This document shows, piece after piece, positions 1 through 64,000 of a DNA stretch of 64,000 bases. Source of the DNA: Patescibacteria group bacterium (lineage in GTDB: Bacteria; Patescibacteriota; Patescibacteriia; Patescibacteriales; UBA12465); contig JAVEZP010000001.1 in assembly GCA_034002925.1 (NCBI GenBank), forward strand, positions 209,165 through 273,164, in the 5' to 3' direction. Every line of letters starts with the position of its first letter. Position 1 is the stretch's first letter. Under the pieces are notes generated by a model. It ran no database searches. It was not told the DNA's origin and saw nothing but the letters and a program-made list of their open reading frames with translations. The position numbers and the translations under genes were made by a program.

Positions 1-1
1 A

Positions 2-646
2 AAAGAAGGTTTTAAGGTTGGTGTTGATACTCATTTATATGAATTAGATGAAGACGTCACAGAGGTAGAACTTTTATCAGTTATTAATTTTTTAAATAAT
101 GATAATTTAATTGATGGCATTCTTGTTCAGCTACCCTTACCATCTCAGTTTAATACAGATAAAATCATTAAAGCTATTGACCCCAAAAAAGATGTTGATG
201 GTTTTCATCCTCAGCATCCACAATATATCTTATCTCCAGTTTTAGCTTCGGTTCAGGCTTGTATTAATTATTTATCTTGGGACAATAAACACAAAAAAGC
301 AGCTATTTTCTATAATTCTGAAATTTTTGAAACAGGAGTAAAGGATATATTAATGAAGAATGGTTTTGAAATTTTAAAAAATTCAGAATCACAACAAGCT
401 GATTTAATTGTTAGTGCTTTGGGTAAGCCGGGTACCATTACTAAAGAAATACTAAAAGAAGAGGTGGTAATTATTGATATTGGCATTACTAAAGATGGAA
501 AAAAAGTAAAAGGTGATGTGGATTTAGATAGTGTTAAAGAATGGGCCTCTTATCTCACTCCGGTGCCTGGAGGCATAGGGCCAATGACAATTGCTTTTTT
601 ATTTAAAAATGTTTTAGAAATATATAAGAGGCGCGCTAATAAATAG
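2..646 (+). CDS. folD: Methylenetetrahydrofolate dehydrogenase/cyclohydrolase FolD, 5' end cut by window edge
   Basis: Frame 2 is open from nt 2 (KEGFKVGVDTHLYELDEDV..GILVQLPLP..DVDGFHP..TPVPGGIGPMT). The listed ORF 353..646 is only the C-terminal part. Confidence 0.9.
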   Translation, partial: KEGFKVGVDTHLYELDEDVTEVELLSVINFLNNDNLIDGILVQLPLPSQFNTDKIIKAIDPKKDVDGFHPQHPQYILSPVLASVQACINYLSWDNKHKKAAIFYNSEIFETGVKDILMKNGFEILKNSESQQADLIVSALGKPGTITKEILKEEVVIIDIGITKDGKKVKGDVDLDSVKEWASYLTPVPGGIGPMTIAFLFKNVLEIYKRRANK

Positions 647-647
647 C

Positions 648-2405
648 ATGAAAAAAATAAAACAAGAACTTAAAGAATTACTAAAGATCCATTTTAATTA
701 TGGATCTTTTCGTCCTGGGCAAGAACAAGCTATAGATGCGATTTTATCTGGCAAAAATGTGTTAGCAGTCTTGCCCACAGGTGGTGGCAAGTCTTTAATT
801 TTTCAACTCCCTTCTTTAGTTTTAGAAGGTATTACTATCGTGATTTCTCCTTTAATTGCTTTAATGAAAGACCAGGTTGATTCTCTTTTGGCGGTAGGAA
901 TTCCTGCTACTTTTATTAACTCCTCGGTCTCTTTGTCGGAAACTACTAAGAGATTAGAGGAAATTCGTAAAGGCGCGTATCGTTTAGTGTATGTTGCACC
1001 AGAAAGATTTTATAATCAAGCTTTTATTAATGAGCTAAAGCAAATTAAAGTGTCTTTATTTGCTATTGATGAGGCACATTGTATTAGCCAGTGGGGTCAT
1101 GATTTTAGACCAAGCTATTTACGCTTAAAAGAGGCTATTAAACATTGTGACTCGCCTGTAGTTGTTGCGTTAACAGCCACGGCCACTCCAGAAGTAAGGG
1201 TTGATATTGCGAAGCAATTAAATTTACAGAACTATGAAGCGGTGGTTAGTGGTTTTGCGCGACCCAATTTACATTTTGCTGCAGTGGCCACTAATAATGG
1301 AAAAAAATTAGAACACATATTAGACGTTGTGCGTAGTCAAGAGGATTCTGCTGGTATTATTTATGCTGGGACCAGGTCTAAAGTCGATGAAATTGTTGAG
1401 TTTTTATCAGATTATGATATTGCTACCATTGCTTATCACGCTGGCATGGACAGTGATAGTCGTGAATGGGCGCAAGAGCAATTTATGAAAGGTGAGGTGA
1501 AGATAGTGGTAGCTACTAATGCTTTTGGTTTAGGGATTAACAAAAAAGATATTCGTTTTGTGATTCATCATGATTTACCTGGCACCTTAGAAGCCTATTA
1601 TCAAGAAGCAGGTCGTGCTGGTCGAGACGGAAAAGATAGTTTTTGTTTGCTTTTTTATTCTCCTTCGGATCGTTATTTACAAGAGTTCTTTATTGCTGGT
1701 GATAATCCTAGTCCTGAACTTATAAGAGATGTGTATCGTTTTCTTTTAGATGAATATGAATTTAATCAGGAACCAGACGCTTCAGTCTTAATTACATATT
1801 CAGAACTAGCTAAACGTCTTGTTGAATCAGCTCCTGATATGGCCATTGGCACCGCTATTAAAATTTTAGAAAAAGAAGGTTATGTTTCTCGTCCTAATGA
1901 AAAAACTACAAATTCCTTTATAAAACTCACATCTTCTTGGGAGGATTTATTCTCTGCTTTAAGTGCTAGAGCTAAGGCTCAACGCGAAATTGCTACTAAA
2001 ATAAAAGAAAGATTTGAACAAGACATGATTAATGGTTGGCATTTTATTGCTGAAGACATTGCTTTTGTTTTAAAAATAAAAAAAGATTCATTAAATCGCG
2101 CAATTAAGAAATGGTCTGAACAGCAATTGGTTGACTACACTCCTCCATTTAAAGGCACAGAAATCAGAATTCTTAAATTTTGCAACCCCCAAGAATTATC
2201 TTTAGATTTTCGTTCTTTAGAAATTAAATCAGAAAGAGCGATGGCAAAGCTTAATGAAATGGAAAACTATATTTATTCCTTTGATTGTAGACAAAAATAT
2301 ATTTTAGAATATTTTGGCGAAGAAAATGTTGCAAATTGTGGCCATTGTGATAATTGCTTAAAGCCACGCAAGAAAGATAAGCATGAATATTTGGGGACTT
2401 ATTAG
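648..2405 (+). CDS. recQ: ATP-dependent DNA helicase RecQ
   Basis: Motifs PTGGGKS, DEAHCISQWGHDFRPSY, TATA, and a C-terminal Zn cluster CRQ..CGHCDNC. 585 aa. Starts 1 nt after the folD stop. Confidence 0.92.
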   Translation: MKKIKQELKELLKIHFNYGSFRPGQEQAIDAILSGKNVLAVLPTGGGKSLIFQLPSLVLEGITIVISPLIALMKDQVDSLLAVGIPATFINSSVSLSETTKRLEEIRKGAYRLVYVAPERFYNQAFINELKQIKVSLFAIDEAHCISQWGHDFRPSYLRLKEAIKHCDSPVVVALTATATPEVRVDIAKQLNLQNYEAVVSGFARPNLHFAAVATNNGKKLEHILDVVRSQEDSAGIIYAGTRSKVDEIVEFLSDYDIATIAYHAGMDSDSREWAQEQFMKGEVKIVVATNAFGLGINKKDIRFVIHHDLPGTLEAYYQEAGRAGRDGKDSFCLLFYSPSDRYLQEFFIAGDNPSPELIRDVYRFLLDEYEFNQEPDASVLITYSELAKRLVESAPDMAIGTAIKILEKEGYVSRPNEKTTNSFIKLTSSWEDLFSALSARAKAQREIATKIKERFEQDMINGWHFIAEDIAFVLKIKKDSLNRAIKKWSEQQLVDYTPPFKGTEIRILKFCNPQELSLDFRSLEIKSERAMAKLNEMENYIYSFDCRQKYILEYFGEENVANCGHCDNCLKPRKKDKHEYLGTY

Positions 2406-2408
2406 TTT

Positions 2409-3104
2409 ATGCAGCTAAATAAAAGAGAAAAATTAAAAACTTTAGTTATGGAAGCTTACGAAAAAAAAGCTAGTCATTTTGATGCTACTCGTTCAAAAAT
2501 GGCGACAGCAGATTTTTTGTGGGCTACAAATAAAATTTGTGCAAATGATCAAGTGCTGGACCTTGGTTGCGGTAATGGCAGATTGCTGGATTATATTTTA
2601 GTTTCACCGAAAAATTATCTAGGCATTGACAATAGCTCGGCTTTATTAAAAATAGCTAAATTAAAATATCCAGATTTTATTTTTCGAAAAGAAGATATTA
2701 ATGATCTAAAAGACTTGTCTCCAAATAAATTTTCTGTGATTTTTTGTTCAGCGGTAATGATTCATATTCCCGATCGAAAAAATAGGATCAAAATACTTTC
2801 TCAATTATTAGCAACAACTCAATCAAATGGACTTTTAATTATCAGTGCTTGGAAAATGACAGGTAATTATTATTTAAAATTAAAAATTAAAAGTATTGTT
2901 AAAAACTTTTTGTTGTTTAGATTTAAGTCTTGGCGTGATTTAGTGTTTCCTTGGAAAGATCAAGATGGTGCTCCAGTTTGTTTGCGATATTATCATTATT
3001 TCTCTAAAAGGTCTTTTAAAAAAGAAATTTTAAAGGCTGGTTGGCAGATAAAAGAAGAGTTAGATGATAGACATAATTTTTGGGTAGTAGCAGTTAAAAA
3101 ATAA
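2409..3104 (+). CDS. Class I SAM-dependent methyltransferase
   Basis: Motif I VLDLGCGNGRLL and a downstream IFCSAVMIHI motif. Substrate unknown. Confidence 0.7.
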   Translation: MQLNKREKLKTLVMEAYEKKASHFDATRSKMATADFLWATNKICANDQVLDLGCGNGRLLDYILVSPKNYLGIDNSSALLKIAKLKYPDFIFRKEDINDLKDLSPNKFSVIFCSAVMIHIPDRKNRIKILSQLLATTQSNGLLIISAWKMTGNYYLKLKIKSIVKNFLLFRFKSWRDLVFPWKDQDGAPVCLRYYHYFSKRSFKKEILKAGWQIKEELDDRHNFWVVAVKK

Positions 3105-3121
3105 ATTATTATCTCAAGCCC

Positions 3122-3149
3122 TTGACACCCCTAGGGGGTGTGCTATAAT
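3122..3149 (+). promoter_or_regulatory. Sigma70-like promoter with embedded CsoR/RcnR-type palindromic operator
   Basis: TTGACA at 3122-3127, TATAAT at 3144-3149, 16-nt spacer. The spacer holds the near-perfect palindrome ACACCCC-TA-GGGGGTGT (3125-3141). The ATG at 3156 lies 7 nt after the -10 box, which suggests a leaderless mRNA. Confidence 0.7.
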
Positions 3150-3155
3150 AACAGC

Positions 3156-3404
3156 ATGAAAAGCACTGAACAAAGAATTAATAATATTATTGGACAATTG
3201 TCAGGAATAAAAAAAATGCTGATTGAAAAACCAGATGATTGTTTTTCTATTTTGGTACAAATGAAAGCGGTAAAGTCTGCTATGACTTCTTTAACCGAGC
3301 AAATGCTCTCAAAAGAATTAGATCGTTGCTTGAAAAATGGCTTTGCTCCTGCTAAAAAACAAAAAGCCGAAGCAATTTTAAAAGAAGTAATAAAAAATAA
3401 TTAA
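3156..3404 (+). CDS. CsoR/RcnR/FrmR-family (DUF156) metal- or thiol-sensing transcriptional repressor
   Basis: 82 aa helical protein. Family pattern RLxxIxGQLxGI..M, a conserved Cys in DDCFSILVQMKAVKSA, and a second Cys in ELDRCL. The GTG start at 3138 in the ORF track lies inside the promoter, so ATG 3156 is preferred. Confidence 0.8.
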   Translation: MKSTEQRINNIIGQLSGIKKMLIEKPDDCFSILVQMKAVKSAMTSLTEQMLSKELDRCLKNGFAPAKKQKAEAILKEVIKNN

Positions 3405-3462
3405 ATAAAAATAAATGATAATTAATTAAACAGCGATAATTTAAAAACGCTGTTAGAAATTT

Positions 3463-3792
3463 ATGAGTAAAGCATTAGACATTTTAAAAAATGATTTTGA
3501 GCAAGAGGTTTTAAAAAACGAACAACCAGTTTTGGTTGATTTTTGGGCTCCTTGGTGTATGCCTTGTCGTATGATGGCTCCAATTTTAGATGAATTAGCT
3601 GGAGAATTAGAAGGCAAAGTAAAAATTGCCAAAGTTGATACTGAAAATCCAGAAAACCAGGAATTAGCCATTAAATATCAAATTCAAAGCATTCCTAATA
3701 TGAAATTGTTTAAAGGAGGACAAGTTGTTGATGAATTTGTGGGTATGCGCAGCAAAGAATCTCTCAAAGCTGATTTAGAAAAATATCTATAA
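3463..3792 (+). CDS. trxA: Thioredoxin with atypical WCMPC active site
   Basis: 109 aa. VLVDFWAPWCMPCRMMAP..KVDTENP..IQSIPNMKLFKGG is the classic thioredoxin fold, with CMPC in place of CGPC. Confidence 0.9.
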   Translation: MSKALDILKNDFEQEVLKNEQPVLVDFWAPWCMPCRMMAPILDELAGELEGKVKIAKVDTENPENQELAIKYQIQSIPNMKLFKGGQVVDEFVGMRSKESLKADLEKYL

Positions 3793-3806
3793 ATAAAAGA
3801 AACAAG

Positions 3807-3832
3807 CAGCCGCCTGAAAGCGGCTGTTTTTC
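3807..3832 (+). terminator. Rho-independent terminator after trxA
   Basis: Stem CAGCCGC/GCGGCTG, loop CTGAAA, followed by TTTTT. Confidence 0.8.
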
Positions 3833-3846
3833 TCTTAACTAAAAAT

Positions 3847-5070
3847 ATGAGTATTTTTAATGATAATTTAGAAAGAATCCAAGAATTATCTATTTTAGAT
3901 AATTTAAGTGCTGAGGATATTAAGGCCTTAAGTTTAGCTGCTCAGGTGAAATATGCTGATTTAGAGGTAGGGGGCAAAAAATATCCAGCTTGGAGAATCG
4001 TATATAGTAAAGATTTAGGGCCAGGCAAAGGTGGTATTCGTTTTCATCCTGACGTTAATGAAGATGAGGTTAAGTCTTTAGCTTTTTGGATGAGCCTAAA
4101 AAATTCTTTAGCAGATATTCCTTATGGTGGCGCTAAGGGCGGAGTTAAAGTTGATCCAAAAAATATGAGCAAAGAAGAATTACAGAAATTGAGTCGAGCT
4201 TATGTTAGAGCTTTTCATGATTATTTAGGACAAGATAAAGATATTCCCGCTCCAGATGTTTATACTAATAGCCAAATCATGGCTTGGATGCTAGATGAGT
4301 TTGAAAAAATTAAAGGCTCACATGAACCAGGTATGATTACAGGCAAGCCAATTGAACTTGGCGGCATTCAATTAAGATCTGATGCTACTGCTCAGGGCGC
4401 TTATCTTATTACTAAAGCCATGGTCGATGAATTTTTAAAAGACAAAAAAGCTCAAGATATTAGAGTGGCTATTCAAGGCTTTGGTAATGCTGGTTTGTTT
4501 ATGGCAGAAAAAATGCATGCTGATTCTTATAAAATTGTAGCCGCCTCTGATAGTCAGGGCGCTATTTATAAAGAAGATGGTCTAGATATCCCAGCTTTAA
4601 TTGAATTTAAACGCCAAGGTCACAAGTTAACTGATTTCCAAGGAGTTAAAATTTTAACTAACGCCGAGTTATTAGAATTAGAGGTTGATATTTTAGCCTT
4701 AGCCGCACTTGAAAATCAAATTACAGCAGATAATGCTCATAAAATTAAGGCTCAATATATTGTTGAATTAGCCAATGGTCCCATTGATTTAGCGGGAGAC
4801 AAAATTTTAAAAGAAGCTGGTAAAATAATTGTGCCTGATATTTTAGCTAATTCAGGCGGAGTGATTGTTAGTTATTTTGAATGGGCTCAAAATCGTACTG
4901 GTCAAATTTTAGATGAAGACTATTTACGTAATCTTTTGAGTAAAAAAATGATTGATAATTGGCAACGATTATTATTAGTGTATAAAGAAAAGCAAAATAT
5001 TAGTTTGCGTCAGGCGGCTTATATTATTGCCGTTAGAAGAATTTTAGCAGCAAAACATTGGCGCTCATAA
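3847..5070 (+). CDS. gdh: Glu/Leu/Phe/Val-family amino acid dehydrogenase (glutamate dehydrogenase-like)
   Basis: Catalytic-Lys box PYGGAKGGVKVDP, Rossmann motif GFGNAG, 407 aa. Confidence 0.85.
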   Translation: MSIFNDNLERIQELSILDNLSAEDIKALSLAAQVKYADLEVGGKKYPAWRIVYSKDLGPGKGGIRFHPDVNEDEVKSLAFWMSLKNSLADIPYGGAKGGVKVDPKNMSKEELQKLSRAYVRAFHDYLGQDKDIPAPDVYTNSQIMAWMLDEFEKIKGSHEPGMITGKPIELGGIQLRSDATAQGAYLITKAMVDEFLKDKKAQDIRVAIQGFGNAGLFMAEKMHADSYKIVAASDSQGAIYKEDGLDIPALIEFKRQGHKLTDFQGVKILTNAELLELEVDILALAALENQITADNAHKIKAQYIVELANGPIDLAGDKILKEAGKIIVPDILANSGGVIVSYFEWAQNRTGQILDEDYLRNLLSKKMIDNWQRLLLVYKEKQNISLRQAAYIIAVRRILAAKHWRS

Positions 5071-5081
5071 TTAGAAAAAAT

Positions 5082-5117
5082 AAAAAAAAGACCTTGAAAA
5101 AATCAAGGTCTTTTTTT
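5082..5117. terminator. Bidirectional terminator between convergent gdh and the thioredoxin-fold gene
   Basis: A-run, then stem GACCTTGA/TCAAGGTC, then T-run. Confidence 0.8.
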
Positions 5118-5134
5118 GATTGATTGATTGATTA

Positions 5135-6136
5135 TTATAGACAAGAAGCTTCGGTAGAGGCGGCGCTAAAATCAAAACCAAAACCAGGGGTTGGTGATTG
5201 ATTGTTTAACTGAGCGGAGCAAGCTTCAGGGGCTTCATTAAAGGCGGAACAAATGGTATTTAATAAAGAAGCTGAATCACGAGCGCTGCTAACATTAGTG
5301 CCGTTAATAATTAAGGTAGGAGAACCACCAACGCTGTATTTGGCATTATCTTCTTTATGAACGCTAAAACCAGGGAAATTGCCTTTCCAATCTACTTTAT
5401 TGTTATAATTTTCTGTTACTTTAAATTCTTTATCAGTAGCAGTAACACAGGAATTGATATTTTTCACATTAGTGTTCTCTGCTAAACAATTTTCTCTATC
5501 CCCCGCTTCTAAGAAACAAGTTAAATAAGCATTAAGATTTTCAGGCTCTTCTTTTTGTACACAATACTGAACCAAATTTTCATCTAATTCAACTTTTTCG
5601 TGCATAGCATAATCATTAAACTTTAATTCAAAATCAATATTATCACCTAGAGTTTCTAAGACTGGTAGTAAACCTTTTAACATTTGGGTGCCAAAAGGAC
5701 AATAACTCATGACAAATAATTCTACCTCTGGTTTATCAGACTTAGGAACATTAACTGGGGTAGGAGATTGTGCGCTTGCAGGGTTAGTGTTAGCGCTGCC
5801 GATTGTTTCAATCTCTAAAGCTTGAGGAAAGAATAGGCGACCATCTTTGGTAACATATGATTCTACAGGATCTTCGTTGCCAATATCAATAACTAATTTA
5901 TATAAATCATATTCTTCAGATGAAGCTGTTACGCTAGCGCGACTACCGCTAGGCATTAAATAGGAATTAATAAAGTTTTCTGTTACCAAAGAAGCTTCTC
6001 TTATACTTAGTTCTTGATATTCTTTTTTGTTATTAAAAACAAACCAAGCTACAGCTAATATTGCTAAGACGAGAACCCCAGCTAAAAGACTGAGGAATTT
6101 TTTGTCGCGCATAAGACGCTTGCACATTTTTGTCAT
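5135..6136 (-). CDS. Membrane-anchored thioredoxin-fold (DsbA/GILT-like) protein with monothiol CPFG motif
   Basis: N-terminal TM helix (FLSLLAGVLVLAILAVAWFVF). VELFVMSYCPFGTQ sits at the usual CxxC position. Several further Cys in the C-terminal half. Confidence 0.5.
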   Translation of the reverse strand: MTKMCKRLMRDKKFLSLLAGVLVLAILAVAWFVFNNKKEYQELSIREASLVTENFINSYLMPSGSRASVTASSEEYDLYKLVIDIGNEDPVESYVTKDGRLFFPQALEIETIGSANTNPASAQSPTPVNVPKSDKPEVELFVMSYCPFGTQMLKGLLPVLETLGDNIDFELKFNDYAMHEKVELDENLVQYCVQKEEPENLNAYLTCFLEAGDRENCLAENTNVKNINSCVTATDKEFKVTENYNNKVDWKGNFPGFSVHKEDNAKYSVGGSPTLIINGTNVSSARDSASLLNTICSAFNEAPEACSAQLNNQSPTPGFGFDFSAASTEASCL

Positions 6137-6202
6137 ATCATTAATTAATTAATTTTTTATTAAGTGTTTTAATTATAGTTAATTAGAGCTTAAAAGTCAA
6201 AA

Positions 6203-6979
6203 TTATTTTTGTTTTTTTAGAAAACTTTCTATTTCTTCTGGTCTGTCAATAGCAAAAGTTTTTTGTTCTCCGTGATTGTCAATAAAACTTAATTTTTTAG
6301 CGAATAGAAAAATTCTTGATAAGTTCATTTTTGTATTTCTGCGAATACTTTTAGCTGTGCCATAGAGATTGTCGCCTAGTATTGGGTAGCCATAAGCAGC
6401 AAAATGGACTCTTATTTGATGAGTGCGTCCAGTTAAAATATGAACTTTCACTAAGCTGATGTGTGGCCATTTTTTTTCTACTTTAAAATCAGTAATAGCA
6501 TCTTTAGAGCTTAGTCGTGCTTTTTCATTGCCTTCTTCCCTGTTGGTGGCTCTAGTTTGATCTGTTTTTTTTGGCAAAGGCAAGGCGGCCATTTTATGGC
6601 CAGACTTAGCACGAGTAATAGGAAAATTAATTCTAGCTTCATCTTTTATAATAGCGCCATGAACAATGCTTTCATACTCTTTATAAATTTTTCTAGCTTG
6701 AAATTGTTTTTTAAAATAGTCAAAAGCTTTTTGTTGGCGAATAACTAGCATTACTCCACTCACTTCTTTATCAAGACGATGAACAATACCAGGGCGCAAG
6801 GGATCTTCACCTACCTTTTTAATTTCAGGATATCTTTTTATTAATAATGAGGCTAAATTTTCTTCTTCAAGGTCATGAGCAGGATGCACGATAAGACCAG
6901 CTGGTTTATTAACCACCAAATAATCTTCGTCTTCATGAAGAATTATAATGTCGCCACAAGAACTTTTTATTTTTTTCAT
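6203..6979 (-). CDS. RluA-family pseudouridine synthase
   Basis: Catalytic motif HRLDKEVSGVML and RTHQIRVH. 258 aa, no S4 domain. Confidence 0.85.
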   Translation of the reverse strand: MKKIKSSCGDIIILHEDEDYLVVNKPAGLIVHPAHDLEEENLASLLIKRYPEIKKVGEDPLRPGIVHRLDKEVSGVMLVIRQQKAFDYFKKQFQARKIYKEYESIVHGAIIKDEARINFPITRAKSGHKMAALPLPKKTDQTRATNREEGNEKARLSSKDAITDFKVEKKWPHISLVKVHILTGRTHQIRVHFAAYGYPILGDNLYGTAKSIRRNTKMNLSRIFLFAKKLSFIDNHGEQKTFAIDRPEEIESFLKKQK

Positions 6980-6982
6980 AAA

Positions 6983-8422
6983 TTACATTTGTTTGCCAAT
7001 AATTAGTTTAAGGTCTTTAGCAGAGAAAGCTTTAAGTAGCAATAAAGAGGCTAAATAAATAAATCCAGCTAATAAGATAACAAGAATTAATCCCCACGCA
7101 GATTTAGTTAAATTAGTCGGGAGAAGATAAATGATGGCTCCCATCAAAACAGAGGCTAATAAAGATTTTTTTAAACCCTGAAAATTAAGTTTAAATTTTA
7201 AATAGCGACAAATAAAAATACCAGATAATAAAGCAATGCTCAGTTCACTGTAAATTGTGACAGCGGCGGCACCGTAATAAGAAAAACGAGGAATGAGATA
7301 AAGATAAGCCACTAAAGAGCTGAGACTAACTAATATATATATCCAAATCACACTCTTTTGTTTTTTAACAGCAATAATAGCGTGAGCCATCATGTTGCCC
7401 AAAAAGATAGCAGCAATGGCAAAAATTAATAATCTAAAAATATTACCAGCTCCTTGAAATTCAGATCCAGCAATAAATATCATTATTTCATCAGCTAAAA
7501 ATTGTACACCTATCACCATCGGAATGGCCGCCATTGCTAAAATATCAAAAGATTTTTGTAAAATAGTATTAAAACGCTCTTTGTTTTTTTCTTGCCAGGC
7601 CGCTACCAATAATGGCAGAATAATACCAGCAAACATAAAAGGCAAAGAACTTAAAACATCAATTATTTTATAAGCAGCTCCATAAAGACCGACTTCAGCT
7701 TGGCTTTTAAAAAGAGATAATAATAAAGTATCAGCTTTAAGATAAATTAAGTTTAAGGCAATAGTAATTGTTAATGGCCAAGATAATCTAAGGATTTTTT
7801 TCCATTCTTGCCAGTTAAAAATTGGTCTAATATAAGCAAACTGACGGGCAAAATAATAATGTAATACGAAGCTAATAAAACCAGCTAAAGAGGTGGCTAA
7901 TAAAACTCCTTGCAAACCCCATTTTAGTTTAACGACCACAATTACGCCTAGTAGCATGCTAACACGACTAAGAGTTTCGGCCCAAGCTACTCTATCCATT
8001 TTTAATTTGGTTTGAAATAGGCCAACCATTACCTGATTTAAAGCGTTAAAAACAAAAGAAGCAGCGGCGATGGCGACGCCTAGTTTAATTTCTTGACTAT
8101 AACTAAAAGCCATGACTACAAATGGAGCTAAGCCTATCATTAATAAAGAGGAGCTTAAACGTAAACCAAATAAATTACCTAAAGTTCGATTTTGTTCTTT
8201 TTGTTCTTCCCCTAACATTTGCACTGTCACTAAAGTTAATCCTAGATCAGCTAAAATGGCAAAAAAAGACAAAAAGGTTATTACTGTTGTGTAGGCGCCA
8301 AAACCAGATTGTCCTAATTCTCTAGTAATAATTGCAAAAGTGAACAAATTTAAAGCTGTAGACAGTATCTTGCCTATTAATTGGACAGCGGTATTATTAA
8401 ATATTTGTTTCTTTAAAGTCAT
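6983..8422 (-). CDS. MOP-superfamily polysaccharide/lipid-linked oligosaccharide flippase (Wzx/MurJ-like)
   Basis: 479 aa and polytopic (about 12-14 hydrophobic helices). The N-terminus resembles Polysacc_synt proteins. Confidence 0.65.
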   Translation of the reverse strand: MTLKKQIFNNTAVQLIGKILSTALNLFTFAIITRELGQSGFGAYTTVITFLSFFAILADLGLTLVTVQMLGEEQKEQNRTLGNLFGLRLSSSLLMIGLAPFVVMAFSYSQEIKLGVAIAAASFVFNALNQVMVGLFQTKLKMDRVAWAETLSRVSMLLGVIVVVKLKWGLQGVLLATSLAGFISFVLHYYFARQFAYIRPIFNWQEWKKILRLSWPLTITIALNLIYLKADTLLLSLFKSQAEVGLYGAAYKIIDVLSSLPFMFAGIILPLLVAAWQEKNKERFNTILQKSFDILAMAAIPMVIGVQFLADEIMIFIAGSEFQGAGNIFRLLIFAIAAIFLGNMMAHAIIAVKKQKSVIWIYILVSLSSLVAYLYLIPRFSYYGAAAVTIYSELSIALLSGIFICRYLKFKLNFQGLKKSLLASVLMGAIIYLLPTNLTKSAWGLILVILLAGFIYLASLLLLKAFSAKDLKLIIGKQM

Positions 8423-8520
8423 TATTTTAAGCTAAATTGAATAAAAAAATAGCATCACTAAAGCCATGAGCTTGTTGTTTGTTTTAGTATTTAGTATAAT
8501 TATAACATAATAATAATTAT

Positions 8521-8940
8521 ATGCGTATTATCAAAAAAATACTATTAAGCGGGAGTCTTTTTTTCTTTTTGCTCTTACCAGCAGGATATTTCTTTAATGC
8601 TAATCAGGTGTTTGCTCAAGGAGATTTATTATCTAGCCAAGAAGGAATGGCGGATGTTCAAGCTGTTTTTGGTGAGCCTGAAGATATTAGGGTAACGATA
8701 GTGAAAATAATAAACATTATTTTAAGTGTTTTAGGTGTTTTGTTTGTGGTCTTGTTAGTGATGGCAGGTTTTAAATATATGACAGCGGCTGGTAATGAAG
8801 ATAAGGTTAAGGAAGCAGTTAAGCAAATTAGTCAGGCGGTTATTGGTTTAATTATTATTTTATCAGCTTGGGGAATTAGCTTTTTTATTCTGCAAAGACT
8901 GGCAGCAGCTGCTAGTGGTCATAATTATCTCTATTTCTAG
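8521..8940 (+). CDS. Small secreted two-TM protein, TrbC/VirB2-like (T4SS-pilin-like) family
   Basis: Signal peptide ending AQG, then a TM-loop-TM segment VLLVMAGFKYMTAAGNEDKVKEAVKQISQAVIGLIIILSAWG. This is typical of the CPR mini-pilin family as I remember it. Confidence 0.5.
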   Translation: MRIIKKILLSGSLFFFLLLPAGYFFNANQVFAQGDLLSSQEGMADVQAVFGEPEDIRVTIVKIINIILSVLGVLFVVLLVMAGFKYMTAAGNEDKVKEAVKQISQAVIGLIIILSAWGISFFILQRLAAAASGHNYLYF

Positions 8941-8982
8941 GATTTTGACAAGTATTGTCTTTTTTGTTATCATAAAAACATA

Positions 8983-9014
8983 AAGCTAATTGGATAACAA
9001 TTAGCTTTTCTCTT
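8983..9014 (+). terminator. Hairpin terminator/attenuator between the pilin-like gene and nusA
   Basis: 10-bp stem AAGCTAATTG/CAATTAGCTT, loop GATAA, followed by an interrupted T tract TTTTCTCTT. Confidence 0.6.
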
Positions 9015-9057
9015 ATCTTAAATCCTTATTATATTTTAAGGATAAAATTATAATATT

Positions 9058-10305
9058 ATGTCTGAATTAACTAATGCCATTAAACAAGTTTGTGAAGAAA
9101 AAAACTTGGATTATGACGCTGTGGTCAATACGATTGAATTAGCACTTGCGGCTGCTTATCGTAAAGATTATGGTGAAAAAAATCAGAATGTTAAAGTCTT
9201 GTTTGATCCTAATACCGCTACTTCTAAAATTTATGATTTAAAAACAGTGGTAGAAAATTTACCCGCCGAAGAAGAAGAAGAAATGTTAAAACGCTTACAC
9301 GATCCTAGTTATAAGCGAGAAGAAAAAGAAGTAAAAAAAATAGAAGCAGAAGATGGAGAAGAAAAAGAAAAGAAATTCAATCCTAAAACTGACATTCAAT
9401 TAAAAGAGGCTATGATTTTAAAGCATGGTGCTAAAGTTGGTGATGAATTAATGACAGAGCTTCCTATACCAGAAAGCTACGGACGCATGGCGGCTCAAAC
9501 TGCTAAACAAGTGATTATTCAGAAGTTAAGAGAAATGGAGAGAGATATGATTCTCCATGAATTTAAAGATAAAGAAAAAGAAGTTGTGGGTGGTGTTGTG
9601 CAAAGACGAGAGGGTCGTTTGGTTTTTGTTGATTTGGGTAAAGCAATTGGTATTTTGCCAGCTGAAGAGCAAATATTTAGTGAAAGATACGTGCCAGGCG
9701 AAAGAGTGAAAGTATATATTAAAGAAGTACGTGAAGGACATAAAGGTCCAGAAATTATTCTTTCTCGTCGCAGTGAAGAGATATTAAAAAAGATTTTTTA
9801 TTTAGAAATACCAGAAATAGCTAATGGTTTAGTAGATATTAAAGCGGTAGCGCGTGAAGCGGGTTCTCGTTCTAAAGTTGCTATTTATACTGAAGCAGAA
9901 AATGTTGACCCTGTTGGCTCTTGTGTGGGTCAAAGAGGTGCTCGTATTCAAACTATTATTAGTGAATTAGGAGGAGAAAAGGTTGATATTATTGAATATG
10001 ATGAAGATCCAGTTAAATTTATTGCCAATGCTCTATCTCCCGCTAAAGTTTTAAGTATTGAATTAAATGAAGATGAGCACAAAGCGATTGTTAAAGTTAG
10101 TTCTGATAAATTATCTTTAGCGATTGGTAAAAGCGGCCAAAACGTGCGTTTAGCTGCTCATTTAACTTCTTGGCGAATTGATATTATAGAAGCTACTGAA
10201 GATGGCGAAGAAAAAAAAGTTATTGCTAGTGATGAAGAATTAGAAGTCAAAGAAAACCCTGAGCAAATTACAGAAGAGGTGGCTGCGACTGAAGATAAAG
10301 AATAA
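9058..10305 (+). CDS. nusA: Transcription termination/antitermination factor NusA
   Basis: N-terminal domain, an S1 domain (GGVVQRREGRLVFVDLG), two KH domains (CVGQRGARIQ, AIGKSGQNVRLA), and an acidic insert and tail. Confidence 0.9.
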   Translation: MSELTNAIKQVCEEKNLDYDAVVNTIELALAAAYRKDYGEKNQNVKVLFDPNTATSKIYDLKTVVENLPAEEEEEMLKRLHDPSYKREEKEVKKIEAEDGEEKEKKFNPKTDIQLKEAMILKHGAKVGDELMTELPIPESYGRMAAQTAKQVIIQKLREMERDMILHEFKDKEKEVVGGVVQRREGRLVFVDLGKAIGILPAEEQIFSERYVPGERVKVYIKEVREGHKGPEIILSRRSEEILKKIFYLEIPEIANGLVDIKAVAREAGSRSKVAIYTEAENVDPVGSCVGQRGARIQTIISELGGEKVDIIEYDEDPVKFIANALSPAKVLSIELNEDEHKAIVKVSSDKLSLAIGKSGQNVRLAAHLTSWRIDIIEATEDGEEKKVIASDEELEVKENPEQITEEVAATEDKE

Positions 10306-10349
10306 AAAATTTAAATACTAAAAAATAAAATTAAAATAATTTAAAAATT

Positions 10350-12398
10350 ATGTTAATTATGTCTTTAATTATAGGCAGTGCTCTTGTCGCCATCATTTAT
10401 GGCGCTATTGTAATTGCCTCAATTTTACGTTTACCAGAAGGTAATGAAAAAATGAAGGAAATAGCTCAAGCTATTCAGTCTGGAGCTAGAGCCTTTTTAA
10501 ATCGTCAGTATAAAACAGTTGCTGTTGTAGCAATTGCTTTGTTTATTATTATTGCTCTAATTCCGTCTTTAGGTTGGTATACAGCCTGGGCTTTTTTGGC
10601 TGGATCGGTATTGTCTGCTCTAACTGGTTACATTGGCATGTTTGTCTCGGTACGTGCGAACGTCAGAACAACTGAAGCGGCTCGAGGTGGTTTGCAAAAG
10701 GCTTTAAATGTAGCTGTACGTGGCGGTAGCGTTACCGGCATGTTAGTGGTAGGCTTAGCTTTATTAGGCACAGCTGGTTTTTATTTTTTAACTCAGAATT
10801 TGCCGAATAATGAAGGTTTACACGCTTTAATTGGTTTTGCTTTTGGCGGCTCTTTAATTTCTATTTTTGCTCGTTTAGGCGGTGGTATTTATACTAAAGC
10901 TGCTGATGTTGGCGCTGATTTAGTTGGTAAGGTGGAGGCTAACATTCCCGAAGATGACCCTCGTAATCCGGCAGTTATTGCTGATAATGTGGGTGATAAT
11001 GTTGGTGATTGTGCTGGTATGGCAGCTGACCTTTTTGAAACTTATGCAGTTACTTCAATTGCAGCTATGATTTTAGGTTCCTTAATGTTTGTTGATTATG
11101 ATGCAGCTGGACAAAAAAACATTATTCTTTTTCCATTAGTTTTAGGAGCAGTATCTATTATTGCGTCTATTATTGGTATTTTCTTTATTCGCTTAGGCAA
11201 AAAGAAAAATATCATGAAAGCTTTATATAAAGGTTTAGTTGCGGCTGGAGTTTTATCGGCAATTGCTTTTTATCCTATTACTCAAATATTTGTAGCTGAT
11301 GCTCAATTAGCTCTAAAGCTTTATCTCACTTCTTTAATTGGTTTAGCGGTAACTGGATTATTGGTTTTAATTACTGAATATTATACTTCTACTGCTTTTA
11401 GACCAGTAAAGAGTATTGCCGAGGCTTCACAAACAGGTCATGGCACAAATGTGATTGCTGGTTTAGCTGTTTCCATGAAATCAACGGCTTGGCCTATTAT
11501 CGTCATTGTTGTTGCTATGTTAGCTGCTTTTTCTTTGGCTGGTTTATATGGTATTGCTATTGCTGCGATGGCTATGTTATCTATGGCTGGTATTATTGTT
11601 ACTATTGATGCTTATGGTCCTATTACCGATAATGCTGGCGGAATTGCAGAGATGGCAGAATTAGGAGAAGATGTGCGTAATATTACCGACCCCTTAGATG
11701 CAGTTGGAAATACTACCAAGGCTGTAACTAAAGGCTATGCTATTGGCTCAGCTGCTTTAGCTGCTTTAGTTTTGTTTGCTGATTTTACTTATAAGATTGT
11801 AGATTTAGGTGGTAGTGTACAATTCTTGATTAATAACCCTTATGTCTTAGCAGGTCTGTTCTTAGGTGGCCTTCTTCCTTATCTTTTTGGCGCTATGGCG
11901 ATGAAAGCTGTGGGCAGAGCCGCCGGTTCAGTAGTGGAAGATGTGCGTGCTCAATTTAAAGAAAAGCCAGGCATTATGGACTATAGCGAAAAACCAAATT
12001 ATGGTCGAACAGTTGATATTGTTACTAAAGCCGCTATTAAAGAAATGATTTTTCCTGCTTTAATTCCAGTTCTAGCTCCTATTATCGTCGGTTTTGGTTT
12101 TAATTTATTTGGCGCTGGTCACGGCGTCGAGGCTTTAGGAGGTTTATTGGTTGGATCAATTGTTACTGGTATATTTGTGGCTATTTCGATGACTTCTGGC
12201 GGTGGAGCTTGGGACAATGCTAAGAAGTATATCGAATTAGGATTTTTTGGTGGAAAAGGTTCAGACGCACACAAAGCAGCGGTTACCGGGGATACGGTTG
12301 GTGATCCTTACAAAGACACAGCTGGACCAGCTATTAATCCAATGATTAAAGTATTAAATATTGTTGCCTTGCTTATTGTTGGTTTATTATTGCTTTAA
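10350..12398 (+). CDS. hppA: Membrane-bound ion-translocating pyrophosphatase
   Basis: Motifs [46 protein letters not shown]. 682 aa, polytopic. Confidence 0.92.
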
Positions 12399-12422
12399 TT
12401 CTAAAGATTTAAATTTATTTAT

Positions 12423-12455
12423 AAAAGTGCTCGTGGTTGCGGGCACTTTTGTTTT
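12423..12455 (+). terminator. Rho-independent terminator after hppA
   Basis: Stem AAAGTGCTC/GGGCACTTT followed by a T-rich tail. Confidence 0.75.
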
Positions 12456-12579
12456 AATATTAGTTTATTATTTCTTCTCTAATTAAATTTGCTTTTTTAT
12501 AGAAAAGTGTTAAAATAGTAGCAAATAAGCTAGAAAATAAGCGAGCCTTTAAAGCTCGCTTCTAATTGTCAAAGAATAT

Positions 12580-13890
12580 ATGAAAATTACTAAAAAAGAC
12601 TTAGAAAAATCACAGATAGAAATTAATGTGGAGTTAAGCGTTGATGAATTTAAACCTTTTATTGAGATGGGAGCTAAAAATTTATCTGAACATGTTAAGA
12701 TTGAAGGCTTTCGCCCTGGTAAAGTGCCTTATGATATTTTAAAACAAAAAGTAGGTGAAATAAGTATTTTAGAGGAAGCGGCTCATATTGCTATTCGTAA
12801 AAATATTGAAAAAATATTTAAAGAAGAATTAAGTGATAGACAGCCAGTAGGACAACCTCAAATAGAAATTACTAAATTAGCACCTGAGAACCCCTTGGAA
12901 TATAAAATGACAATTGCTCTACTACCTAGTATTACTTTAGGCGTCTACAAAGACTTAAAAATAGAAAAAGAAGTGGCAGCGGTAGACCAAAAAGATATTG
13001 AAAAAACCTTAGATGAAATTAGAGAAATGCGTGCTCAAGAAAAAACCAGTGAAACAGGAGCAGCTAAAGGTGATAAAATAATTATTAACCTTCATTTAGC
13101 TTTAGATAAAGTGCCGGTTGAAGATGGACATGCGCATGACTTGTCTTTGATAGTGGGTAAGGAATATTTAGTGCCTGGTTTTGATGATAAAATTGTAGGG
13201 GCTAAAAAAGGTGAAAAAAGAGAATTTCAATTAGAATATCCTAAGAATCATCATCAGGTTAATTTAGCTGGAAAATTAGTTGATGTTAGCGTTGATGTTA
13301 AAGAAGTATTTAATAGAGTTTTACCAGAGATTAATGATGAATTAGCAGTTAGCATGCAATTTAAAGATTTGAAAGATTTAAAAGAGGCAATTGAAAAAAA
13401 TATATTATTAGACAGACAGCGTCAAGCAGATGTTAAGGCTGAAATTAAAATGTTAGACTCTATTGCCGAGAAATCTAAATTTGGGGATATTCCGGAGACA
13501 TTGTTAGAGGCAGAGACTGACAATATGATGGCCGAATTAGAAAGAAATATTACTAGTCAAGGTGCTAACTTTGATGATTATTTAAAGCATTTAAATAAAA
13601 ATAAGGCTCAAATGCGTTTAGAATTAAGCCCTAACGCAGTTAAGAGAATTAAAACTGCTTTAATTATTAGAGAGGTTGGTGTGATAGAAAAAATTAATGT
13701 TAGCAAAGAAGAATTAGATGAGCGTTTATCTATGTTTAAAACAGCTCAAGCTGGTAATGATGAAGCCTTAAAACAAATTGAATCTCCAGAGTATCGCAGA
13801 TATTTAGAAAATGCGATGTTTAATGATAAAGTAGTTTCGCAGTTAAAATCTTGGAATTATGTCGACTCTAGCCAACAATCGAAGAGCTAG
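12580..13890 (+). CDS. tig: Trigger factor
   Basis: N-terminal ribosome-binding signature EGFRPGKVP, a central FKBP-like region, 436 aa. Confidence 0.88.
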   Translation: MKITKKDLEKSQIEINVELSVDEFKPFIEMGAKNLSEHVKIEGFRPGKVPYDILKQKVGEISILEEAAHIAIRKNIEKIFKEELSDRQPVGQPQIEITKLAPENPLEYKMTIALLPSITLGVYKDLKIEKEVAAVDQKDIEKTLDEIREMRAQEKTSETGAAKGDKIIINLHLALDKVPVEDGHAHDLSLIVGKEYLVPGFDDKIVGAKKGEKREFQLEYPKNHHQVNLAGKLVDVSVDVKEVFNRVLPEINDELAVSMQFKDLKDLKEAIEKNILLDRQRQADVKAEIKMLDSIAEKSKFGDIPETLLEAETDNMMAELERNITSQGANFDDYLKHLNKNKAQMRLELSPNAVKRIKTALIIREVGVIEKINVSKEELDERLSMFKTAQAGNDEALKQIESPEYRRYLENAMFNDKVVSQLKSWNYVDSSQQSKS

Positions 13891-14326
13891 TTTTGATTTC
13901 GATCTTTTAGAAAGTTACGAGGCTGGTTTAGTGTTGTCTGGCCAAGAGGTTAAATCAGCTAAAGGGGGGCATATTAATTTAAGTGGAGCTTATGTTAGTT
14001 TAAAAACTGAAAACGGAGAGATAGTTCCTTATTTATTGGGGGCTCATATCTCTGCTTATCGCTTCGCTGGTGTTTTAGTAGATTATGATCCCACTAGAGC
14101 TAGAAAGATTTTGTTGACTAAAAAAGAAATTAAGCACCTATATGGCAAGACACAAGAGAAGGGCTTGACACTGGTTCCTGTGAAAATGTATACTAAACGC
14201 AGTTTTGTTAAGCTAGAATTTGCTCTGGCTAGAGGTAAGAAAAAATATGACAAGCGGGAAAGTATTAAAAGAAGAGAAGTTGATCGTCAATTAAGAACTT
14301 TAACAAAAAGAAGCATAAAGAAATAA
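13859..14326 (+). CDS. smpB: SsrA-binding protein SmpB
   Basis: ANNRRASFDF..YEAGLVLSGQEVKS..L..HI.Y and a basic C-tail. Overlaps the tig 3' end by 32 nt. Confidence 0.9.
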   Translation: MSTLANNRRASFDFDLLESYEAGLVLSGQEVKSAKGGHINLSGAYVSLKTENGEIVPYLLGAHISAYRFAGVLVDYDPTRARKILLTKKEIKHLYGKTQEKGLTLVPVKMYTKRSFVKLEFALARGKKKYDKRESIKRREVDRQLRTLTKRSIKK

Positions 14327-14328
14327 TC

Positions 14329-14710
14329 GGGGATGTCGGGTATCGATAATGACGACTATTTCTAGATATTCAAAACGGGTTTGAGCTAAACCGTAAAAAT
14401 AGTTCAAAAATATACATGCCAAAAACACTGGCCGAGCATTTACCTGGAAAGTTCCAAGTTTTGCTCCTGTTATGGCTTAATTTAAAGCCGTAACCATCAG
14501 CCTGTTGTCGCTTCAGCGATAGGTACTGGTGTCATATTTGAAGCTTTGCTAAAACTTGCCCCCTTCAAGTTTTATCAAGAAAAATAGGGGTGGTCGTTTT
14601 CGCTTTTGTTCGGTTTCTGATGATTACGACGACAAATATAAATCGAACTAATTTTGTAAAATTATCTAGAAAATCTTATTAGACATGGGTTCAACTCCCA
14701 TCATCTCCAC
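14329..14710 (+). ncRNA. ssrA: tmRNA (SsrA), one-piece
   Basis: The 5' GGGGATG pairs with the 3' CATCTCC. T-arm GGGTTCAACTCCC. Candidate tag ORF GCC..TAA at 14418-14480 encodes AKNTGRAFTWKVPSFAPVMA. Starts 2 nt after the smpB stop. Confidence 0.88.
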
Positions 14711-14720
14711 TTGTTTTAAT

Positions 14721-14804
14721 GCCGCGGTGGCGGAACTGGTAGACGCGCTGGACTTAAAATCCAGTTGTAGTGATACAGTGCGGGTTCGATTCCCGCCCGC
14801 GGCA
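14721..14804 (+). tRNA. tRNA-Leu(TAA)
   Basis: Cloverleaf GCCGCGG..CCGCGGC, anticodon loop CTTAAAA, long variable arm, T-loop GGTTCGATTCC. No encoded CCA. Confidence 0.9.
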
Positions 14805-14869
14805 CTTTTTGGTAAAATTTAGCTCTTGCTGAATTTTAAAATATTTGTTATATAATCATTATGTTATTT

Positions 14870-14941
14870 GCGGGTATCGTATAGTGGCTATTATGCAACC
14901 TTGCCATGGTTGAGAGACGGGTTCGATTCCCGTTACCCGCT
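14870..14941 (+). tRNA. tRNA-Gly(GCC)
   Basis: Acceptor GCGGGTA/TACCCGC, anticodon stem-loop CAACC-TTGCCAT-GGTTG, T-arm ACGGGTTCGATTCCCGT. Confidence 0.9.
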
Positions 14942-14951
14942 CAGAAACACA

Positions 14952-14979
14952 AAAACAACTTCGAAAGAGGTTGTTTTTG
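14952..14979 (+). terminator. Terminator after the tmRNA-tRNA cluster
   Basis: Stem AACAACTTC/GAGGTTGTT, GAAA loop, T-run. Confidence 0.75.
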
Positions 14980-15127
14980 TTGTATATAAATAAAAATCTG
15001 ACTAACCCATGTTTAGTGATTAATATAATATCAAGAATGCTTGATTTATTATGCTTGATTTATTAGATAAAATATTATATTCTTAAATATTAATTAAAAT
15101 AGCAACTTAACAATAAAACAAATTATC

Positions 15128-15559
15128 ATGTGGTGGTATTATCATTTACCGATTATTTTATTACAGATTTTAGCCTTTTTCCCTTATATTATTGGCAGTC
15201 GTCGTTTTTATCAAGGGAAAAATGGTTTTATGTTGTTGTTATCGATAGGAGTTTTATTGGACATTATTATGACCATTACTCCTTTTGTTGTAGAGCTACC
15301 TCGCATGTCTTTAGAACAAACAGCACCTTGGACTAGTTTTTTGTTTATTGTCCACATCGCTAGTGCTGGTTTTGCCATGTTTTACTTTATCTGGATGTTG
15401 ATTTTTATCAACGTTAAAGGCCCTAGTTATAATTATAATATTTTAAGGGTTTTCCAATACAAAGTAGTTTTAAAATTATGGATTTTAGGAGTGAGCATTG
15501 CTTTACTTAATTTTCTTATCAAAGTTATTTTCCAGATTAGAATCTATGACTATTTTTAA
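15128..15559 (+). CDS. Hypothetical integral membrane protein (about 4 TM)
   Basis: 143-aa ORF with four hydrophobic segments, followed by a terminator. No recognisable motif. Confidence 0.5.
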   Translation: MWWYYHLPIILLQILAFFPYIIGSRRFYQGKNGFMLLLSIGVLLDIIMTITPFVVELPRMSLEQTAPWTSFLFIVHIASAGFAMFYFIWMLIFINVKGPSYNYNILRVFQYKVVLKLWILGVSIALLNFLIKVIFQIRIYDYF

Positions 15560-15565
15560 CAATTT

Positions 15566-15596
15566 AAGCCGTTTTTAAAAGAAAGCGGCTTTTTTA
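15566..15596 (+). terminator. Rho-independent terminator
   Basis: Stem AAGCCG/CGGCTT extended by TTT/AAA, followed by TTTTTT. Confidence 0.7.
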
Positions 15597-15670
15597 TATA
15601 ATTGACTTTTAGTCTTTTTTTTGCTATATTTAGAAAATATAATAGTTTTTATTACTAAATTAAAAAATTT

Positions 15671-16351
15671 ATGTCTTTTCCAAAATTTGAATCTTCTAAT
15701 TTTCGTGTTAGCAATCCTAATGAAGAAAAGATGCATTCAGAAGAAAGTTATAATTTAGAAAATGAAGATCGAGATAGACGAGAATTAGAACAAGAACAAA
15801 AAGGTAGAAATGTTTTTATTCCAATTGAAGAAGTGCCTGATGAAGATGCAGAAGATGCTATTTATGAACAAGTACAAGCAGCTTTAGATCAAGAAAAATT
15901 AGAACAGGAAGAGGAAAAAGAGGTTGATAAATTTGGTTATGTTGAAATGTTAAATAAAATCGTTGGACAATTAAAAGATAAAGAGAAAGATCAGTTTTTA
16001 AAAGACACTCTCATTTTTATGCCTTTGCATCAAAGAATTGTTAATGATGAGCATTTATCTGATCAAGAAAAGGATGAATTGTTAAGACAAAAATTTGAAA
16101 AAATTATTGGTTATCAAGTGTCAGCAAGAGATATGAAGTCTGGTGAAAAAGATTTTTCTTTGCATAAGCCTAAGTTTATTAGAGTAAAAGAAAAACAAGC
16201 TCCTTTAAATGCTTATCATCCAAGTTATGTAAACGCAGGAGGAAGACAGCAGGATGTTGATTCTGATGCACAGGCAATGCCCATTACTAATACAAAAAAA
16301 TCAGCAGTGGCTTCTAAATTTAAATTACCTTTTAGAAAAAAGAATAGATAA
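15671..16351 (+). CDS. Hypothetical acidic protein with basic C-terminus
   Basis: 226-aa ORF, E/D/K-rich, no motif recognised. Lies directly upstream of infC. Confidence 0.45.
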   Translation: MSFPKFESSNFRVSNPNEEKMHSEESYNLENEDRDRRELEQEQKGRNVFIPIEEVPDEDAEDAIYEQVQAALDQEKLEQEEEKEVDKFGYVEMLNKIVGQLKDKEKDQFLKDTLIFMPLHQRIVNDEHLSDQEKDELLRQKFEKIIGYQVSARDMKSGEKDFSLHKPKFIRVKEKQAPLNAYHPSYVNAGGRQQDVDSDAQAMPITNTKKSAVASKFKLPFRKKNR

Positions 16352-16377
16352 TAATTTTTATATAATTAATTAATCAA

Positions 16378-16932
16378 ATGCGCATTAAATTTCATAGAAT
16401 AGAAAAAAAAGAAAAACAGTTTTTCAAAGCTAATCAAAATATTCGCTCAGAAGAAGTTTTTTTAATTGATGAAAATGGAGAAAACGTTGGTGTTGTTACC
16501 ACTCAAGAAGCGATTGATCGAGCTAGAGATTTAGATTTAGATTTAGTAGAGGTTAATCCGAAAGCTAATCCTCCGGTAGCCAAAATTGTTGATCTCGGTC
16601 AGATGAAATATGAGCATGAGAAAAAGCTACATCGCCAAAGAATGGCTCAGAAAAAAATAGACACCAAAGTCGTTAGATTGTCTTTTAGGATTAGTGAGCA
16701 TGATTTTAATTTTCGTTTAGCTCAAGCAGAGAAATTTTTGTCCAAAGATAATAAGTTAAAAGTAGAATTAATTTTACGTGGTCGAGAACGTCAATATCCT
16801 AATAAAGCGCGAGAAATTATTGAAAAATTTGTAGATCAATTACGTCAAAAAGAGGATTTATCTATTGAAATTGAACAAGCCTTGACAAATCAAGGTGGAA
16901 GATTTACTATAGTGGTGATAAATAAGAAATAA
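16378..16932 (+). CDS. infC: Translation initiation factor IF-3
   Basis: IRSEEVFLIDENGENVGVV..A.ELDLDLVEV...PPV.KI.D is the IF3 N and C domain pattern. Followed by rpmI-rplT as in most bacteria. Confidence 0.9.
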   Translation: MRIKFHRIEKKEKQFFKANQNIRSEEVFLIDENGENVGVVTTQEAIDRARDLDLDLVEVNPKANPPVAKIVDLGQMKYEHEKKLHRQRMAQKKIDTKVVRLSFRISEHDFNFRLAQAEKFLSKDNKLKVELILRGRERQYPNKAREIIEKFVDQLRQKEDLSIEIEQALTNQGGRFTIVVINKK

Positions 16933-16947
16933 GACTTATTTATCTTT

Positions 16948-16970
16948 CAGGTGAATACGCCTGTTTTTTT
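16948..16970 (+). promoter_or_regulatory. Terminator-like hairpin between infC and rpmI (possible L20-type attenuator)
   Basis: Stem CAGGTG/CGCCTG, loop AATA, then T7. It sits 10 nt before the rpmI start. Confidence 0.45.
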
Positions 16971-16979
16971 ATCAAATTT

Positions 16980-17177
16980 ATGCCGAAAATTAAGACACAT
17001 AAAGCAACTGCCAAACGTTTTCACGTGACTGCCAGCTCTAAACTCAAGAAAAGAAAAGCTGGTCAGGATCATTTTAATGCTCGTGAAAGTGGTAATACCA
17101 AGCGCAAAAAACGTTTAGACATTAGCGCTGATGCAACTTTAGTAAAAACAATAAAAACTTTAACTCCGTATCGCTAA
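16980..17177 (+). CDS. rpmI: 50S ribosomal protein L35
   Basis: MPKIKTHKATAKRF..T..GK.KR is the canonical L35 N-terminus. 65 aa. Confidence 0.93.
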   Translation: MPKIKTHKATAKRFHVTASSKLKKRKAGQDHFNARESGNTKRKKRLDISADATLVKTIKTLTPYR

Positions 17178-17206
17178 AGATTCGGTTTTGAATTTATTTA
17201 TCCAAT

Positions 17207-17554
17207 ATGCCCAGAGTAAAAAGAGGGACTAGTCACGTTAAAAAGCGTCGTAAGTTAATGAGCCAAGTTAAAGGTTATAAATGGGGACGCAAAAATTTAA
17301 TAAAATTAGCTAGAACCGCTCGCACCAAAGCTGGTGCTCATGCTTATCGTGATCGCCGTAAGAAAAAACGCAATATGCGTGCTTTATGGCAAATCAAAAT
17401 TAATGCTTTCGTTCGTGAGCATGATTATTCATATTCTAAATTCATGGATGCTTTGAAAAAAGAAGGCATTTCTTTGGATCGTAAAATTTTAGCTGATTTA
17501 TCTGAAAATAATAAGAAAGTCTTAGCGGCTATTATTAAAGGTCTTAAAAAATAA
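17207..17554 (+). CDS. rplT: 50S ribosomal protein L20
   Basis: MPRVKRG...KRRK..L...KGY.G is the canonical L20 pattern. 115 aa. Confidence 0.93.
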   Translation: MPRVKRGTSHVKKRRKLMSQVKGYKWGRKNLIKLARTARTKAGAHAYRDRRKKKRNMRALWQIKINAFVREHDYSYSKFMDALKKEGISLDRKILADLSENNKKVLAAIIKGLKK

Positions 17555-17557
17555 TCT

Positions 17558-17770
17558 ATGTTTTGGTTAAATGTTGCTCAAATTATTATTTCCATCCTTT
17601 TGATTATAGTAATTTTACTTCAGAATCGCGGCACTGGCCTCGGTAGTGCTTTTGGTGGTACCGGTGGTGTATATTTAACGAAGCGCGGTCTGGAAAAAAA
17701 GCTTTTTATCGCTACTATTGTTTTAGCGGTACTCTTTTTTGGCGTTTCTTTAGCAAATTTACTTGCTTAA
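17558..17770 (+). CDS. secG: Preprotein translocase subunit SecG
   Basis: 70 aa with two TM helices and LLQ..RGTGLGSAFGG, the SecG signature. Confidence 0.8.
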   Translation: MFWLNVAQIIISILLIIVILLQNRGTGLGSAFGGTGGVYLTKRGLEKKLFIATIVLAVLFFGVSLANLLA

Positions 17771-19736
17771 ACGTTTATTTCCACCCTTCTTCGTCTCTTC
17801 TTGTTTTGTGGATTTATTGCTTCAAAAATTAAAGACAATTATAAACAGAGGTAAATTAGTTTTTACCAAGTTTTTTTTGTTTTTTAAAAAAGCTTTGAAA
17901 AAAAATAAACCTAAAAATAGTAATACTGACAAAGAAATAGTTTATTCTCTGGCCCCTAGTAAAATTCCTCAGCGCGAACAATTAAGACATCTTTTTAAGT
18001 TGTTTAATCCTAGAGAAAAGCTTTTATTTAAATTAGCCTTTTTAGTTTTTGTTTTTAGTTTAACTTATTTATCTCTAAATTTTTATCGCAATAATTTAAT
18101 TGTTTTACCTGCTGACGGAGGAGTATATCGGGAAGGAGCTGCTACTTATCCTCAAGCAATTAATCCTTTATATGCTAGTAGTCGAGACATAGATGCTGAT
18201 TTAAGTAGGCTTATTTATTCTAGTTTATTTAATTACAGTAACGGCAAACTAGAGAAAGATCTTGTAGACACTTGGCAGGTTTCAGTTGATGGTAAAGAAT
18301 ATAGTTTACAATTAAGGCAAGGCGTGAAATGGCACAATGGCAATATCTTAACAGCTGATGATGTAGTCTTTACTGTAAATTTAATTAAATCACCAGAATT
18401 TAAATCTCCATTACGCAGCTCTCTTAGTGGTATTAATGTTGAAAAAATTGATGATTATTCAGTGCGTTTTATTTTAGCCGAGCCTTATGCTGATTTTTTA
18501 CATCTATTAACCTTTGGCATTATGCCAAAATTTGCTTGGGAAAATATTTTGCCAGAAGCAGCTATTATTTCAGAACTTAATATTAAGCCAATTGGCTCTG
18601 GTCCCTATCAATTTGTATCTTTAGTAAAAAGCAGAGGAGGCGAGTTAAAGGAATACCATTTAAATGTTAATGAGGATTATTATAATGTTCGTCCTCATAT
18701 TGATTCTATTATTTTTAAGTTTTTTCCTAATTACGAAGAATTAATTCAAGCTTTAAACTCTAATGAAATAGACGGTGTAAGTTATTTGCCAGAAAGTTTT
18801 AGAGGTGATTTATTAGCTAAACACTCTTTGCAATTTCATTATTTACCACTTCCTCAAATAATTTCTTTGTTTTTCAATCAACAAAAAAATTCTGTTTTAC
18901 AAGAACTGAAAGTGCGTCAATTTTTAACTCAGTCTTTATATTTAGATACAGCTATTAATGAGGTTCTGGGTGACTCAGTGATTAGGACGCAATCTTTTAT
19001 TTTAGCACCAGATTTTGCTTTACAGGCAGAAGCTAAAGAATATAACACAGAAGAATTAGAGGCTTTATTGGTAGATTCTGGCTTTAAAAAGATTGTTAGT
19101 AATGAAAGCGATTTTCAAATTAATGAAGATGAAGATAAATTATCAGCTGAGTTAACTGCGATTCAGGCTTATGCTACTGAAAATAATTTAAGCTTAAATA
19201 ACACTTGGTGGCTCAATAAAGATAATAAAATTTTTAGTCTTAGTTTGTCATTGCCAAATTTTTACGACGATCGTCTAGCTTTGTATTTACAAGAACAATG
19301 GCAGAAGTTAGGGCTTAAGGTGAAGATAGATCGCATTGATGAATCAAATTTAAGTAACAAATTACAAAATCGAGACTTTGAGCTTTTGTTGTATGGCCAG
19401 GAGATTGGTTTAGAGCCGGATGTGGCTGCTTTTTGGCATTCTTCTCAAATTAATCAAGGCTTGAATTTAGCTCAATATAATAACAGTGAAGTTGATCAAT
19501 GGCTAATTGATGCAAGAAAAGATAATAATTTTGATTCACGTTATGAAAAATATAAACTTTTTCAAGAAAAACTCCAAGCTGATTTGCCTATAATTTTGCT
19601 TTATTCTCCTAACTATACTTATATTCAAGACAAGCAAGTTCGTGGTTTTAATAGTGGACTGCTTTCAAGGCCTAGTGATCGCTTTGCTGGTGTTAGCGAT
19701 TGGTATGTCAAGACGAAAAAACGTTTTGATTGGTAA
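17763..19736 (+). CDS. Family-5 (OppA/DppA-like) ABC substrate-binding protein with N-terminal TM anchor
   Basis: SBP_bac_5-like core (GVKWHNG..LTADDVVFT, PIGSGPY). TM segment LAFLVFVFSLTYLSL. There is no in-frame ATG upstream of the TM segment, so the TTG at 17763 or another non-ATG start is implied. Confidence 0.7.
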   Translation: MLKRLFPPFFVSSCFVDLLLQKLKTIINRGKLVFTKFFLFFKKALKKNKPKNSNTDKEIVYSLAPSKIPQREQLRHLFKLFNPREKLLFKLAFLVFVFSLTYLSLNFYRNNLIVLPADGGVYREGAATYPQAINPLYASSRDIDADLSRLIYSSLFNYSNGKLEKDLVDTWQVSVDGKEYSLQLRQGVKWHNGNILTADDVVFTVNLIKSPEFKSPLRSSLSGINVEKIDDYSVRFILAEPYADFLHLLTFGIMPKFAWENILPEAAIISELNIKPIGSGPYQFVSLVKSRGGELKEYHLNVNEDYYNVRPHIDSIIFKFFPNYEELIQALNSNEIDGVSYLPESFRGDLLAKHSLQFHYLPLPQIISLFFNQQKNSVLQELKVRQFLTQSLYLDTAINEVLGDSVIRTQSFILAPDFALQAEAKEYNTEELEALLVDSGFKKIVSNESDFQINEDEDKLSAELTAIQAYATENNLSLNNTWWLNKDNKIFSLSLSLPNFYDDRLALYLQEQWQKLGLKVKIDRIDESNLSNKLQNRDFELLLYGQEIGLEPDVAAFWHSSQINQGLNLAQYNNSEVDQWLIDARKDNNFDSRYEKYKLFQEKLQADLPIILLYSPNYTYIQDKQVRGFNSGLLSRPSDRFAGVSDWYVKTKKRFDW

Positions 19737-19839
19737 TAATAAAGCCATTTATTATAATTGGCTTTCTCTTAATAATTTATTTAGTTAAAATCAATAAGAT
19801 TGATAATAATTTTTCTTATTTGTTTTTAGCATTGAACTC

Positions 19840-21639
19840 ATGATTACAAGATATAAATCTAATGTTGACTCTGGTCAGACTCGTAGAGCGGCTAGTGTTA
19901 ATACACCGAGACGTCATTTTAAAACTGGCGCTAGACAAGTGACAGAAAAAAAACAAGGCAATGACTATGTTAAAGTGATAGTGTTGGGCGGACTAGAAGA
20001 AGTTGGCCGCAATATGACTTTGATTGAATGCAACCAGGAAATCATTATTATTGATATGGGCTTACAGTTTCCAGAGGAAGATATGCCTGGTATTGATTAT
20101 ATTATTCCTAATGTATCTTATCTGAAAGATAAGAAAGATTGGATAAAAGCAGCTATTATTACTCATGGTCATTATGATCATATAGGAGGAATCCCTCACA
20201 TTATGGGAGAAATCGGTAACCCGCCAATGTTTATGGGTAAAATGACTGCTGGATTAGTAAGAAAGCGTCAACAAGAACACCGATCTGCTCCAGCTTTAAA
20301 AATTCAAGAAATTGATGAAACGCATCGCCTTAAACTGGGTAATTCTTTTAATATAGAATTTGTACGTGTTAATCATTCTATTCCTGATTGTTTCGCTATT
20401 ATTGTTAAAACACCATTAGGCACGATTATGCATACTGGTGATTTTAAGATTGATTTCACACCAGTGAATGATAAGCCAGCTGATTTACAGCGTATTGCTC
20501 AAATTGGTAATAGCGGTATCATGCTTTTAATGTCAGATTCTACCGATGCGACTCATCCTGGTTATCAGGTGTCAGAGTCAGCGATTGGAGATGAAATGGG
20601 AAAATTAATTGAAAAAATAGAAGGACGTGTTATTATTGGCACTTTTGCTTCTCAAATTAGTCGTGTTCAAAAAATTCTTGATTTAGCTAAGCGTTACGGT
20701 CGTCGAGTAAGTTTGCAGGGCAGAAGTATGAATACTAACGTAGAAATTGCCCATCAAATAGGCTATTTAAAGTTTGATCCTAAGATTTTAATTGATGACA
20801 AAGAATTAAATAGTTTGCCTGATAATAAAGTATTAATTATTGGCACAGGTGCTCAAGGAGAAGATAATGCTTTTTTAAGTCGGGTAGTTAATGGAGAACA
20901 TCGTGTGGTGAGTTTAAAACATGGAGATACAGTTTTATTCTCCTCTTCAGTTATTCCTGGCAATGAAAGATCTATTCAAAATTTAATGGATATGGTTGTG
21001 CGTCAGGGTGCTAAAATTATTCATTATCGAATGCTTGATATTCATGCCGGTGGACACGCTAAACAGGAGGACTTAAAGCTAATGATGCGCCTGATTAAGC
21101 CTGAATATTTTATGCCGATCGAGGCTAATCATTATATGTTACGCGCTCATGCAGAATTAGCCTTGCAAGTTGGCATTAAAGAAGAAAATATTTTTGTAGC
21201 GGACAATGGTCAGGTGCTTGCCTTTAAAAAGAATGCTCAGAATCAAAGCGTTGGTCAATTGACTAAAGAGAAGGTTCCTTCTGACTATGTTATGGTTGAT
21301 GGCTTAGGTGTTGGAGATGTTTCGGAAGTGGTTTTACGTGATCGTTTAATGATGGCTGGTGATGGTATGATTGTTATTATTGCCACCATTGATGCTAAAA
21401 CTGGTAATATTATTGGCAATCCAGATATTATTTCTCGAGGCTTTATTTATATGAAGGAAAGCAGAGATTTAATCGAGAAAACACGTATGAGAGTTAAAAA
21501 AATTGTAAAAGACAAAAATCCAATGACTCCAGCTGATGATGATTTTATAAAAAATAAAATTAGAAATGATATTGGTCAATTTTTATTTGTTAATACTAAG
21601 AGACGACCAATGGTCTTGCCGGTAGTTATTAAAGTGTAG
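19840..21639 (+). CDS. rnj: Ribonuclease J (metallo-beta-lactamase/beta-CASP)
   Basis: HGHYDHIGG motif, beta-CASP region, 599 aa with a basic N-terminal extension of about 40 aa. Confidence 0.88.
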   Translation: MITRYKSNVDSGQTRRAASVNTPRRHFKTGARQVTEKKQGNDYVKVIVLGGLEEVGRNMTLIECNQEIIIIDMGLQFPEEDMPGIDYIIPNVSYLKDKKDWIKAAIITHGHYDHIGGIPHIMGEIGNPPMFMGKMTAGLVRKRQQEHRSAPALKIQEIDETHRLKLGNSFNIEFVRVNHSIPDCFAIIVKTPLGTIMHTGDFKIDFTPVNDKPADLQRIAQIGNSGIMLLMSDSTDATHPGYQVSESAIGDEMGKLIEKIEGRVIIGTFASQISRVQKILDLAKRYGRRVSLQGRSMNTNVEIAHQIGYLKFDPKILIDDKELNSLPDNKVLIIGTGAQGEDNAFLSRVVNGEHRVVSLKHGDTVLFSSSVIPGNERSIQNLMDMVVRQGAKIIHYRMLDIHAGGHAKQEDLKLMMRLIKPEYFMPIEANHYMLRAHAELALQVGIKEENIFVADNGQVLAFKKNAQNQSVGQLTKEKVPSDYVMVDGLGVGDVSEVVLRDRLMMAGDGMIVIIATIDAKTGNIIGNPDIISRGFIYMKESRDLIEKTRMRVKKIVKDKNPMTPADDDFIKNKIRNDIGQFLFVNTKRRPMVLPVVIKV

Positions 21640-21724
21640 AAAATAATTATAACTTTGTATTAAAATAGGCCGATACTAAAAGTGTGGGTCTATTTTTTAT
21701 TTTATCTTGGAAATAATTTTAATA

Positions 21725-21754
21725 TTGACTTTATCTGAGACATCTCTATATAAT
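21725..21754 (+). promoter_or_regulatory. Sigma70-like promoter of a short transcription unit upstream of rpsA
   Basis: TTGACT at 21725-21730, 18-nt spacer, TATAAT at 21749-21754. Confidence 0.55.
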
Positions 21755-21760
21755 TAAATA

Positions 21761-21908
21761 GTCTTTATTTTTTATTGTTGATTAACCAAAAAAAGGAGGC
21801 TATCATGAAAAGATAAAGGTTTATTAGTACATATGATTATAGCTTATAAAGCTATCTGCTTCTCTGTCAAATACAGAGACAAAACCCACTAAATAAGGTG
21901 GGTTTTTT
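21761..21908 (+). ncRNA. Candidate small RNA or leader transcript with SD plus 3-codon ORF (MKR)
   Basis: Bounded by the promoter above and a terminator (CCCAC/GTGGG plus T6, 21881-21908). Contains AGGAGG (21794-21799) followed by ATG AAA AGA TAA (21805-21816). Also two perfect hairpins, ATAGCTT-ATA-AAGCTAT and CTCTGT-CAAAT-ACAGAG. Confidence 0.35.
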
Positions 21909-22097
21909 CTTGTAATTGACTTTTTTTGCCCCCTGTGATAGTTTTTAGTTAATAATTTAATAAACACCTATAATCAAATCTTTCAGTTTTTAAAGCTTCT
22001 TAAGCTTGAGGTGGCTGAAAGACTCTTTCGTAAGAAGGGGTTTAGTGATCTTTTTTTATTTTTCTTTAGTTTAAGAAAAATATTTAAAAATTAATTT

Positions 22098-23291
22098 ATG
22101 TCTACAGAGCAACAAACTAATTCTTTTGCTGATTTATTAGAAAAAGAAGGAGTATCTATCCCTCAAGTTGGTGATATTGTTAAAGGTGTGGTTGTCACCG
22201 CTTCAAAATCTGAAGTAGTTTTAGATATTGAAGGTGTGTTAATGGGCGTGGTTCGTGGTCCAGAATTATATTTTGAAGTTGAGGATTATGCTAATTTAAA
22301 ACCTGGTGATGAGGTTGAAGCTGCTGTAATTGATTCAGAGAATGAAACCGGTCGTTTAGAAATGTCTTTTAGACAAGTTGGACAAGAAAAAGCTTGGCAA
22401 AAACTCAGAAATGCCTTTAAAGAAAAAACTGCAATTAAAATTCGCATCGTTGATGCTAATAAAGGCGGTTTAATGGCTCGTTATGGTCAAATTAATGGCT
22501 TCTTGCCAGTTTCTCAATTAGCTCCCGAAAATTATCCTCGTATTAGCGGTGGTGATAAAGGAAAAATTTTAGAAAAATTAAAAACTTTCGTTGGTCATGA
22601 TTTCGAAGTTAGCGTTATCACTTTAAATGAAGAAGAAAATAAAATTATTTTCAGCGAAAAAGATATTTGGAACAAATTACAAAAACCAGCCTTAGATCGT
22701 TACAGCGTAGGCATGGTGGTAGAAGGCAAAATTACGGCTATTACTAATTTTGGTGTTTTCTTAAATTTTGATGATGGCATGGAAGGTTTAATTCATATTT
22801 CAGAAATCGCTTGGCAAAGAATTGATTCTCCTAATGAATTATTTAAAGTTGGCGATAAAGTAAAGGCAGAAATTGTGAGCATTGATGGTAGCAAAATTTT
22901 CTTAAGTTCTAAAAAATTACAAAAAGATCCTTGGCAAGAAGCTAGTGCTAAATATAGTGTTGGTCAAGTTGTATCAGGAGAGATTGTAAAGATTAATCCA
23001 TTTGGTTTGTTTGTAAAGTTAGATGATGAAATTCACGGTTTAGCTCATATCAGTCAATTAAATATTAGTTTAAAAGAAAAAATTGCTGATCTTTTTCAAG
23101 CGGGAGAAACTCGTGACTTTGAAGTGGTTAGCATTTCTCCAGAAGAACATCGTTTAGGTTTAAAGTTAGCCACAGAGGAGAAGGAAGTTAAAAAAAGTAA
23201 AAAGAAAGTAGATAAAGAAGAAGTAAAAGAGGAAAAGAAAGTTAAAAAAGAAAAGGAAGAAAAGAAAGAGAAAGTTGAAGATGAGTCCTAA
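22098..23291 (+). CDS. rpsA: 30S ribosomal protein S1, short four-domain form with Lys/Glu-rich tail
   Basis: Four S1 repeats (G..V.G.V, GFLP.S, GL.HISE/HISQ patterns). C-terminal KKSKKKVDKEEVKEEKKVKKEKEEKKEK. Confidence 0.88.
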   Translation: MSTEQQTNSFADLLEKEGVSIPQVGDIVKGVVVTASKSEVVLDIEGVLMGVVRGPELYFEVEDYANLKPGDEVEAAVIDSENETGRLEMSFRQVGQEKAWQKLRNAFKEKTAIKIRIVDANKGGLMARYGQINGFLPVSQLAPENYPRISGGDKGKILEKLKTFVGHDFEVSVITLNEEENKIIFSEKDIWNKLQKPALDRYSVGMVVEGKITAITNFGVFLNFDDGMEGLIHISEIAWQRIDSPNELFKVGDKVKAEIVSIDGSKIFLSSKKLQKDPWQEASAKYSVGQVVSGEIVKINPFGLFVKLDDEIHGLAHISQLNISLKEKIADLFQAGETRDFEVVSISPEEHRLGLKLATEEKEVKKSKKKVDKEEVKEEKKVKKEKEEKKEKVEDES

Positions 23292-23411
23292 AAAGTATTG
23301 ATAAGAATAGGCTTGAGCGCTTCCCATTAAAGGAAGCGCTTTCCTTATTAAAATTAAAATTGCCAAACCCTGCTTAGCAGTATATAATAAAGGTGTTTAT
23401 TTTAAAAAAAT

Positions 23412-25226
23412 ATGAAAAATTTAATAAAAAACTTTTTAATATTCTTTATTGCTTTTTTAGCCATTGCTGCTATTTTTAGTACTTTTTCTGAATCACGAGC
23501 AGTGACTCAGGTAGGAATAGAAGCTTTAATTCAAGATATCGAATCTGAACAAGTGCAATCTTTACGTGTTCAAGGTGATGAGGTGAAAGTGGAGTTAAAG
23601 GATGGCTCTCAAAAGATAGTAAAGAAGGAAACAGGCGAAAGCTTATCAGCGTTGTTAAGTAATTTTCAAGTTGCTCCAGAAAAAATGAAAGATATCGCGA
23701 TTAGCATTGAAGACCCTTCGGGTTGGTCATATTGGTTAGCTTTGGTTTTACCCTTTTTATTGCCAGTTATTTTTATTATCGCTATCTTTTTCTTTATGAT
23801 GCGTAGCGCTCAAGGTATGAATTCTCGAGCTATGAGTTTTGGCCAGTCTAATCCTAAAGATTTTAATTTAGATAATAAAAAAAGAGTAACCTTTAAAGAC
23901 GTGGCTGGGGCGAAAGAGGCGAAAGAAGAATTAAATGAAGTGGTTGAATTTTTGCGTTATCCAAAAAAATTCCAAGATTTAGGGGCGCGTATTCCTCGGG
24001 GCGTCTTATTACTTGGTAGTCCAGGTACGGGTAAAACATTATTAGCTCGAGCTGTGGCCGGTGAAGCTAAGGTACCATTTTTTCATATGTCTGGCTCAGA
24101 ATTTGTAGAGATGTTTGTTGGAGTTGGAGCTTCTCGTGTTCGGTCTTTATTCCAAAAGGCCAAGAAACAATCTCCTTGTATTGTCTTTATTGATGAAATT
24201 GACGCGGTTGGTCGTCGTCGAGGGGCTGGCTTGGGTGGTTCTCATGACGAAAGAGAGCAGACTTTGAATCAAATATTAGTAGAGATGGATGGTTTTGATA
24301 TTAGTGAAAATGTGATTGTGATTGCCGCCACTAATCGTCCTGACGTCCTAGATCCTGCCTTATTGCGTCCTGGACGTTTTGATCGACAGGTTATTATTGA
24401 TAAACCGGATTTAAGAGATAGAGAAGCAATCTTGAATGTGCATGCTAAAAATAAGCCTTTAGAAGAAGATGTTAATTTAAAAAGAGTAGCTGAAAGAACG
24501 CCTGGATTCTCTGGCGCGGATTTAGCTAATTTGCTTAATGAAGCCGCTATTTTAAGCGCCCGTCAAGATAAAAAGAAGTTAGGGATGAGTGAATTATTTT
24601 CTGCTATTGAAAAAGTAATGATTGGGCCAGAAAGAAAAAGCAGAGTGATTAATGATAAAGAGAAAAAAATTACTGCTTATCATGAGGCCGGTCATGCTGT
24701 GGTAGCTCATTTTTTACCAAATAGTGATCCCGTACAAAAAGTATCAATTATTGCTCGTGGTCAAGCTGGTGGCTATACTCTCAAAGTACCTCTTGAAGAT
24801 AGGCATTTTCAATCTAAATCTGATTTTATTGATGAAATTGCTGTTCTATTAGCGGGGCATTTGATTGAAAAGAAGATTTTTGGAGAAGTGACAACTGGTG
24901 CTACTTCTGATTTGCGTCGTGCCACTGCTGTCGCTCGTAGTTTAATTACTGACTATGGCATGAGTGATGTCTTAGGTCCGCGTACTTTTGGTCAAAAAGA
25001 AGAATTAATTTTCTTAGGTAGAGAAATTCATGAACAAAGAGATTATAGTGAGCATATTGCTGAAAAAATTGATTTAGAGATTAATGCGTTTATTAAACAA
25101 GCTGCACATAAGGCCGAAGAGGTTTTGAATAATCAGGCTCAAAAATTAGAAAAAGTTGTACAAGCTCTTTTAGAAAAAGAAACCTTAGAAAAAGAAGAGT
25201 TTGAATTGATTGTAGGCGCTGCTTAA
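23412..25226 (+). CDS. ftsH: ATP-dependent zinc metalloprotease FtsH
   Basis: Two N-terminal TM helices, Walker [15 protein letters not shown] region, HEAGHA zinc site. Confidence 0.95.
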
Positions 25227-25321
25227 TTTTCTTATTACTGAAAATTTGACTAATATTATTTTTTAGTTATACTTTAAAAAGTATAGTAAAGGGAGTTTTT
25301 CCCTAATTTTGATTTAATTAT

Positions 25322-25519
25322 ATGGCTAATCCTAAAAAAAGAAAGTCCAAAAGTGCAGTACGTACAAATCGTGCGCATTTAGCTTTAGAGAAAGTGTCTT
25401 TGAATAAATGTCCACAATGTGGTAAGGCTAAAAAACCTCATCAAGCTTGTGCTTTTTGTGGTTATTATCGTGGTCGCAAAATTTTAAACATTGAAACAGC
25501 TACTAAAGTTAAAAAATAA
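25322..25519 (+). CDS. rpmF: 50S ribosomal protein L32 (zinc-ribbon form)
   Basis: [13 protein letters not shown] and CPQCG..C..CGYY. Confidence 0.9.
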
Positions 25520-25521
25520 AT

Positions 25522-26034
25522 ATGTCTAATCGTCATCTCGCTCGAACAATTGCATTACAAACACTGTTCGCCTGGGATTTTAACGGTAAAAACGGTAAAA
25601 ACACTGAGTCTTTAATGCGTGATAATTTTATTAATTTCGCTCCTGATTTTGATGATGGTGGCTTTGTTGGTGATTTAGTGCGTGGGGTAATAGAAAAGTT
25701 AGAAGAAATAGACAAATTAATCGTACGCTATGCGACGGAATGGCCATTAGATCAGATTACTACCATTGATCGCAATGTTTTGCGAATGGGTTTATATGAA
25801 TTAATATATACCGAAATTCCTCCTAGGGTAGCTATTAATGAAGCAATTGAAGTTGCTAAAAATTTTGGTGGTGATGCTTCCGGCAAGTTTGTTAATGGAG
25901 TTTTGGGGGCTGTTTATAATTCATGGCCAGAAGAAGAAAAACGTAAGCGAGATAATCATTGGGATAAAGACGGACAGATAGAAAATAATGATACTGATGC
26001 TCAAGTTTCTGAGCTTAAGGATAATCAATCTTAG
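25522..26034 (+). CDS. nusB: Transcription antitermination factor NusB
   Basis: RHLAR..ALQ.LF, D.I..YA..W....I..IDR.VLR....EL, INEAIE.AK.FG are the NusB pattern. Confidence 0.88.
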
Positions 26035-26042
26035 TGTTTATG

Positions 26043-26066
26043 ACCCGTGCTTGACGCGGGTTTTTA
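26043..26066 (+). terminator. Rho-independent terminator after nusB
   Basis: Stem ACCCGTG/CGCGGGT followed by TTTTT. Confidence 0.75.
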
Positions 26067-26143
26067 TTAATTTTTTGTTGTGCTACGTAATAGTGTTTTT
26101 ACTTTATGGTTTTGCCCCTATTTCGTTGCGGAACTAATAAAAT

Positions 26144-26836
26144 ATGTCAGCTTTAAAAAAGTTACAAGAAAGCATTGGCTTTACTTTTAAAAACAAAGAA
26201 ATTTTACAGCAAGCCATGGTGCATCGCTCCTATTTAAATGAACACCCTGAGTTTGCTAGTGGACATAATGAGCGTTTGGAATTTTTAGGAGACGCTGTTT
26301 TAGAAATTATTGTAACTGAGCATTTATATCTTAATTATCCTAATACTCCTGAAGGAGATTTAACTAACTGGCGAGCGGCATTAGTTAATTCTAAGATGTT
26401 ATATGTGATTGCCGAAGAGCTGAAATTAGATGATTGCTTGTATTTGTCTAAAGGAGAAGCAAAGGATAAGAATAAAAAATCTCGTCATTATATTTTAGCT
26501 AATGCAGTTGAAGCTTTAATTGGTGCGGTTTATTTAGATCAAGGCATGTCAGCTGCTCATACGCTAGTACATCGTTTTATTATTAATAAACTCCCCGGCA
26601 TATTAGCTAATAAGTCTTATTTAGATCCTAAGTCTCGTTTTCAAGAACAAGCTCAAGAGAAAAGAGGAATTACCCCCACCTATGATATTATTAGTGAGTC
26701 TGGACCTGATCATGAAAAATTATTTAAAGTCGGTTTATATCTCGCTGAAGAATTAATTGCTACTGGCGAAGGGTCTTCAAAACAAGAGGCGCAAGTAGCA
26801 GCTGCTAGTAATGGTTTAGATAAATTAAATTGGTAA
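26144..26836 (+). CDS. rnc: Ribonuclease III
   Basis: Signature ERLEFLGDAVLE and a C-terminal dsRBD (KS.FQE..Q......Y......GPDH...F.V). Confidence 0.93.
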   Translation: MSALKKLQESIGFTFKNKEILQQAMVHRSYLNEHPEFASGHNERLEFLGDAVLEIIVTEHLYLNYPNTPEGDLTNWRAALVNSKMLYVIAEELKLDDCLYLSKGEAKDKNKKSRHYILANAVEALIGAVYLDQGMSAAHTLVHRFIINKLPGILANKSYLDPKSRFQEQAQEKRGITPTYDIISESGPDHEKLFKVGLYLAEELIATGEGSSKQEAQVAAASNGLDKLNW

Positions 26837-26840
26837 TTAT

Positions 26841-27899
26841 ATGAATGTTAAAGATATTCTTACAAACATTGCTCGTTTAGGGGCTTCAGATTTGCACTTA
26901 GTTTTTGCTTTACCACCCATGATGCGTTTAAATGGTGAATTAAAAACAGTCCCCTTAGAAGATAAAAATCAAAATTTTCAAGTAGATGATAATGATTTAC
27001 AGGCAGCTGCTCAAACTCTTCTGAGTGAGGAGCAAATAAAACGTCTTTATCAAGATAAAGATTTGGATGCGGCTATCTCTTTAGACGTGTTTCGTTTTCG
27101 TTTAAACTTTGCTTTTGAAAAAGGTCATTTAAAAATAGTGGCTCGAGTTATTAATGAAAGTAAGCCGAGTTTAGAGGAAATTGGCATGCCTGATTCAGTT
27201 AAAGAATTGTTAAATTTAAATCAAGGCTTAGTGTTAGTAACAGGCCCAACTGGTTGCGGTAAATCTACTACTCTAGCAGCCATGATTAATCATATAAATG
27301 ATAATCGTGCTTGTCACATTTTGACTTTAGAGGACCCCATTGAATATGTTTTTAATCCAGTGAAAAGTATTATTTCTCAAAGACAATTAGGTGAAGACAT
27401 GCATTCTTTTGCGGCTGGTTTAAAACATGCTTTGCGTCAAGATCCTAATGTGATTATGGTGGGAGAAATGAGAGATTTAGAAACTATTGCTGCTGCGATC
27501 ACTTTAGCAGAAACTGGTCATTTGGTTTTAGCGACTCTGCACACTTATAGCGCGGCTCAAACTATCGATCGTATTATAGATATTTTTCCCGCTCATCAAC
27601 AAAGTCAGGTTCGCTCACAATTGTCTATGATTTTGGCAGCTGTCATTTCACAAAGATTACTACCCAGTCTTAAGAGTGAAACCAGAGTGGCAGCTAGAGA
27701 AATATTGTTGCATAACAGCGCAATTGCAAATTTGATCAGAGAAAATAAAATTGCTCAGATAAAAACTGTACTGGAAACTAATAGTCAAAATGGCATGTCT
27801 ACTATGGATAGACACCTAAAACAACTATATCAAGCTGGTGAAATATCACGAGAAACAACTTTAAATTATCTAGAAGATGCAAATTTAATTGATTCTTAA
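26841..27899 (+). CDS. pilT: Type IV pilus retraction ATPase PilT
   Basis: ASDLHL, Walker A GPTGCGKSTT, Asp box LTLEDPIEY, Walker B VIMVGEMRD, His box ATLHT. Confidence 0.88.
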   Translation: MNVKDILTNIARLGASDLHLVFALPPMMRLNGELKTVPLEDKNQNFQVDDNDLQAAAQTLLSEEQIKRLYQDKDLDAAISLDVFRFRLNFAFEKGHLKIVARVINESKPSLEEIGMPDSVKELLNLNQGLVLVTGPTGCGKSTTLAAMINHINDNRACHILTLEDPIEYVFNPVKSIISQRQLGEDMHSFAAGLKHALRQDPNVIMVGEMRDLETIAAAITLAETGHLVLATLHTYSAAQTIDRIIDIFPAHQQSQVRSQLSMILAAVISQRLLPSLKSETRVAAREILLHNSAIANLIRENKIAQIKTVLETNSQNGMSTMDRHLKQLYQAGEISRETTLNYLEDANLIDS

Positions 27900-27954
27900 T
27901 TTAATTTTTATTGAATGTTTAAAATAGTCAATAAATAGGCTCCTTTTTGGGGGC

Positions 27955-27982
27955 TTGACAATATTTTTAAAAGCACTATAAT
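27955..27982 (+). promoter_or_regulatory. Candidate rRNA (23S-5S) promoter
   Basis: TTGACA at 27955-27960, 16-nt spacer, TATAAT at 27977-27982. It lies about 320 nt upstream of the 23S processing stem. Confidence 0.6.
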
Positions 27983-30393
27983 TATTAACAGTTTTTATAA
28001 ACAGCCTATGAATATTTATTTTAGAGTTATTAAACTTAAGCGGTTATGAGATAATTTGCTTTTTTGCGATTATTTTGAACCGCGGCTTACGCGGTTTTTT
28101 GAACCCTAAAATAATAATTTAAATACGACCTCATCTTTAGCAGCTTGCTGGTAGAGATGAAAAAATATTTAAATGACCTTTAACAGTTGAATAAAATTTT
28201 GTCGCTTTTAAGGTAAAAGCGAATTTCTATCGTCGGTTTATTTTGCAATTTCCGGGCGATAGAAAAAAATCGCACTTGCGAAGAAGTGCGTCCACTTTTG
28301 AAAACAAAAGTGTGGGAAAATCTCGTAAAGAGTATATGGCGGATGCCTAGACATAAGAAAACGATGAAGGACGTAGCAGCCTGCGATAAGCTGCGGTGAG
28401 GTGGCAAGCAACCTTTGACCCGCAGATCTCCGAATGGGGAAACCCCCTTCGTTGCAAACGAAGGTACCGTTGCTTTTTGGTGACGGTAGAAGACCCGGCG
28501 AACTGAAACATCTTAGTAGCCGGAGGAAAAGAAAACAATAGTGATTCCCTAAGTAGTGGCGAGCGAACGGGGAAGAGCCTAAACTTGTCGGACTGAGATT
28601 TCAAGCCAGCTTGCTGGGGAGAAATCAGAAGGTTCTAGAACCATATGTTCCACAAGGGTTGCAAGACAGCATGTCTGTTATCTAGATTTAACAGAGCAGA
28701 GTCATAAAAAATAATTTTTAGCAGAAGCGAGCTGGAAAGCTCAGCCAGAGAGGGTGATAGCCCCGTAAGCGAAAAGAATTATTTCTCTGCCGTGCTTGTT
28801 CTTAAGTAGTGCGGGCCTCGTGAAATCCCGTATGAATCAGGGTCGACTATGACCCAAGGCTAAATATTTCTTATGATCGATAGTGAACCAGTACCGTGAG
28901 GGAAAGGTGAAAAGCATCCCGAGAGGGAGGTGAAATAGTACCTGAAACCATATACTTACAAAGAGTCGGAGCCCAGTTTACTGGGTGACGGCGTGCCTAT
29001 TGAAGAATGAGCCAACGAGTTTGTTCTATGTGGCTTACATAATCTCCTCCGGAGAGTATGTGTAGTGAAAGCGAGGGTTAATAGCCCGCATTGTGCTTCG
29101 CTTTTGCGCATTAAGCAATTAGTGCGTCAAGAGCGAAGTACACGTCGCATGGACAAGACCCGAAGCCGGGTGATCTAACCATGTCCAGGTTGAACTCTGT
29201 CGAAAGACAGAGGAAGGACCGAACCCACGAGCCGTGCAACACTCGGGGATGAGATGTGGTTAGCGCAGAAATTGTAATCGAACTCGGCAATAGCTGGTTC
29301 TCCTCGAAATAGTTTTTGGACTAGCCTCGAGCGCTGATTACGGGGGGTAGAGCACTGGATGAGGGCGGGTCTTCGGATACCGTCTTCAATCAAACTCCGA
29401 ATACCCGTAAATGTAGCTCGGGAGTCAGACCATGGGCGCTAAGGTTCATTGGTCAAAAGGGAAACAGCCCAGATCACAATCTAAGGTCCCTAAATATATG
29501 CTAAGTGTAAAAGGTGGTGTTGTGACCGCGACAATTAGGAGGTTGGCTTAGAAGCAGCCATCCTTTAAAGATAGCGTAATAGCTCACTAATCAAGTTGTT
29601 TCGCGCCGAAAATTTACCGGGGCTAAGCATATTACCGAAGATGTGAACTCCATAATTTATTATGGAGTGGTAGAGGAGCATTCTCTTCAGCGTTGAAGTC
29701 GTGTCGTGAGGCATGGTGGAGCGGAGAGAAGTGAGAATGTTGGCATGAGTAGCAAAAAGGCGGGTGAAAATCCCGCCCACCGAAAATCTAAGGTTTCCTG
29801 GGCAACGAGAATCGCCCCAGGGTTAGTCGATCCTAAGGTGTAACTAATGTAGTGTTAGTGTAACCGATGGAAGAGCTGGTTAATATTCCAGCACTGCTGT
29901 GTTTTTCCGATGGAGGGACGCGGCTCTAAAGTTTGAGCGGGCTATGGTATGTCCGTTGAAGATTTCAAGAAACGGCCTAGGTAAATCCGGGCCACCAGTT
30001 TCAAGGAATAGCCAAGAGATGAAGTCGCAAGATGGATTCAATTCAAGTGGCAGAGCTGACAAGAAAAACTTCTAGGGTTAAGAACATGGCAATCGTACCG
30101 TAAACCGACACAGGTAGATGAGGCGAGGAGCCTAAGGTGTACGAGAGAACCTTCGCTAAGGAACTCGGCAAAACAGCGGCCGTAATTTCGAGATAAGGCC
30201 TGCCCTGCGCAAGCAGGGCCGCAGCTAAAGAGCTCAAGGGACTGTTTATCAAAAACACAGCTCTCTGCTAACTCGCAAGAGGATGTATAGAGGGTGAAGC
30301 CTGGCCAGTGTCCGAACGTTAAGAGGAGAGGTTAGCACTTCGGTGCGAAGCTTTGAATCCAAGCGCGGATGAACGCCGGCGATAACTATAATC

Positions 30394-30446
<53 letters not shown>

Positions 30447-30933
30447 TTAACCACTTGAGCACTGTCTCAGCGAAGGACTCGGTGAAATTGCAAGACGAGT
30501 AAAGATGCTCGTTAACCACAGTCGGACGAGAAGACCCCGTGAAGCTTTACTACAGCTTGATATTGAGTTAGGGTTATGCATGTTCAGTATAGGTGGGAGC
30601 CTTCGGGCGCCAGTGAGATACCACCCTTGTATATTCTTAATTCTCACCCCGTATTTCGGGGGACAGTGTCTGGTGGGTAGTTTGTCTGGGGCGGATGCCT
30701 CCCAAAAAGTAACGGAGGCGTTTACAAAGGTTGGCTATCCCGGAATGGAAACCCGGGAGATAGTGTAAAGGCATAAGCCAGCTTTACTGCGAGACTTACC
30801 GGTCAAGCAGTCGCGAAAGCGGAACTTAGTGATCCGACCATTCAATGTAGGATGGTGGAAGCTCATCGGATAAAAGCTACTCCGGGGATAACAGGCTAGT
30901 CGCGCCCAAGCGTCCACAGCGACGGCGCGGTTC

Positions 30934-30966
<33 letters not shown>

Positions 30967-30976
30967 GTGAAGAAGC

Positions 30977-31029
<53 letters not shown>

Positions 31030-31033
31030 CCGT

Positions 31034-31732
31034 TTAGAGGCTAAATTATTGGCACCTAAACGCTCTGAATCCAGAGGAAAGACATCAAGTACGGCGGCAA
31101 TATCAAGTAATTGATATTTGGCATAAAAAGCTGACTCATATCGATGAAGTCCTAACAGGTAATTGAAAATTAACCTGTCATATGTTAGGATAATATCGAG
31201 GGAAGTCACTTATGTTAAAATTAACGCAAACACAATTAGCTTACTTAGCAGGATTTATCGATGGTGATGGAAGTATTTATGTAAGATTAAAACCTAACAA
31301 TACCTATCGTTATGGTTTTCAGATTGCTCCTTACATAGTTCTATTTCAATCAGCTAAAGATGAAATACATTTTCAAAAAATTTGTAAATTGTTAAGTTGT
31401 GGCTATTTGCGCAAGAGAAAAGATGGAGTGTTAGAGTATACTATCGGTCGCAGAGAAGAAATATCGTCTTTAATAAAAGCTATTAAACCATATTTAATTC
31501 TCAAGCGAAGACAAGCTGATTTATTAGAAGAAATTTTTAGAAGAAAAGATTTGGTAAAAAACGCTAAAGATTTTTCTCAATTAATGAATCTAATTAATAA
31601 GTTTGCTGATATAAATTATTCTAAAAAACGCATCAAACATAAGTTGACCCCGTAGAGACTAAACGTCGGCCTCCTGAAAGTGTTTCAGGATGAAGGTATA
31701 GTCCATGCATTTAGTAATAAATGAATAACATG
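31034..31732 (+). mobile_element. Group I intron in 23S rRNA domain V (E. coli U2593/C2594-equivalent site)
   Basis: The exons GGGTTCAGACCGT | CGTAAGACAGGTCGGTC rejoin to match the E. coli sequence GGGTTTAGAACGTCGTGAGACAGTTCGGTC. The 5' exon ends in T and the intron ends in G. The 3' core has AGACTAAACGTCGG, a P8-like CCTGAAA/TTTCAGG stem, and TATAGTCC. Confidence 0.85.
31212..31655 (+). CDS. LAGLIDADG homing endonuclease, single-motif I-CreI-like
   Basis: 147 aa with one LAYLAGFIDGDGSIYVRLKP motif. Aligns by eye to I-CreI (LLYLAGFVDGDGSIIAQIKP...). Lies entirely within the intron. Confidence 0.9.
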   Translation: MLKLTQTQLAYLAGFIDGDGSIYVRLKPNNTYRYGFQIAPYIVLFQSAKDEIHFQKICKLLSCGYLRKRKDGVLEYTIGRREEISSLIKAIKPYLILKRRQADLLEEIFRRKDLVKNAKDFSQLMNLINKFADINYSKKRIKHKLTP

Positions 31733-32077
31733 CGTAAGACAGGTCGGTCTCCTATCCACTGTGGTCGTGGAAACTTGAAGAGGCCCTTCCTTAGTACGAG
31801 AGGACCGGGAAGGACGAAGCTCTAGTGTACCTGCTGTTCTACCAAGGGCATTGCAGGGTAGCTACCTTCGGTTAAGATAAGTGCTGAAAGCATCTAAGCA
31901 CGAAGCTGTCTCTAAGATTAGGTTTCATAGACTGGTTAAAGATTATAACCTTGATAGGCTGTACGTGTAAGTCCAGTAATGGATTGAGCGGAGCAGTACT
32001 AATAAGTCGTTAGATTTTCCCACACTTTTGTTGATCAAATAACAAAACATTCTTCGTATATATAAAAGACACCATTG

Positions 32078-32193
32078 TTCTGGTGGTTAAAGCGGAGGGG
32101 TCACACCTGATCCCTTCCCGAACTCAGAAGTTAAGCCCTCCAGCGCCGATGATACTTGGGCCTGAGCCCTGGGAAAGTAGGTCGCCGCCAGAA
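32078..32193 (+). rRNA. rrf: 5S rRNA
   Basis: Helix I TTCTGGTGG/CCGCCAGAA. Conserved CCTGATCCCTTCCCGAACTCAGAAGTTAAGC and GGGAAAGTAGGTCGC. Flanking stem ACACCATTG/CAATGGTGT followed by T6. Confidence 0.93.
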
Positions 32194-32214
32194 CAATGGT
32201 GTTTTTTGTTACCC

Positions 32215-32240
32215 AAAAATCGGTTTAGGCCGATTTTTTG
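32215..32240 (+). terminator. Second terminator hairpin after the rRNA unit
   Basis: Stem AAAATCGG/CCGATTTT followed by a T-run. Confidence 0.7.
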
Positions 32241-32300
32241 TTTTGTCAATATAATGCTAATATTATAAGATAATTGAAATAGATAAATATTAAAATATAT

Positions 32301-33704
32301 ATGCCTTTAATTAAATCAATCTCGGGGGTTCGCGGTACCATTGGCGGTCTCCCTGGAGACAATCTCACTCCTTTTGACGTCCTAGATTTTATTGTCGCTT
32401 TTTCTTTGCAATTGAAGAATAAATTTCCTGAGATTAAAAATCCTAGTGTTGTGCTTGGTCGTGATGGCAGGAAAAGCGGTACCTTGCTTCATGAATTTGT
32501 GCGTTCTAGTCTGTGTCTTAATGGTATTGATGTAATAGATATAGATTTAGCCACCACTCCCACCGTTGAAATGACCGTTATCAGTCAAAAGGCTCAAGGA
32601 GGAATAATATTAAGTGCCTCTCATAATCCGAGAGATTGGAATGCTTTAAAACTATTAAATGAGCAAGGAGAATTTATTAGTGCTCAAGCAGGAGCAGAAT
32701 TACTTGAGCTCATCAAATCCCCTCAGAATCCTTTGCCTAAGATAGATGACTTAGGAGAGGTGATAAGTTATAAAACAGCCTTGGAGGAGCATATAGAGGC
32801 GATTATGAAGCTTCAGTTAGTGAATGTAACTGCTATTAAAAAGAGGAAATTTAAAATAGTAGTTGATGCCATTAACTCTGTTGGTGCACTGGCCGTGCCT
32901 AAACTACTAGAAGCTTTAGGGGTAGAAAATGTAGAGATTATTAATGGAGAAATAAATGGAGAATTTGCTCATAATCCGGAGCCTTTGGATATTAATTTGG
33001 GAGAGATAAAAAAGAGGGTAAAAGAGAGTGGAGCAGATTTAGGTATTGTGGTTGATCCTGATGTTGACCGCCTTGCTTTTATTGATGAGAGAGGAGAAAT
33101 GCTTGGCGAGGAATATACTTTAGTAGTAGTGGCTGATTATGTTTTAAGAAATTATTGTGCTTGCTTGTATCAAAAAATTTCTGTCTCTAATCTATCATCT
33201 TCTCGAGCTCTTAAAGATATCACCGAACAAAAAGGTGGCTCATATCACGCTACAGCAGTTGGCGAAGTTAATGTGGTTAATAAGATGAAAGAAGTGAGAG
33301 CGGTGATTGGTGGCGAAGGTAACGGGGGCATTATCTATCCCGAACTACATTATGGCCGCGATGCTTTAGTGGGCATTGCTTTGTTTCTTAGCTTCATTGC
33401 CGATGATAGTGAAAAACTTTCAGAAATAAAGAAAAGGTACCCTCGGTATGAGATGATAAAGGATAAAATACAATTAGATGAAAGTATAAATGTAAAAGAA
33501 TTGTTAAAGAAGGTAAAAGAGCATTATCAAGGAGAACAGATTACTGACATTGATGGCATCAAGATTGACTGGGAAGACTCTTGGCTTCATCTAAGAGCCT
33601 CTAACACTGAGCCAATTATTCGGATTTATGCTGAAGCTAAGACCAGAGAGAAGGCAGAGGAGAGAGTGAAGGAGATAAAGGCTTTTTTGGCTGATTTTAG
33701 TTAA
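32301..33704 (+). CDS. glmM: Alpha-D-phosphohexomutase (phosphoglucosamine mutase/phosphomannomutase-like)
   Basis: Active-site loop SASHNPRDWNALK, metal loop VVDPDVDR, sugar loop GGEGNGG. 467 aa. Confidence 0.8.
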   Translation: MPLIKSISGVRGTIGGLPGDNLTPFDVLDFIVAFSLQLKNKFPEIKNPSVVLGRDGRKSGTLLHEFVRSSLCLNGIDVIDIDLATTPTVEMTVISQKAQGGIILSASHNPRDWNALKLLNEQGEFISAQAGAELLELIKSPQNPLPKIDDLGEVISYKTALEEHIEAIMKLQLVNVTAIKKRKFKIVVDAINSVGALAVPKLLEALGVENVEIINGEINGEFAHNPEPLDINLGEIKKRVKESGADLGIVVDPDVDRLAFIDERGEMLGEEYTLVVVADYVLRNYCACLYQKISVSNLSSSRALKDITEQKGGSYHATAVGEVNVVNKMKEVRAVIGGEGNGGIIYPELHYGRDALVGIALFLSFIADDSEKLSEIKKRYPRYEMIKDKIQLDESINVKELLKKVKEHYQGEQITDIDGIKIDWEDSWLHLRASNTEPIIRIYAEAKTREKAEERVKEIKAFLADFS

Positions 33705-33807
33705 TATATTCAATAGGTTTTATTTGCCTATCACCTCTAAAAATGATAGAATATAGTAATATAATAATGTTTCTATAGAGAATAATTTTTTTCTGTGTAT
33801 CTAATTT

Positions 33808-34548
33808 ATGACTAAAATAATAATTTTAGCGGCTGGCAAAGGGACGCGAATGGGTTCAGATTTACCAAAAGCCTTAGTGCCTCTTAATGGACGTCCCTTA
33901 ATCTCCTATTTAGCTGAGTCAGTGAGTAAATCAGGAGTTGATGATAGTCCAATTGTGGTAGTTTCTCCTGAGAATAAAGAAATAATTAGCGCTGAGTTAA
34001 GCCAATATAACTGGCAATATGCTATTCAGGATAAACAGCTAGGTACTGGGCATGCCGTTGCTTGTGCCAAGGATCTTGTTCCTGTAAATTGTGACAATAT
34101 TGTTGTGCTCTATTGTGATCATCCTTTTATTACCGCCGAATCCATTAGACAAGTTGCTCAGACTAAAACTGAGGCGGTAACAGTGATGCCAGCTGAGTTA
34201 GGTGACTACAATGATTGGCGCTTTAACTTCTATCGCTGGGGCAGAATGATTCGCAATGATGAGGGTAAAGTGGAGAAAATTGTTGAGTTTAAAGATGCCA
34301 GTGAAGAAGAGATAAAAGTAACGGAGGTAAACCCTGGATTTATGTGCTTTAACAATCAGTGGCTTTGGGAGAATATTGAAAAGTTGAGAAATGATAATAA
34401 GCAAAAAGAATATTATTTAACTTCATTGGTGGAAATTGCTTTTTCTCAAGGTTATGAGATTGGCACAATTATGATTGGCGCTAAAGAAGCAATGGGTGTT
34501 AATAGTCAGGAGGAGTTAAGCGTTGCCGAGAAATTAATTAAATCTTAA
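33808..34548 (+). CDS. Sugar-1-phosphate nucleotidyltransferase resembling the GlmU N-terminal domain only
   Basis: ILAAGKGTRMGSDLPKALVPLNGRPLI and QLGTGHAV. At 246 aa it has no left-handed beta-helix acetyltransferase domain. Confidence 0.7.
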   Translation: MTKIIILAAGKGTRMGSDLPKALVPLNGRPLISYLAESVSKSGVDDSPIVVVSPENKEIISAELSQYNWQYAIQDKQLGTGHAVACAKDLVPVNCDNIVVLYCDHPFITAESIRQVAQTKTEAVTVMPAELGDYNDWRFNFYRWGRMIRNDEGKVEKIVEFKDASEEEIKVTEVNPGFMCFNNQWLWENIEKLRNDNKQKEYYLTSLVEIAFSQGYEIGTIMIGAKEAMGVNSQEELSVAEKLIKS

Positions 34549-34555
34549 TTTTTAT

Positions 34556-35014
34556 ATGTTTCGTGCGATTAAACAAATTACTATTTTAATTATTTTTCTC
34601 ATGTTGACAGTTTTTGCTTCCCTGTATTTTCAGGATAATAAAGTTGAAGCTAATTCGGAATCAAAAATGCAAGCTACGTGGTTAATTAAAGCCATTGAGG
34701 GGGCAGGTTCTTTATTAAGTGATTTAGCTCATTTAGCTTATTTAGTAAATCCTAATTCAGAGATAAATTCGGTTAGCGCTGTTCAGTCTAAAGTTGAGCA
34801 AAATTTAAATTTTGATACTGATTTTTCTACGACCAAAGCAGTCGAAGCACTAGAAACAGATGTTTCTTTTAATAATGATTTGGAATTCAATGCTTTTTTA
34901 AAAGATTTTTTGCGTAAATTACCAACATTGTATCTTGATGCTAAAATATATAGCGATTCCTGGCAAAATTTTTGGTCATTTATGTGGCTAGACGATTTAC
35001 GCGTTACTGAATAA
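34556..35014 (+). CDS. Hypothetical protein with N-terminal signal anchor
   Basis: 152-aa ORF with one N-terminal hydrophobic helix. No motif recognised. Confidence 0.4.
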   Translation: MFRAIKQITILIIFLMLTVFASLYFQDNKVEANSESKMQATWLIKAIEGAGSLLSDLAHLAYLVNPNSEINSVSAVQSKVEQNLNFDTDFSTTKAVEALETDVSFNNDLEFNAFLKDFLRKLPTLYLDAKIYSDSWQNFWSFMWLDDLRVTE

Positions 35015-35168
35015 GGGTGTTAAATTTTTTGTTTTATAGTATAATAAATAATAATCTCATTAAAATTTTTTATTTATATTTTATTTTAATGTGTTAAAAT
35101 AAACTTATTAATCTTAATTAGGCTTTGGAGTGAGAGCGCCCCTATCTACGCTCATAAAGCATCATTTT

Positions 35169-36224
35169 ATGCCTAAAGATAAAAAAACAAGTACGAGTAT
35201 GGAAGATGTCCATAATCAACGCGCAGAAGCAGCTTTAAGTGCTATAGAGCAAATCAAGAGTAAGTTTGGCGATGGCGCTATTATGAAATTTGGTGATATT
35301 CGCAAAACCAATGTTGACGCCATTTCTACCGGCTGTCTTTCTTTGGATTTGGCTTTTGGTATTGGTGGAGTTCCTCGTGGACGTATTATTGAAATCTATG
35401 GCCCAGAGTCATCTGGTAAAACCACTTTAGCTCAGCATATTGTTGCGGAAGTGCAAAAAATTGGTGGCATTGCGGCCTTTGTTGATGCTGAACACGCACT
35501 AGATCCTGAGTATGCTGCTAAAATTGGTGTAAACGTCAATGAGCTTTTAATTTCTCAGCCAGATTCGGGCGAACAGGCTTTAGATATCGTTGAAACTTTA
35601 GTGCGCTCTAATGCGGTGGATGTAGTAGTGGTAGACAGCGTAGCTGCTTTAGTTCCTCAAAAAGAGATAGAAGGAGAAATGGGCGATCAACACATGGGCT
35701 TACAAGCTCGTTTAATGAGTCAAGCTTTACGTAAGTTAACGGGGGCTATCTCTAAGAGCAAAACAAGCGTTATTTTTATTAATCAAATTCGTAATAAGAT
35801 CGGTGTATTCTTTGGTAGTCCAGAAACAACAACGGGTGGTAATGCTTTAAAATTTTATGCTTCTGTTCGTGTAGAGGTGCGTCGGGCGGCGCAAATTAAG
35901 CAAGGTGAAAAAATTATTGGCAATAGAGTTAAGGTAAAAATTGTAAAGAATAAAGTGGCGGCTCCTTTTCGTACTTGTGAATTTGATATTATGTATAATG
36001 AAGGTATTTCAGTAGCGGGGGATTTGTTGGATTTAGGAGTGGAGTATGCTGTAGTGAAAAAAAATGGCAATTCCTATACTTTCATTGAAGAAAAATTGGG
36101 CGTAGGACGTGAAGCTGCTAAGTTGTCTTTGAAGAATGATAAGAAGTTGTTAGCAGAAGTGCGCAAAGCCATTATTGCTGAGATTAAAAGTAAGGAAATA
36201 GAAGCTCCTGCTAGTAAAAAATAA
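35169..36224 (+). CDS. recA: Recombinase RecA
   Basis: Walker [22 protein letters not shown]2 region [34 protein letters not shown] 35169 is preferred over the GTG at 35130; ATG 35199 is also possible. Confidence 0.93.
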
Positions 36225-36237
36225 ATTTATGTTTTCT

Positions 36238-36261
36238 AAAAGGCGCTTTTAAGCGCCTTTT
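36238..36261 (+). terminator. Rho-independent terminator after recA
   Basis: Stem AAAGGCGC/GCGCCTTT followed by a T-run. Confidence 0.8.
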
Positions 36262-36273
36262 AGTTATCTATAT

Positions 36274-36957
36274 ATGACTTTTGTAATATCTTTAGGCGGT
36301 TCTTTGGTGGTTACCGACAATGGTTTAAATCTTAATTTTTTAAAAGAGTTAAAAAGTTTTATAAAACAAAGAGTTGATTTAGGTGATGATTTTTTTATAG
36401 TGGTAGGCGGCGGCATTACCGCTCGACAATATATTAAAGCCGCACAATCTATTGTTAGTAGCTCTGCAATTGATCAAGATCTTATCGGAATTAGAGCTAC
36501 ACATTTAAATGCTGAATTACTGCGAGTGAGTTTGCAAGATTTGGCTGCGCCAGAGATTATTATTAATCCAGAAAAAATTATTGAAAGAAAATATCCAGTT
36601 GTAGTAGCTGGTGGTTATCAGCCAGGCTGGTCAACAGATTATGTCTCTGTGCTATTAGCACGTAATTATCAATTACACACATTAATTAATTTAACTAATA
36701 TTGATTATGTTTTTGACTGTGACCCTAAGATACATGCTGATGCTAAAAAAATAGAGAAGATTAATTGGAAAGATTTTTGTTCTTTGGTTGGTGATAATTG
36801 GGAGCCGGGCATGAACACTCCTTTTGACCCCATTGCTTCACGTTTAGCCTCTTCTTTAAAGTTAAAAGTAGCCATCTTAAATGGTAATGACTTTTTAAAT
36901 ATTAATAATTTTTTAGAAGATCAAGAATTTAAAGGAACTATCATTGAAGATGAATAG
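36274..36957 (+). CDS. pyrH: UMP kinase, short archaeal-type amino-acid-kinase fold
   Basis: 227 aa. V.SLGGS..V, VVGGG..AR.YI, GGY.PGWSTD..A.LLA resembles the archaeal PyrH of about 225 aa rather than the bacterial form of about 240 aa. Confidence 0.65.
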   Translation: MTFVISLGGSLVVTDNGLNLNFLKELKSFIKQRVDLGDDFFIVVGGGITARQYIKAAQSIVSSSAIDQDLIGIRATHLNAELLRVSLQDLAAPEIIINPEKIIERKYPVVVAGGYQPGWSTDYVSVLLARNYQLHTLINLTNIDYVFDCDPKIHADAKKIEKINWKDFCSLVGDNWEPGMNTPFDPIASRLASSLKLKVAILNGNDFLNINNFLEDQEFKGTIIEDE

Positions 36958-36976
36958 TGGATTAATTATTGAATAT

Positions 36977-37007
36977 AAAAAAAGCGCCTGTTATAGGCGC
37001 TTTTTTT
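36977..37007. terminator. Bidirectional terminator between convergent pyrH-like and adk
   Basis: A6, then stem AGCGCCT/AGGCGCT, then T7. Confidence 0.85.
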
Positions 37008-37575
37008 ATTGCTTTATTTCTTTTATTTTTTGGACCAGACGCTGATGTATCTCTTCAATTTCACCTTCTCCGTCAACACTGATCAGGCGTTGTTGAGCTT
37101 GATAGAAATCTAACAGAGGTTTGGTTTGTTGTTCATAAACGTTGAGTCGATTACGAATAACAACTTCGTTATCGTCTACTCTATTTGACTCTCGTCCTCT
37201 TAAAATTAACCTTTTTATTAATTCTTCAACATTTACCTCCAAATTTAATATCAACGGGAGAGCTTTTGCGGCAAGCAAAGAATCTAATTGCTTAGCTTGT
37301 TGCAGGTTGCGTGGATATCCGTCAAAAATAAAACCGGCTACATTGCCGTTTTTTAGGATATGATCTTCTATTATTTGATTGACAATTTCATCGCCAACTA
37401 ATTCTCCACGCGCAATTACATCTTTTACGATTTTTCCTAGTTGGCTTTCTTTAGCCACTTCTTCCCGCAAGAGCGCTCCGGTAGAGAGATGTTTTAGATT
37501 AAATTTTTCAGTTAATTTTTGAGCTTGAGTGCCTTTACCAGCCCCAGGTGCTCCAAAAATAATAAGATTAAGCAT
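37006..37575 (-). CDS. adk: Adenylate kinase (short form without zinc lid)
   Basis: P-loop GAPGAGKGTQ, LSTGALLR, FIFDGYPR. 189 aa. Confidence 0.92.
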   Translation of the reverse strand: MLNLIIFGAPGAGKGTQAQKLTEKFNLKHLSTGALLREEVAKESQLGKIVKDVIARGELVGDEIVNQIIEDHILKNGNVAGFIFDGYPRNLQQAKQLDSLLAAKALPLILNLEVNVEELIKRLILRGRESNRVDDNEVVIRNRLNVYEQQTKPLLDFYQAQQRLISVDGEGEIEEIHQRLVQKIKEIKQ

Positions 37576-37599
37576 AATGAAATAAAAAAGAACTTTAGG

Positions 37600-37672
37600 T
37601 GCGCCCAGGGGGATTCGAACCCACGACCGTCTCCTTAAGAGGGAGCTGCTCTACCAGCTGAGCTATAGGCGC
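37600..37672 (-). tRNA. tRNA-Lys(CTT)
   Basis: Reverse complement GCGCCTATAGCTCAGCTGGTAGAGC..CTCTTAA..GGTTCGAATCC..TGGGCGCA. One mismatch in the T stem and one in the anticodon stem. Confidence 0.85.
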
Positions 37673-37687
37673 TTATTTATATTTGTG

Positions 37688-37761
37688 TGGCTGGGGAGGG
37701 GTTCGAACCCTCGACCTTAGCGTTATGAGTGCTACGCTCTAACCAACTGAGCTACCCAGCC
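37688..37761 (-). tRNA. tRNA-Met(CAT), elongator-type (Ile2/lysidine type not excluded)
   Basis: Reverse complement GGCTGGGTAGCTCAGTTGGTTAGAGC..CTCATAA..GGTTCGAACCC..CCCAGCCA. The G1-C72 pair argues against an initiator. Confidence 0.85.
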
Positions 37762-37826
37762 TGACTTTTTACTACAGGTTTATTATATTTATCATCTTCT
37801 AATTCGTCAAGCTTTGCTTATTAGGG

Positions 37827-37900
37827 TGCTCCGGAGAGGATTTGAACCCCTAGCCTTGTGGTCCGAAGCCACACGCTCTATCCAGTTGAGCTACCGGAGC
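37827..37900 (-). tRNA. tRNA-Arg(TCG)
   Basis: Reverse complement GCTCCGGTAGCTCAACTGGATAGAGC-G-TGTGG-CTTCGGA-CCACA..GGTTCAAATCC..CCGGAGCA. Confidence 0.9.
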
Positions 37901-37975
37901 AATTCAAAATATAGGCATAAGGCTTGCTCAATAATGAAATCGAGCAAGCCGCTTTGCTTTGTCTGTTTTATTTTT

Positions 37976-38263
37976 TTATCTCTTTCCTTTAAGAGCTTGT
38001 TTAAGATTGTAACCAGTTTTAAACTTAGCCACTTTCACCTCTGGAATGGTAATTCTCTCACTTGGTTTTTGAGGATTTACCCCACCACGAGCGTAGCGCA
38101 CACGGGAGAGGAAAGTTCCAAAACCAGTGATTGTTACTTCGCGATCATTTCTGAGCTCTTCAATGATAGTGTCGGTTAGGACATCTAACATTTTTTCTGC
38201 TTGTTTTTTGTTCAAGCCCTCTACTTCATGATAGAGCTTGTCGATGAGTTGCGCTTTGTTCAT
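37976..38263 (-). CDS. hup: HU/IHF-family DNA-binding protein
   Basis: MNKAQLID.......L.KKQAE..L......I...L.....V...GFG.F....R.AR.G.NP.....I.IP....V.FK.G is the HU signature. 95 aa. Confidence 0.92.
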   Translation of the reverse strand: MNKAQLIDKLYHEVEGLNKKQAEKMLDVLTDTIIEELRNDREVTITGFGTFLSRVRYARGGVNPQKPSERITIPEVKVAKFKTGYNLKQALKGKR

Positions 38264-38311
38264 ATAGTTGGCGTTCAGTTAATTTAGTCTGAACGTTAAT
38301 TATAATATTTT

Positions 38312-39847
38312 TTAGCGAGCATATTCAATTACCCTTTTTTCTCTAATAACATTAATTTTAATCTCTCCTGGATATTTTAGCTCATTTTCCACCTTTTTGG
38401 CAATATCTCTGGCTAAATTATGAGCTTCTAAATCATTAATTTCTTCTGGGCGTACAAATATGCGCACTTCTCTACCAGCTTGAATAGCATAAGCTTTTTC
38501 AATGCCATCAAAACTAGTAGCAATTTTTTCTAACTCTTCTAAGCGTTGTATGTAGTTTTCATGGCTATCACTACGAGCTCCAGGTCTAGCTGAGGAAATA
38601 GCATCGGCTACTTTTACAATAACTGATATTAATCCATCTGGTTGGTCATCGTGGTGAGTAGCAATGGGAGCAATAACTTCATCGGGTAGATTAAATTTCT
38701 TAGCAATATCTCGACCGATTTCAGTATGATTACCTTGCACCTCATGGTCAACTGCTTTACCAATGTCATGTAGCAATCCACCTTTTTTAGCTAAAGTAAC
38801 ATCAGCTCCTAACTCTTCTGCTAACATAGCGGCTAAGTGGGCAACTTCAATTGAGTGGCTTAAGGTATTTTGACCATAGCTAGTTCTGTATTTTAAGCGA
38901 CCAAGGATTTGAATTAATTTAGGATCAAAACCGGTAACACCTACTTCATATAAAGCCTCTTCTCCAGCCTTTTTTATATCTACTGCTAATTCTTTTTTAG
39001 CCATTTCGACCGCATCTTCAATTTTAGTAGGATGAATACGTCCATCTTTAATTAAATAATCTAAAGTTTTTTTGGCAATATGACGTCGAATTAGAGAGAA
39101 GCCGGAAACAGTAATAGCATTAGGAGTGTCGTCAACAATAATCTCTACCCCCGTCATTTGTTCAATAGCTTTAATGTTTCGTCCCTCGCGCCCAATAATA
39201 CGTCCTTTCATTTCGTCATTAGGGAGGTCAATCGTGGTTGTGGTTAGCTCAACTGTATAAGAGGATACCATTCTTTGCATCGCTAGAGCCATAATATCTT
39301 TAGCTTTTTCTTCTAGTCTGTCACTAGCGTCATTTTCTAATTTTTTAATACGAACCATTAAGTCTTCACTGGTTTTTTCTTCTACGTTTTTAAGTAGCAA
39401 TTCTTTTGCCTCTTCTTGACTGAGCTTAGCTACCTCTTCTAATTTATTTAATTGTTCTTCTTTAATGCTTTTGATTTTTTCTTTGATTTCTTGGACTTCA
39501 TTTACCTTATCATATAATTTCTGTTGTTTCTCTTGAAGATCAAGTAATTTTTGTGAAAACGCATTTTCTCTTTGCTCTAATCGATGTTGCAGGTTGTTAA
39601 TTTCTTTTCTTCTTTGGCTTTCTTCTGTTTTCGCTTCATCAATTATTTTAAGGGCTTTATCTTGAGCTTTGAGCAAAAGCTCTTTTTCTTTGCTTTTAGC
39701 TTCATTGATAATCTTGTCAGCTTTGCCTTGAGCGCCCTCAACTTTATGTTTGCTTTGTTTTTGAAAAAACCAAAGACCAATAAAAAAACCACCCACGGCA
39801 GCAATCACAGCGATAATGTATTCCATAAATATAGGAACCGGAAACAA
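38312..39847 (-). CDS. rny: Ribonuclease Y
   Basis: N-terminal TM helix, coiled coil, KH domain (GRIIGREGRNIKA), HD domain (LLHDIGKA). The start may be the ATG at 39826. Confidence 0.92.
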   Translation of the reverse strand: MFPVPIFMEYIIAVIAAVGGFFIGLWFFQKQSKHKVEGAQGKADKIINEAKSKEKELLLKAQDKALKIIDEAKTEESQRRKEINNLQHRLEQRENAFSQKLLDLQEKQQKLYDKVNEVQEIKEKIKSIKEEQLNKLEEVAKLSQEEAKELLLKNVEEKTSEDLMVRIKKLENDASDRLEEKAKDIMALAMQRMVSSYTVELTTTTIDLPNDEMKGRIIGREGRNIKAIEQMTGVEIIVDDTPNAITVSGFSLIRRHIAKKTLDYLIKDGRIHPTKIEDAVEMAKKELAVDIKKAGEEALYEVGVTGFDPKLIQILGRLKYRTSYGQNTLSHSIEVAHLAAMLAEELGADVTLAKKGGLLHDIGKAVDHEVQGNHTEIGRDIAKKFNLPDEVIAPIATHHDDQPDGLISVIVKVADAISSARPGARSDSHENYIQRLEELEKIATSFDGIEKAYAIQAGREVRIFVRPEEINDLEAHNLARDIAKKVENELKYPGEIKINVIREKRVIEYAR

Positions 39848-40198
39848 GAAAGCGGGAGGCGATTGAAAAAATTTAAAATTTTCCTCTTATATTAAAGGTT
39901 TTTTCTTAAAACTGAGATGTTTTGACTAATACTAAACATGAATAACGGTGAATATAAGATTAATAAAGATATTCAAACAATCAAACAGGAAAACAGTGAA
40001 AACGCCTTCTTCACAACTTATCTTGAATAACGGTTATAATAAATTGCTTAAGTAATATTAGTAATTATATTAGCAAAGAATTTTTAGTTTGTAAAGTTAA
40101 AAAGTGCTTTTTTGTTTGACTAAATTGAAAAAATAACGTAATATTAAAAAATAATTATCATTTTTTTATTATTTTTAAAGGCTTAGAGCCATTTTTTT

Positions 40199-42181
40199 AT
40201 GAATATTACAGAATTAGCTCGTATTTTAAGAATCTCCCCTCAAGAGTTGCGTGATTTATTGCCAGAACTCGGTTTTGCTATTGGTCAAAAAGCTATTAAA
40301 GTGGACAATAATACCGCCAAAAAAATTATTCGTATGTGGCCGGGCTTTAGAAGAAAGTGGGAGCAAAAAAAAGCAGCAGAAAAAGCCAGACAACAAGATG
40401 AGATTATTTTACCTAAAGAAAGAAAAACCATTAAAGTGCCTCAAGTGATTACCGTTAGAGCTTTAGCTGAGGTGTCTCAGATTCCAGTGAATCGATTATT
40501 GACAGAGTTAATAAAAAATGGAGTTTTTGCTTCTATTAATGAAAAAATTGATTTTGATACTGCCTCTATTATTGGCGCTGATTTAAATTTAGATGTGCAA
40601 TTATTAGAAGAAGAGGAGGAAAACGAAAATAAAGAAGAAAAAAAATTAAAAGATATTCTTGATTTAGAAAAGGCTGAAAACATGAAATTGCGTCCACCTG
40701 TGATTGTCGTGATGGGCCATGTTGATCATGGTAAAACTAAATTATTAGATTCAATTCGCTTAACGCACGTGGTTGACGCTGAAGCTGGTGGCATTACACA
40801 GCATATTGGCGCTTATCAGGTTGCCCGTAATGATCGTAAATTAACTTTTATTGACACCCCTGGACATGAAGCTTTCACTGCCATGCGTTCTCGTGGTGCT
40901 AAAGTGGCCGATATTGCTATTTTAGTGGTAGCCGCTGATGATGGCGTTAAGCCACAAACTGTTGAAGCTTTTCGTATTATTGATGCTGCTAAATTACCTT
41001 TTTTAGTTGCTATTAATAAGATTGATAAAGCAGAAGCGGACGTGATGAGAACAAAACAAGATTTGGCCAATACTTTAAATATTACTCCTGAAGATTGGGG
41101 TGGAAAAACAATTTGTACTCCTATTTCTGCTAAAGAAGGAACTGGCATTGAAGAATTATTAGATATGGTTTTATTAACAGCTGATGCGGCCTTAGGTGAT
41201 TCTCTTTTAGCCAACCCTAACGCCGATGCTGCTGGCACGGTGGTGGAATCAAATGTTGATAAAGCAGCTGGTCCAGTGGCTACTATTTTAGTGCAAAATG
41301 GAACCTTGCGTGTAGGTGATCAGCTTTGTTTTGAGGATGTGATTTATGGCAAGGTTAAAGCTTTAAAAAATTATATTGGTGAGGATATTAAAGAAGCTGG
41401 ACCTTCTATGCCGGCTAAGATTTTAGGTTTAAAAGTTTCTCCAGCGGTTGGTGATATTTTGTATGTAGGCGATGGCAGAAAATTAAAAATGCGAAAAATA
41501 AAAAGTGCTGATAACAAGAAAGAAAAGATTATGTCCATTGCCCAGCAGGATTCTAACGATGAAAATATTCCAAAAATTAATTTAGTCATTAAAGCTGATT
41601 TTCTTGGTTCAGCTGAAGCGATTGAAGAATCTTTAATGAAAATTAATACAGAAAAAGTTAAAGTTAAAATTATTCACAAAGGCTTAGGAAATGTGACTGA
41701 AGGTGATATCAAAAGAGCAGAAGACGCTAATGCGCAATTAATTTGTTTTAACGCCAAAATGCTACCTGCAGTTGAAAATTTAGCACGTAGCAAAGAGATC
41801 GTGGTAAAATCTTTTTCTATTATTTATGATTTGATCAAATACGTAAAAGATGAAATGCAAAAATTAGTACCAGTAGAAATTAGCCGAGTAGATTTAGGTA
41901 AATTAAAAGTTTTAGCAATTTTTAGAACAGAGAAAAAAAATCAAATTATTGGCGGTAAAGTAGTATCTGGGTCACCTGAAAATAATGCTATTGTTAATGT
42001 TTGGCGCGGTGAAGAGTTTGTTACTACTGGCGTAGTTAGTAGTTTGCAATCAGCTAAACAAGAAGTAAAATTTGTTGAAGAAGGAGAAGAGTGTGGTTTG
42101 AAATTTGAAGGAGAACCTTTAATTCAAGAGGGTGATATTTTAGAATTTTATCGTGAAGATAAGAAAATTGATAAAATTTAA
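40199..42181 (+). CDS. infB: Translation initiation factor IF-2
   Basis: G domain GHVDHGKTKLLD, DTPGHEAF, NKID, plus C-terminal IF2 domains. 660 aa. Confidence 0.95.
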   Translation: MNITELARILRISPQELRDLLPELGFAIGQKAIKVDNNTAKKIIRMWPGFRRKWEQKKAAEKARQQDEIILPKERKTIKVPQVITVRALAEVSQIPVNRLLTELIKNGVFASINEKIDFDTASIIGADLNLDVQLLEEEEENENKEEKKLKDILDLEKAENMKLRPPVIVVMGHVDHGKTKLLDSIRLTHVVDAEAGGITQHIGAYQVARNDRKLTFIDTPGHEAFTAMRSRGAKVADIAILVVAADDGVKPQTVEAFRIIDAAKLPFLVAINKIDKAEADVMRTKQDLANTLNITPEDWGGKTICTPISAKEGTGIEELLDMVLLTADAALGDSLLANPNADAAGTVVESNVDKAAGPVATILVQNGTLRVGDQLCFEDVIYGKVKALKNYIGEDIKEAGPSMPAKILGLKVSPAVGDILYVGDGRKLKMRKIKSADNKKEKIMSIAQQDSNDENIPKINLVIKADFLGSAEAIEESLMKINTEKVKVKIIHKGLGNVTEGDIKRAEDANAQLICFNAKMLPAVENLARSKEIVVKSFSIIYDLIKYVKDEMQKLVPVEISRVDLGKLKVLAIFRTEKKNQIIGGKVVSGSPENNAIVNVWRGEEFVTTGVVSSLQSAKQEVKFVEEGEECGLKFEGEPLIQEGDILEFYREDKKIDKI

Positions 42182-42187
42182 TAATAT

Positions 42188-42520
42188 ATGTCTAAGGTAG
42201 ATCAAATTAATGAATTATTACACAGGGAATTAGCTATGGCGGTCAATCAAGAATTAGAGTGGCCAGAGGCTTTAATTACTATTTCTTATGTTCACTGTAG
42301 CCCTGATTTACAAATAGCAGATATAGGTGTTTCTGTTTTGCCTGATAATTTAAAGGGCACAGCTTTAAAAAAATTAAAAGCCCATTCAGGAAAATTTGCT
42401 CAATTGATTAATCGACGAACTCGTTTACGAAAAGCTCCTAAATTATTATGGCAATTTGATAGCACTGAGAAAGAAGCAGCTGAACTTGAAGAAATATTTT
42501 TGAAAATTGAACAAGAATAA
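42188..42520 (+). CDS. rbfA: Ribosome-binding factor A
   Basis: 110 aa directly after infB, with an RbfA-like KH fold pattern (R....L..E.......E..........T...V..S.DL..A.V.V). Confidence 0.8.
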   Translation: MSKVDQINELLHRELAMAVNQELEWPEALITISYVHCSPDLQIADIGVSVLPDNLKGTALKKLKAHSGKFAQLINRRTRLRKAPKLLWQFDSTEKEAAELEEIFLKIEQE

Positions 42521-42544
42521 TTTAATCAATTTCTGTAATTTGTT

Positions 42545-42571
42545 AAAACTGTCGCTTAAGGCAGTTTTTTT
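42545..42571 (+). terminator. Rho-independent terminator after rbfA
   Basis: Stem AAACTGTC/GGCAGTTT followed by T7. Confidence 0.75.
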
Positions 42572-42614
42572 GTATCTTTGACTTTTTCTGTATTTAGCTT
42601 TAAAATATGGGGTT

Positions 42615-43646
42615 ATGTTATTAGAAAATAAATTACAATCTGCTTATCAAATGATTAAAGCCGCAAAAGGAATTTTATTAATTTCTCATTTGCGCCCCGA
42701 TGGCGATGCCTTATCTTCTTTGTGTGCTTTAAAATTAATTATTGACCGATTAGCAATAAATAATTGGTCTTTTTGTGAAGACAAACATCCGGCTGTTTTT
42801 GATTATTTACCAGGTTTTTATGATGTCATAAATGATAAAAGTGATTTATTAAAAAAGTTGCAAACTAATTCTTTAATTACAGACAAAATCGATTTAATTA
42901 TTGTGACTGATTGTGGTTCTTTAGCTCGGACAGCTCTTGGCGGCGAGATTAAGGAATGGCAAAAACAAGGAGTAAAAATAATAGAAATAGATCATCATCC
43001 TAAGGTAGATGAGTATGCAGATTTAGAAATTAGAGACGAGTCCTTGTCTTCTAGTGCTGAGCTTGTTTTTGAGTTTATTCATAGTAATCAAATAAATTTT
43101 GATCGTTTATTAGCAGATTGTGTTTTAACTGGTGTTATGTCTGACACGGGTAATTTTCTCTATCCCTCAGCCAGTAAACGAACCATGCAGATTGCTTCGA
43201 TGGCCTTATCGGCTGGAGCTGCTTATGCTAAAATCTTACAAGCAGTGGCTGGAGACAAAAATTTATTAATTATGAAATTATGGGGTTTAGTTTTAGAAAG
43301 ATTGCAATTAAATCCTAGATATAGTTTAGCGACCGCCGTTATTACAAGACAAGATTTAACAAGATTATTTGTGGATTATCATTTAGATTCAGCTAGCGAA
43401 GGAGAATTATTTTCTAATTTAGTTTCTTTTCTAAGTAATTATGCCGGAGCTAAGGCCGTCATGTTGTTACATGAAGATGGTAGGGGTTTTGTGAAGGGTA
43501 GTTTACGTAGTACGGCTGATGGTTACTTAGTGAATCGTTTAGCCAGAGCTTTAGGGGGCGGGGGGCATGAAAGAGCTGCTGGTTTTGCAATTGAAGGACA
43601 GCTTATTTACAATGGTAATTGGCAAATAGTTGAAAATAAAAAATAG
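42615..43646 (+). CDS. DHH/DHHA1 phosphoesterase (NrnA-like oligoribonuclease/pAp phosphatase)
   Basis: Motifs HLRPDGDALSS, VTDCG, IDHH, GGGGHERAAG. Confidence 0.8.
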   Translation: MLLENKLQSAYQMIKAAKGILLISHLRPDGDALSSLCALKLIIDRLAINNWSFCEDKHPAVFDYLPGFYDVINDKSDLLKKLQTNSLITDKIDLIIVTDCGSLARTALGGEIKEWQKQGVKIIEIDHHPKVDEYADLEIRDESLSSSAELVFEFIHSNQINFDRLLADCVLTGVMSDTGNFLYPSASKRTMQIASMALSAGAAYAKILQAVAGDKNLLIMKLWGLVLERLQLNPRYSLATAVITRQDLTRLFVDYHLDSASEGELFSNLVSFLSNYAGAKAVMLLHEDGRGFVKGSLRSTADGYLVNRLARALGGGGHERAAGFAIEGQLIYNGNWQIVENKK

Positions 43647-43670
43647 TATTGTACTTTTAAATTTATAATC

Positions 43671-43958
43671 ATGAAAAAAAGAATGACTTATTGGTTTGTA
43701 GAGCCGTTGGACTCTTTTACCAATGAACAAATGGCTAAATTTTTAGCTAGCACTAATGATTTAGTGGAATCATTGAAAGTAAAATTAGCAGATGGTACGA
43801 CGCGCTCGGTATTTCAGTTACCAGATTATCAAAGTGTGTCTAAATTTAACGCTGCTCGTGCTCAGTTTGGCTTTAAATACAAAATTTATCGTCGACAAGG
43901 ATTACATGGCCAGTTAATATTATGGCCGTTTAATAATAAAAAACAGGCGAAAGCCTGA
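43671..43958 (+). CDS. Hypothetical small basic protein
   Basis: 95-aa ORF with a TGA stop embedded in a terminator-like hairpin (CAGGC/GCCTG). No motif recognised. Confidence 0.4.
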   Translation: MKKRMTYWFVEPLDSFTNEQMAKFLASTNDLVESLKVKLADGTTRSVFQLPDYQSVSKFNAARAQFGFKYKIYRRQGLHGQLILWPFNNKKQAKA

Positions 43959-43974
43959 TTTTATTAAACCTCTA

Positions 43975-44652
43975 TTATTTAGAGGTTTTTATTTTTTTCT
44001 TTTTGCTGTCGCGCCAGTCTTTAATCTGGGCGTGGTTGCCGCTTTGTAAAATTTTAGGCACCTTATATTTTTTATTTTCAGCTTCAAAAATGGCTGGTCG
44101 AGTGTATTGTGGATATTCGGTCACACTATCTTCTTCGTGAGACTCTTCTATTAAACTGTCTTTATTCCCTAAAACACCAGGCAGCAGACGCGTAATTGAA
44201 TCAACTATCACAGCGGTCGCTAATTCGCCACCGGTGAGCACATAATTACCAATCGAAATTTCTTCATCAATAAAATATTTTATTCTAGCGTCAACTCCTT
44301 CATAACGACCACAGATAAAAACAATATCATCTAACTTAGAGAATTTTTTGGCTAAGTTTTGATTCCAAGTTTTACCAGCAGCTGACAGGAGAATAATTTT
44401 TTTCTTGTTGCTATGTTTAATTGTTTTTTTAATTTGCTTGAGAGCAAGATATAAAGGCTCAATTTTCATGAGCATACCGGCTCCGCCACCATAAGGAGTG
44501 TCATCAACGGTGTGATGCTTATTATTGGTCCATTGACGTAAGTCGTAGTTTTTTATTTTAATAATCTTTTTTTCTTGAGCTCGTTTAAGAATGCTTTCAG
44601 AAAAATATGAATCTAATATTTTAGGAAAAATACTAATGATATGAAATCTCAT
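43975..44652 (-). CDS. trmD: tRNA (guanine37-N1)-methyltransferase TrmD
   Basis: F.IISIFP, DDTPYGGGAGMLM, CGRYEGVD.R, SIGNYVLTGGE are TrmD motifs. Confidence 0.93.
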   Translation of the reverse strand: MRFHIISIFPKILDSYFSESILKRAQEKKIIKIKNYDLRQWTNNKHHTVDDTPYGGGAGMLMKIEPLYLALKQIKKTIKHSNKKKIILLSAAGKTWNQNLAKKFSKLDDIVFICGRYEGVDARIKYFIDEEISIGNYVLTGGELATAVIVDSITRLLPGVLGNKDSLIEESHEEDSVTEYPQYTRPAIFEAENKKYKVPKILQSGNHAQIKDWRDSKKKKIKTSK

Positions 44653-44690
44653 AAGATGCTTGTTTATATTAATGTCTTTATTTTATAACA

Positions 44691-44720
44691 AAAAAACCGG
44701 ATTGGGAAATCCGGTTTTTT
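44691..44720. terminator. Hairpin terminator between the KH-domain gene and trmD
   Basis: A6, then stem CCGGATT/AATCCGG, then T6. Confidence 0.75.
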
Positions 44721-44735
44721 CTTATGTGTTCTTTT

Positions 44736-45092
44736 TTAGATTTTTAAATCATCTAAAGCGGAAGTATCAACATCGCCTAAATCAGATCTATTATCACTGT
44801 TGTGATTGCTGCGACGAGCACCACCTTCTGGGTCATAAATCTTTAAGTTTACGCGAGAATTATTTTTAGCACCAACTATTTTTAATAGAGTGCGAATCGC
44901 TTGCGCTGTTTGACCTTTACGGCCGATGACATAACCCATGTCAGATGGATTAATTTTCAGGGTTAAAAGTACCCCCATTTCATCAACAGTGCGATCGACG
45001 CTGACGTCATCAGGATTGCTGACGATGTTTTTTACGATCATTTCGAGAAACTGTTTGTCTGCTTCCATATTGATTTTGACTGGACTTCTCAA
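44736..45092 (-). CDS. KH-domain RNA-binding protein (YlqC/UPF0109-like) with C-terminal extension
   Basis: V..IV..PD.V.V.......V.L.L.....D.G.VIGRKGQTAQAIRTLL is the UPF0109 pattern. The likely true start is ATG 45068 (MEADKQ). Carries an extra tail of about 30 aa. Confidence 0.8.
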   Translation of the reverse strand: MRSPVKINMEADKQFLEMIVKNIVSNPDDVSVDRTVDEMGVLLTLKINPSDMGYVIGRKGQTAQAIRTLLKIVGAKNNSRVNLKIYDPEGGARRSNHNSDNRSDLGDVDTSALDDLKI

Positions 45093-45192
45093 TCAGATCA
45101 GGTCTGAGTTGAAAGAGTCTAGACTTAAATTATATTATCTTGCTGAAACAAGATTTATACTAATATTATAATAATTACTTATTTGTGTCAAT

Positions 45193-45624
45193 TTATTCAG
45201 TTTTTTCTGCTTCATTTTTTACTTCTTCTGGTGTTTCTATTTTTTCTTCAGTAACAGCGCTGTCTTCTTTTACTTCTACTTCTGGAGCCGCTGGAGTTTC
45301 GCTAGCTTTTTTCTTATCAGCCTTAGCTTGTAATTGAGCTACTCTTTTTTCATTTACTTTACCCTTTTTAGAGGCAGTTACTTTTGCGCCTTCAATTACT
45401 TCTTTGGTAATTAATAAATTATTGACCGTGGCAGTCATGCCAGCGCCTTTACTTAACCAGTATTGAACCCTATCTCCTTTAACTTGTAATTCTTTGGAAT
45501 AAGGATTATAAGCGCCTAATATTTCTAGAGCGCGTCCGTATGGATCACGTCCTTTTTCAGAAATAATTAAACGAAATACTTTTTTATTAGTTTTTCCAAC
45601 TTTGGATAATTTAATCATTAACAT
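45193..45624 (-). CDS. rpsP: 30S ribosomal protein S16 with long C-terminal extension
   Basis: MIKLSKVGKTNKKVFRLIISEKGRDPYGRALEILGAYNP is the S16 core. About 60 extra residues are rich in K/E/A. Confidence 0.9.
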   Translation of the reverse strand: MLMIKLSKVGKTNKKVFRLIISEKGRDPYGRALEILGAYNPYSKELQVKGDRVQYWLSKGAGMTATVNNLLITKEVIEGAKVTASKKGKVNEKRVAQLQAKADKKKASETPAAPEVEVKEDSAVTEEKIETPEEVKNEAEKTE

Positions 45625-45693
45625 AGTTATTTAGGGGAAAACGTATCCGAGGCGAAAATCCAGGCGAATAACGAATTCTTTCTTTATTGACAA

Positions 45694-45722
45694 ATATTAG
45701 CTTAATGTTTAGGAAAAGTCAA
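45694..45722 (-). promoter_or_regulatory. Candidate promoter for the rpsP operon
   Basis: On the minus strand: TTGACT (45722-45717), 17-nt spacer, TAATAT (45699-45694). Confidence 0.45.
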
Positions 45723-45723
45723 G

Positions 45724-48027
45724 TTAGAATCTTGGTGGTCTTGACCCTTGATCGCGACGTGGAAAACGTCCTCTATCGCCATTATTAGGGCGACGGAAAG
45801 AGCTCCCTCTGCTTTCAGGACTGCCTTTGCCTTTTTCATTTTCCCAATAATGAGCATTATCCTCTAAACCTTTCATACTGAGATTGATGCGGCCTTGATC
45901 ATCTATTTCAATAATTTTCACAGTGACATTGTCACCAATGTTTAATAAATCGCCAGGGGCATTGACGTAGTAGGGAGCTAATTCGCTGCTTCTGATTAAA
46001 CCATCTTGACTATTATTTAATTGTACAAAAGCGCCAAAATCCATCATTCTTACTACTTTGCCCTTGATAATTTCTCCTACTGCAAAAACATGCACAATAT
46101 CTTTGACTTGCTTGACCGCTTCTTGAACTTTATCCACTTCAGTGCCGCAAACCATGACTAATCCGTCGTCATCAATATCAATACTCACGCCAGTTTCATC
46201 AATTATTTTATTAATCACTTTGCCGCCGGGGCCAATAATAGCGCCAATTTTCTCTGGTTCAACATGAAAGCTAATGATGCGTGGAGCATAGGGTGATAGC
46301 TCTGGACGAGGAGCAGGAATAGCGCCTTTGATTACTTCTAATATTTGATTTAGAGCTACTCGTCCTTGTTTGAAGGTTTGTTCCATAATTTCAGGAGTAA
46401 GGCCTTCGGTTTTAGTATCTAACTGAATAGCAGTGAGGCCACTGTCAGTACCAGTAATTTTAAAGTCCATGCCACCATTACCATCTTCAAGGTCTTGAAT
46501 ATCTGTTAAAACCGTCCATTTACTCATGTCTGGATATGAGGCCAAACCCATGGCAATACCAACTACTGGTTTTTTAATAGGCACACCTGCATCCATTAAA
46601 GCTAGAGTAGCGGCGCAAGTGGAAGCCATAGAGGAAGAACCATTAGAGCCTAAAGTTTCACTGACTACGCGAATAGCGTAAGGAAAGTCTTCTTTATTAG
46701 GAATCATTGGCGATAAAGCTTTTTCCGCTAAAGCACCGTGACCAATTTCGCGTCTACCGGTACCTCGAATTGGCGAAGCTTCACCTACAGAATAAGGAGG
46801 GAAATTATAATGATGCATGAAACGTTTTTTGCTTTGTCCATCCATGCCTTCTAAAGATTGTTCTAAGCCAGGTGCGCCTAAAGTGACAATAGACATGACT
46901 TGTGTTTCTCCGCGAGAGAATAAAGAGGTTCCATGATCACGAGGAATAATCGCTACTTCAGCGTTTAATTCTCTAATTTGATCTAAAGCGCGACCATCTA
47001 CTCTCTTTTTTTCTTCAATAATAGCTTTAGTGATTTCAGTATCTATCATTTTTTCTACCAACTTTTTAATAGCTAGAGAACGAAGATCGGAGCTAATTGA
47101 CTGTTCGAATAAATATTCATTCAACTTTTCTTTAATAGCCGATACAGCGGCTTTTCTTTCGCCTTTAGTATAATATTCTTGGACAAATAAAATCTTTTTA
47201 ATATTTTCACTTAACCATTTTTCTGCTAAAACTAAAACTTTATTTCTTTCTTCTTCTTTGGTATTATCTTCAGCGCTTTTTAGTTCTTTTTTTGGACTTT
47301 TTTCTTTAATAGTCACTTCTTTCTTTAATTTTTCAATTAAATCAATCGCGCCTTGCATTTTTTCTTGACCAGCTAAAATCGCTTTTAGCATGTCTGATTC
47401 AGGTATCTCGTTAGCACCCGCTTCGATCATGATGGTTTTAGTTTTACTACCAGCTACAATTAAATCTAAATCACTTAAAGCTTGTTGTTCAAAGGTAGGA
47501 TTATAAATAAATTCTTCATTAATTCTACCGACGCGGATGCCACCAATTGGACCCTTCCAGTCAGCGCCAGAAATAGACAGAGCAGCGGAAGCAGCTATTA
47601 AAGCGACTACATCGTAATCATTTTCCTGATCAATTGCTAGAACAGTTAAAATAACTTGAATATCACGTCTATCTTCTTGATTAAATAAAGGTCGGATAGA
47701 ACGATCAATCATTCTGCCAGTTAAAACAGAGTCATCACTAGGGCGTCCCTCTCTTTTGATCCAGCGAGAACCTTTAATAATACCAGCGGCGTAGAATTTT
47801 TCTTGAAACTCTACCATTAATGGGAAAAAATCAGTCCCTTCCCTTGGCACTGGATTTTGTACTACTGTAGCCATGACTACAGTTTCTCCGTATTGAACTA
47901 AGACGGCAGAATCAGCCTGAAGAGCTAATTTACCTGTTTTGATAGTGAGTTGACGGCCAAGCCAATCTCCGCTAATAATTTTTTCCATAATTTTACTTTG
48001 CTTGGCCTTTAAATTACAGAACTGCAT
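45724..48027 (-). CDS. pnp: Polyribonucleotide nucleotidyltransferase (PNPase)
   Basis: Two RNase PH domains, a KH domain (IGPGGKVINKI), an S1 domain, and an RG-rich tail. The likely true start is ATG 47988 (MEKIISG). Confidence 0.95.
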   Translation of the reverse strand: MQFCNLKAKQSKIMEKIISGDWLGRQLTIKTGKLALQADSAVLVQYGETVVMATVVQNPVPREGTDFFPLMVEFQEKFYAAGIIKGSRWIKREGRPSDDSVLTGRMIDRSIRPLFNQEDRRDIQVILTVLAIDQENDYDVVALIAASAALSISGADWKGPIGGIRVGRINEEFIYNPTFEQQALSDLDLIVAGSKTKTIMIEAGANEIPESDMLKAILAGQEKMQGAIDLIEKLKKEVTIKEKSPKKELKSAEDNTKEEERNKVLVLAEKWLSENIKKILFVQEYYTKGERKAAVSAIKEKLNEYLFEQSISSDLRSLAIKKLVEKMIDTEITKAIIEEKKRVDGRALDQIRELNAEVAIIPRDHGTSLFSRGETQVMSIVTLGAPGLEQSLEGMDGQSKKRFMHHYNFPPYSVGEASPIRGTGRREIGHGALAEKALSPMIPNKEDFPYAIRVVSETLGSNGSSSMASTCAATLALMDAGVPIKKPVVGIAMGLASYPDMSKWTVLTDIQDLEDGNGGMDFKITGTDSGLTAIQLDTKTEGLTPEIMEQTFKQGRVALNQILEVIKGAIPAPRPELSPYAPRIISFHVEPEKIGAIIGPGGKVINKIIDETGVSIDIDDDGLVMVCGTEVDKVQEAVKQVKDIVHVFAVGEIIKGKVVRMMDFGAFVQLNNSQDGLIRSSELAPYYVNAPGDLLNIGDNVTVKIIEIDDQGRINLSMKGLEDNAHYWENEKGKGSPESRGSSFRRPNNGDRGRFPRRDQGSRPPRF

Positions 48028-48107
48028 GCTTATAATGAGCCGTTATTTTAATCGGCGTGAAGCTACAGTGCTATCTATTTAAAGGTCAAGACAATTATAT
48101 TAATTTT

Positions 48108-48644
48108 TTATTTTCTTTTGTTGTAATTACCAATGAGAAATTTTTTATCAATTCCTAAATCGATAAAGTCATCCACTTCTTCTACTAGACGAGACGAACA
48201 TGTTTTGCGAAAAGCCACCGCCTCTACCAAACAACCTTTATTGTTTTGTAAATATGAGACTAAGGGCAGATAATCACCATCACCCGAAACTAAGATGATA
48301 ACATCTAGCTTGTCAGCTAATTTAATTGCATCAATAGCAATGCCAATGTCCCAGTCAGCTTTTTTAGCACCTCCAGCGAATATTTGTAAATCTTTCATGC
48401 GTACTTCAAAGCCTTGTTGGCTTAAAGCTTCAAAAAATGCATTTTCGTCTTCGTTTTCTGCTCTAATAACATAAGCAGTAGCCCGGATTAATTTCCGACC
48501 AGCTACTGCTCTTGTGAGTATTTCTTGAAAGTTGACACGTCTGCCATACAAATTCTTAGCAGAATGATACATGTTCGACACATCTACTAGGACACCAACG
48601 CGTTGCTCTTTATGTTTAATCATAGTAATTTTATTTTTCTTCAA
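48108..48644 (-). CDS. NYN-domain (LabA/DUF88-like) putative ribonuclease
   Basis: [14 protein letters not shown] and [13 protein letters not shown] are NYN/PIN-like acidic motifs. 178 aa. Its start overlaps the rpsO 3' end by 14 nt. Confidence 0.75.
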
Positions 48645-49041
48645 TCACCTCTTCTTCAAGATTTTCATCCTCTTCAGCACTAACATTATATTTCTTTTCT
48701 TTTAGCATTTCCTCTTCTTCCTCGGCTTGAAGTTTAGCGGCAATTCTTAGTTTTAGCTTAACAGCTAATTCTTTAAATTGTTCAGCATTTTCTTTTTGTA
48801 AATATTTGAGTAATTTACGTCTTTCTCCTACTTTCTTTAAAAGACCGCGACGAGAAGAATAGTCATGCTTATGCTGCTTTAAATGGTCTGTTAAATTTTT
48901 AATTTCTTCAGTTAAAATAGCGATTTGTACTTGAGGAGAACCAGTATCGGTATCATGTACTCGATATTTTTTGATAATTTTTTCTTTGACTTTTTTGTCT
49001 AACATATTGTTTTCGCTTTTTCCAAGAAAAGGGAATTTCAC
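48631..49041 (-). CDS. rpsO: 30S ribosomal protein S15 with acidic C-terminal extension
   Basis: [50 protein letters not shown] is the S15 core. The likely start is ATG 49005 (MLDKK). Acidic tail of about 35 aa. Confidence 0.9.
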
Positions 49042-49072
49042 CCATTTCCGAGAAAGAGTGTATAGGGCTCTT

Positions 49073-49333
49073 TTATTTTAGAGCGTTTATTTTTTTAGCT
49101 AAACGAGATTTTTTACGAGCAGCAGTATTTTTTTTGATAACGCCTTTTTTAGCTGCTTTATCAATTTTTTTCATCACAGTATTAAAGTCTTCTTTAACAC
49201 TTTTATCACTGCTTTGCACTTTTTTTAAACTTTTTTTAACCGCTTCTTTCATGGTCTTTTTGACTTGTGAGTTAGCAGCTTCTCTTTTCACGCTTTTGCG
49301 TAGTTCTTTTTTCGCCGATTTCTTATTAGGCAT
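49073..49333 (-). CDS. rpsT: 30S ribosomal protein S20
   Basis: [16 protein letters not shown]....N...K....KK is the S20 pattern. 86 aa. Confidence 0.88.
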
Positions 49334-49423
49334 ACAAAATTAATATTGATTAAATGTATAAAGTAAGCTTAATTTATCACAAAATTAAATAAAAATCAAG
49401 ACCTAAGTCTTTATTTGTGATTT

Positions 49424-49500
49424 TGGTCGGGGTACTGGGACTTGAACCCAGAATCTCCTGCTCCCAAAGCAGGCGCCTTAGCCAATTAGGCCATACCCCG
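49424..49500 (-). tRNA. tRNA-Pro(TGG), CCA encoded
   Basis: Reverse complement CGGGGTATGGCCTAATTGGCTAAGGC-G-CCTGC-TTTGGGA-GCAGG..GGTTCAAGTCC..TACCCCGACCA. It is the only tRNA in the window with a genomic CCA. Confidence 0.9.
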
Positions 49501-49575
49501 TTATAAAGCAAAAAGCTACAAAGTTATAAAATTAAGTCGATTACTTTATAACTTTATAACTCTTTGCTTATTTTG

Positions 49576-49894
49576 TGCCCCGGGTCAGAATCGAACTGAC
49601 GACACAAGGATTTTCCTTAATCTGAGCCTAGGTTTTCCTAGGGATTGGACTATATCATCTCCGTTTTATTACAGGAATAAAGTGCGGAGTCGGGCGCTCG
49701 CGGCGGGGTTATTGTTGGGCTCACCCGCTAGTCTCTACACCTTTTTCAATCTTAAACCCGATTGAAACTTGGCTCGGGATTGCCTTAGTATTAAAATACC
49801 TTAGGTTTCCCCGAATTCACCCGATTTTCATTTCGATATTTCTATCGAACGGACCGAAAATCAGTCCTTTGCTCTACCACTGAGCTACCGAGGC
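49576..49894 (-). tRNA. tRNA-Phe(GAA) interrupted by a group I intron
   Basis: Exon 1 (49894-49863) is GCCTCGGTAGCTCAGTGGTAGAGCAAAGGACT. Exon 2 (49615-49576) is GAAAATCCTTGTGTCGTCAGTTCGATTCTGACCCGGGGCA. Joined they form a 72-nt cloverleaf very similar to E. coli tRNA-Phe. Confidence 0.88.
49616..49862 (-). other. ORF-less group I intron (IC3-like), 247 nt, in the tRNA-Phe anticodon loop
   Basis: The guide sequence GGUCC pairs with exon GGACU (U:G wobble at the splice site). UUUUC pairs with exon-2 GAAAA (P10). Core blocks GGGGAAACCUAAGG, GGCAAUCCCGAGCCAAG, AAGGUGUAGAGACUAGCGGG and GAUAUAGUCC are present. The terminal nucleotide is G. Confidence 0.85.
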
Positions 49895-49914
49895 CTGACT
49901 GAAAACATCTTTAG

Positions 49915-49987
49915 TTGCGGGAGTCGGATTCGAACCGACGACCTCCAGGTTATGGGCCTGGCGAGCTGCCAACTGCTCTATCCCGCT
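49915..49987 (-). tRNA. tRNA-Met(CAT), initiator-type
   Basis: Reverse complement AGCGGGATAGAGCAGTTGGCAGCTCG-CCAGG-CCCATAA-CCTGG-AGGTCGTCGGTTCGAATCCGACTCCCGCAA. Has a 1:72 mismatch (A:A) and A11:T24, and is close to E. coli tRNA-fMet. Confidence 0.85.
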
Positions 49988-50008
49988 TTTCTTTTTTGAG
50001 GACTCAAG

Positions 50009-50082
50009 TGGGCAATGGAGGATTCGAACCTCCGACCTCAACATTATCAGTGTTGCGCTCTAACCAACTGAGCTAATTGCCC
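50009..50082 (-). tRNA. tRNA-Ile(GAT)
   Basis: Reverse complement GGGCAATTAGCTCAGTTGGTTAGAGC-G-CAACA-CTGATAA-TGTTG..GGTTCGAATCC..ATTGCCCA. Confidence 0.92.
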
Positions 50083-50177
50083 TCAATTTACGGAAAATAA
50101 CAACAAAAAATCAGTTCTTGGCAACTTCTTGATAAAATATAACAGAAGCTGCATAAAAAAGCAAGGCTTTTTTTAGG

Positions 50178-51149
50178 CTAATTTAAATCCTGTGTTAACA
50201 AGAGATAAAGTTCGCTTTTTACATTAGTTTTTCCGCTTTTATTTTCTAAATCAACACCTAAGAGCTTTTGCCAATTTTCGGATAATTCTTCTAAAGAAAA
50301 ATTTTTACTTTGTTGCCAAGCTTTTTTGGCCACAAAAGGATGAATAGAAAGTTTTTGAGCAGCTTCTTGTTCAGTTCTAACGCCTTCTTCTTGTAGTAAT
50401 TTTACACTTAGCATGATTTTTACCTGGCGTTGCAACATGGCTAAGATGTATTCAGCACTTAAACCCGCGAGTAATTGTTCTTCAAGTAGTTTAATGGCTA
50501 AATTTTTATTTTTTGAAACTAAAGCATCAATCAGATTAAAAATATTTTCTTCTATTTCTCCCTTAACCAGCTCATTAACTAATTTTTCGGTAATCGCTTG
50601 ATTGCTAGAAGCTGCTATTAATTTATTAATTTCATTATGTAAGCGCCATAAATCATCCCCAGTTTTACTAACAAGCAGAGTAAGGGCACTAGGCTGAATT
50701 TGAGCTTTTTTGCTTTGGATTTCTTTTTTAGCAAATTGTAGTAATTGTAAATTGTTAAGAATTTTAAATTCTTGGACGTATGGTTGTTTTAACAGCCAAG
50801 TTGCTAACTTTTTTGCCTCGCTATTTAGTTTTGTTTTATAAATAGTCTCTTCATTAAAAATAATAATATTATTTTCTGGATCTTGAGTTTTTTGACTTAA
50901 ATCTAATACATAATTAAAGAGTTCTTTATTTTTATTAACAAAAATATTATTAATTACAATCATTCTTTTTTTACTAAATAATGAGCCGCTATTTATCTGA
51001 GCGCTTAATTCCTTAATGCTAATTTTTTCACCATCAATAACGCTCAAGCTTTGTCCTAGAGGATCTAAGCTGTTAATAAATTTGTCTTTTAATTCTTGAA
51101 GTTTTTGTTGACGACGAAAAGAGTCGGGTCCATGTAATAAAAAAATCAT
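50178..51149 (-). CDS. holA: DNA polymerase III delta subunit
   Basis: 323 aa with an N-terminal IFLLHGPDSF...L pattern and a helical C-terminus typical of HolA. 4-nt overlap with murI. Confidence 0.75.
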   Translation of the reverse strand: MIFLLHGPDSFRRQQKLQELKDKFINSLDPLGQSLSVIDGEKISIKELSAQINSGSLFSKKRMIVINNIFVNKNKELFNYVLDLSQKTQDPENNIIIFNEETIYKTKLNSEAKKLATWLLKQPYVQEFKILNNLQLLQFAKKEIQSKKAQIQPSALTLLVSKTGDDLWRLHNEINKLIAASSNQAITEKLVNELVKGEIEENIFNLIDALVSKNKNLAIKLLEEQLLAGLSAEYILAMLQRQVKIMLSVKLLQEEGVRTEQEAAQKLSIHPFVAKKAWQQSKNFSLEELSENWQKLLGVDLENKSGKTNVKSELYLLLTQDLN

Positions 51150-51967
51150 AATTTAATGTTTTGGCAATTATCCATTTTTTGACCTAAAAATTTTTCTCCG
51201 TTAGCAATGAAAGAGGCAGGATTGTCGGTCACAAAAAATTGACGTGATCCAGTTTTTTTATTTTTTGTAGAAAACTCTAAATGACGTTCTAAATAATCTT
51301 TTAATTTATTAGCTACAATCTCACCTGGATCTGGAACAACACATTGTTTACCAATTAGACGACGAATATTTTTTAATAAAAATGGATAGTGTGTGCAAGC
51401 TAAAATAAGATAATCAATACGTTTACTTTTTAGGGGACGTAGATATTTTTTTAAAATTTTGTGGATAATATCTTCAGAGACACCACCTTCTTCTATTAAG
51501 GGCACCAACAGAGGAGTGCTTTGACTATTAATTATAGCTTCGGGATTTATTTTTCTAATTTCTTGTTCATAGGCTTGTGAATTAATAGTAGCGCGAGTGC
51601 CAATGATGCCTATATTTTTAAAATGGGTTACTTCTTCAGCTAAGGGAACAATTACTCCTAAAATTCTGCGGTCTGGATATTTTTTAGGCAATAATTCGCT
51701 TTGTAATTTTCTTAAAGCTTGAGAGGAGGCGGTGTTACAGGCTAAGATTATTAATTGACAACCCTGAGCAAATAAAAATTCTACTGCTTCTAAGGTGTAT
51801 TGATAAATTCTGTCTTGGGAGTGATTACCATAAGGTACACGAGCTGTGTCTCCTAAATAAATGTAATCGTATTGTGGTAGTTTTTGCAGGAAGTGTTTCA
51901 TGACTGACAGTCCACCCAGACCTGAATCAAAAACCCCAATGATTGTATTAGCTTGTTTTTTTAACAT
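51146..51967 (-). CDS. murI: Glutamate racemase
   Basis: VFDSGLGGLSV, ACNTAS, ACTHYP. ATG 51967 (MLKKQANTIIGVFDSG) is preferred over the longer ORF reaching 52051, which would overlap murD by 104 nt. Confidence 0.9.
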   Translation of the reverse strand: MLKKQANTIIGVFDSGLGGLSVMKHFLQKLPQYDYIYLGDTARVPYGNHSQDRIYQYTLEAVEFLFAQGCQLIILACNTASSQALRKLQSELLPKKYPDRRILGVIVPLAEEVTHFKNIGIIGTRATINSQAYEQEIRKINPEAIINSQSTPLLVPLIEEGGVSEDIIHKILKKYLRPLKSKRIDYLILACTHYPFLLKNIRRLIGKQCVVPDPGEIVANKLKDYLERHLEFSTKNKKTGSRQFFVTDNPASFIANGEKFLGQKMDNCQNIKL

Positions 51968-53270
51968 AATATTTAAATTGTTCTCCTCTTTCTTTGTAGT
52001 TTTTAAATAAACCGAAGCTGGCACAGGCGGTTGACAATAAAACAATATCACCTGGTTTGGCTTTTTTTTGAGCTTGCTCTACGGCTGTTTTCATATTTGA
52101 ACAGGCTATTATTTTTTTGTCTGAAAAACCATTTTTAAGAACAGCTTGTTTAATACGAGAAGTGGCTTGGCCATCTAACAAGATCAAGGTTTTGACTTTT
52201 TGAGCAATAGCTTTGCCTAAGTTTTGAAAATTTGCCCCCTTATCAGCCCCACCAGCAATTAAAATGATTGGCGATGAAAAAGATTGTAAATCTAGAATAG
52301 TGCTTTCTGGAGTGGTAGAAAAGCTATTGTTAAAATAATTGATATTTTTTTTACCTACTACTTTTTCAAGACGATGCTCTAGGTTTTTGAAATTCGCTAT
52401 ACTATTTTCGATAACACTGTTTTTAATTTTTAAAATTTTGCTCAAAGCCACAGCTGCGCCAATATTATCTTGGTTATAATTTCCTTGCAAATTGGACTTA
52501 AGATTGCTTCGTTTAAAATAAATAATTTTACCAGCTAATTTTTGTTTTTTTAAGGTTTTTTCTAAATTTTGATTGGCAACTAAGTATTTATTTTCTTTAT
52601 TGTTAGCAATTTGTAATTTTGCCTGTAAATACTGTTGATAGGAAGTATGGTAATTGGGATTAAGAGGATCAGCGGGCGCTAAATGTTCTTTAAATAAATT
52701 AGTTAACACAGAATAGCGAGGACTAATTTTTAAATCTTCCAATTGGAAGCTGGATAATTCTAACACCAACCATGATTTTGTAGTTAATTGGTCAAAAAAA
52801 TCAAAGGGAGCGATGCCAATATTGCCACCTAAAAATACATCACGACCGCTATCTTTTAAGATTTGATAAATAATAGAGGCGGTGGTGCCTTTGCCTTTGC
52901 TGCCGGTCACACCAATTGTATTAGAAGTTGGGCAGTTAGCCAGAAAAAATTCCATTGGACTACTGACTAAGCGATCTTTCTTAATGGCTTTTTGTACGCC
53001 TGGACACGATAAAGGCCAACCGGGAGAACGAAAAAGCAATTCAAAATCTTCTAAATTGGTGTTAAACATTTTACCTAATCGCCAACTTAATTTATTCTTT
53101 AATTCTTTTTTCTTTATTTTTGTAAATAGAATCTTTTCTAACTCTTGTTGAGAACGTTGATCACAAATACAAACATTTCCTTGATAGGAATGTTTAATAA
53201 GCCAGGTTAATAAAGATAAGTTTTCTTTACCCAGGCCTAAGAGTGCAATATTGTTTGATTCTAGATACAT
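51948..53270 (-). CDS. murD: UDP-N-acetylmuramoyl-L-alanine--D-glutamate ligase
   Basis: GVTGSKGKGTT P-loop, Mur ligase central and C-terminal domains, 440 aa, adjacent to murI. Confidence 0.88.
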   Translation of the reverse strand: MYLESNNIALLGLGKENLSLLTWLIKHSYQGNVCICDQRSQQELEKILFTKIKKKELKNKLSWRLGKMFNTNLEDFELLFRSPGWPLSCPGVQKAIKKDRLVSSPMEFFLANCPTSNTIGVTGSKGKGTTASIIYQILKDSGRDVFLGGNIGIAPFDFFDQLTTKSWLVLELSSFQLEDLKISPRYSVLTNLFKEHLAPADPLNPNYHTSYQQYLQAKLQIANNKENKYLVANQNLEKTLKKQKLAGKIIYFKRSNLKSNLQGNYNQDNIGAAVALSKILKIKNSVIENSIANFKNLEHRLEKVVGKKNINYFNNSFSTTPESTILDLQSFSSPIILIAGGADKGANFQNLGKAIAQKVKTLILLDGQATSRIKQAVLKNGFSDKKIIACSNMKTAVEQAQKKAKPGDIVLLSTACASFGLFKNYKERGEQFKYYVKKTS

Positions 53271-53284
53271 ATTGATGTAATAAT

Positions 53285-56035
53285 TTATTTTAAATCATTC
53301 CAGTTATCACCACTTGCACTTTCTACTACTATTGGTACAGATAAAGTAATAACATTAGACATTACTTGGCTAATAATTTTTGAATATTGTTCTAGCTTGT
53401 CCTCTCTTACTTCAAAAATCAATTCATCATGTATTTGTAAGAGTAGTTGAATTTCATCGCTATGATGTTTAATTAACTGATCTATTTCAATCATGGCTTT
53501 TTTAATCATATCAGCTGCGCTACCTTGAATAGGCATATTAATGGCCATGCGTTCTGCGGCTTTGCGTATTTGCGGTCTGTCGGAGTTTAATTCTGGTAGT
53601 GGTCGACGGCGGTGAAAAATAGTTTCAGCAAATCCTTGATTATAGGCAGCTTTAATGTTTTGATCCATCATTTTTTTAATTTCAGGATAGACCTCAAAAT
53701 AACGCTGAATAAAAGCTTGAGCTTCAGCGTAGCTAATATTGGCATTTTGGCTTAAGCCATGCGGTCCTTGACCATAGAGAATTCCAAAATTAATAGCTTT
53801 AGCTGCTCTTCTCATAGTGCTGTCTATTTTTTCTAAAGCTAGTTTATTTATAGCAGCAGCAGTAGCGCTGTGAATATCAGCTCCTCGTTGAAAGGCTTCA
53901 ATCATTTTTTTATCTTGTGATAAATGAGCGGCTAAACGCAGTTCAATTTGGGAGTAATCTAAACCTAATAATTTATAACCCTCTTTCGCTTTAAAGGCTG
54001 ATCTAATTAAACGCCCTTCTGGTGTGCGAGTGGGAATATTTTGTAGATTTGGTTCGGTGGAGGATAGGCGTCCGGTGGCGGTAATGCTTTGGTTAAAAGT
54101 GCTATGAATTCGTCCATCTTTTTGGGAAATTAAATTAGGTAGAGATAAAACGTAGGTATTATTTAATTTGCTTAATTCACGATGGCTTTGAATGAGAGTA
54201 ATAATTTCGTGTTGATCTTTAATTTTATTTAATTCATCATCGGCAGTAGAAATACCGGTCTTAGTTTTTTTGAGTCCTTTAGTATTTATTTGCAAAGCAG
54301 TAAATAATATTTCTTGTAATTGTTTGGGTGAATTAATATTAAATTCTTTACCAGCTAATTGATAAATTTGATTGCTAATTTTTTTAATTCTTTCGTTTAA
54401 ATCAATGGCTAATTTTTTTAAGGGTTTAGGGTCTAAGATAATACCAGCTTCTTCCATTTTATTTAATATAGGAATTAAAGGTAATTCCAATTTTTGAAAT
54501 AATGGAAATAATTTTTTTTCTTTTAATTTGTTTAATAATACATTTTGTAATTGCCAAATCCAAGCTGCTTCATAACTACTTGTTTGATGAGTAGTGTTTA
54601 AATCGTCAGTTTTATTTTTATCTTGATCTATAGTCACATCAATATTGAGCGATAACTCTTGAATAGCTAAATTTTGTAATAGATGCTGATGTCTTTCGGG
54701 GTGGAGCAGATATGAGGCGATAAGAGTGTCAAAACTTAAATTAAGAGGAAAGATTTGATATTGATGGCAAATTTTTAAAGTATTTTTTAGATCATGTCCA
54801 TATTTAGCAATATTTTCATTTTCCATTATTTGTTTGAAATAAGATAAGAAAGATAGATTGGCTGACTCAGGGCTAATTTGAGAAAATAAGTTATTAGGTG
54901 TATCAGTTGTATTTTTAATAGGGAGATAATAACTCTGATCTTTTTGCCAAGCAAGGGCTATTCCTTGTATTTCTTGCTTGTCTTGAACATTGCAAACACA
55001 AATTTGAAAAGCAATTTCTTTTTGTTTTAAACATTGTTTTAAAAATTTATCAGCTTTAGCTTGAGTATCGATTAATATAGTTTTAATTTCGGTTTTTGTT
55101 GGGGGTGTTGATGTGATAACTAAATCTTGAGATTGTTGTAGGTTTTTTACTTGTTCTAGCTTGTTGAGCAATGATTTAAATTCAAAATGAACGAATAGTT
55201 CTTGGGCTTTTTTTAAATCAAAAGAGTTGAGCTGAAAAGAGCTCCAGTTAATTTCTAAGGGAACATTTTTTTCAATAGTAGCTAAACGTCTACTTAAAAA
55301 AGCAGATTCTTTATCAGTTGTTAATAGTTTTTTAGTGCGTTCTTTAATTTGATCATCATTATTTTCTAAGGCTTCGTATATGCCTTCAAGGTTTTGAAAT
55401 TGTTGTAATAAGGTACTAGCTCCTTTATCTCCCAAACCTTTTACCCCAGGGATGTTATCACTGGGGTCTCCTTTAATAGCTTTATAATCAATAACTTGTT
55501 CTGGGCTAATACCATACTTTTCTTGTACTGCTTGTCTATCATATAACTTACTCTCGCTTAAACCTCTTCCCATGGCATAAACAAAAGTGCGATCACTAAT
55601 TAATTGTAAAGTATCCATGTCGCCGGTAATAATAATATTCTGCCAGTCTGTTTCTTGTTCTGATTTAGTAGCTAGGGTGCCGATAAGGTCATCAGCCTCA
55701 AAACCGTCTTTTTCATAAATAGGGATATCAAGTACTTGAGCAAGCTGTTTTACTAAAGGAATTTGTTCATACAATTCATCTGGCGCTTTAACGCGCGTGG
55801 CTTTGTAGTCTGCATATTCTTCATGACGAAAGGTGGGGGCAGGTCGATCTAAGGTGAGCACCACAAATTCTGGCTTTAATTCAATAAAAGCTTTGAGAAT
55901 AAAAGAAGTAAAACCATATACTGCATTAACTATCATTCCGTCTTTTGTAGTAAGACTGGTAGGTAGGGCATGAAAGCTACGATGAATGAGGGCGTTGCCA
56001 TCAATGATAACAAATTTTTTAGTATTTTTTTGCAT
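53285..56035 (-). CDS. polA: DNA polymerase I
   Basis: 5' nuclease domain (IIDGNALIHRSFHA), motif A DYSQIELR, motif B RRAAKAINFGILYG, motif C QIHDELIFEV. 916 aa. Confidence 0.95.
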   Translation of the reverse strand: MQKNTKKFVIIDGNALIHRSFHALPTSLTTKDGMIVNAVYGFTSFILKAFIELKPEFVVLTLDRPAPTFRHEEYADYKATRVKAPDELYEQIPLVKQLAQVLDIPIYEKDGFEADDLIGTLATKSEQETDWQNIIITGDMDTLQLISDRTFVYAMGRGLSESKLYDRQAVQEKYGISPEQVIDYKAIKGDPSDNIPGVKGLGDKGASTLLQQFQNLEGIYEALENNDDQIKERTKKLLTTDKESAFLSRRLATIEKNVPLEINWSSFQLNSFDLKKAQELFVHFEFKSLLNKLEQVKNLQQSQDLVITSTPPTKTEIKTILIDTQAKADKFLKQCLKQKEIAFQICVCNVQDKQEIQGIALAWQKDQSYYLPIKNTTDTPNNLFSQISPESANLSFLSYFKQIMENENIAKYGHDLKNTLKICHQYQIFPLNLSFDTLIASYLLHPERHQHLLQNLAIQELSLNIDVTIDQDKNKTDDLNTTHQTSSYEAAWIWQLQNVLLNKLKEKKLFPLFQKLELPLIPILNKMEEAGIILDPKPLKKLAIDLNERIKKISNQIYQLAGKEFNINSPKQLQEILFTALQINTKGLKKTKTGISTADDELNKIKDQHEIITLIQSHRELSKLNNTYVLSLPNLISQKDGRIHSTFNQSITATGRLSSTEPNLQNIPTRTPEGRLIRSAFKAKEGYKLLGLDYSQIELRLAAHLSQDKKMIEAFQRGADIHSATAAAINKLALEKIDSTMRRAAKAINFGILYGQGPHGLSQNANISYAEAQAFIQRYFEVYPEIKKMMDQNIKAAYNQGFAETIFHRRRPLPELNSDRPQIRKAAERMAINMPIQGSAADMIKKAMIEIDQLIKHHSDEIQLLLQIHDELIFEVREDKLEQYSKIISQVMSNVITLSVPIVVESASGDNWNDLK

Positions 56036-56114
56036 GTTTATATTTTAGCACGAGCACAATAGTATAAGCAAAGCTTTATAAAAACACCCCTTTTTGTAAG
56101 AGGTGTAGAAAAAA

Positions 56115-56264
56115 TTATTTTTGTCCATGTTTTCTGACTGGTTGAGGACTTTTTTTGTCCACATTTTTGTGGTTTTTCTCTTTACTAATTTGTTTTGCCA
56201 CTCTTTTTACAGCTGGCGTGGGTAATTCCGGGTTAGTTCCTAATACTCCAGGGATTGTGTTCAT
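56115..56264 (-). CDS. Candidate small basic protein (49 aa), not in the supplied ORF track
   Basis: Sequence MNTIPGVLGTNPELPTPAVKRVAKQISKEKNHKNVDKKSPQPVRKHGQK. Own promoter (TTGACT at 56319-56314, 18-nt spacer, TAATAT at 56295-56290) and a downstream hairpin ACACC/GGTGT plus T-run (56084-56110). Confidence 0.35.
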   Translation of the reverse strand: MNTIPGVLGTNPELPTPAVKRVAKQISKEKNHKNVDKKSPQPVRKHGQK

Positions 56265-56391
56265 GATAAATAATTTTAAATTTGCTTTTATATTAGAATA
56301 ATTTTTGCTTTTTAGTCAAGCCCTTATCCCTTTTAGCTTTATTTGCTAGAATAGGTATATAAATAATAAGTATCAATATTAATATTTATTT

Positions 56392-57384
56392 ATGTTAAAA
56401 GTAGGATTGTTTTTTGGCGGCCCAGGCAATGAGGCAAAAGTGTCTCTATTATCAGCAGCCAATGTCATTAAGAATTTTGATTATAGAAAATATCAATTGG
56501 TTTTAATTTATTGGCACAAATCGGGGCAATTTTTTAAATTAAAAAAAATTGAAGATATTAAATCAATTAAAACTCATAAAGCTTTATCAAGTGCTGACTT
56601 TCGTCACTATTTTGATGTCGCCTTATTGATGACTCATGGTCGCTTTGGCGAAGATGGTGTCTTACAAGGCATCTTAGAAAGTCAAGCCTTGCCTTATAGT
56701 GGTTCTAAAGTATTAAGCTCGGCTCTTTGTATGGATAAAGCTCTTTTTAAGTTATTGATGCGTGGCGCTCGTTTATCGCAGTTACCGTTTTTTGTTATTG
56801 ACTACCAGCGTGATGACCTGAGTTTACAAAAAAACATAGTTGCTCAAGCTAAAAAAACTCTATCTTTTCCTATTTATGTTAAGCCGGCTAATTCTGGCTC
56901 ATCAGTTGGCATTAGTAAATTAAACAATTGGCGTTATTTGCAATCAGCCTTGACTGAGGCTAAAAGACATGATCAAAAAGTGATTATTGAACAAGGTTTA
57001 GTCTCTCCTCGAGAAATAGAGGTGGCAGTTTTAGGTAATGACAAGCTCACTATTTCTCGTCCGGGTGAATTGAAGTTGCAGCAAGATTTTTATGATTATG
57101 ATGAAAAATATAAAAAAGGAAGAACAGAGATGTTGATTCCGGCGCATATCAGCAAACAACAAGAGCTGAAAATTATTACTATGACTCAACAAGCTTATCG
57201 TTTAGCAGATTGTCGAGGTTTTGCTCGAGTAGATTTTTTTCTGAAAGATAAGAAAATCTATTTAAATGAAATTAATACTTTACCTGGTTTTACCGATATT
57301 TCCATGTATCCAATGCTAATGGCTAATAAAGGAATTAGCTATCAGCAATTGATTAATCGTTTGATTGAATTAGCTATTAAATAA
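56392..57384 (+). CDS. ddl: D-alanine--D-alanine ligase
   Basis: ATP-grasp fold. HGRFGEDG..QG, VKPANSGSSVGISK, ARVDFF, EINTLPGFT. Confidence 0.92.
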   Translation: MLKVGLFFGGPGNEAKVSLLSAANVIKNFDYRKYQLVLIYWHKSGQFFKLKKIEDIKSIKTHKALSSADFRHYFDVALLMTHGRFGEDGVLQGILESQALPYSGSKVLSSALCMDKALFKLLMRGARLSQLPFFVIDYQRDDLSLQKNIVAQAKKTLSFPIYVKPANSGSSVGISKLNNWRYLQSALTEAKRHDQKVIIEQGLVSPREIEVAVLGNDKLTISRPGELKLQQDFYDYDEKYKKGRTEMLIPAHISKQQELKIITMTQQAYRLADCRGFARVDFFLKDKKIYLNEINTLPGFTDISMYPMLMANKGISYQQLINRLIELAIK

Positions 57385-57387
57385 TTT

Positions 57388-58383
57388 ATGTTAACAATTT
57401 TTAGTTTATCAATTCTTGCCCTTACTTTCTTTTTTATTTTAGCGCATGGTGCCGATCTTTTAGTTGGTAATTTAAGAGCTTTAGCTGATCATAGTAAAAT
57501 TCATCCGGTTTTATTGGGTTTGATTTTAGGCTTTTTGACAACTGTGCCTGAGTTCATGGTGGGTTTAAATGCGATTCGACAAGGTGTGACTACCTTATCA
57601 TTGGGTAATATTTGGGGAGGTATTATTGTGGTTTTAGCTCTTATTTTAGGCTTATCTATCATTCTGCAAAGAAAGATTAAAACGGATGGGCATTTATTTG
57701 TTATTTTACCAAGTTTTATTTTTATTCTTTTTTCTTTGTTTTTAGGCACAAAGGGTGTGTTAAATTTTTATGATGGTTTATTTTTATTAATTTTCTATCT
57801 GATTATCGTATATCTAGATTTTTTAGCTGGTGGACATTATCAATCTGATATTCTTATTAAAGAAGAAATATTGGAAAAAGAAGGCATTAAAAATCCTAAA
57901 TCTTGGTTTGGTGTGAGATTATATAATTGGCATCGAGCCTTTAAAAAAGAAATAAGCTGGGCTTTAGTTGGTTTAGTCTTAGTGGTAGTAGCATCTTATG
58001 TTATCATGGAGATTGCCGATATTTTCCTAGGTATTTTTCCTTTGCCACCTTTCTTAGTCGGTCTTTTAATTTTTTCTTTAGGCACTAATTTACCAGAAAT
58101 AACCGTGATGCTACGTTCCTTAAAATTGAAATCAGCTGATATTTCTTTTGGTCATTTGGTGGGTTCAGCAGTAAGCAATGTTTTAGTATTGGCACTTTTA
58201 ACTTTTTTTACCACCATTGATTTAACAGTTTCTTGGCGTTATTACGTTTTGATGTGTTTTATGTTGTTAACGGTAGCGGCTATTTCTTGGTTTTATGTTA
58301 GTAAAAAAAGTTTTGATCGTTGGGAGGGAATAGCCTTATTGTTTTTGTATTTTGCTTTTGTTTTTTATGAGATTTTTTTATAA
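57388..58383 (+). CDS. CaCA-family sodium/calcium exchanger (YrbG-like)
   Basis: Two alpha-repeats (FLTTVPEF..GNIWGG and LGTNLPEI..GHLVGSAVSN). About 10 TM helices. Confidence 0.8.
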   Translation: MLTIFSLSILALTFFFILAHGADLLVGNLRALADHSKIHPVLLGLILGFLTTVPEFMVGLNAIRQGVTTLSLGNIWGGIIVVLALILGLSIILQRKIKTDGHLFVILPSFIFILFSLFLGTKGVLNFYDGLFLLIFYLIIVYLDFLAGGHYQSDILIKEEILEKEGIKNPKSWFGVRLYNWHRAFKKEISWALVGLVLVVVASYVIMEIADIFLGIFPLPPFLVGLLIFSLGTNLPEITVMLRSLKLKSADISFGHLVGSAVSNVLVLALLTFFTTIDLTVSWRYYVLMCFMLLTVAAISWFYVSKKSFDRWEGIALLFLYFAFVFYEIFL

Positions 58384-58401
58384 TCAAAAAATATAAGCAA
58401 T

Positions 58402-58434
58402 AAAAAAACAACTCATAAATTGAGTTGTTTTTTT
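58402..58434. terminator. Bidirectional terminator between the antiporter gene and tRNA-Ala
   Basis: A-run, then stem AACAACTCA/TGAGTTGTT, then T-run. Confidence 0.8.
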
Positions 58435-58439
58435 GTAAG

Positions 58440-58513
58440 TGGACCCTAAGGGATTCGAACCCTTGACCCCCTGCTTGCAAAGCAGGTGCTCTAGCCAGCT
58501 GAGCTAAGGGCCC
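58440..58513 (-). tRNA. tRNA-Ala(TGC)
   Basis: Reverse complement GGGCCCTTAGCTCAGCTGGCTAGAGC-A-CCTGC-TTTGCAA-GCAGG..GGTTCGAATCC..AGGGTCCA. The G3:U70 identity pair is present. Confidence 0.93.
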
Positions 58514-58549
58514 TTACAAAGCTTATATTAACGGTCTTTTTATTTTTGG

Positions 58550-58792
58550 TCAAGACTTTGGAATTAAGGGTGAAAGTAACCAAGTAAAAAAGTTAAGGCC
58601 ATTACCGCTAATCATTACAATACCAATAAAAATAGCTAATAATCCCAATAACTTATAACCTAAACGAGAGCCACCTTCGGTGCCAAAAGTGTTTTCAAAC
58701 CAAGTGATTCGTCCAAAGTTTTGCAAAAACCATTCAGTCTTAATAACCAAGACGACGCCGATGCTCAGGATAATGAGGCCTAAAATAATCAT
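58550..58792 (-). CDS. Hypothetical small membrane protein (2 TM)
   Basis: 80-aa ORF with two hydrophobic helices, 6 nt downstream of the LysM-M23 gene. Confidence 0.45.
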   Translation of the reverse strand: MIILGLIILSIGVVLVIKTEWFLQNFGRITWFENTFGTEGGSRLGYKLLGLLAIFIGIVMISGNGLNFFTWLLSPLIPKS

Positions 58793-58798
58793 ATTTTT

Positions 58799-60244
58799 TT
58801 ATCTTATATAATTTAAAGGATTATATCTTTTACCATTAATTACTACTTCAAAATGCAAATGAGGACCAGTAGATCTACCAGTGGAGCCAATTAAGGCAAT
58901 GAGTTGTCCTTTCTCTACGCTATCTCCCTTAGACACTAATAATTTAGAGGCGTGCCCATAGCGAGTTTTTTTGCCTCCGCCGTGGTCTAATAAAATAGTG
59001 TTGCCATAGCCACCATTCCAACCACCTTGGGAAATTTCCACCACTCCGTCATCAGCGGCATAAATAGGAGTGCCAACTTTTTCACCAATATCAAGGCCGT
59101 TATGAGACCAAGAGAAATATTGAGTAATGCGGTGTCCACTAGTGGGCCAAGCCATTTTATTGCTGCTGCTACTTGGTGTTTCTGAGCTGACAATTTCTTT
59201 AATCACATTAAGGCCACTAGAACTAGTGTTTTTAACTACCGTGCTGCTAGTTACACTAGAACTTCTTTTAATGCCTGGAATAATTAATTCTTGACCGATG
59301 CGGATGGAACTCGCACTAGTTAAATTATTACTACTAATAATTTTTTCTACGGCAGTGTCGTAGGTTTGGGCTAAACGTCCTAAAGTGTCACCACTTTTAA
59401 CTTTATATAAGAAGCCATCAGTAGGCAAGATAGTTAATTCTTTACCTGGTCTAATAATACTGAAAGCTGTGAGATTATTAGCCCATAATATAGTATTGAC
59501 GTTTAAATTAAAACGTCTAGCAATGGTGCTAATTGTATCTCCACTTTGGATGGTGTATTGAATAATACTTGATCTTTTTGTTTCTTGATTTTCTGTTTCT
59601 TGATTGGTGGATGTGGTAGGTGTTTCTAAGCTTAACTGTTTTGGTTTTAAGATTGTGCCTTGATTATTTAAAAGACTAGGATCTTCAGACAAGCTTTCTT
59701 CAGTACCAATACCAGCATTAGAGGATAACATGCCTTTTGGTGCGACATAAAGATTGTTTGCTAGACTGGTCCAAAAATTATTGGATGCATTTTCTTGGAT
59801 TAACTCTTCATGATTTTGTCCTAAATCATTAAATTCATCTCTTACCACTTCTTCCATGACGCTGATTTTTGGTTTGCCTAGGGCGGCACTAGCTGGTTTT
59901 TGATTTTGGAGATTAAATAAGACTGCAATTATAACAAATAAAAGCGCAATAAAATGAAAAGATTTTTTGCGAAATAATTCTAATTTTGATTGTTCTTTTA
60001 AATCATATTTTTTAATTCTGAAAATTAAATAATATAAATTTAAAAATGGTTTATAGAGAAAGAATTTTACAAGACTAAATATTGGTTTAAATATCCAGGT
60101 AAATAATTTAGTTAGCACAATCTTAATAACCATTAAAAAACGCAATCCCACAATTGAGATTTCAATCAAAATTTTTTTCAGTTGTCGATAGGGCTGATAG
60201 TTGATATGTTTATCCTCTTTAATAAGGCTTTTAAATACTATCAT
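58799..60244 (-). CDS. LysM-domain M23 peptidoglycan metalloendopeptidase
   Basis: N-terminal TM region, two LysM repeats (YTIQSGDTISTIARRF, YKVKSGDTLGRLAQTY), M23 catalytic motifs HNGLDI and GPHLHFEV. Confidence 0.88.
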   Translation of the reverse strand: MIVFKSLIKEDKHINYQPYRQLKKILIEISIVGLRFLMVIKIVLTKLFTWIFKPIFSLVKFFLYKPFLNLYYLIFRIKKYDLKEQSKLELFRKKSFHFIALLFVIIAVLFNLQNQKPASAALGKPKISVMEEVVRDEFNDLGQNHEELIQENASNNFWTSLANNLYVAPKGMLSSNAGIGTEESLSEDPSLLNNQGTILKPKQLSLETPTTSTNQETENQETKRSSIIQYTIQSGDTISTIARRFNLNVNTILWANNLTAFSIIRPGKELTILPTDGFLYKVKSGDTLGRLAQTYDTAVEKIISSNNLTSASSIRIGQELIIPGIKRSSSVTSSTVVKNTSSSGLNVIKEIVSSETPSSSSNKMAWPTSGHRITQYFSWSHNGLDIGEKVGTPIYAADDGVVEISQGGWNGGYGNTILLDHGGGKKTRYGHASKLLVSKGDSVEKGQLIALIGSTGRSTGPHLHFEVVINGKRYNPLNYIR

Positions 60245-60264
60245 TCTTAATTTTTTCGGTCAAT

Positions 60265-60294
60265 TTGATTACTTCTTTTCTTTTCTGCTATAAT
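60265..60294 (+). promoter_or_regulatory. Candidate gpmA promoter with extended -10
   Basis: TTGATT at 60265-60270, 18-nt spacer ending in TGC, TATAAT at 60289-60294. Confidence 0.5.
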
Positions 60295-60326
60295 GATAAA
60301 AAGTCAATATTTTTAGTAATATTTTT

Positions 60327-61064
60327 ATGTTTAAACTAGTTATTTTACGTCATGGTGAAAGCGAGTGGAATAAAAAAGGTTTATTTACCGGCTGGACTGA
60401 TGTAGATTTGAGTAAAAAAGGTGTTTTAGAAGCTCAGCAAGCTGGTAAAAAATTAAAAAGAGAGGGCTTTATTTTTGATTATGTTTTCGCTTCTCTTTTA
60501 AAGAGAGTCTTAAAAACTACTAATATTGTTTTAGAGGAAACCGACCAGTTATGGTTGCCAATAATTAAAGATTGGCGCTTAAATGAAAGGCATTATGGTA
60601 ATTTACAAGGTTTAAATAAAGAGCAGACAGCTAAAAAATTTGGTGATCATCAATTTCAGCTGTGGAGACGATCTTATGATGTGAGACCACCGGCTATTAC
60701 TCCAGCTAATAAATACAACCAAAAAAATGATCGTCGTTATCAGAATATCAAGGCTCCTCTAACTGAAAGTCTAAAAGATGTAGTAGCTAGAGTTGTTCCG
60801 TGGTGGAAAGAAGAGGCGGCGCCCTTAATTAAAAAAAATAAAAAACTTTTAATAGTAGCATCTGGTAATAGTTTGCGCGCTTTAGTTAAGCATATTGAAA
60901 ATATTTCTGATCAAGATATTGCGTCCCTGAATATTCCTACTGGCATTCCTTTGGTTTATGAATTTGATAATAAGCTAAGAGTAAAGAAAAAATATTATTT
61001 AGCTAATGCTAAAGATTTAAAAACAGCAATTCAGCAAACTGCCACACAAGGAAAAAAGAAATAA
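60327..61064 (+). CDS. gpmA: 2,3-bisphosphoglycerate-dependent phosphoglycerate mutase
   Basis: LVILRHGESEWNKKGLFTGW, RLNERHYG.LQG, SGNSLRAL. Confidence 0.93.
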   Translation: MFKLVILRHGESEWNKKGLFTGWTDVDLSKKGVLEAQQAGKKLKREGFIFDYVFASLLKRVLKTTNIVLEETDQLWLPIIKDWRLNERHYGNLQGLNKEQTAKKFGDHQFQLWRRSYDVRPPAITPANKYNQKNDRRYQNIKAPLTESLKDVVARVVPWWKEEAAPLIKKNKKLLIVASGNSLRALVKHIENISDQDIASLNIPTGIPLVYEFDNKLRVKKKYYLANAKDLKTAIQQTATQGKKK

Positions 61065-61081
61065 TTGTTTTTTGGATTTAT

Positions 61082-61110
61082 AAAAAAGCCTTTTTAAAAA
61101 GGCTTTTTTT
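61082..61110. terminator. Bidirectional terminator after gpmA
   Basis: A-run, then stem AGCC/GGCT extended by T/A pairs, then T7. Confidence 0.8.
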
Positions 61111-61112
61111 GT

Positions 61113-62039
61113 TTATTCAATATTACCAGGCACTATAACTGGAAAAGCTTTGCTTTTAGGATAGGCTTTATAACCATAATCGCGACAAAATGGCGTGATA
61201 TTTTCCCGAAAATAATCGGGCTTTGCTTCTTGAATAAGACCTATTAGAAAATAACTTAAAGCCATAATTGCTCCTGGGCCAAAATTTTTGTTAATGTTAA
61301 TTTCCCAACGTGATTTGGTCGCTCCAAAATATTTATTTTTGCCAAAACTGATAACCAGTTCATTTTGATCTCTAATAACAAATTTGGCGTGACGAGCTTC
61401 TCCAAAAGAGAAGGCGCGTAAAGATAGGTGGGGACCAAAAAGTTCGCTTTTTTTAATGTCTAGCATGGGCGCAATTGCGTTAAATTGATCTGGTAAGATA
61501 AAACTATAGGCTTGGTATTGTTTAAATTTTTGCGGTATTTTTAATTTCAAAATAAAGCTGATTAGAGTGTCTATATTTTCTGGAAAAGCAGCACTGATCA
61601 TGCTTAAATAGGTGGAAACATTATAGGTATAAGGTTCACTTAACTTAGGAAAGAATAGACATTCGTCGGCTAATTTAGCAGCACTGGAATTTGGTGAACA
61701 GCTGAATAAAATTGTTTTTAGCCCCATTTTTTTAGCTGCTTTAATTTCCCAAATTGAGTCTTTTTCTCCGGAAGCAGAAATGATAACAGCTTCGCTAATC
61801 ACTTTATTCTTAATTAATTTTTTATAAAGCTGCAAAATAGCCAGAGCGTTACTTTCGTTGGCAAAAATAGCTTTTTGTCTAGAGAAAATTATTTGCCCTG
61901 CATTATAGGCATTACCACTACCAATCACAATTGGAAAATTATATTTTTTCAAATTTATTTTTGGCAACTTATAGTCTTTTAATAGATTTAAAGCTTTAAT
62001 AACACTGATATTTAAAGAGTCTAATTCTTCTGTTTTCAT
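61113..62039 (-). CDS. Hypothetical protein, possibly a SIS-fold sugar-phosphate isomerase-like protein
   Basis: 308 aa. VIGSGNAYNAG and VIISASGEKDS..AKKMGLKTILFSC resemble the SIS nucleotide-binding-like fold. The assignment is weak. Confidence 0.35.
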   Translation of the reverse strand: MKTEELDSLNISVIKALNLLKDYKLPKINLKKYNFPIVIGSGNAYNAGQIIFSRQKAIFANESNALAILQLYKKLIKNKVISEAVIISASGEKDSIWEIKAAKKMGLKTILFSCSPNSSAAKLADECLFFPKLSEPYTYNVSTYLSMISAAFPENIDTLISFILKLKIPQKFKQYQAYSFILPDQFNAIAPMLDIKKSELFGPHLSLRAFSFGEARHAKFVIRDQNELVISFGKNKYFGATKSRWEININKNFGPGAIMALSYFLIGLIQEAKPDYFRENITPFCRDYGYKAYPKSKAFPVIVPGNIE

Positions 62040-62152
62040 ATTATTTTTGTTTAATTTTGCCCAATTTTATTGATGTTTTTATTATAACTGATATTGATTT
62101 TTATTTCAATTTAGGTTATGCTAGGGGCATATAAAATAAGTAAAGAAAAAAT

Positions 62153-62875
62153 ATGTCAGGACATTCTAAATGGGCGACTACTCATCGACAGAAAGCGGTA
62201 GTTGACGCTAAAAGAGGCGCAATTTTCACTAAACTAGCCAATAACATTTCGATTGCCGCTAAGCAGGGTGGTGATCCAGATATGAATCCAGCTTTAAGAA
62301 CAGCTATTGACCGAGCTCGAAGTATGAGCATGCCTAAGGATAATATTGAAAGAGCGATTAAAAAAGGAACAGGCGAATTAGGAGGGGATCAAATGGAAGA
62401 ACTTTATTATGAAGCAATTGGCCCAGGTGGCGTTCAGATGATTGTAAAGTGTATTAGTGATAATCGTAATCGTAGCGCTGCTACTATTCGTCATTTGTTT
62501 AATAAAAACAATTCTTCTTTAGGGGCGGTGATGTGGAACTTTGAACAAAAAGGCGTGATTATGTTAAGTCGTGAAGAGTTAAGTGCTAAAAATAAAGATA
62601 TTGATGAATTAGAATTAAGTTTAATTGATCAAGGCGTTAGTGATGTTGCTAGAGATGAAGATGGTATGATTGTTTATGCAGAATTAGCTGATTTTCAAAA
62701 GATTCAAGATTTTTTACAGACTCTTGATTTAAAAAATGAATCTGCAGAAATTGAATATGTAGCTAAAGAAAAAATCGCTCTTAACGCCACTGATCAAGAA
62801 AAATTTGATAAATTATTAGAAGAACTAGAAGATAATGAAGAAGTGAGCGCTGTTTATAGCAATATCCTTGATTAG
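62153..62875 (+). CDS. yebC: YebC/PmpR-family DNA-binding regulator
   Basis: MSGHSKWATTHRQKAVVDAKRGAIFTKL is the canonical N-terminus. 240 aa. Followed by ruvC, as in many bacteria. Confidence 0.92.
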   Translation: MSGHSKWATTHRQKAVVDAKRGAIFTKLANNISIAAKQGGDPDMNPALRTAIDRARSMSMPKDNIERAIKKGTGELGGDQMEELYYEAIGPGGVQMIVKCISDNRNRSAATIRHLFNKNNSSLGAVMWNFEQKGVIMLSREELSAKNKDIDELELSLIDQGVSDVARDEDGMIVYAELADFQKIQDFLQTLDLKNESAEIEYVAKEKIALNATDQEKFDKLLEELEDNEEVSAVYSNILD

Positions 62876-62937
62876 TTTCATTTTTTACTTTATCGTTAGT
62901 AGCTCGGGCAATTAAACTTTTTCCGGGCTAATCTTTT

Positions 62938-63420
62938 ATGGCCTCAAAAATAGTTTTAGGTATTGATCCTGGTATTGCTGATACTGGTTACGGATTTATT
63001 AAGGTAGGGGCTAATAAGCTAGAATGTTTAGCTTATGGCTCAATTAAAACTACTCCTAATTTGTCTTTGCCCGAGCGTTTGAGTAAGCTGTACCAGGATT
63101 TAACGACTTTAATTAAATTATATAAACCTCAAGAAGCAGCAGTGGAGCAATTATTTTTTAATAAAAATGTCCGCACTGCTCTGATTGTTGGCCAGGCTCG
63201 GGGGGTTGCTTTATTAGCTTTAAATCAATCGGGTTTAGTTATTAATGATTTTACCCCCGCCCAAGTTAAATCTGCGGTGTCTGCTTATGGTAAAGCTTCT
63301 AAACAACAGGTACAGAAGATGGTTAAATTAATTTTAGGTTTAGAAGAAATCCCTAAACCTGATGATGCGGCTGATGCTTTAGCGGTTGCTATCTGCGGCG
63401 CTAATACTCGTTATTATTAA
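62938..63420 (+). CDS. ruvC: Holliday junction resolvase RuvC
   Basis: LGIDPGIADTGYG, E at AVEQLFF, and a C-terminal DAADALAVA catalytic motif. Confidence 0.9.
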   Translation: MASKIVLGIDPGIADTGYGFIKVGANKLECLAYGSIKTTPNLSLPERLSKLYQDLTTLIKLYKPQEAAVEQLFFNKNVRTALIVGQARGVALLALNQSGLVINDFTPAQVKSAVSAYGKASKQQVQKMVKLILGLEEIPKPDDAADALAVAICGANTRYY

Positions 63421-63424
63421 AAAT

Positions 63425-64000
63425 ATGGTCAAAGCTTTAAAAATAGTACATGTCGCCTCTGAGGTCGCTCCTTTTTCCAAAACGGGCGGTTTAGGTGATG
63501 TAGCGCGTAGTTTGCCCAAATCTTTAAAAAGGTTAGGGCATGATGTTTGTATTATTACTCCTTTATATACTAAAGCCATTAATAAGACAGATTATAATTT
63601 ACAATGTCTTTATCGTAATGTTGAAGTACGTTTAAACGCTCGAGAGAAAGTGGTGGTCAATTATTGGCGGGGCTATTTAATGGAAGACTTACCGGTTTAT
63701 TTTATCGAGAATAAAAAATATTTTTCTAAACATAAACGTCTTTATGGTTCTAGTCATGAGAATGCTCGTTTTTTAGTTTTTAATGTAGCGGCCTTAAAAT
63801 TATTATCTTTACTAAAATTTCAAGCTGATATTATTCATTGTCATGATTGGCAAGCAGGGTTAATACCTTATTATCTTAAACATGACTTTAAGCATTCTAA
63901 AACTTTAAGTAAGGCTAGAACTATTTTTACTATTCATAATTTAGTATTTCAATTAGGTCATAATTGGTGGGAGGTGCCATTTGAGAATAAAGACTATGGT
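63425..64000 (+). CDS. glgA: Glycogen/starch synthase (GT5), 3' end cut by window edge; not in the supplied ORF track
   Basis: Open from ATG 63425 to the window end (192 codons). MVKALKIVHVASEVAPFSKTGGLGDV and IIHCHDWQAG are GlgA signatures. Confidence 0.88.
   Translation, partial: MVKALKIVHVASEVAPFSKTGGLGDVARSLPKSLKRLGHDVCIITPLYTKAINKTDYNLQCLYRNVEVRLNAREKVVVNYWRGYLMEDLPVYFIENKKYFSKHKRLYGSSHENARFLVFNVAALKLLSLLKFQADIIHCHDWQAGLIPYYLKHDFKHSKTLSKARTIFTIHNLVFQLGHNWWEVPFENKDYG

Follow-up and report, generated by a model that had tools for sequence, protein, structure and literature searches.

The 64 kb stretch of DNA analyzed here (the window) carries, on its minus strand, a tRNA-Phe(GAA) gene interrupted by a group I intron of 247 nt. 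Very probably this is a functional tRNA gene whose intron, inserted between U33 and G34 (Phe.2Ug type) and lacking an endonuclease gene, is removed by standard group I splicing and is optional. The intron boundaries are exact. The annotation is correct and represents an already known type, ordinary for Patescibacteria.

Organization of the split tRNA-Phe gene

The gene consists of the following parts, all on the minus strand.

49863 to 49894, minus strand: exon 1 of tRNA-Phe(GAA), tRNA positions 1-33, 32 nt, reading GCCTCGGTAGCTCAGTGGTAGAGCAAAGGACT and ending in ..AAGGACU33
49616 to 49862, minus strand: group I intron of the Phe.2Ug type, 247 nt, starting with GATTTTCGGTCC and ending in ...GATTAAG
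49576 to 49615, minus strand: exon 2 of tRNA-Phe, 40 nt, from G34 to the discriminator A73, reading GAAAATCCTTGTGTCGTCAGTTCGATTCTGACCCGGGGCA and starting with GAAAATCCTT

The earlier note on this DNA had placed the split at 33/34, with halves of 32 and 40 nt around an intron of 247 nt. This proved correct to the base, both from the sequence itself and from ARAGORN with option -i, which recovers the split gene with an intron of 247 nt. The predicted junction of the ligated exons is ..GGACU/GAAAAUCC.., and the 72-mer obtained by joining the halves folds, as had also been claimed, into a canonical cloverleaf that ARAGORN calls tRNA-Phe(GAA). Neither ARAGORN in its default mode nor the Rfam tRNA model detects the split gene. 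It is a member of a co-oriented tRNA cluster with the order Ile(GAU)-Met(CAU)-Phe-Pro(UGG). A scan for promoters and terminators between 48900 and 50400 was uninformative, with sites no commoner than in shuffled sequence.

The splice sites carry an ambiguity of one base, G being the first base of both the intron and exon 2, such that U/G...G/G and G/A...GG/A are equivalent descriptions of the same DNA. We place the splice site at 33/34 because, among the matches listed (see below), the intron begins with A in 19 of 94 homologues, while U at position -1 and omega-G are found in 94 of 94.

Group I identity and structure of the intron

A search of the locus with the Rfam model Intron_gpI (RF00028) gave a match at 49626-49872 (minus strand) with 87.3 bits (E-value 7e-21), above the gathering score of 50 and covering model positions 1-253, which is the full model. 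No homing-endonuclease ORF was found in the intron and no ORF of at least 80 aa overlaps it; the longest stop-free stretch within it measures 77 codons and lies on the antisense strand. The description as an ORF-less group I intron thus holds, and all core sequence blocks quoted in the earlier note were found in the intron.

We built a model of P1-P9 by hand and then compared it with the unconstrained minimum free energy (MFE) fold. Every nested helix of the hand-built model is recovered by the unconstrained fold, which reproduces P1-P9, and all helices from P1 to P10 could be placed, although the z-score of the plain MFE of the intron is only -2.5. The structural elements are given below, where intron nucleotide n corresponds to window coordinate 49863 - n.

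49851 to 49867, minus strand: P1, exon GGACU and intron G1 paired with CGGUCC (intron nt 7-12); the U33:G wobble marks the 5' splice site
49860-49856, minus strand: P10 guide UUUUC in the P1 loop (intron nt 3-7), pairing with GAAAA of exon 2 (49615-49611)
49832 to 49849, minus strand: P2 (intron nt 14-31), a 7-bp stem with a GAAA tetraloop
49824-49818 / 49696-49690, minus strand: P3 (intron nt 39-45 / 167-173), 3' strand CGCCCGA
49814-49739, minus strand: P4-P5-P5a-P6-P6a domain, with P4 at intron nt 49-53 / 85-89 and P6/P6a at 90-124
49735-49729 / 49652-49647, minus strand: P7 (intron nt 128-134 / 211-216), G(A)GACUA with UAGUCC, forming a pseudoknot
49703 to 49728, minus strand: P7.1, an extra hairpin between P7 and P3' (intron nt 135-160), GCGGG-UGAGCCCAACAAUAAC-CCCGC
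49689-49659, minus strand: P8/P8a hairpin (intron nt 174-204)
49642-49627, minus strand: P9 (intron nt 221-236), hairpin CCUAGG-AAAA-CCUAGG
To 49616, minus strand: 3' tail of the intron, 11 nt, ending in omega-G (intron nt 247)

The tRNA-Phe intron therefore has the U:G pair at the 5' splice site, the terminal G, the P10 guide and all core helices. The anatomy proposed in the earlier note for P1 (GGACU/GGUCC with U33:G), P10 (UUUUC:GAAAA) and the terminal G (at 49616) was recovered as such. P7 has its bulged A as well as the G-C pair that binds guanosine. P5 contains a motif, CCUAAG...UAAGG, that resembles the 11-nt tetraloop receptor, and together with the GAAA tetraloop of L2 it would be expected to serve for docking at the periphery. 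L9 has the loop AAAA in the tRNA-Phe intron and GNRA in most relatives, a difference that could weaken one tertiary contact. The P7.1 stretch appears as a 30-nt insertion in the Rfam alignment.

Homologous introns and covariation

A core-pattern scan of species-representative genomes yielded at least 119 loci. ARAGORN reported an intron-split tRNA-Phe(GAA) at 91 of these, and several further Phe genes were present with mis-set boundaries: shifted boundaries led ARAGORN to call several homologous Phe genes Ile, Ser, Val or Pro. When the boundaries were re-derived from the exon rules, at least 94 intron-split Phe genes resulted, the one in the window included. Among the matches listed, nearly all Phe-intron loci belong to metagenome-assembled genomes (MAGs) of Patescibacteria from many classes. 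The genome of the window itself is not among these matches; the nearest of them, L057, shares 89% identity with the window over the intron gene and about 72% over its flanks. The split tRNA-Phe type is common in Patescibacteria.

An alignment of 91 Phe introns, the window intron and 90 others from the listed matches, was made with MAFFT and used for the analysis of covariation. Over the pairs of the model, 91.2% of the cells are paired, as opposed to 34-50% when the partners are slid, and changes on both sides occur at 52 of 77 model pairs; the observed covariation values were reached in none of 500 shuffles. The core helices are nearly always paired across the 91 introns (P3 99.8%, P4 99.8%, P7 99.5%), with P4 invariant and P7 essentially so. 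The peripheral stems, P7.1 included, co-vary. Co-variation is seen at 8/8 pairs in P6a and compensatory changes at 7/7 pairs in P2, whose loop is GNRA across the family with an invariant loop G and an invariant last A.

Pairing with the exons follows the same pattern. The P1-exon positions show pairs such as GC:66/CG:24 and AU:49/CG:40, and across 92 genes the guides track their exons: GGACU:GGUCC goes with UUUUC:GAAAA, versus GCCCU:GGGGC with UCUU(C/U):GAAGA. Everything that group I splicing demands in sequence and structure is present and under selection.

A putative loop-loop contact between P6a and P7.1

The P7.1 loop contains a conserved motif, AACAAUAA. The three bases directly 5' of it (CCC in the window, 49719-49717) are the complement of those that open the P6a loop (GGG in L6a, 49759-49757). 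The MAFFT alignment mis-registers this triplet (69.5% paired), and the L6a/L7.1 comparison was anchored on the motif instead. Among the matches listed, the two triplets are Watson-Crick complements in 75 of 78 introns with a P7.1 of the window type. Exact compensation is found in nine of the 12 introns whose triplet is not CCC, with the L6a:L7.1 combinations GAU:AUC, GAG:CUC (three times), GGA:UCC (twice), GGC:GCC, AGG:CCU and GAC:GUC. When partners were permuted in 5000 trials, the mean number compensated was 1.5 and the maximum 6 of 12, versus the 9 observed. This control was restricted to Watson-Crick pairs because a permutation that allows G:U is uninformative (mean 10.3/13). Another 12 introns have a different insert of two hairpins, UCCC-GAAA-GGGA and a second hairpin, and have no GGG in the P6a loop. 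Judged from these sequence comparisons, the P7.1 loop appears to kiss the P6a loop through 3 bp. We found no description of a P6a-P7.1 contact in the searchable literature, in a search that was not exhaustive and is no proof of novelty.

Comparison with known tRNA introns

Introns with this host tRNA and at this insertion site have been recorded before. The tFind seed alignment of Williams (2020, bioRxiv 10.1101/2020.01.27.920355) contains Mba55.Phe.2Ug, an intron in tRNA-Phe at site 2 (33/34) with U-1 and G-omega, and the same work extends the four classical bacterial types (Leu.3Ug, Arg.5Ug, fMet.2Ug, and Ile2.5Ug) to 21. Table 1/S3 of Nakagawa et al. (2026, PMC13011429) lists Phe(GAA) 33/34 in Doudnabacteria GCA_016699995.1, with the sequence given, and 33/34 is described there as the well-characterized site of tRNA-fMet. 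The earlier note had not recognized a Phe(GAA) host or a 33/34 insertion point among bacterial tRNA introns, and had added that prior cataloguing of such introns would remove the novelty. Since Williams (2020) and Nakagawa et al. (2026) already record this combination, which we moreover find in at least 94 genomes, and 33/34 is the classical fMet site, the supposed novelty falls away.

The closest described introns, Mba55.Phe.2Ug and the Doudnabacteria Phe intron, resemble the window intron in host, U33/G34 site, U-1, omega-G, and the lack of an ORF. They have the same helices, including the P7.1 loop UGAG(U)CCCAACAAUAA, and are 82% and 84% identical to it over alignable columns, respectively. 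They differ in length (234 nt in Mba55 and 211 nt in Doudnabacteria, versus 247 nt in the window), in P9, which is a full hairpin in the window intron and short or absent in the other two, and in the anticodon-stem/guide pairing (GCCCU/GGGGC or CGCCU/GGGCC instead of GGACU/GGUCC).

The Asn and Asp introns of Patescibacteria, from the same phylum as the window intron, are likewise compact and ORF-less. In the work of Nakagawa et al. (2026, PMC13011429), these two are the only introns shown to self-splice in vitro. Over alignable columns, the validated Asp intron is 80% and the validated Asn intron 75% identical to the window intron, and the Asn intron has the P7.1 loop motif GUGAGCCCAACAAUAA and an AGCGCCC strand of P3 in common with it. 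Both reside in a different host tRNA and are inserted at 35/36 instead of 33/34, so that their P1/P10 guides differ as well.

Further counterparts are found outside the phylum. The intron of cyanobacterial tRNA-fMet(CAU) (fMet.2Ug) follows the universal U33 and uses the same P1/P10 logic, but it occupies another host tRNA, belongs to IC3 without P7.1, and has a long P9/P9.x extension (seed Tpc1.fMet.2Ug). The introns of Azoarcus tRNA-Ile(CAU) and Anabaena tRNA-Leu(UAA) have core strands (J3/4-P4, P6, J6/7-P7, and P7') near-identical to those of the window intron, as well as the GNRA loop of L2 and the receptor-like motif of P5, and are 73% and 78% identical to it over alignable columns, respectively. 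Their insertion sites (36/37 in Azoarcus Ile and 34/35 in Anabaena Leu) and phyla differ, and both are without the P7.1 hairpin and the L6a-L7.1 pairing.

Subgroup assignment

In the Michel-Westhof scheme, a P7.1 positioned between P7 and P3' marks an intron as IA; it does not occur in IC3. The earlier note had likened the intron to the IC3 introns of cyanobacterial tRNA-Leu(UAA) and Azoarcus tRNA-Ile, and as far as the core is concerned this likeness stands: the strands GGGGAAACCUAAG, CAAUCCCGAGCCAAG, AAGGUGUAGAGACUAG, and AUAGUCC are almost as in Azoarcus and Anabaena (73-78% identity over alignable columns), P2 has a GNRA loop, P5 the receptor-like motif, and there is no P5abc. Membership of the IC3 subgroup itself does not follow, because a co-varying hairpin of 26 nt (49728-49703), foreign to IC3, sits between the 5' strand of P7 and the 3' strand of P3. 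Closest to it are introns of the Phe.2Ug, Asn, and Lys types, which have the UGAG(U)CCCAACAAUAA loop in common. With subgroup covariance models, Nakagawa et al. (2026, PMC13011429) classed no tRNA intron of Patescibacteria as IC and nearly all as IA. We consider it rather unlikely that the window intron belongs with the cyanobacterial and Azoarcus introns in subgroup IC3. Of the IA-type extras, P7.1 is present and P7.2 absent, while the remaining core is IC3-like. An IC3-like core with a putative IA-type insertion is, on sequence grounds, a fair description of the subgroup.

Sister populations and the natural empty site

A metagenome scan revealed an intron-less junction on 63 contigs, and 41 of these also carry the Ile(GAU)-Met(CAU)-Phe-Pro(UGG) cluster. 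Those that match best show about 70% nucleotide identity to the flanking genes of the window, and BLAST alignments to the intron-less relatives break at 49615 and 49861. Closer relatives were retrieved by an exact-protein look-up with ribosomal protein S20; the same look-up with the PNPase ORF gave no match, its mechanically assigned start probably lying too far upstream.

Among these closer relatives, both of the alleles that the earlier note had suggested looking for were found. Four other samples contributed contigs (L188, L186, L191, and L192) with at least 99% identity to the window, all of which have an intron of 247 nt at this site; samples that carry the intron are ENA ERZ27247376 and ERZ27247361 and JGI 3300014206 and 3300015214. 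A base-by-base comparison of two, L186 and L184 (the latter being one contig with L188), showed no difference from the window in the split gene. An uninterrupted tRNA-Phe gene is present in L187 and L189/L183, which are about 96.5% identical to the window over 10-20 kb. The intron-less gene (L183/L185/L187/L189) equals the predicted ligated exons at 72/72 positions, and the one in L183 scores 72.4 bits against RF00005. A precise intron-less gene in a population about 96.5% identical to the window fixes the boundaries exactly and makes the intron optional at a near-species level. The earlier note had reasoned that self-splicing would be essential if this were the only tRNA-Phe gene of a reduced genome; the intron-less allele shows that the lineage can do without the intron. 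The signal of the tRNA-Phe intron is not a matter of chance either, since the unconstrained MFE fold reproduces P1-P9 and the intron-less allele equals the predicted ligated exons.

These observations also bear on whether the intron could be a decayed, non-splicing relic and the locus a tRNA-Phe pseudogene, with another tRNA-Phe gene in use. A second copy is possible outside the window, and the L9 loop is AAAA instead of GNRA. However, the elements of the catalytic core are all intact and match columns that are invariant in the 91 homologues, the guide pairs perfectly with its own exons, the exons match the functional allele without an intron exactly, and the intron is unchanged in L184 and L186. 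In addition, ARAGORN and the Rfam tRNA model found no second tRNA-Phe in the 64 kb window. We regard a relic as exceedingly improbable and retain the reading of a functional, intron-containing tRNA-Phe gene.

Within about 1.5 kb around the insertion site, the intron-plus (99%) and intron-minus (96.5%) populations differ at 2 positions only, versus an average of 3.4%. Such a low number of differences would fit a recent gain or loss of the intron. Recent recombination at the site is only suggested, because identical runs of 350-450 nt also exist elsewhere between the two populations. A tentative, comparatively improbable extension of our reading would combine a recent gain or loss of this endonuclease-less intron, by homologous recombination or reverse splicing, with its being a structural intermediate between IC3 and IA with a kissing contact.

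Proposed splicing of the tRNA-Phe intron

The splicing steps proposed for this intron follow established group I chemistry. Upon folding of the precursor, the guide GGUCC of the intron would pair with G29-U33 of the exon to form P1, placing the U33:G wobble at the 5' splice site. An exogenous guanosine, bound at the G-C pair of P7, would attack the 5' splice site after U33, and omega-G would then replace the guanosine in the binding site. With exon 2 (GAAAA) aligned by the guide UUUUC (P10), the 3'-OH of U33 would attack after omega-G, ligating the anticodon loop CU/GAAAA and releasing the intron. We infer that the tRNA-Phe intron is self-splicing, with indirect support from the intron-less allele, which equals the predicted ligated exons, and from the related Asn and Asp introns, which self-splice in vitro.

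In the cell, many group I introns depend on proteins as cofactors, and splicing of the tRNA-Phe intron might likewise depend on a host protein (such as a chaperone or an aminoacyl-tRNA-synthetase-like cofactor) instead of being autocatalytic there. The AAAA loop of L9, which may weaken the docking of L9 with P5, would be in line with such a dependence. Against this, the intron is small, compact, and ORF-less, and the additional RNA-RNA contacts (P7.1-L6a) suggest stabilization by RNA only. The related Asn and Asp introns splice protein-free in vitro (Nakagawa et al. 2026, PMC13011429). We hold a protein requirement to be highly unlikely, and autocatalytic splicing by the standard group I pathway is the reading that we prefer.

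Meaning for tRNA sets in Patescibacteria

The tRNA-Phe intron is one further instance of a documented pattern, and it opens no new question because the host tRNA and the insertion site have both been published. It adds modest value in two respects. The first is a clean empty site that occurs naturally in a sister population; it gives the exact boundaries and identifies the intron as optional. The second is comparative evidence for the L6a-P7.1 loop-loop contact. Since the gene escapes both default ARAGORN and the Rfam tRNA model, a genome of this kind would be reported without a tRNA-Phe, and recognition of the intron restores the complete tRNA set.

Proposed loop–loop contact and structural variants of the Phe intron

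In the alignment of homologous tRNA-Phe introns, the GGG of the P6a loop (49759-49757, minus strand) and the CCC of the P7.1 loop (49719-49717, minus strand), the latter capping the extra hairpin between P7 and P3', make up a triplet pairing that co-varies in 78 of the Phe introns among the matches listed. Within this same set, nine out of 12 variant triplets are exactly compensated, compared with a permutation maximum of six. No description of a P6a-P7.1 triplet pairing was found in the literature searched.

An alternative architecture also occurs among the Phe introns, in which P7 is followed by UCCC-GAAA-GGGA and another hairpin, replacing the hairpin with the AACAAUAA loop. The P6a loop of these introns lacks GGG. 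Among the matches listed, this variant is carried by loci L009, L015, L017, L038, L046, L060, L072, L080, L081, L084, L101, and L110, and additionally by L117. The P9 loop varies as well: it is a GNRA tetraloop (GAAA, GUAA, or GCAA) in most relatives and AAAA in the window (49636-49633, minus strand), as in its aligned homologues L085 and L089. The AAAA loop could weaken the docking of L9 to the receptor-like motif in P5.

Distribution among related genomes

Metagenome contigs that are at least 99% identical to the window (L188, L186, L191, and L192) contain the tRNA-Phe intron, and it is precisely absent from those with approximately 96.5% identity (L187 and L189/L183). Between the window and these intron-less contigs, about 1.5 kb flanking the intron site (about 48748-50258) shows only two differences, against a mean divergence of 3.4%. 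Recent recombination around the intron site is only suggested by this pattern, because further long identical runs were found elsewhere between the same sequences.

Several third-party MAG records with a Patescibacteria-type Phe intron are titled ‘uncultured Gammaproteobacteria’ or ‘Bdellovibrionales’ (for example, L006, L007, L014, L053, L056, L068, L079, L090, L093, L095, L105, L113, and L119; L002, L020, L042, and L084). Some loci with these titles share synteny with the window, and the labels look unreliable.

A second group I intron and other RNA genes

The window contains a second group I intron, located within the 23S rRNA gene.

Features of the rRNA region
28316-32193, plus strand: 23S-5S rRNA pair
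28316-32009, plus strand: 23S rRNA gene (local Rfam search)
31034-31732, plus strand: intron insert of about 699 nt, interrupting the 23S gene
31212-31655: LAGLIDADG endonuclease ORF within the insert (Pfam PF00961, 59.8 bits)

Rfam Intron_gpI matches the insert at 31564-31724 with a sub-threshold score of 33.6 bits. Exon 1 ends in ..GGGTTCAGACCGT and exon 2 starts with CGTAAGACAGGTCGG, at what we take to be the L2593 (I-CreI-type) site in E. coli numbering. The ‘full length’ 23S gene at 28316-31121 in the whole-window Rfam search was a forced alignment; the local search carries the gene to 32009.

The spacer between tRNA-Phe and tRNA-Pro (49504-49570, minus strand) is filled by a long AT-rich imperfect hairpin, possibly an element for processing or one resembling a terminator. 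Sub-threshold matches to microRNA precursors (e.g., let-7, 34 bits) are spurious, being drawn by this hairpin. After a tmRNA gene (14329-14712, plus strand; tag AKNTGRAFTWKVPSFAPVMA) come tRNA-Leu(UAA) and tRNA-Gly. Rfam detected no 16S gene anywhere within the 64 kb window, and the rRNA genes therefore appear to be unlinked, with the 23S-5S pair apart from 16S.
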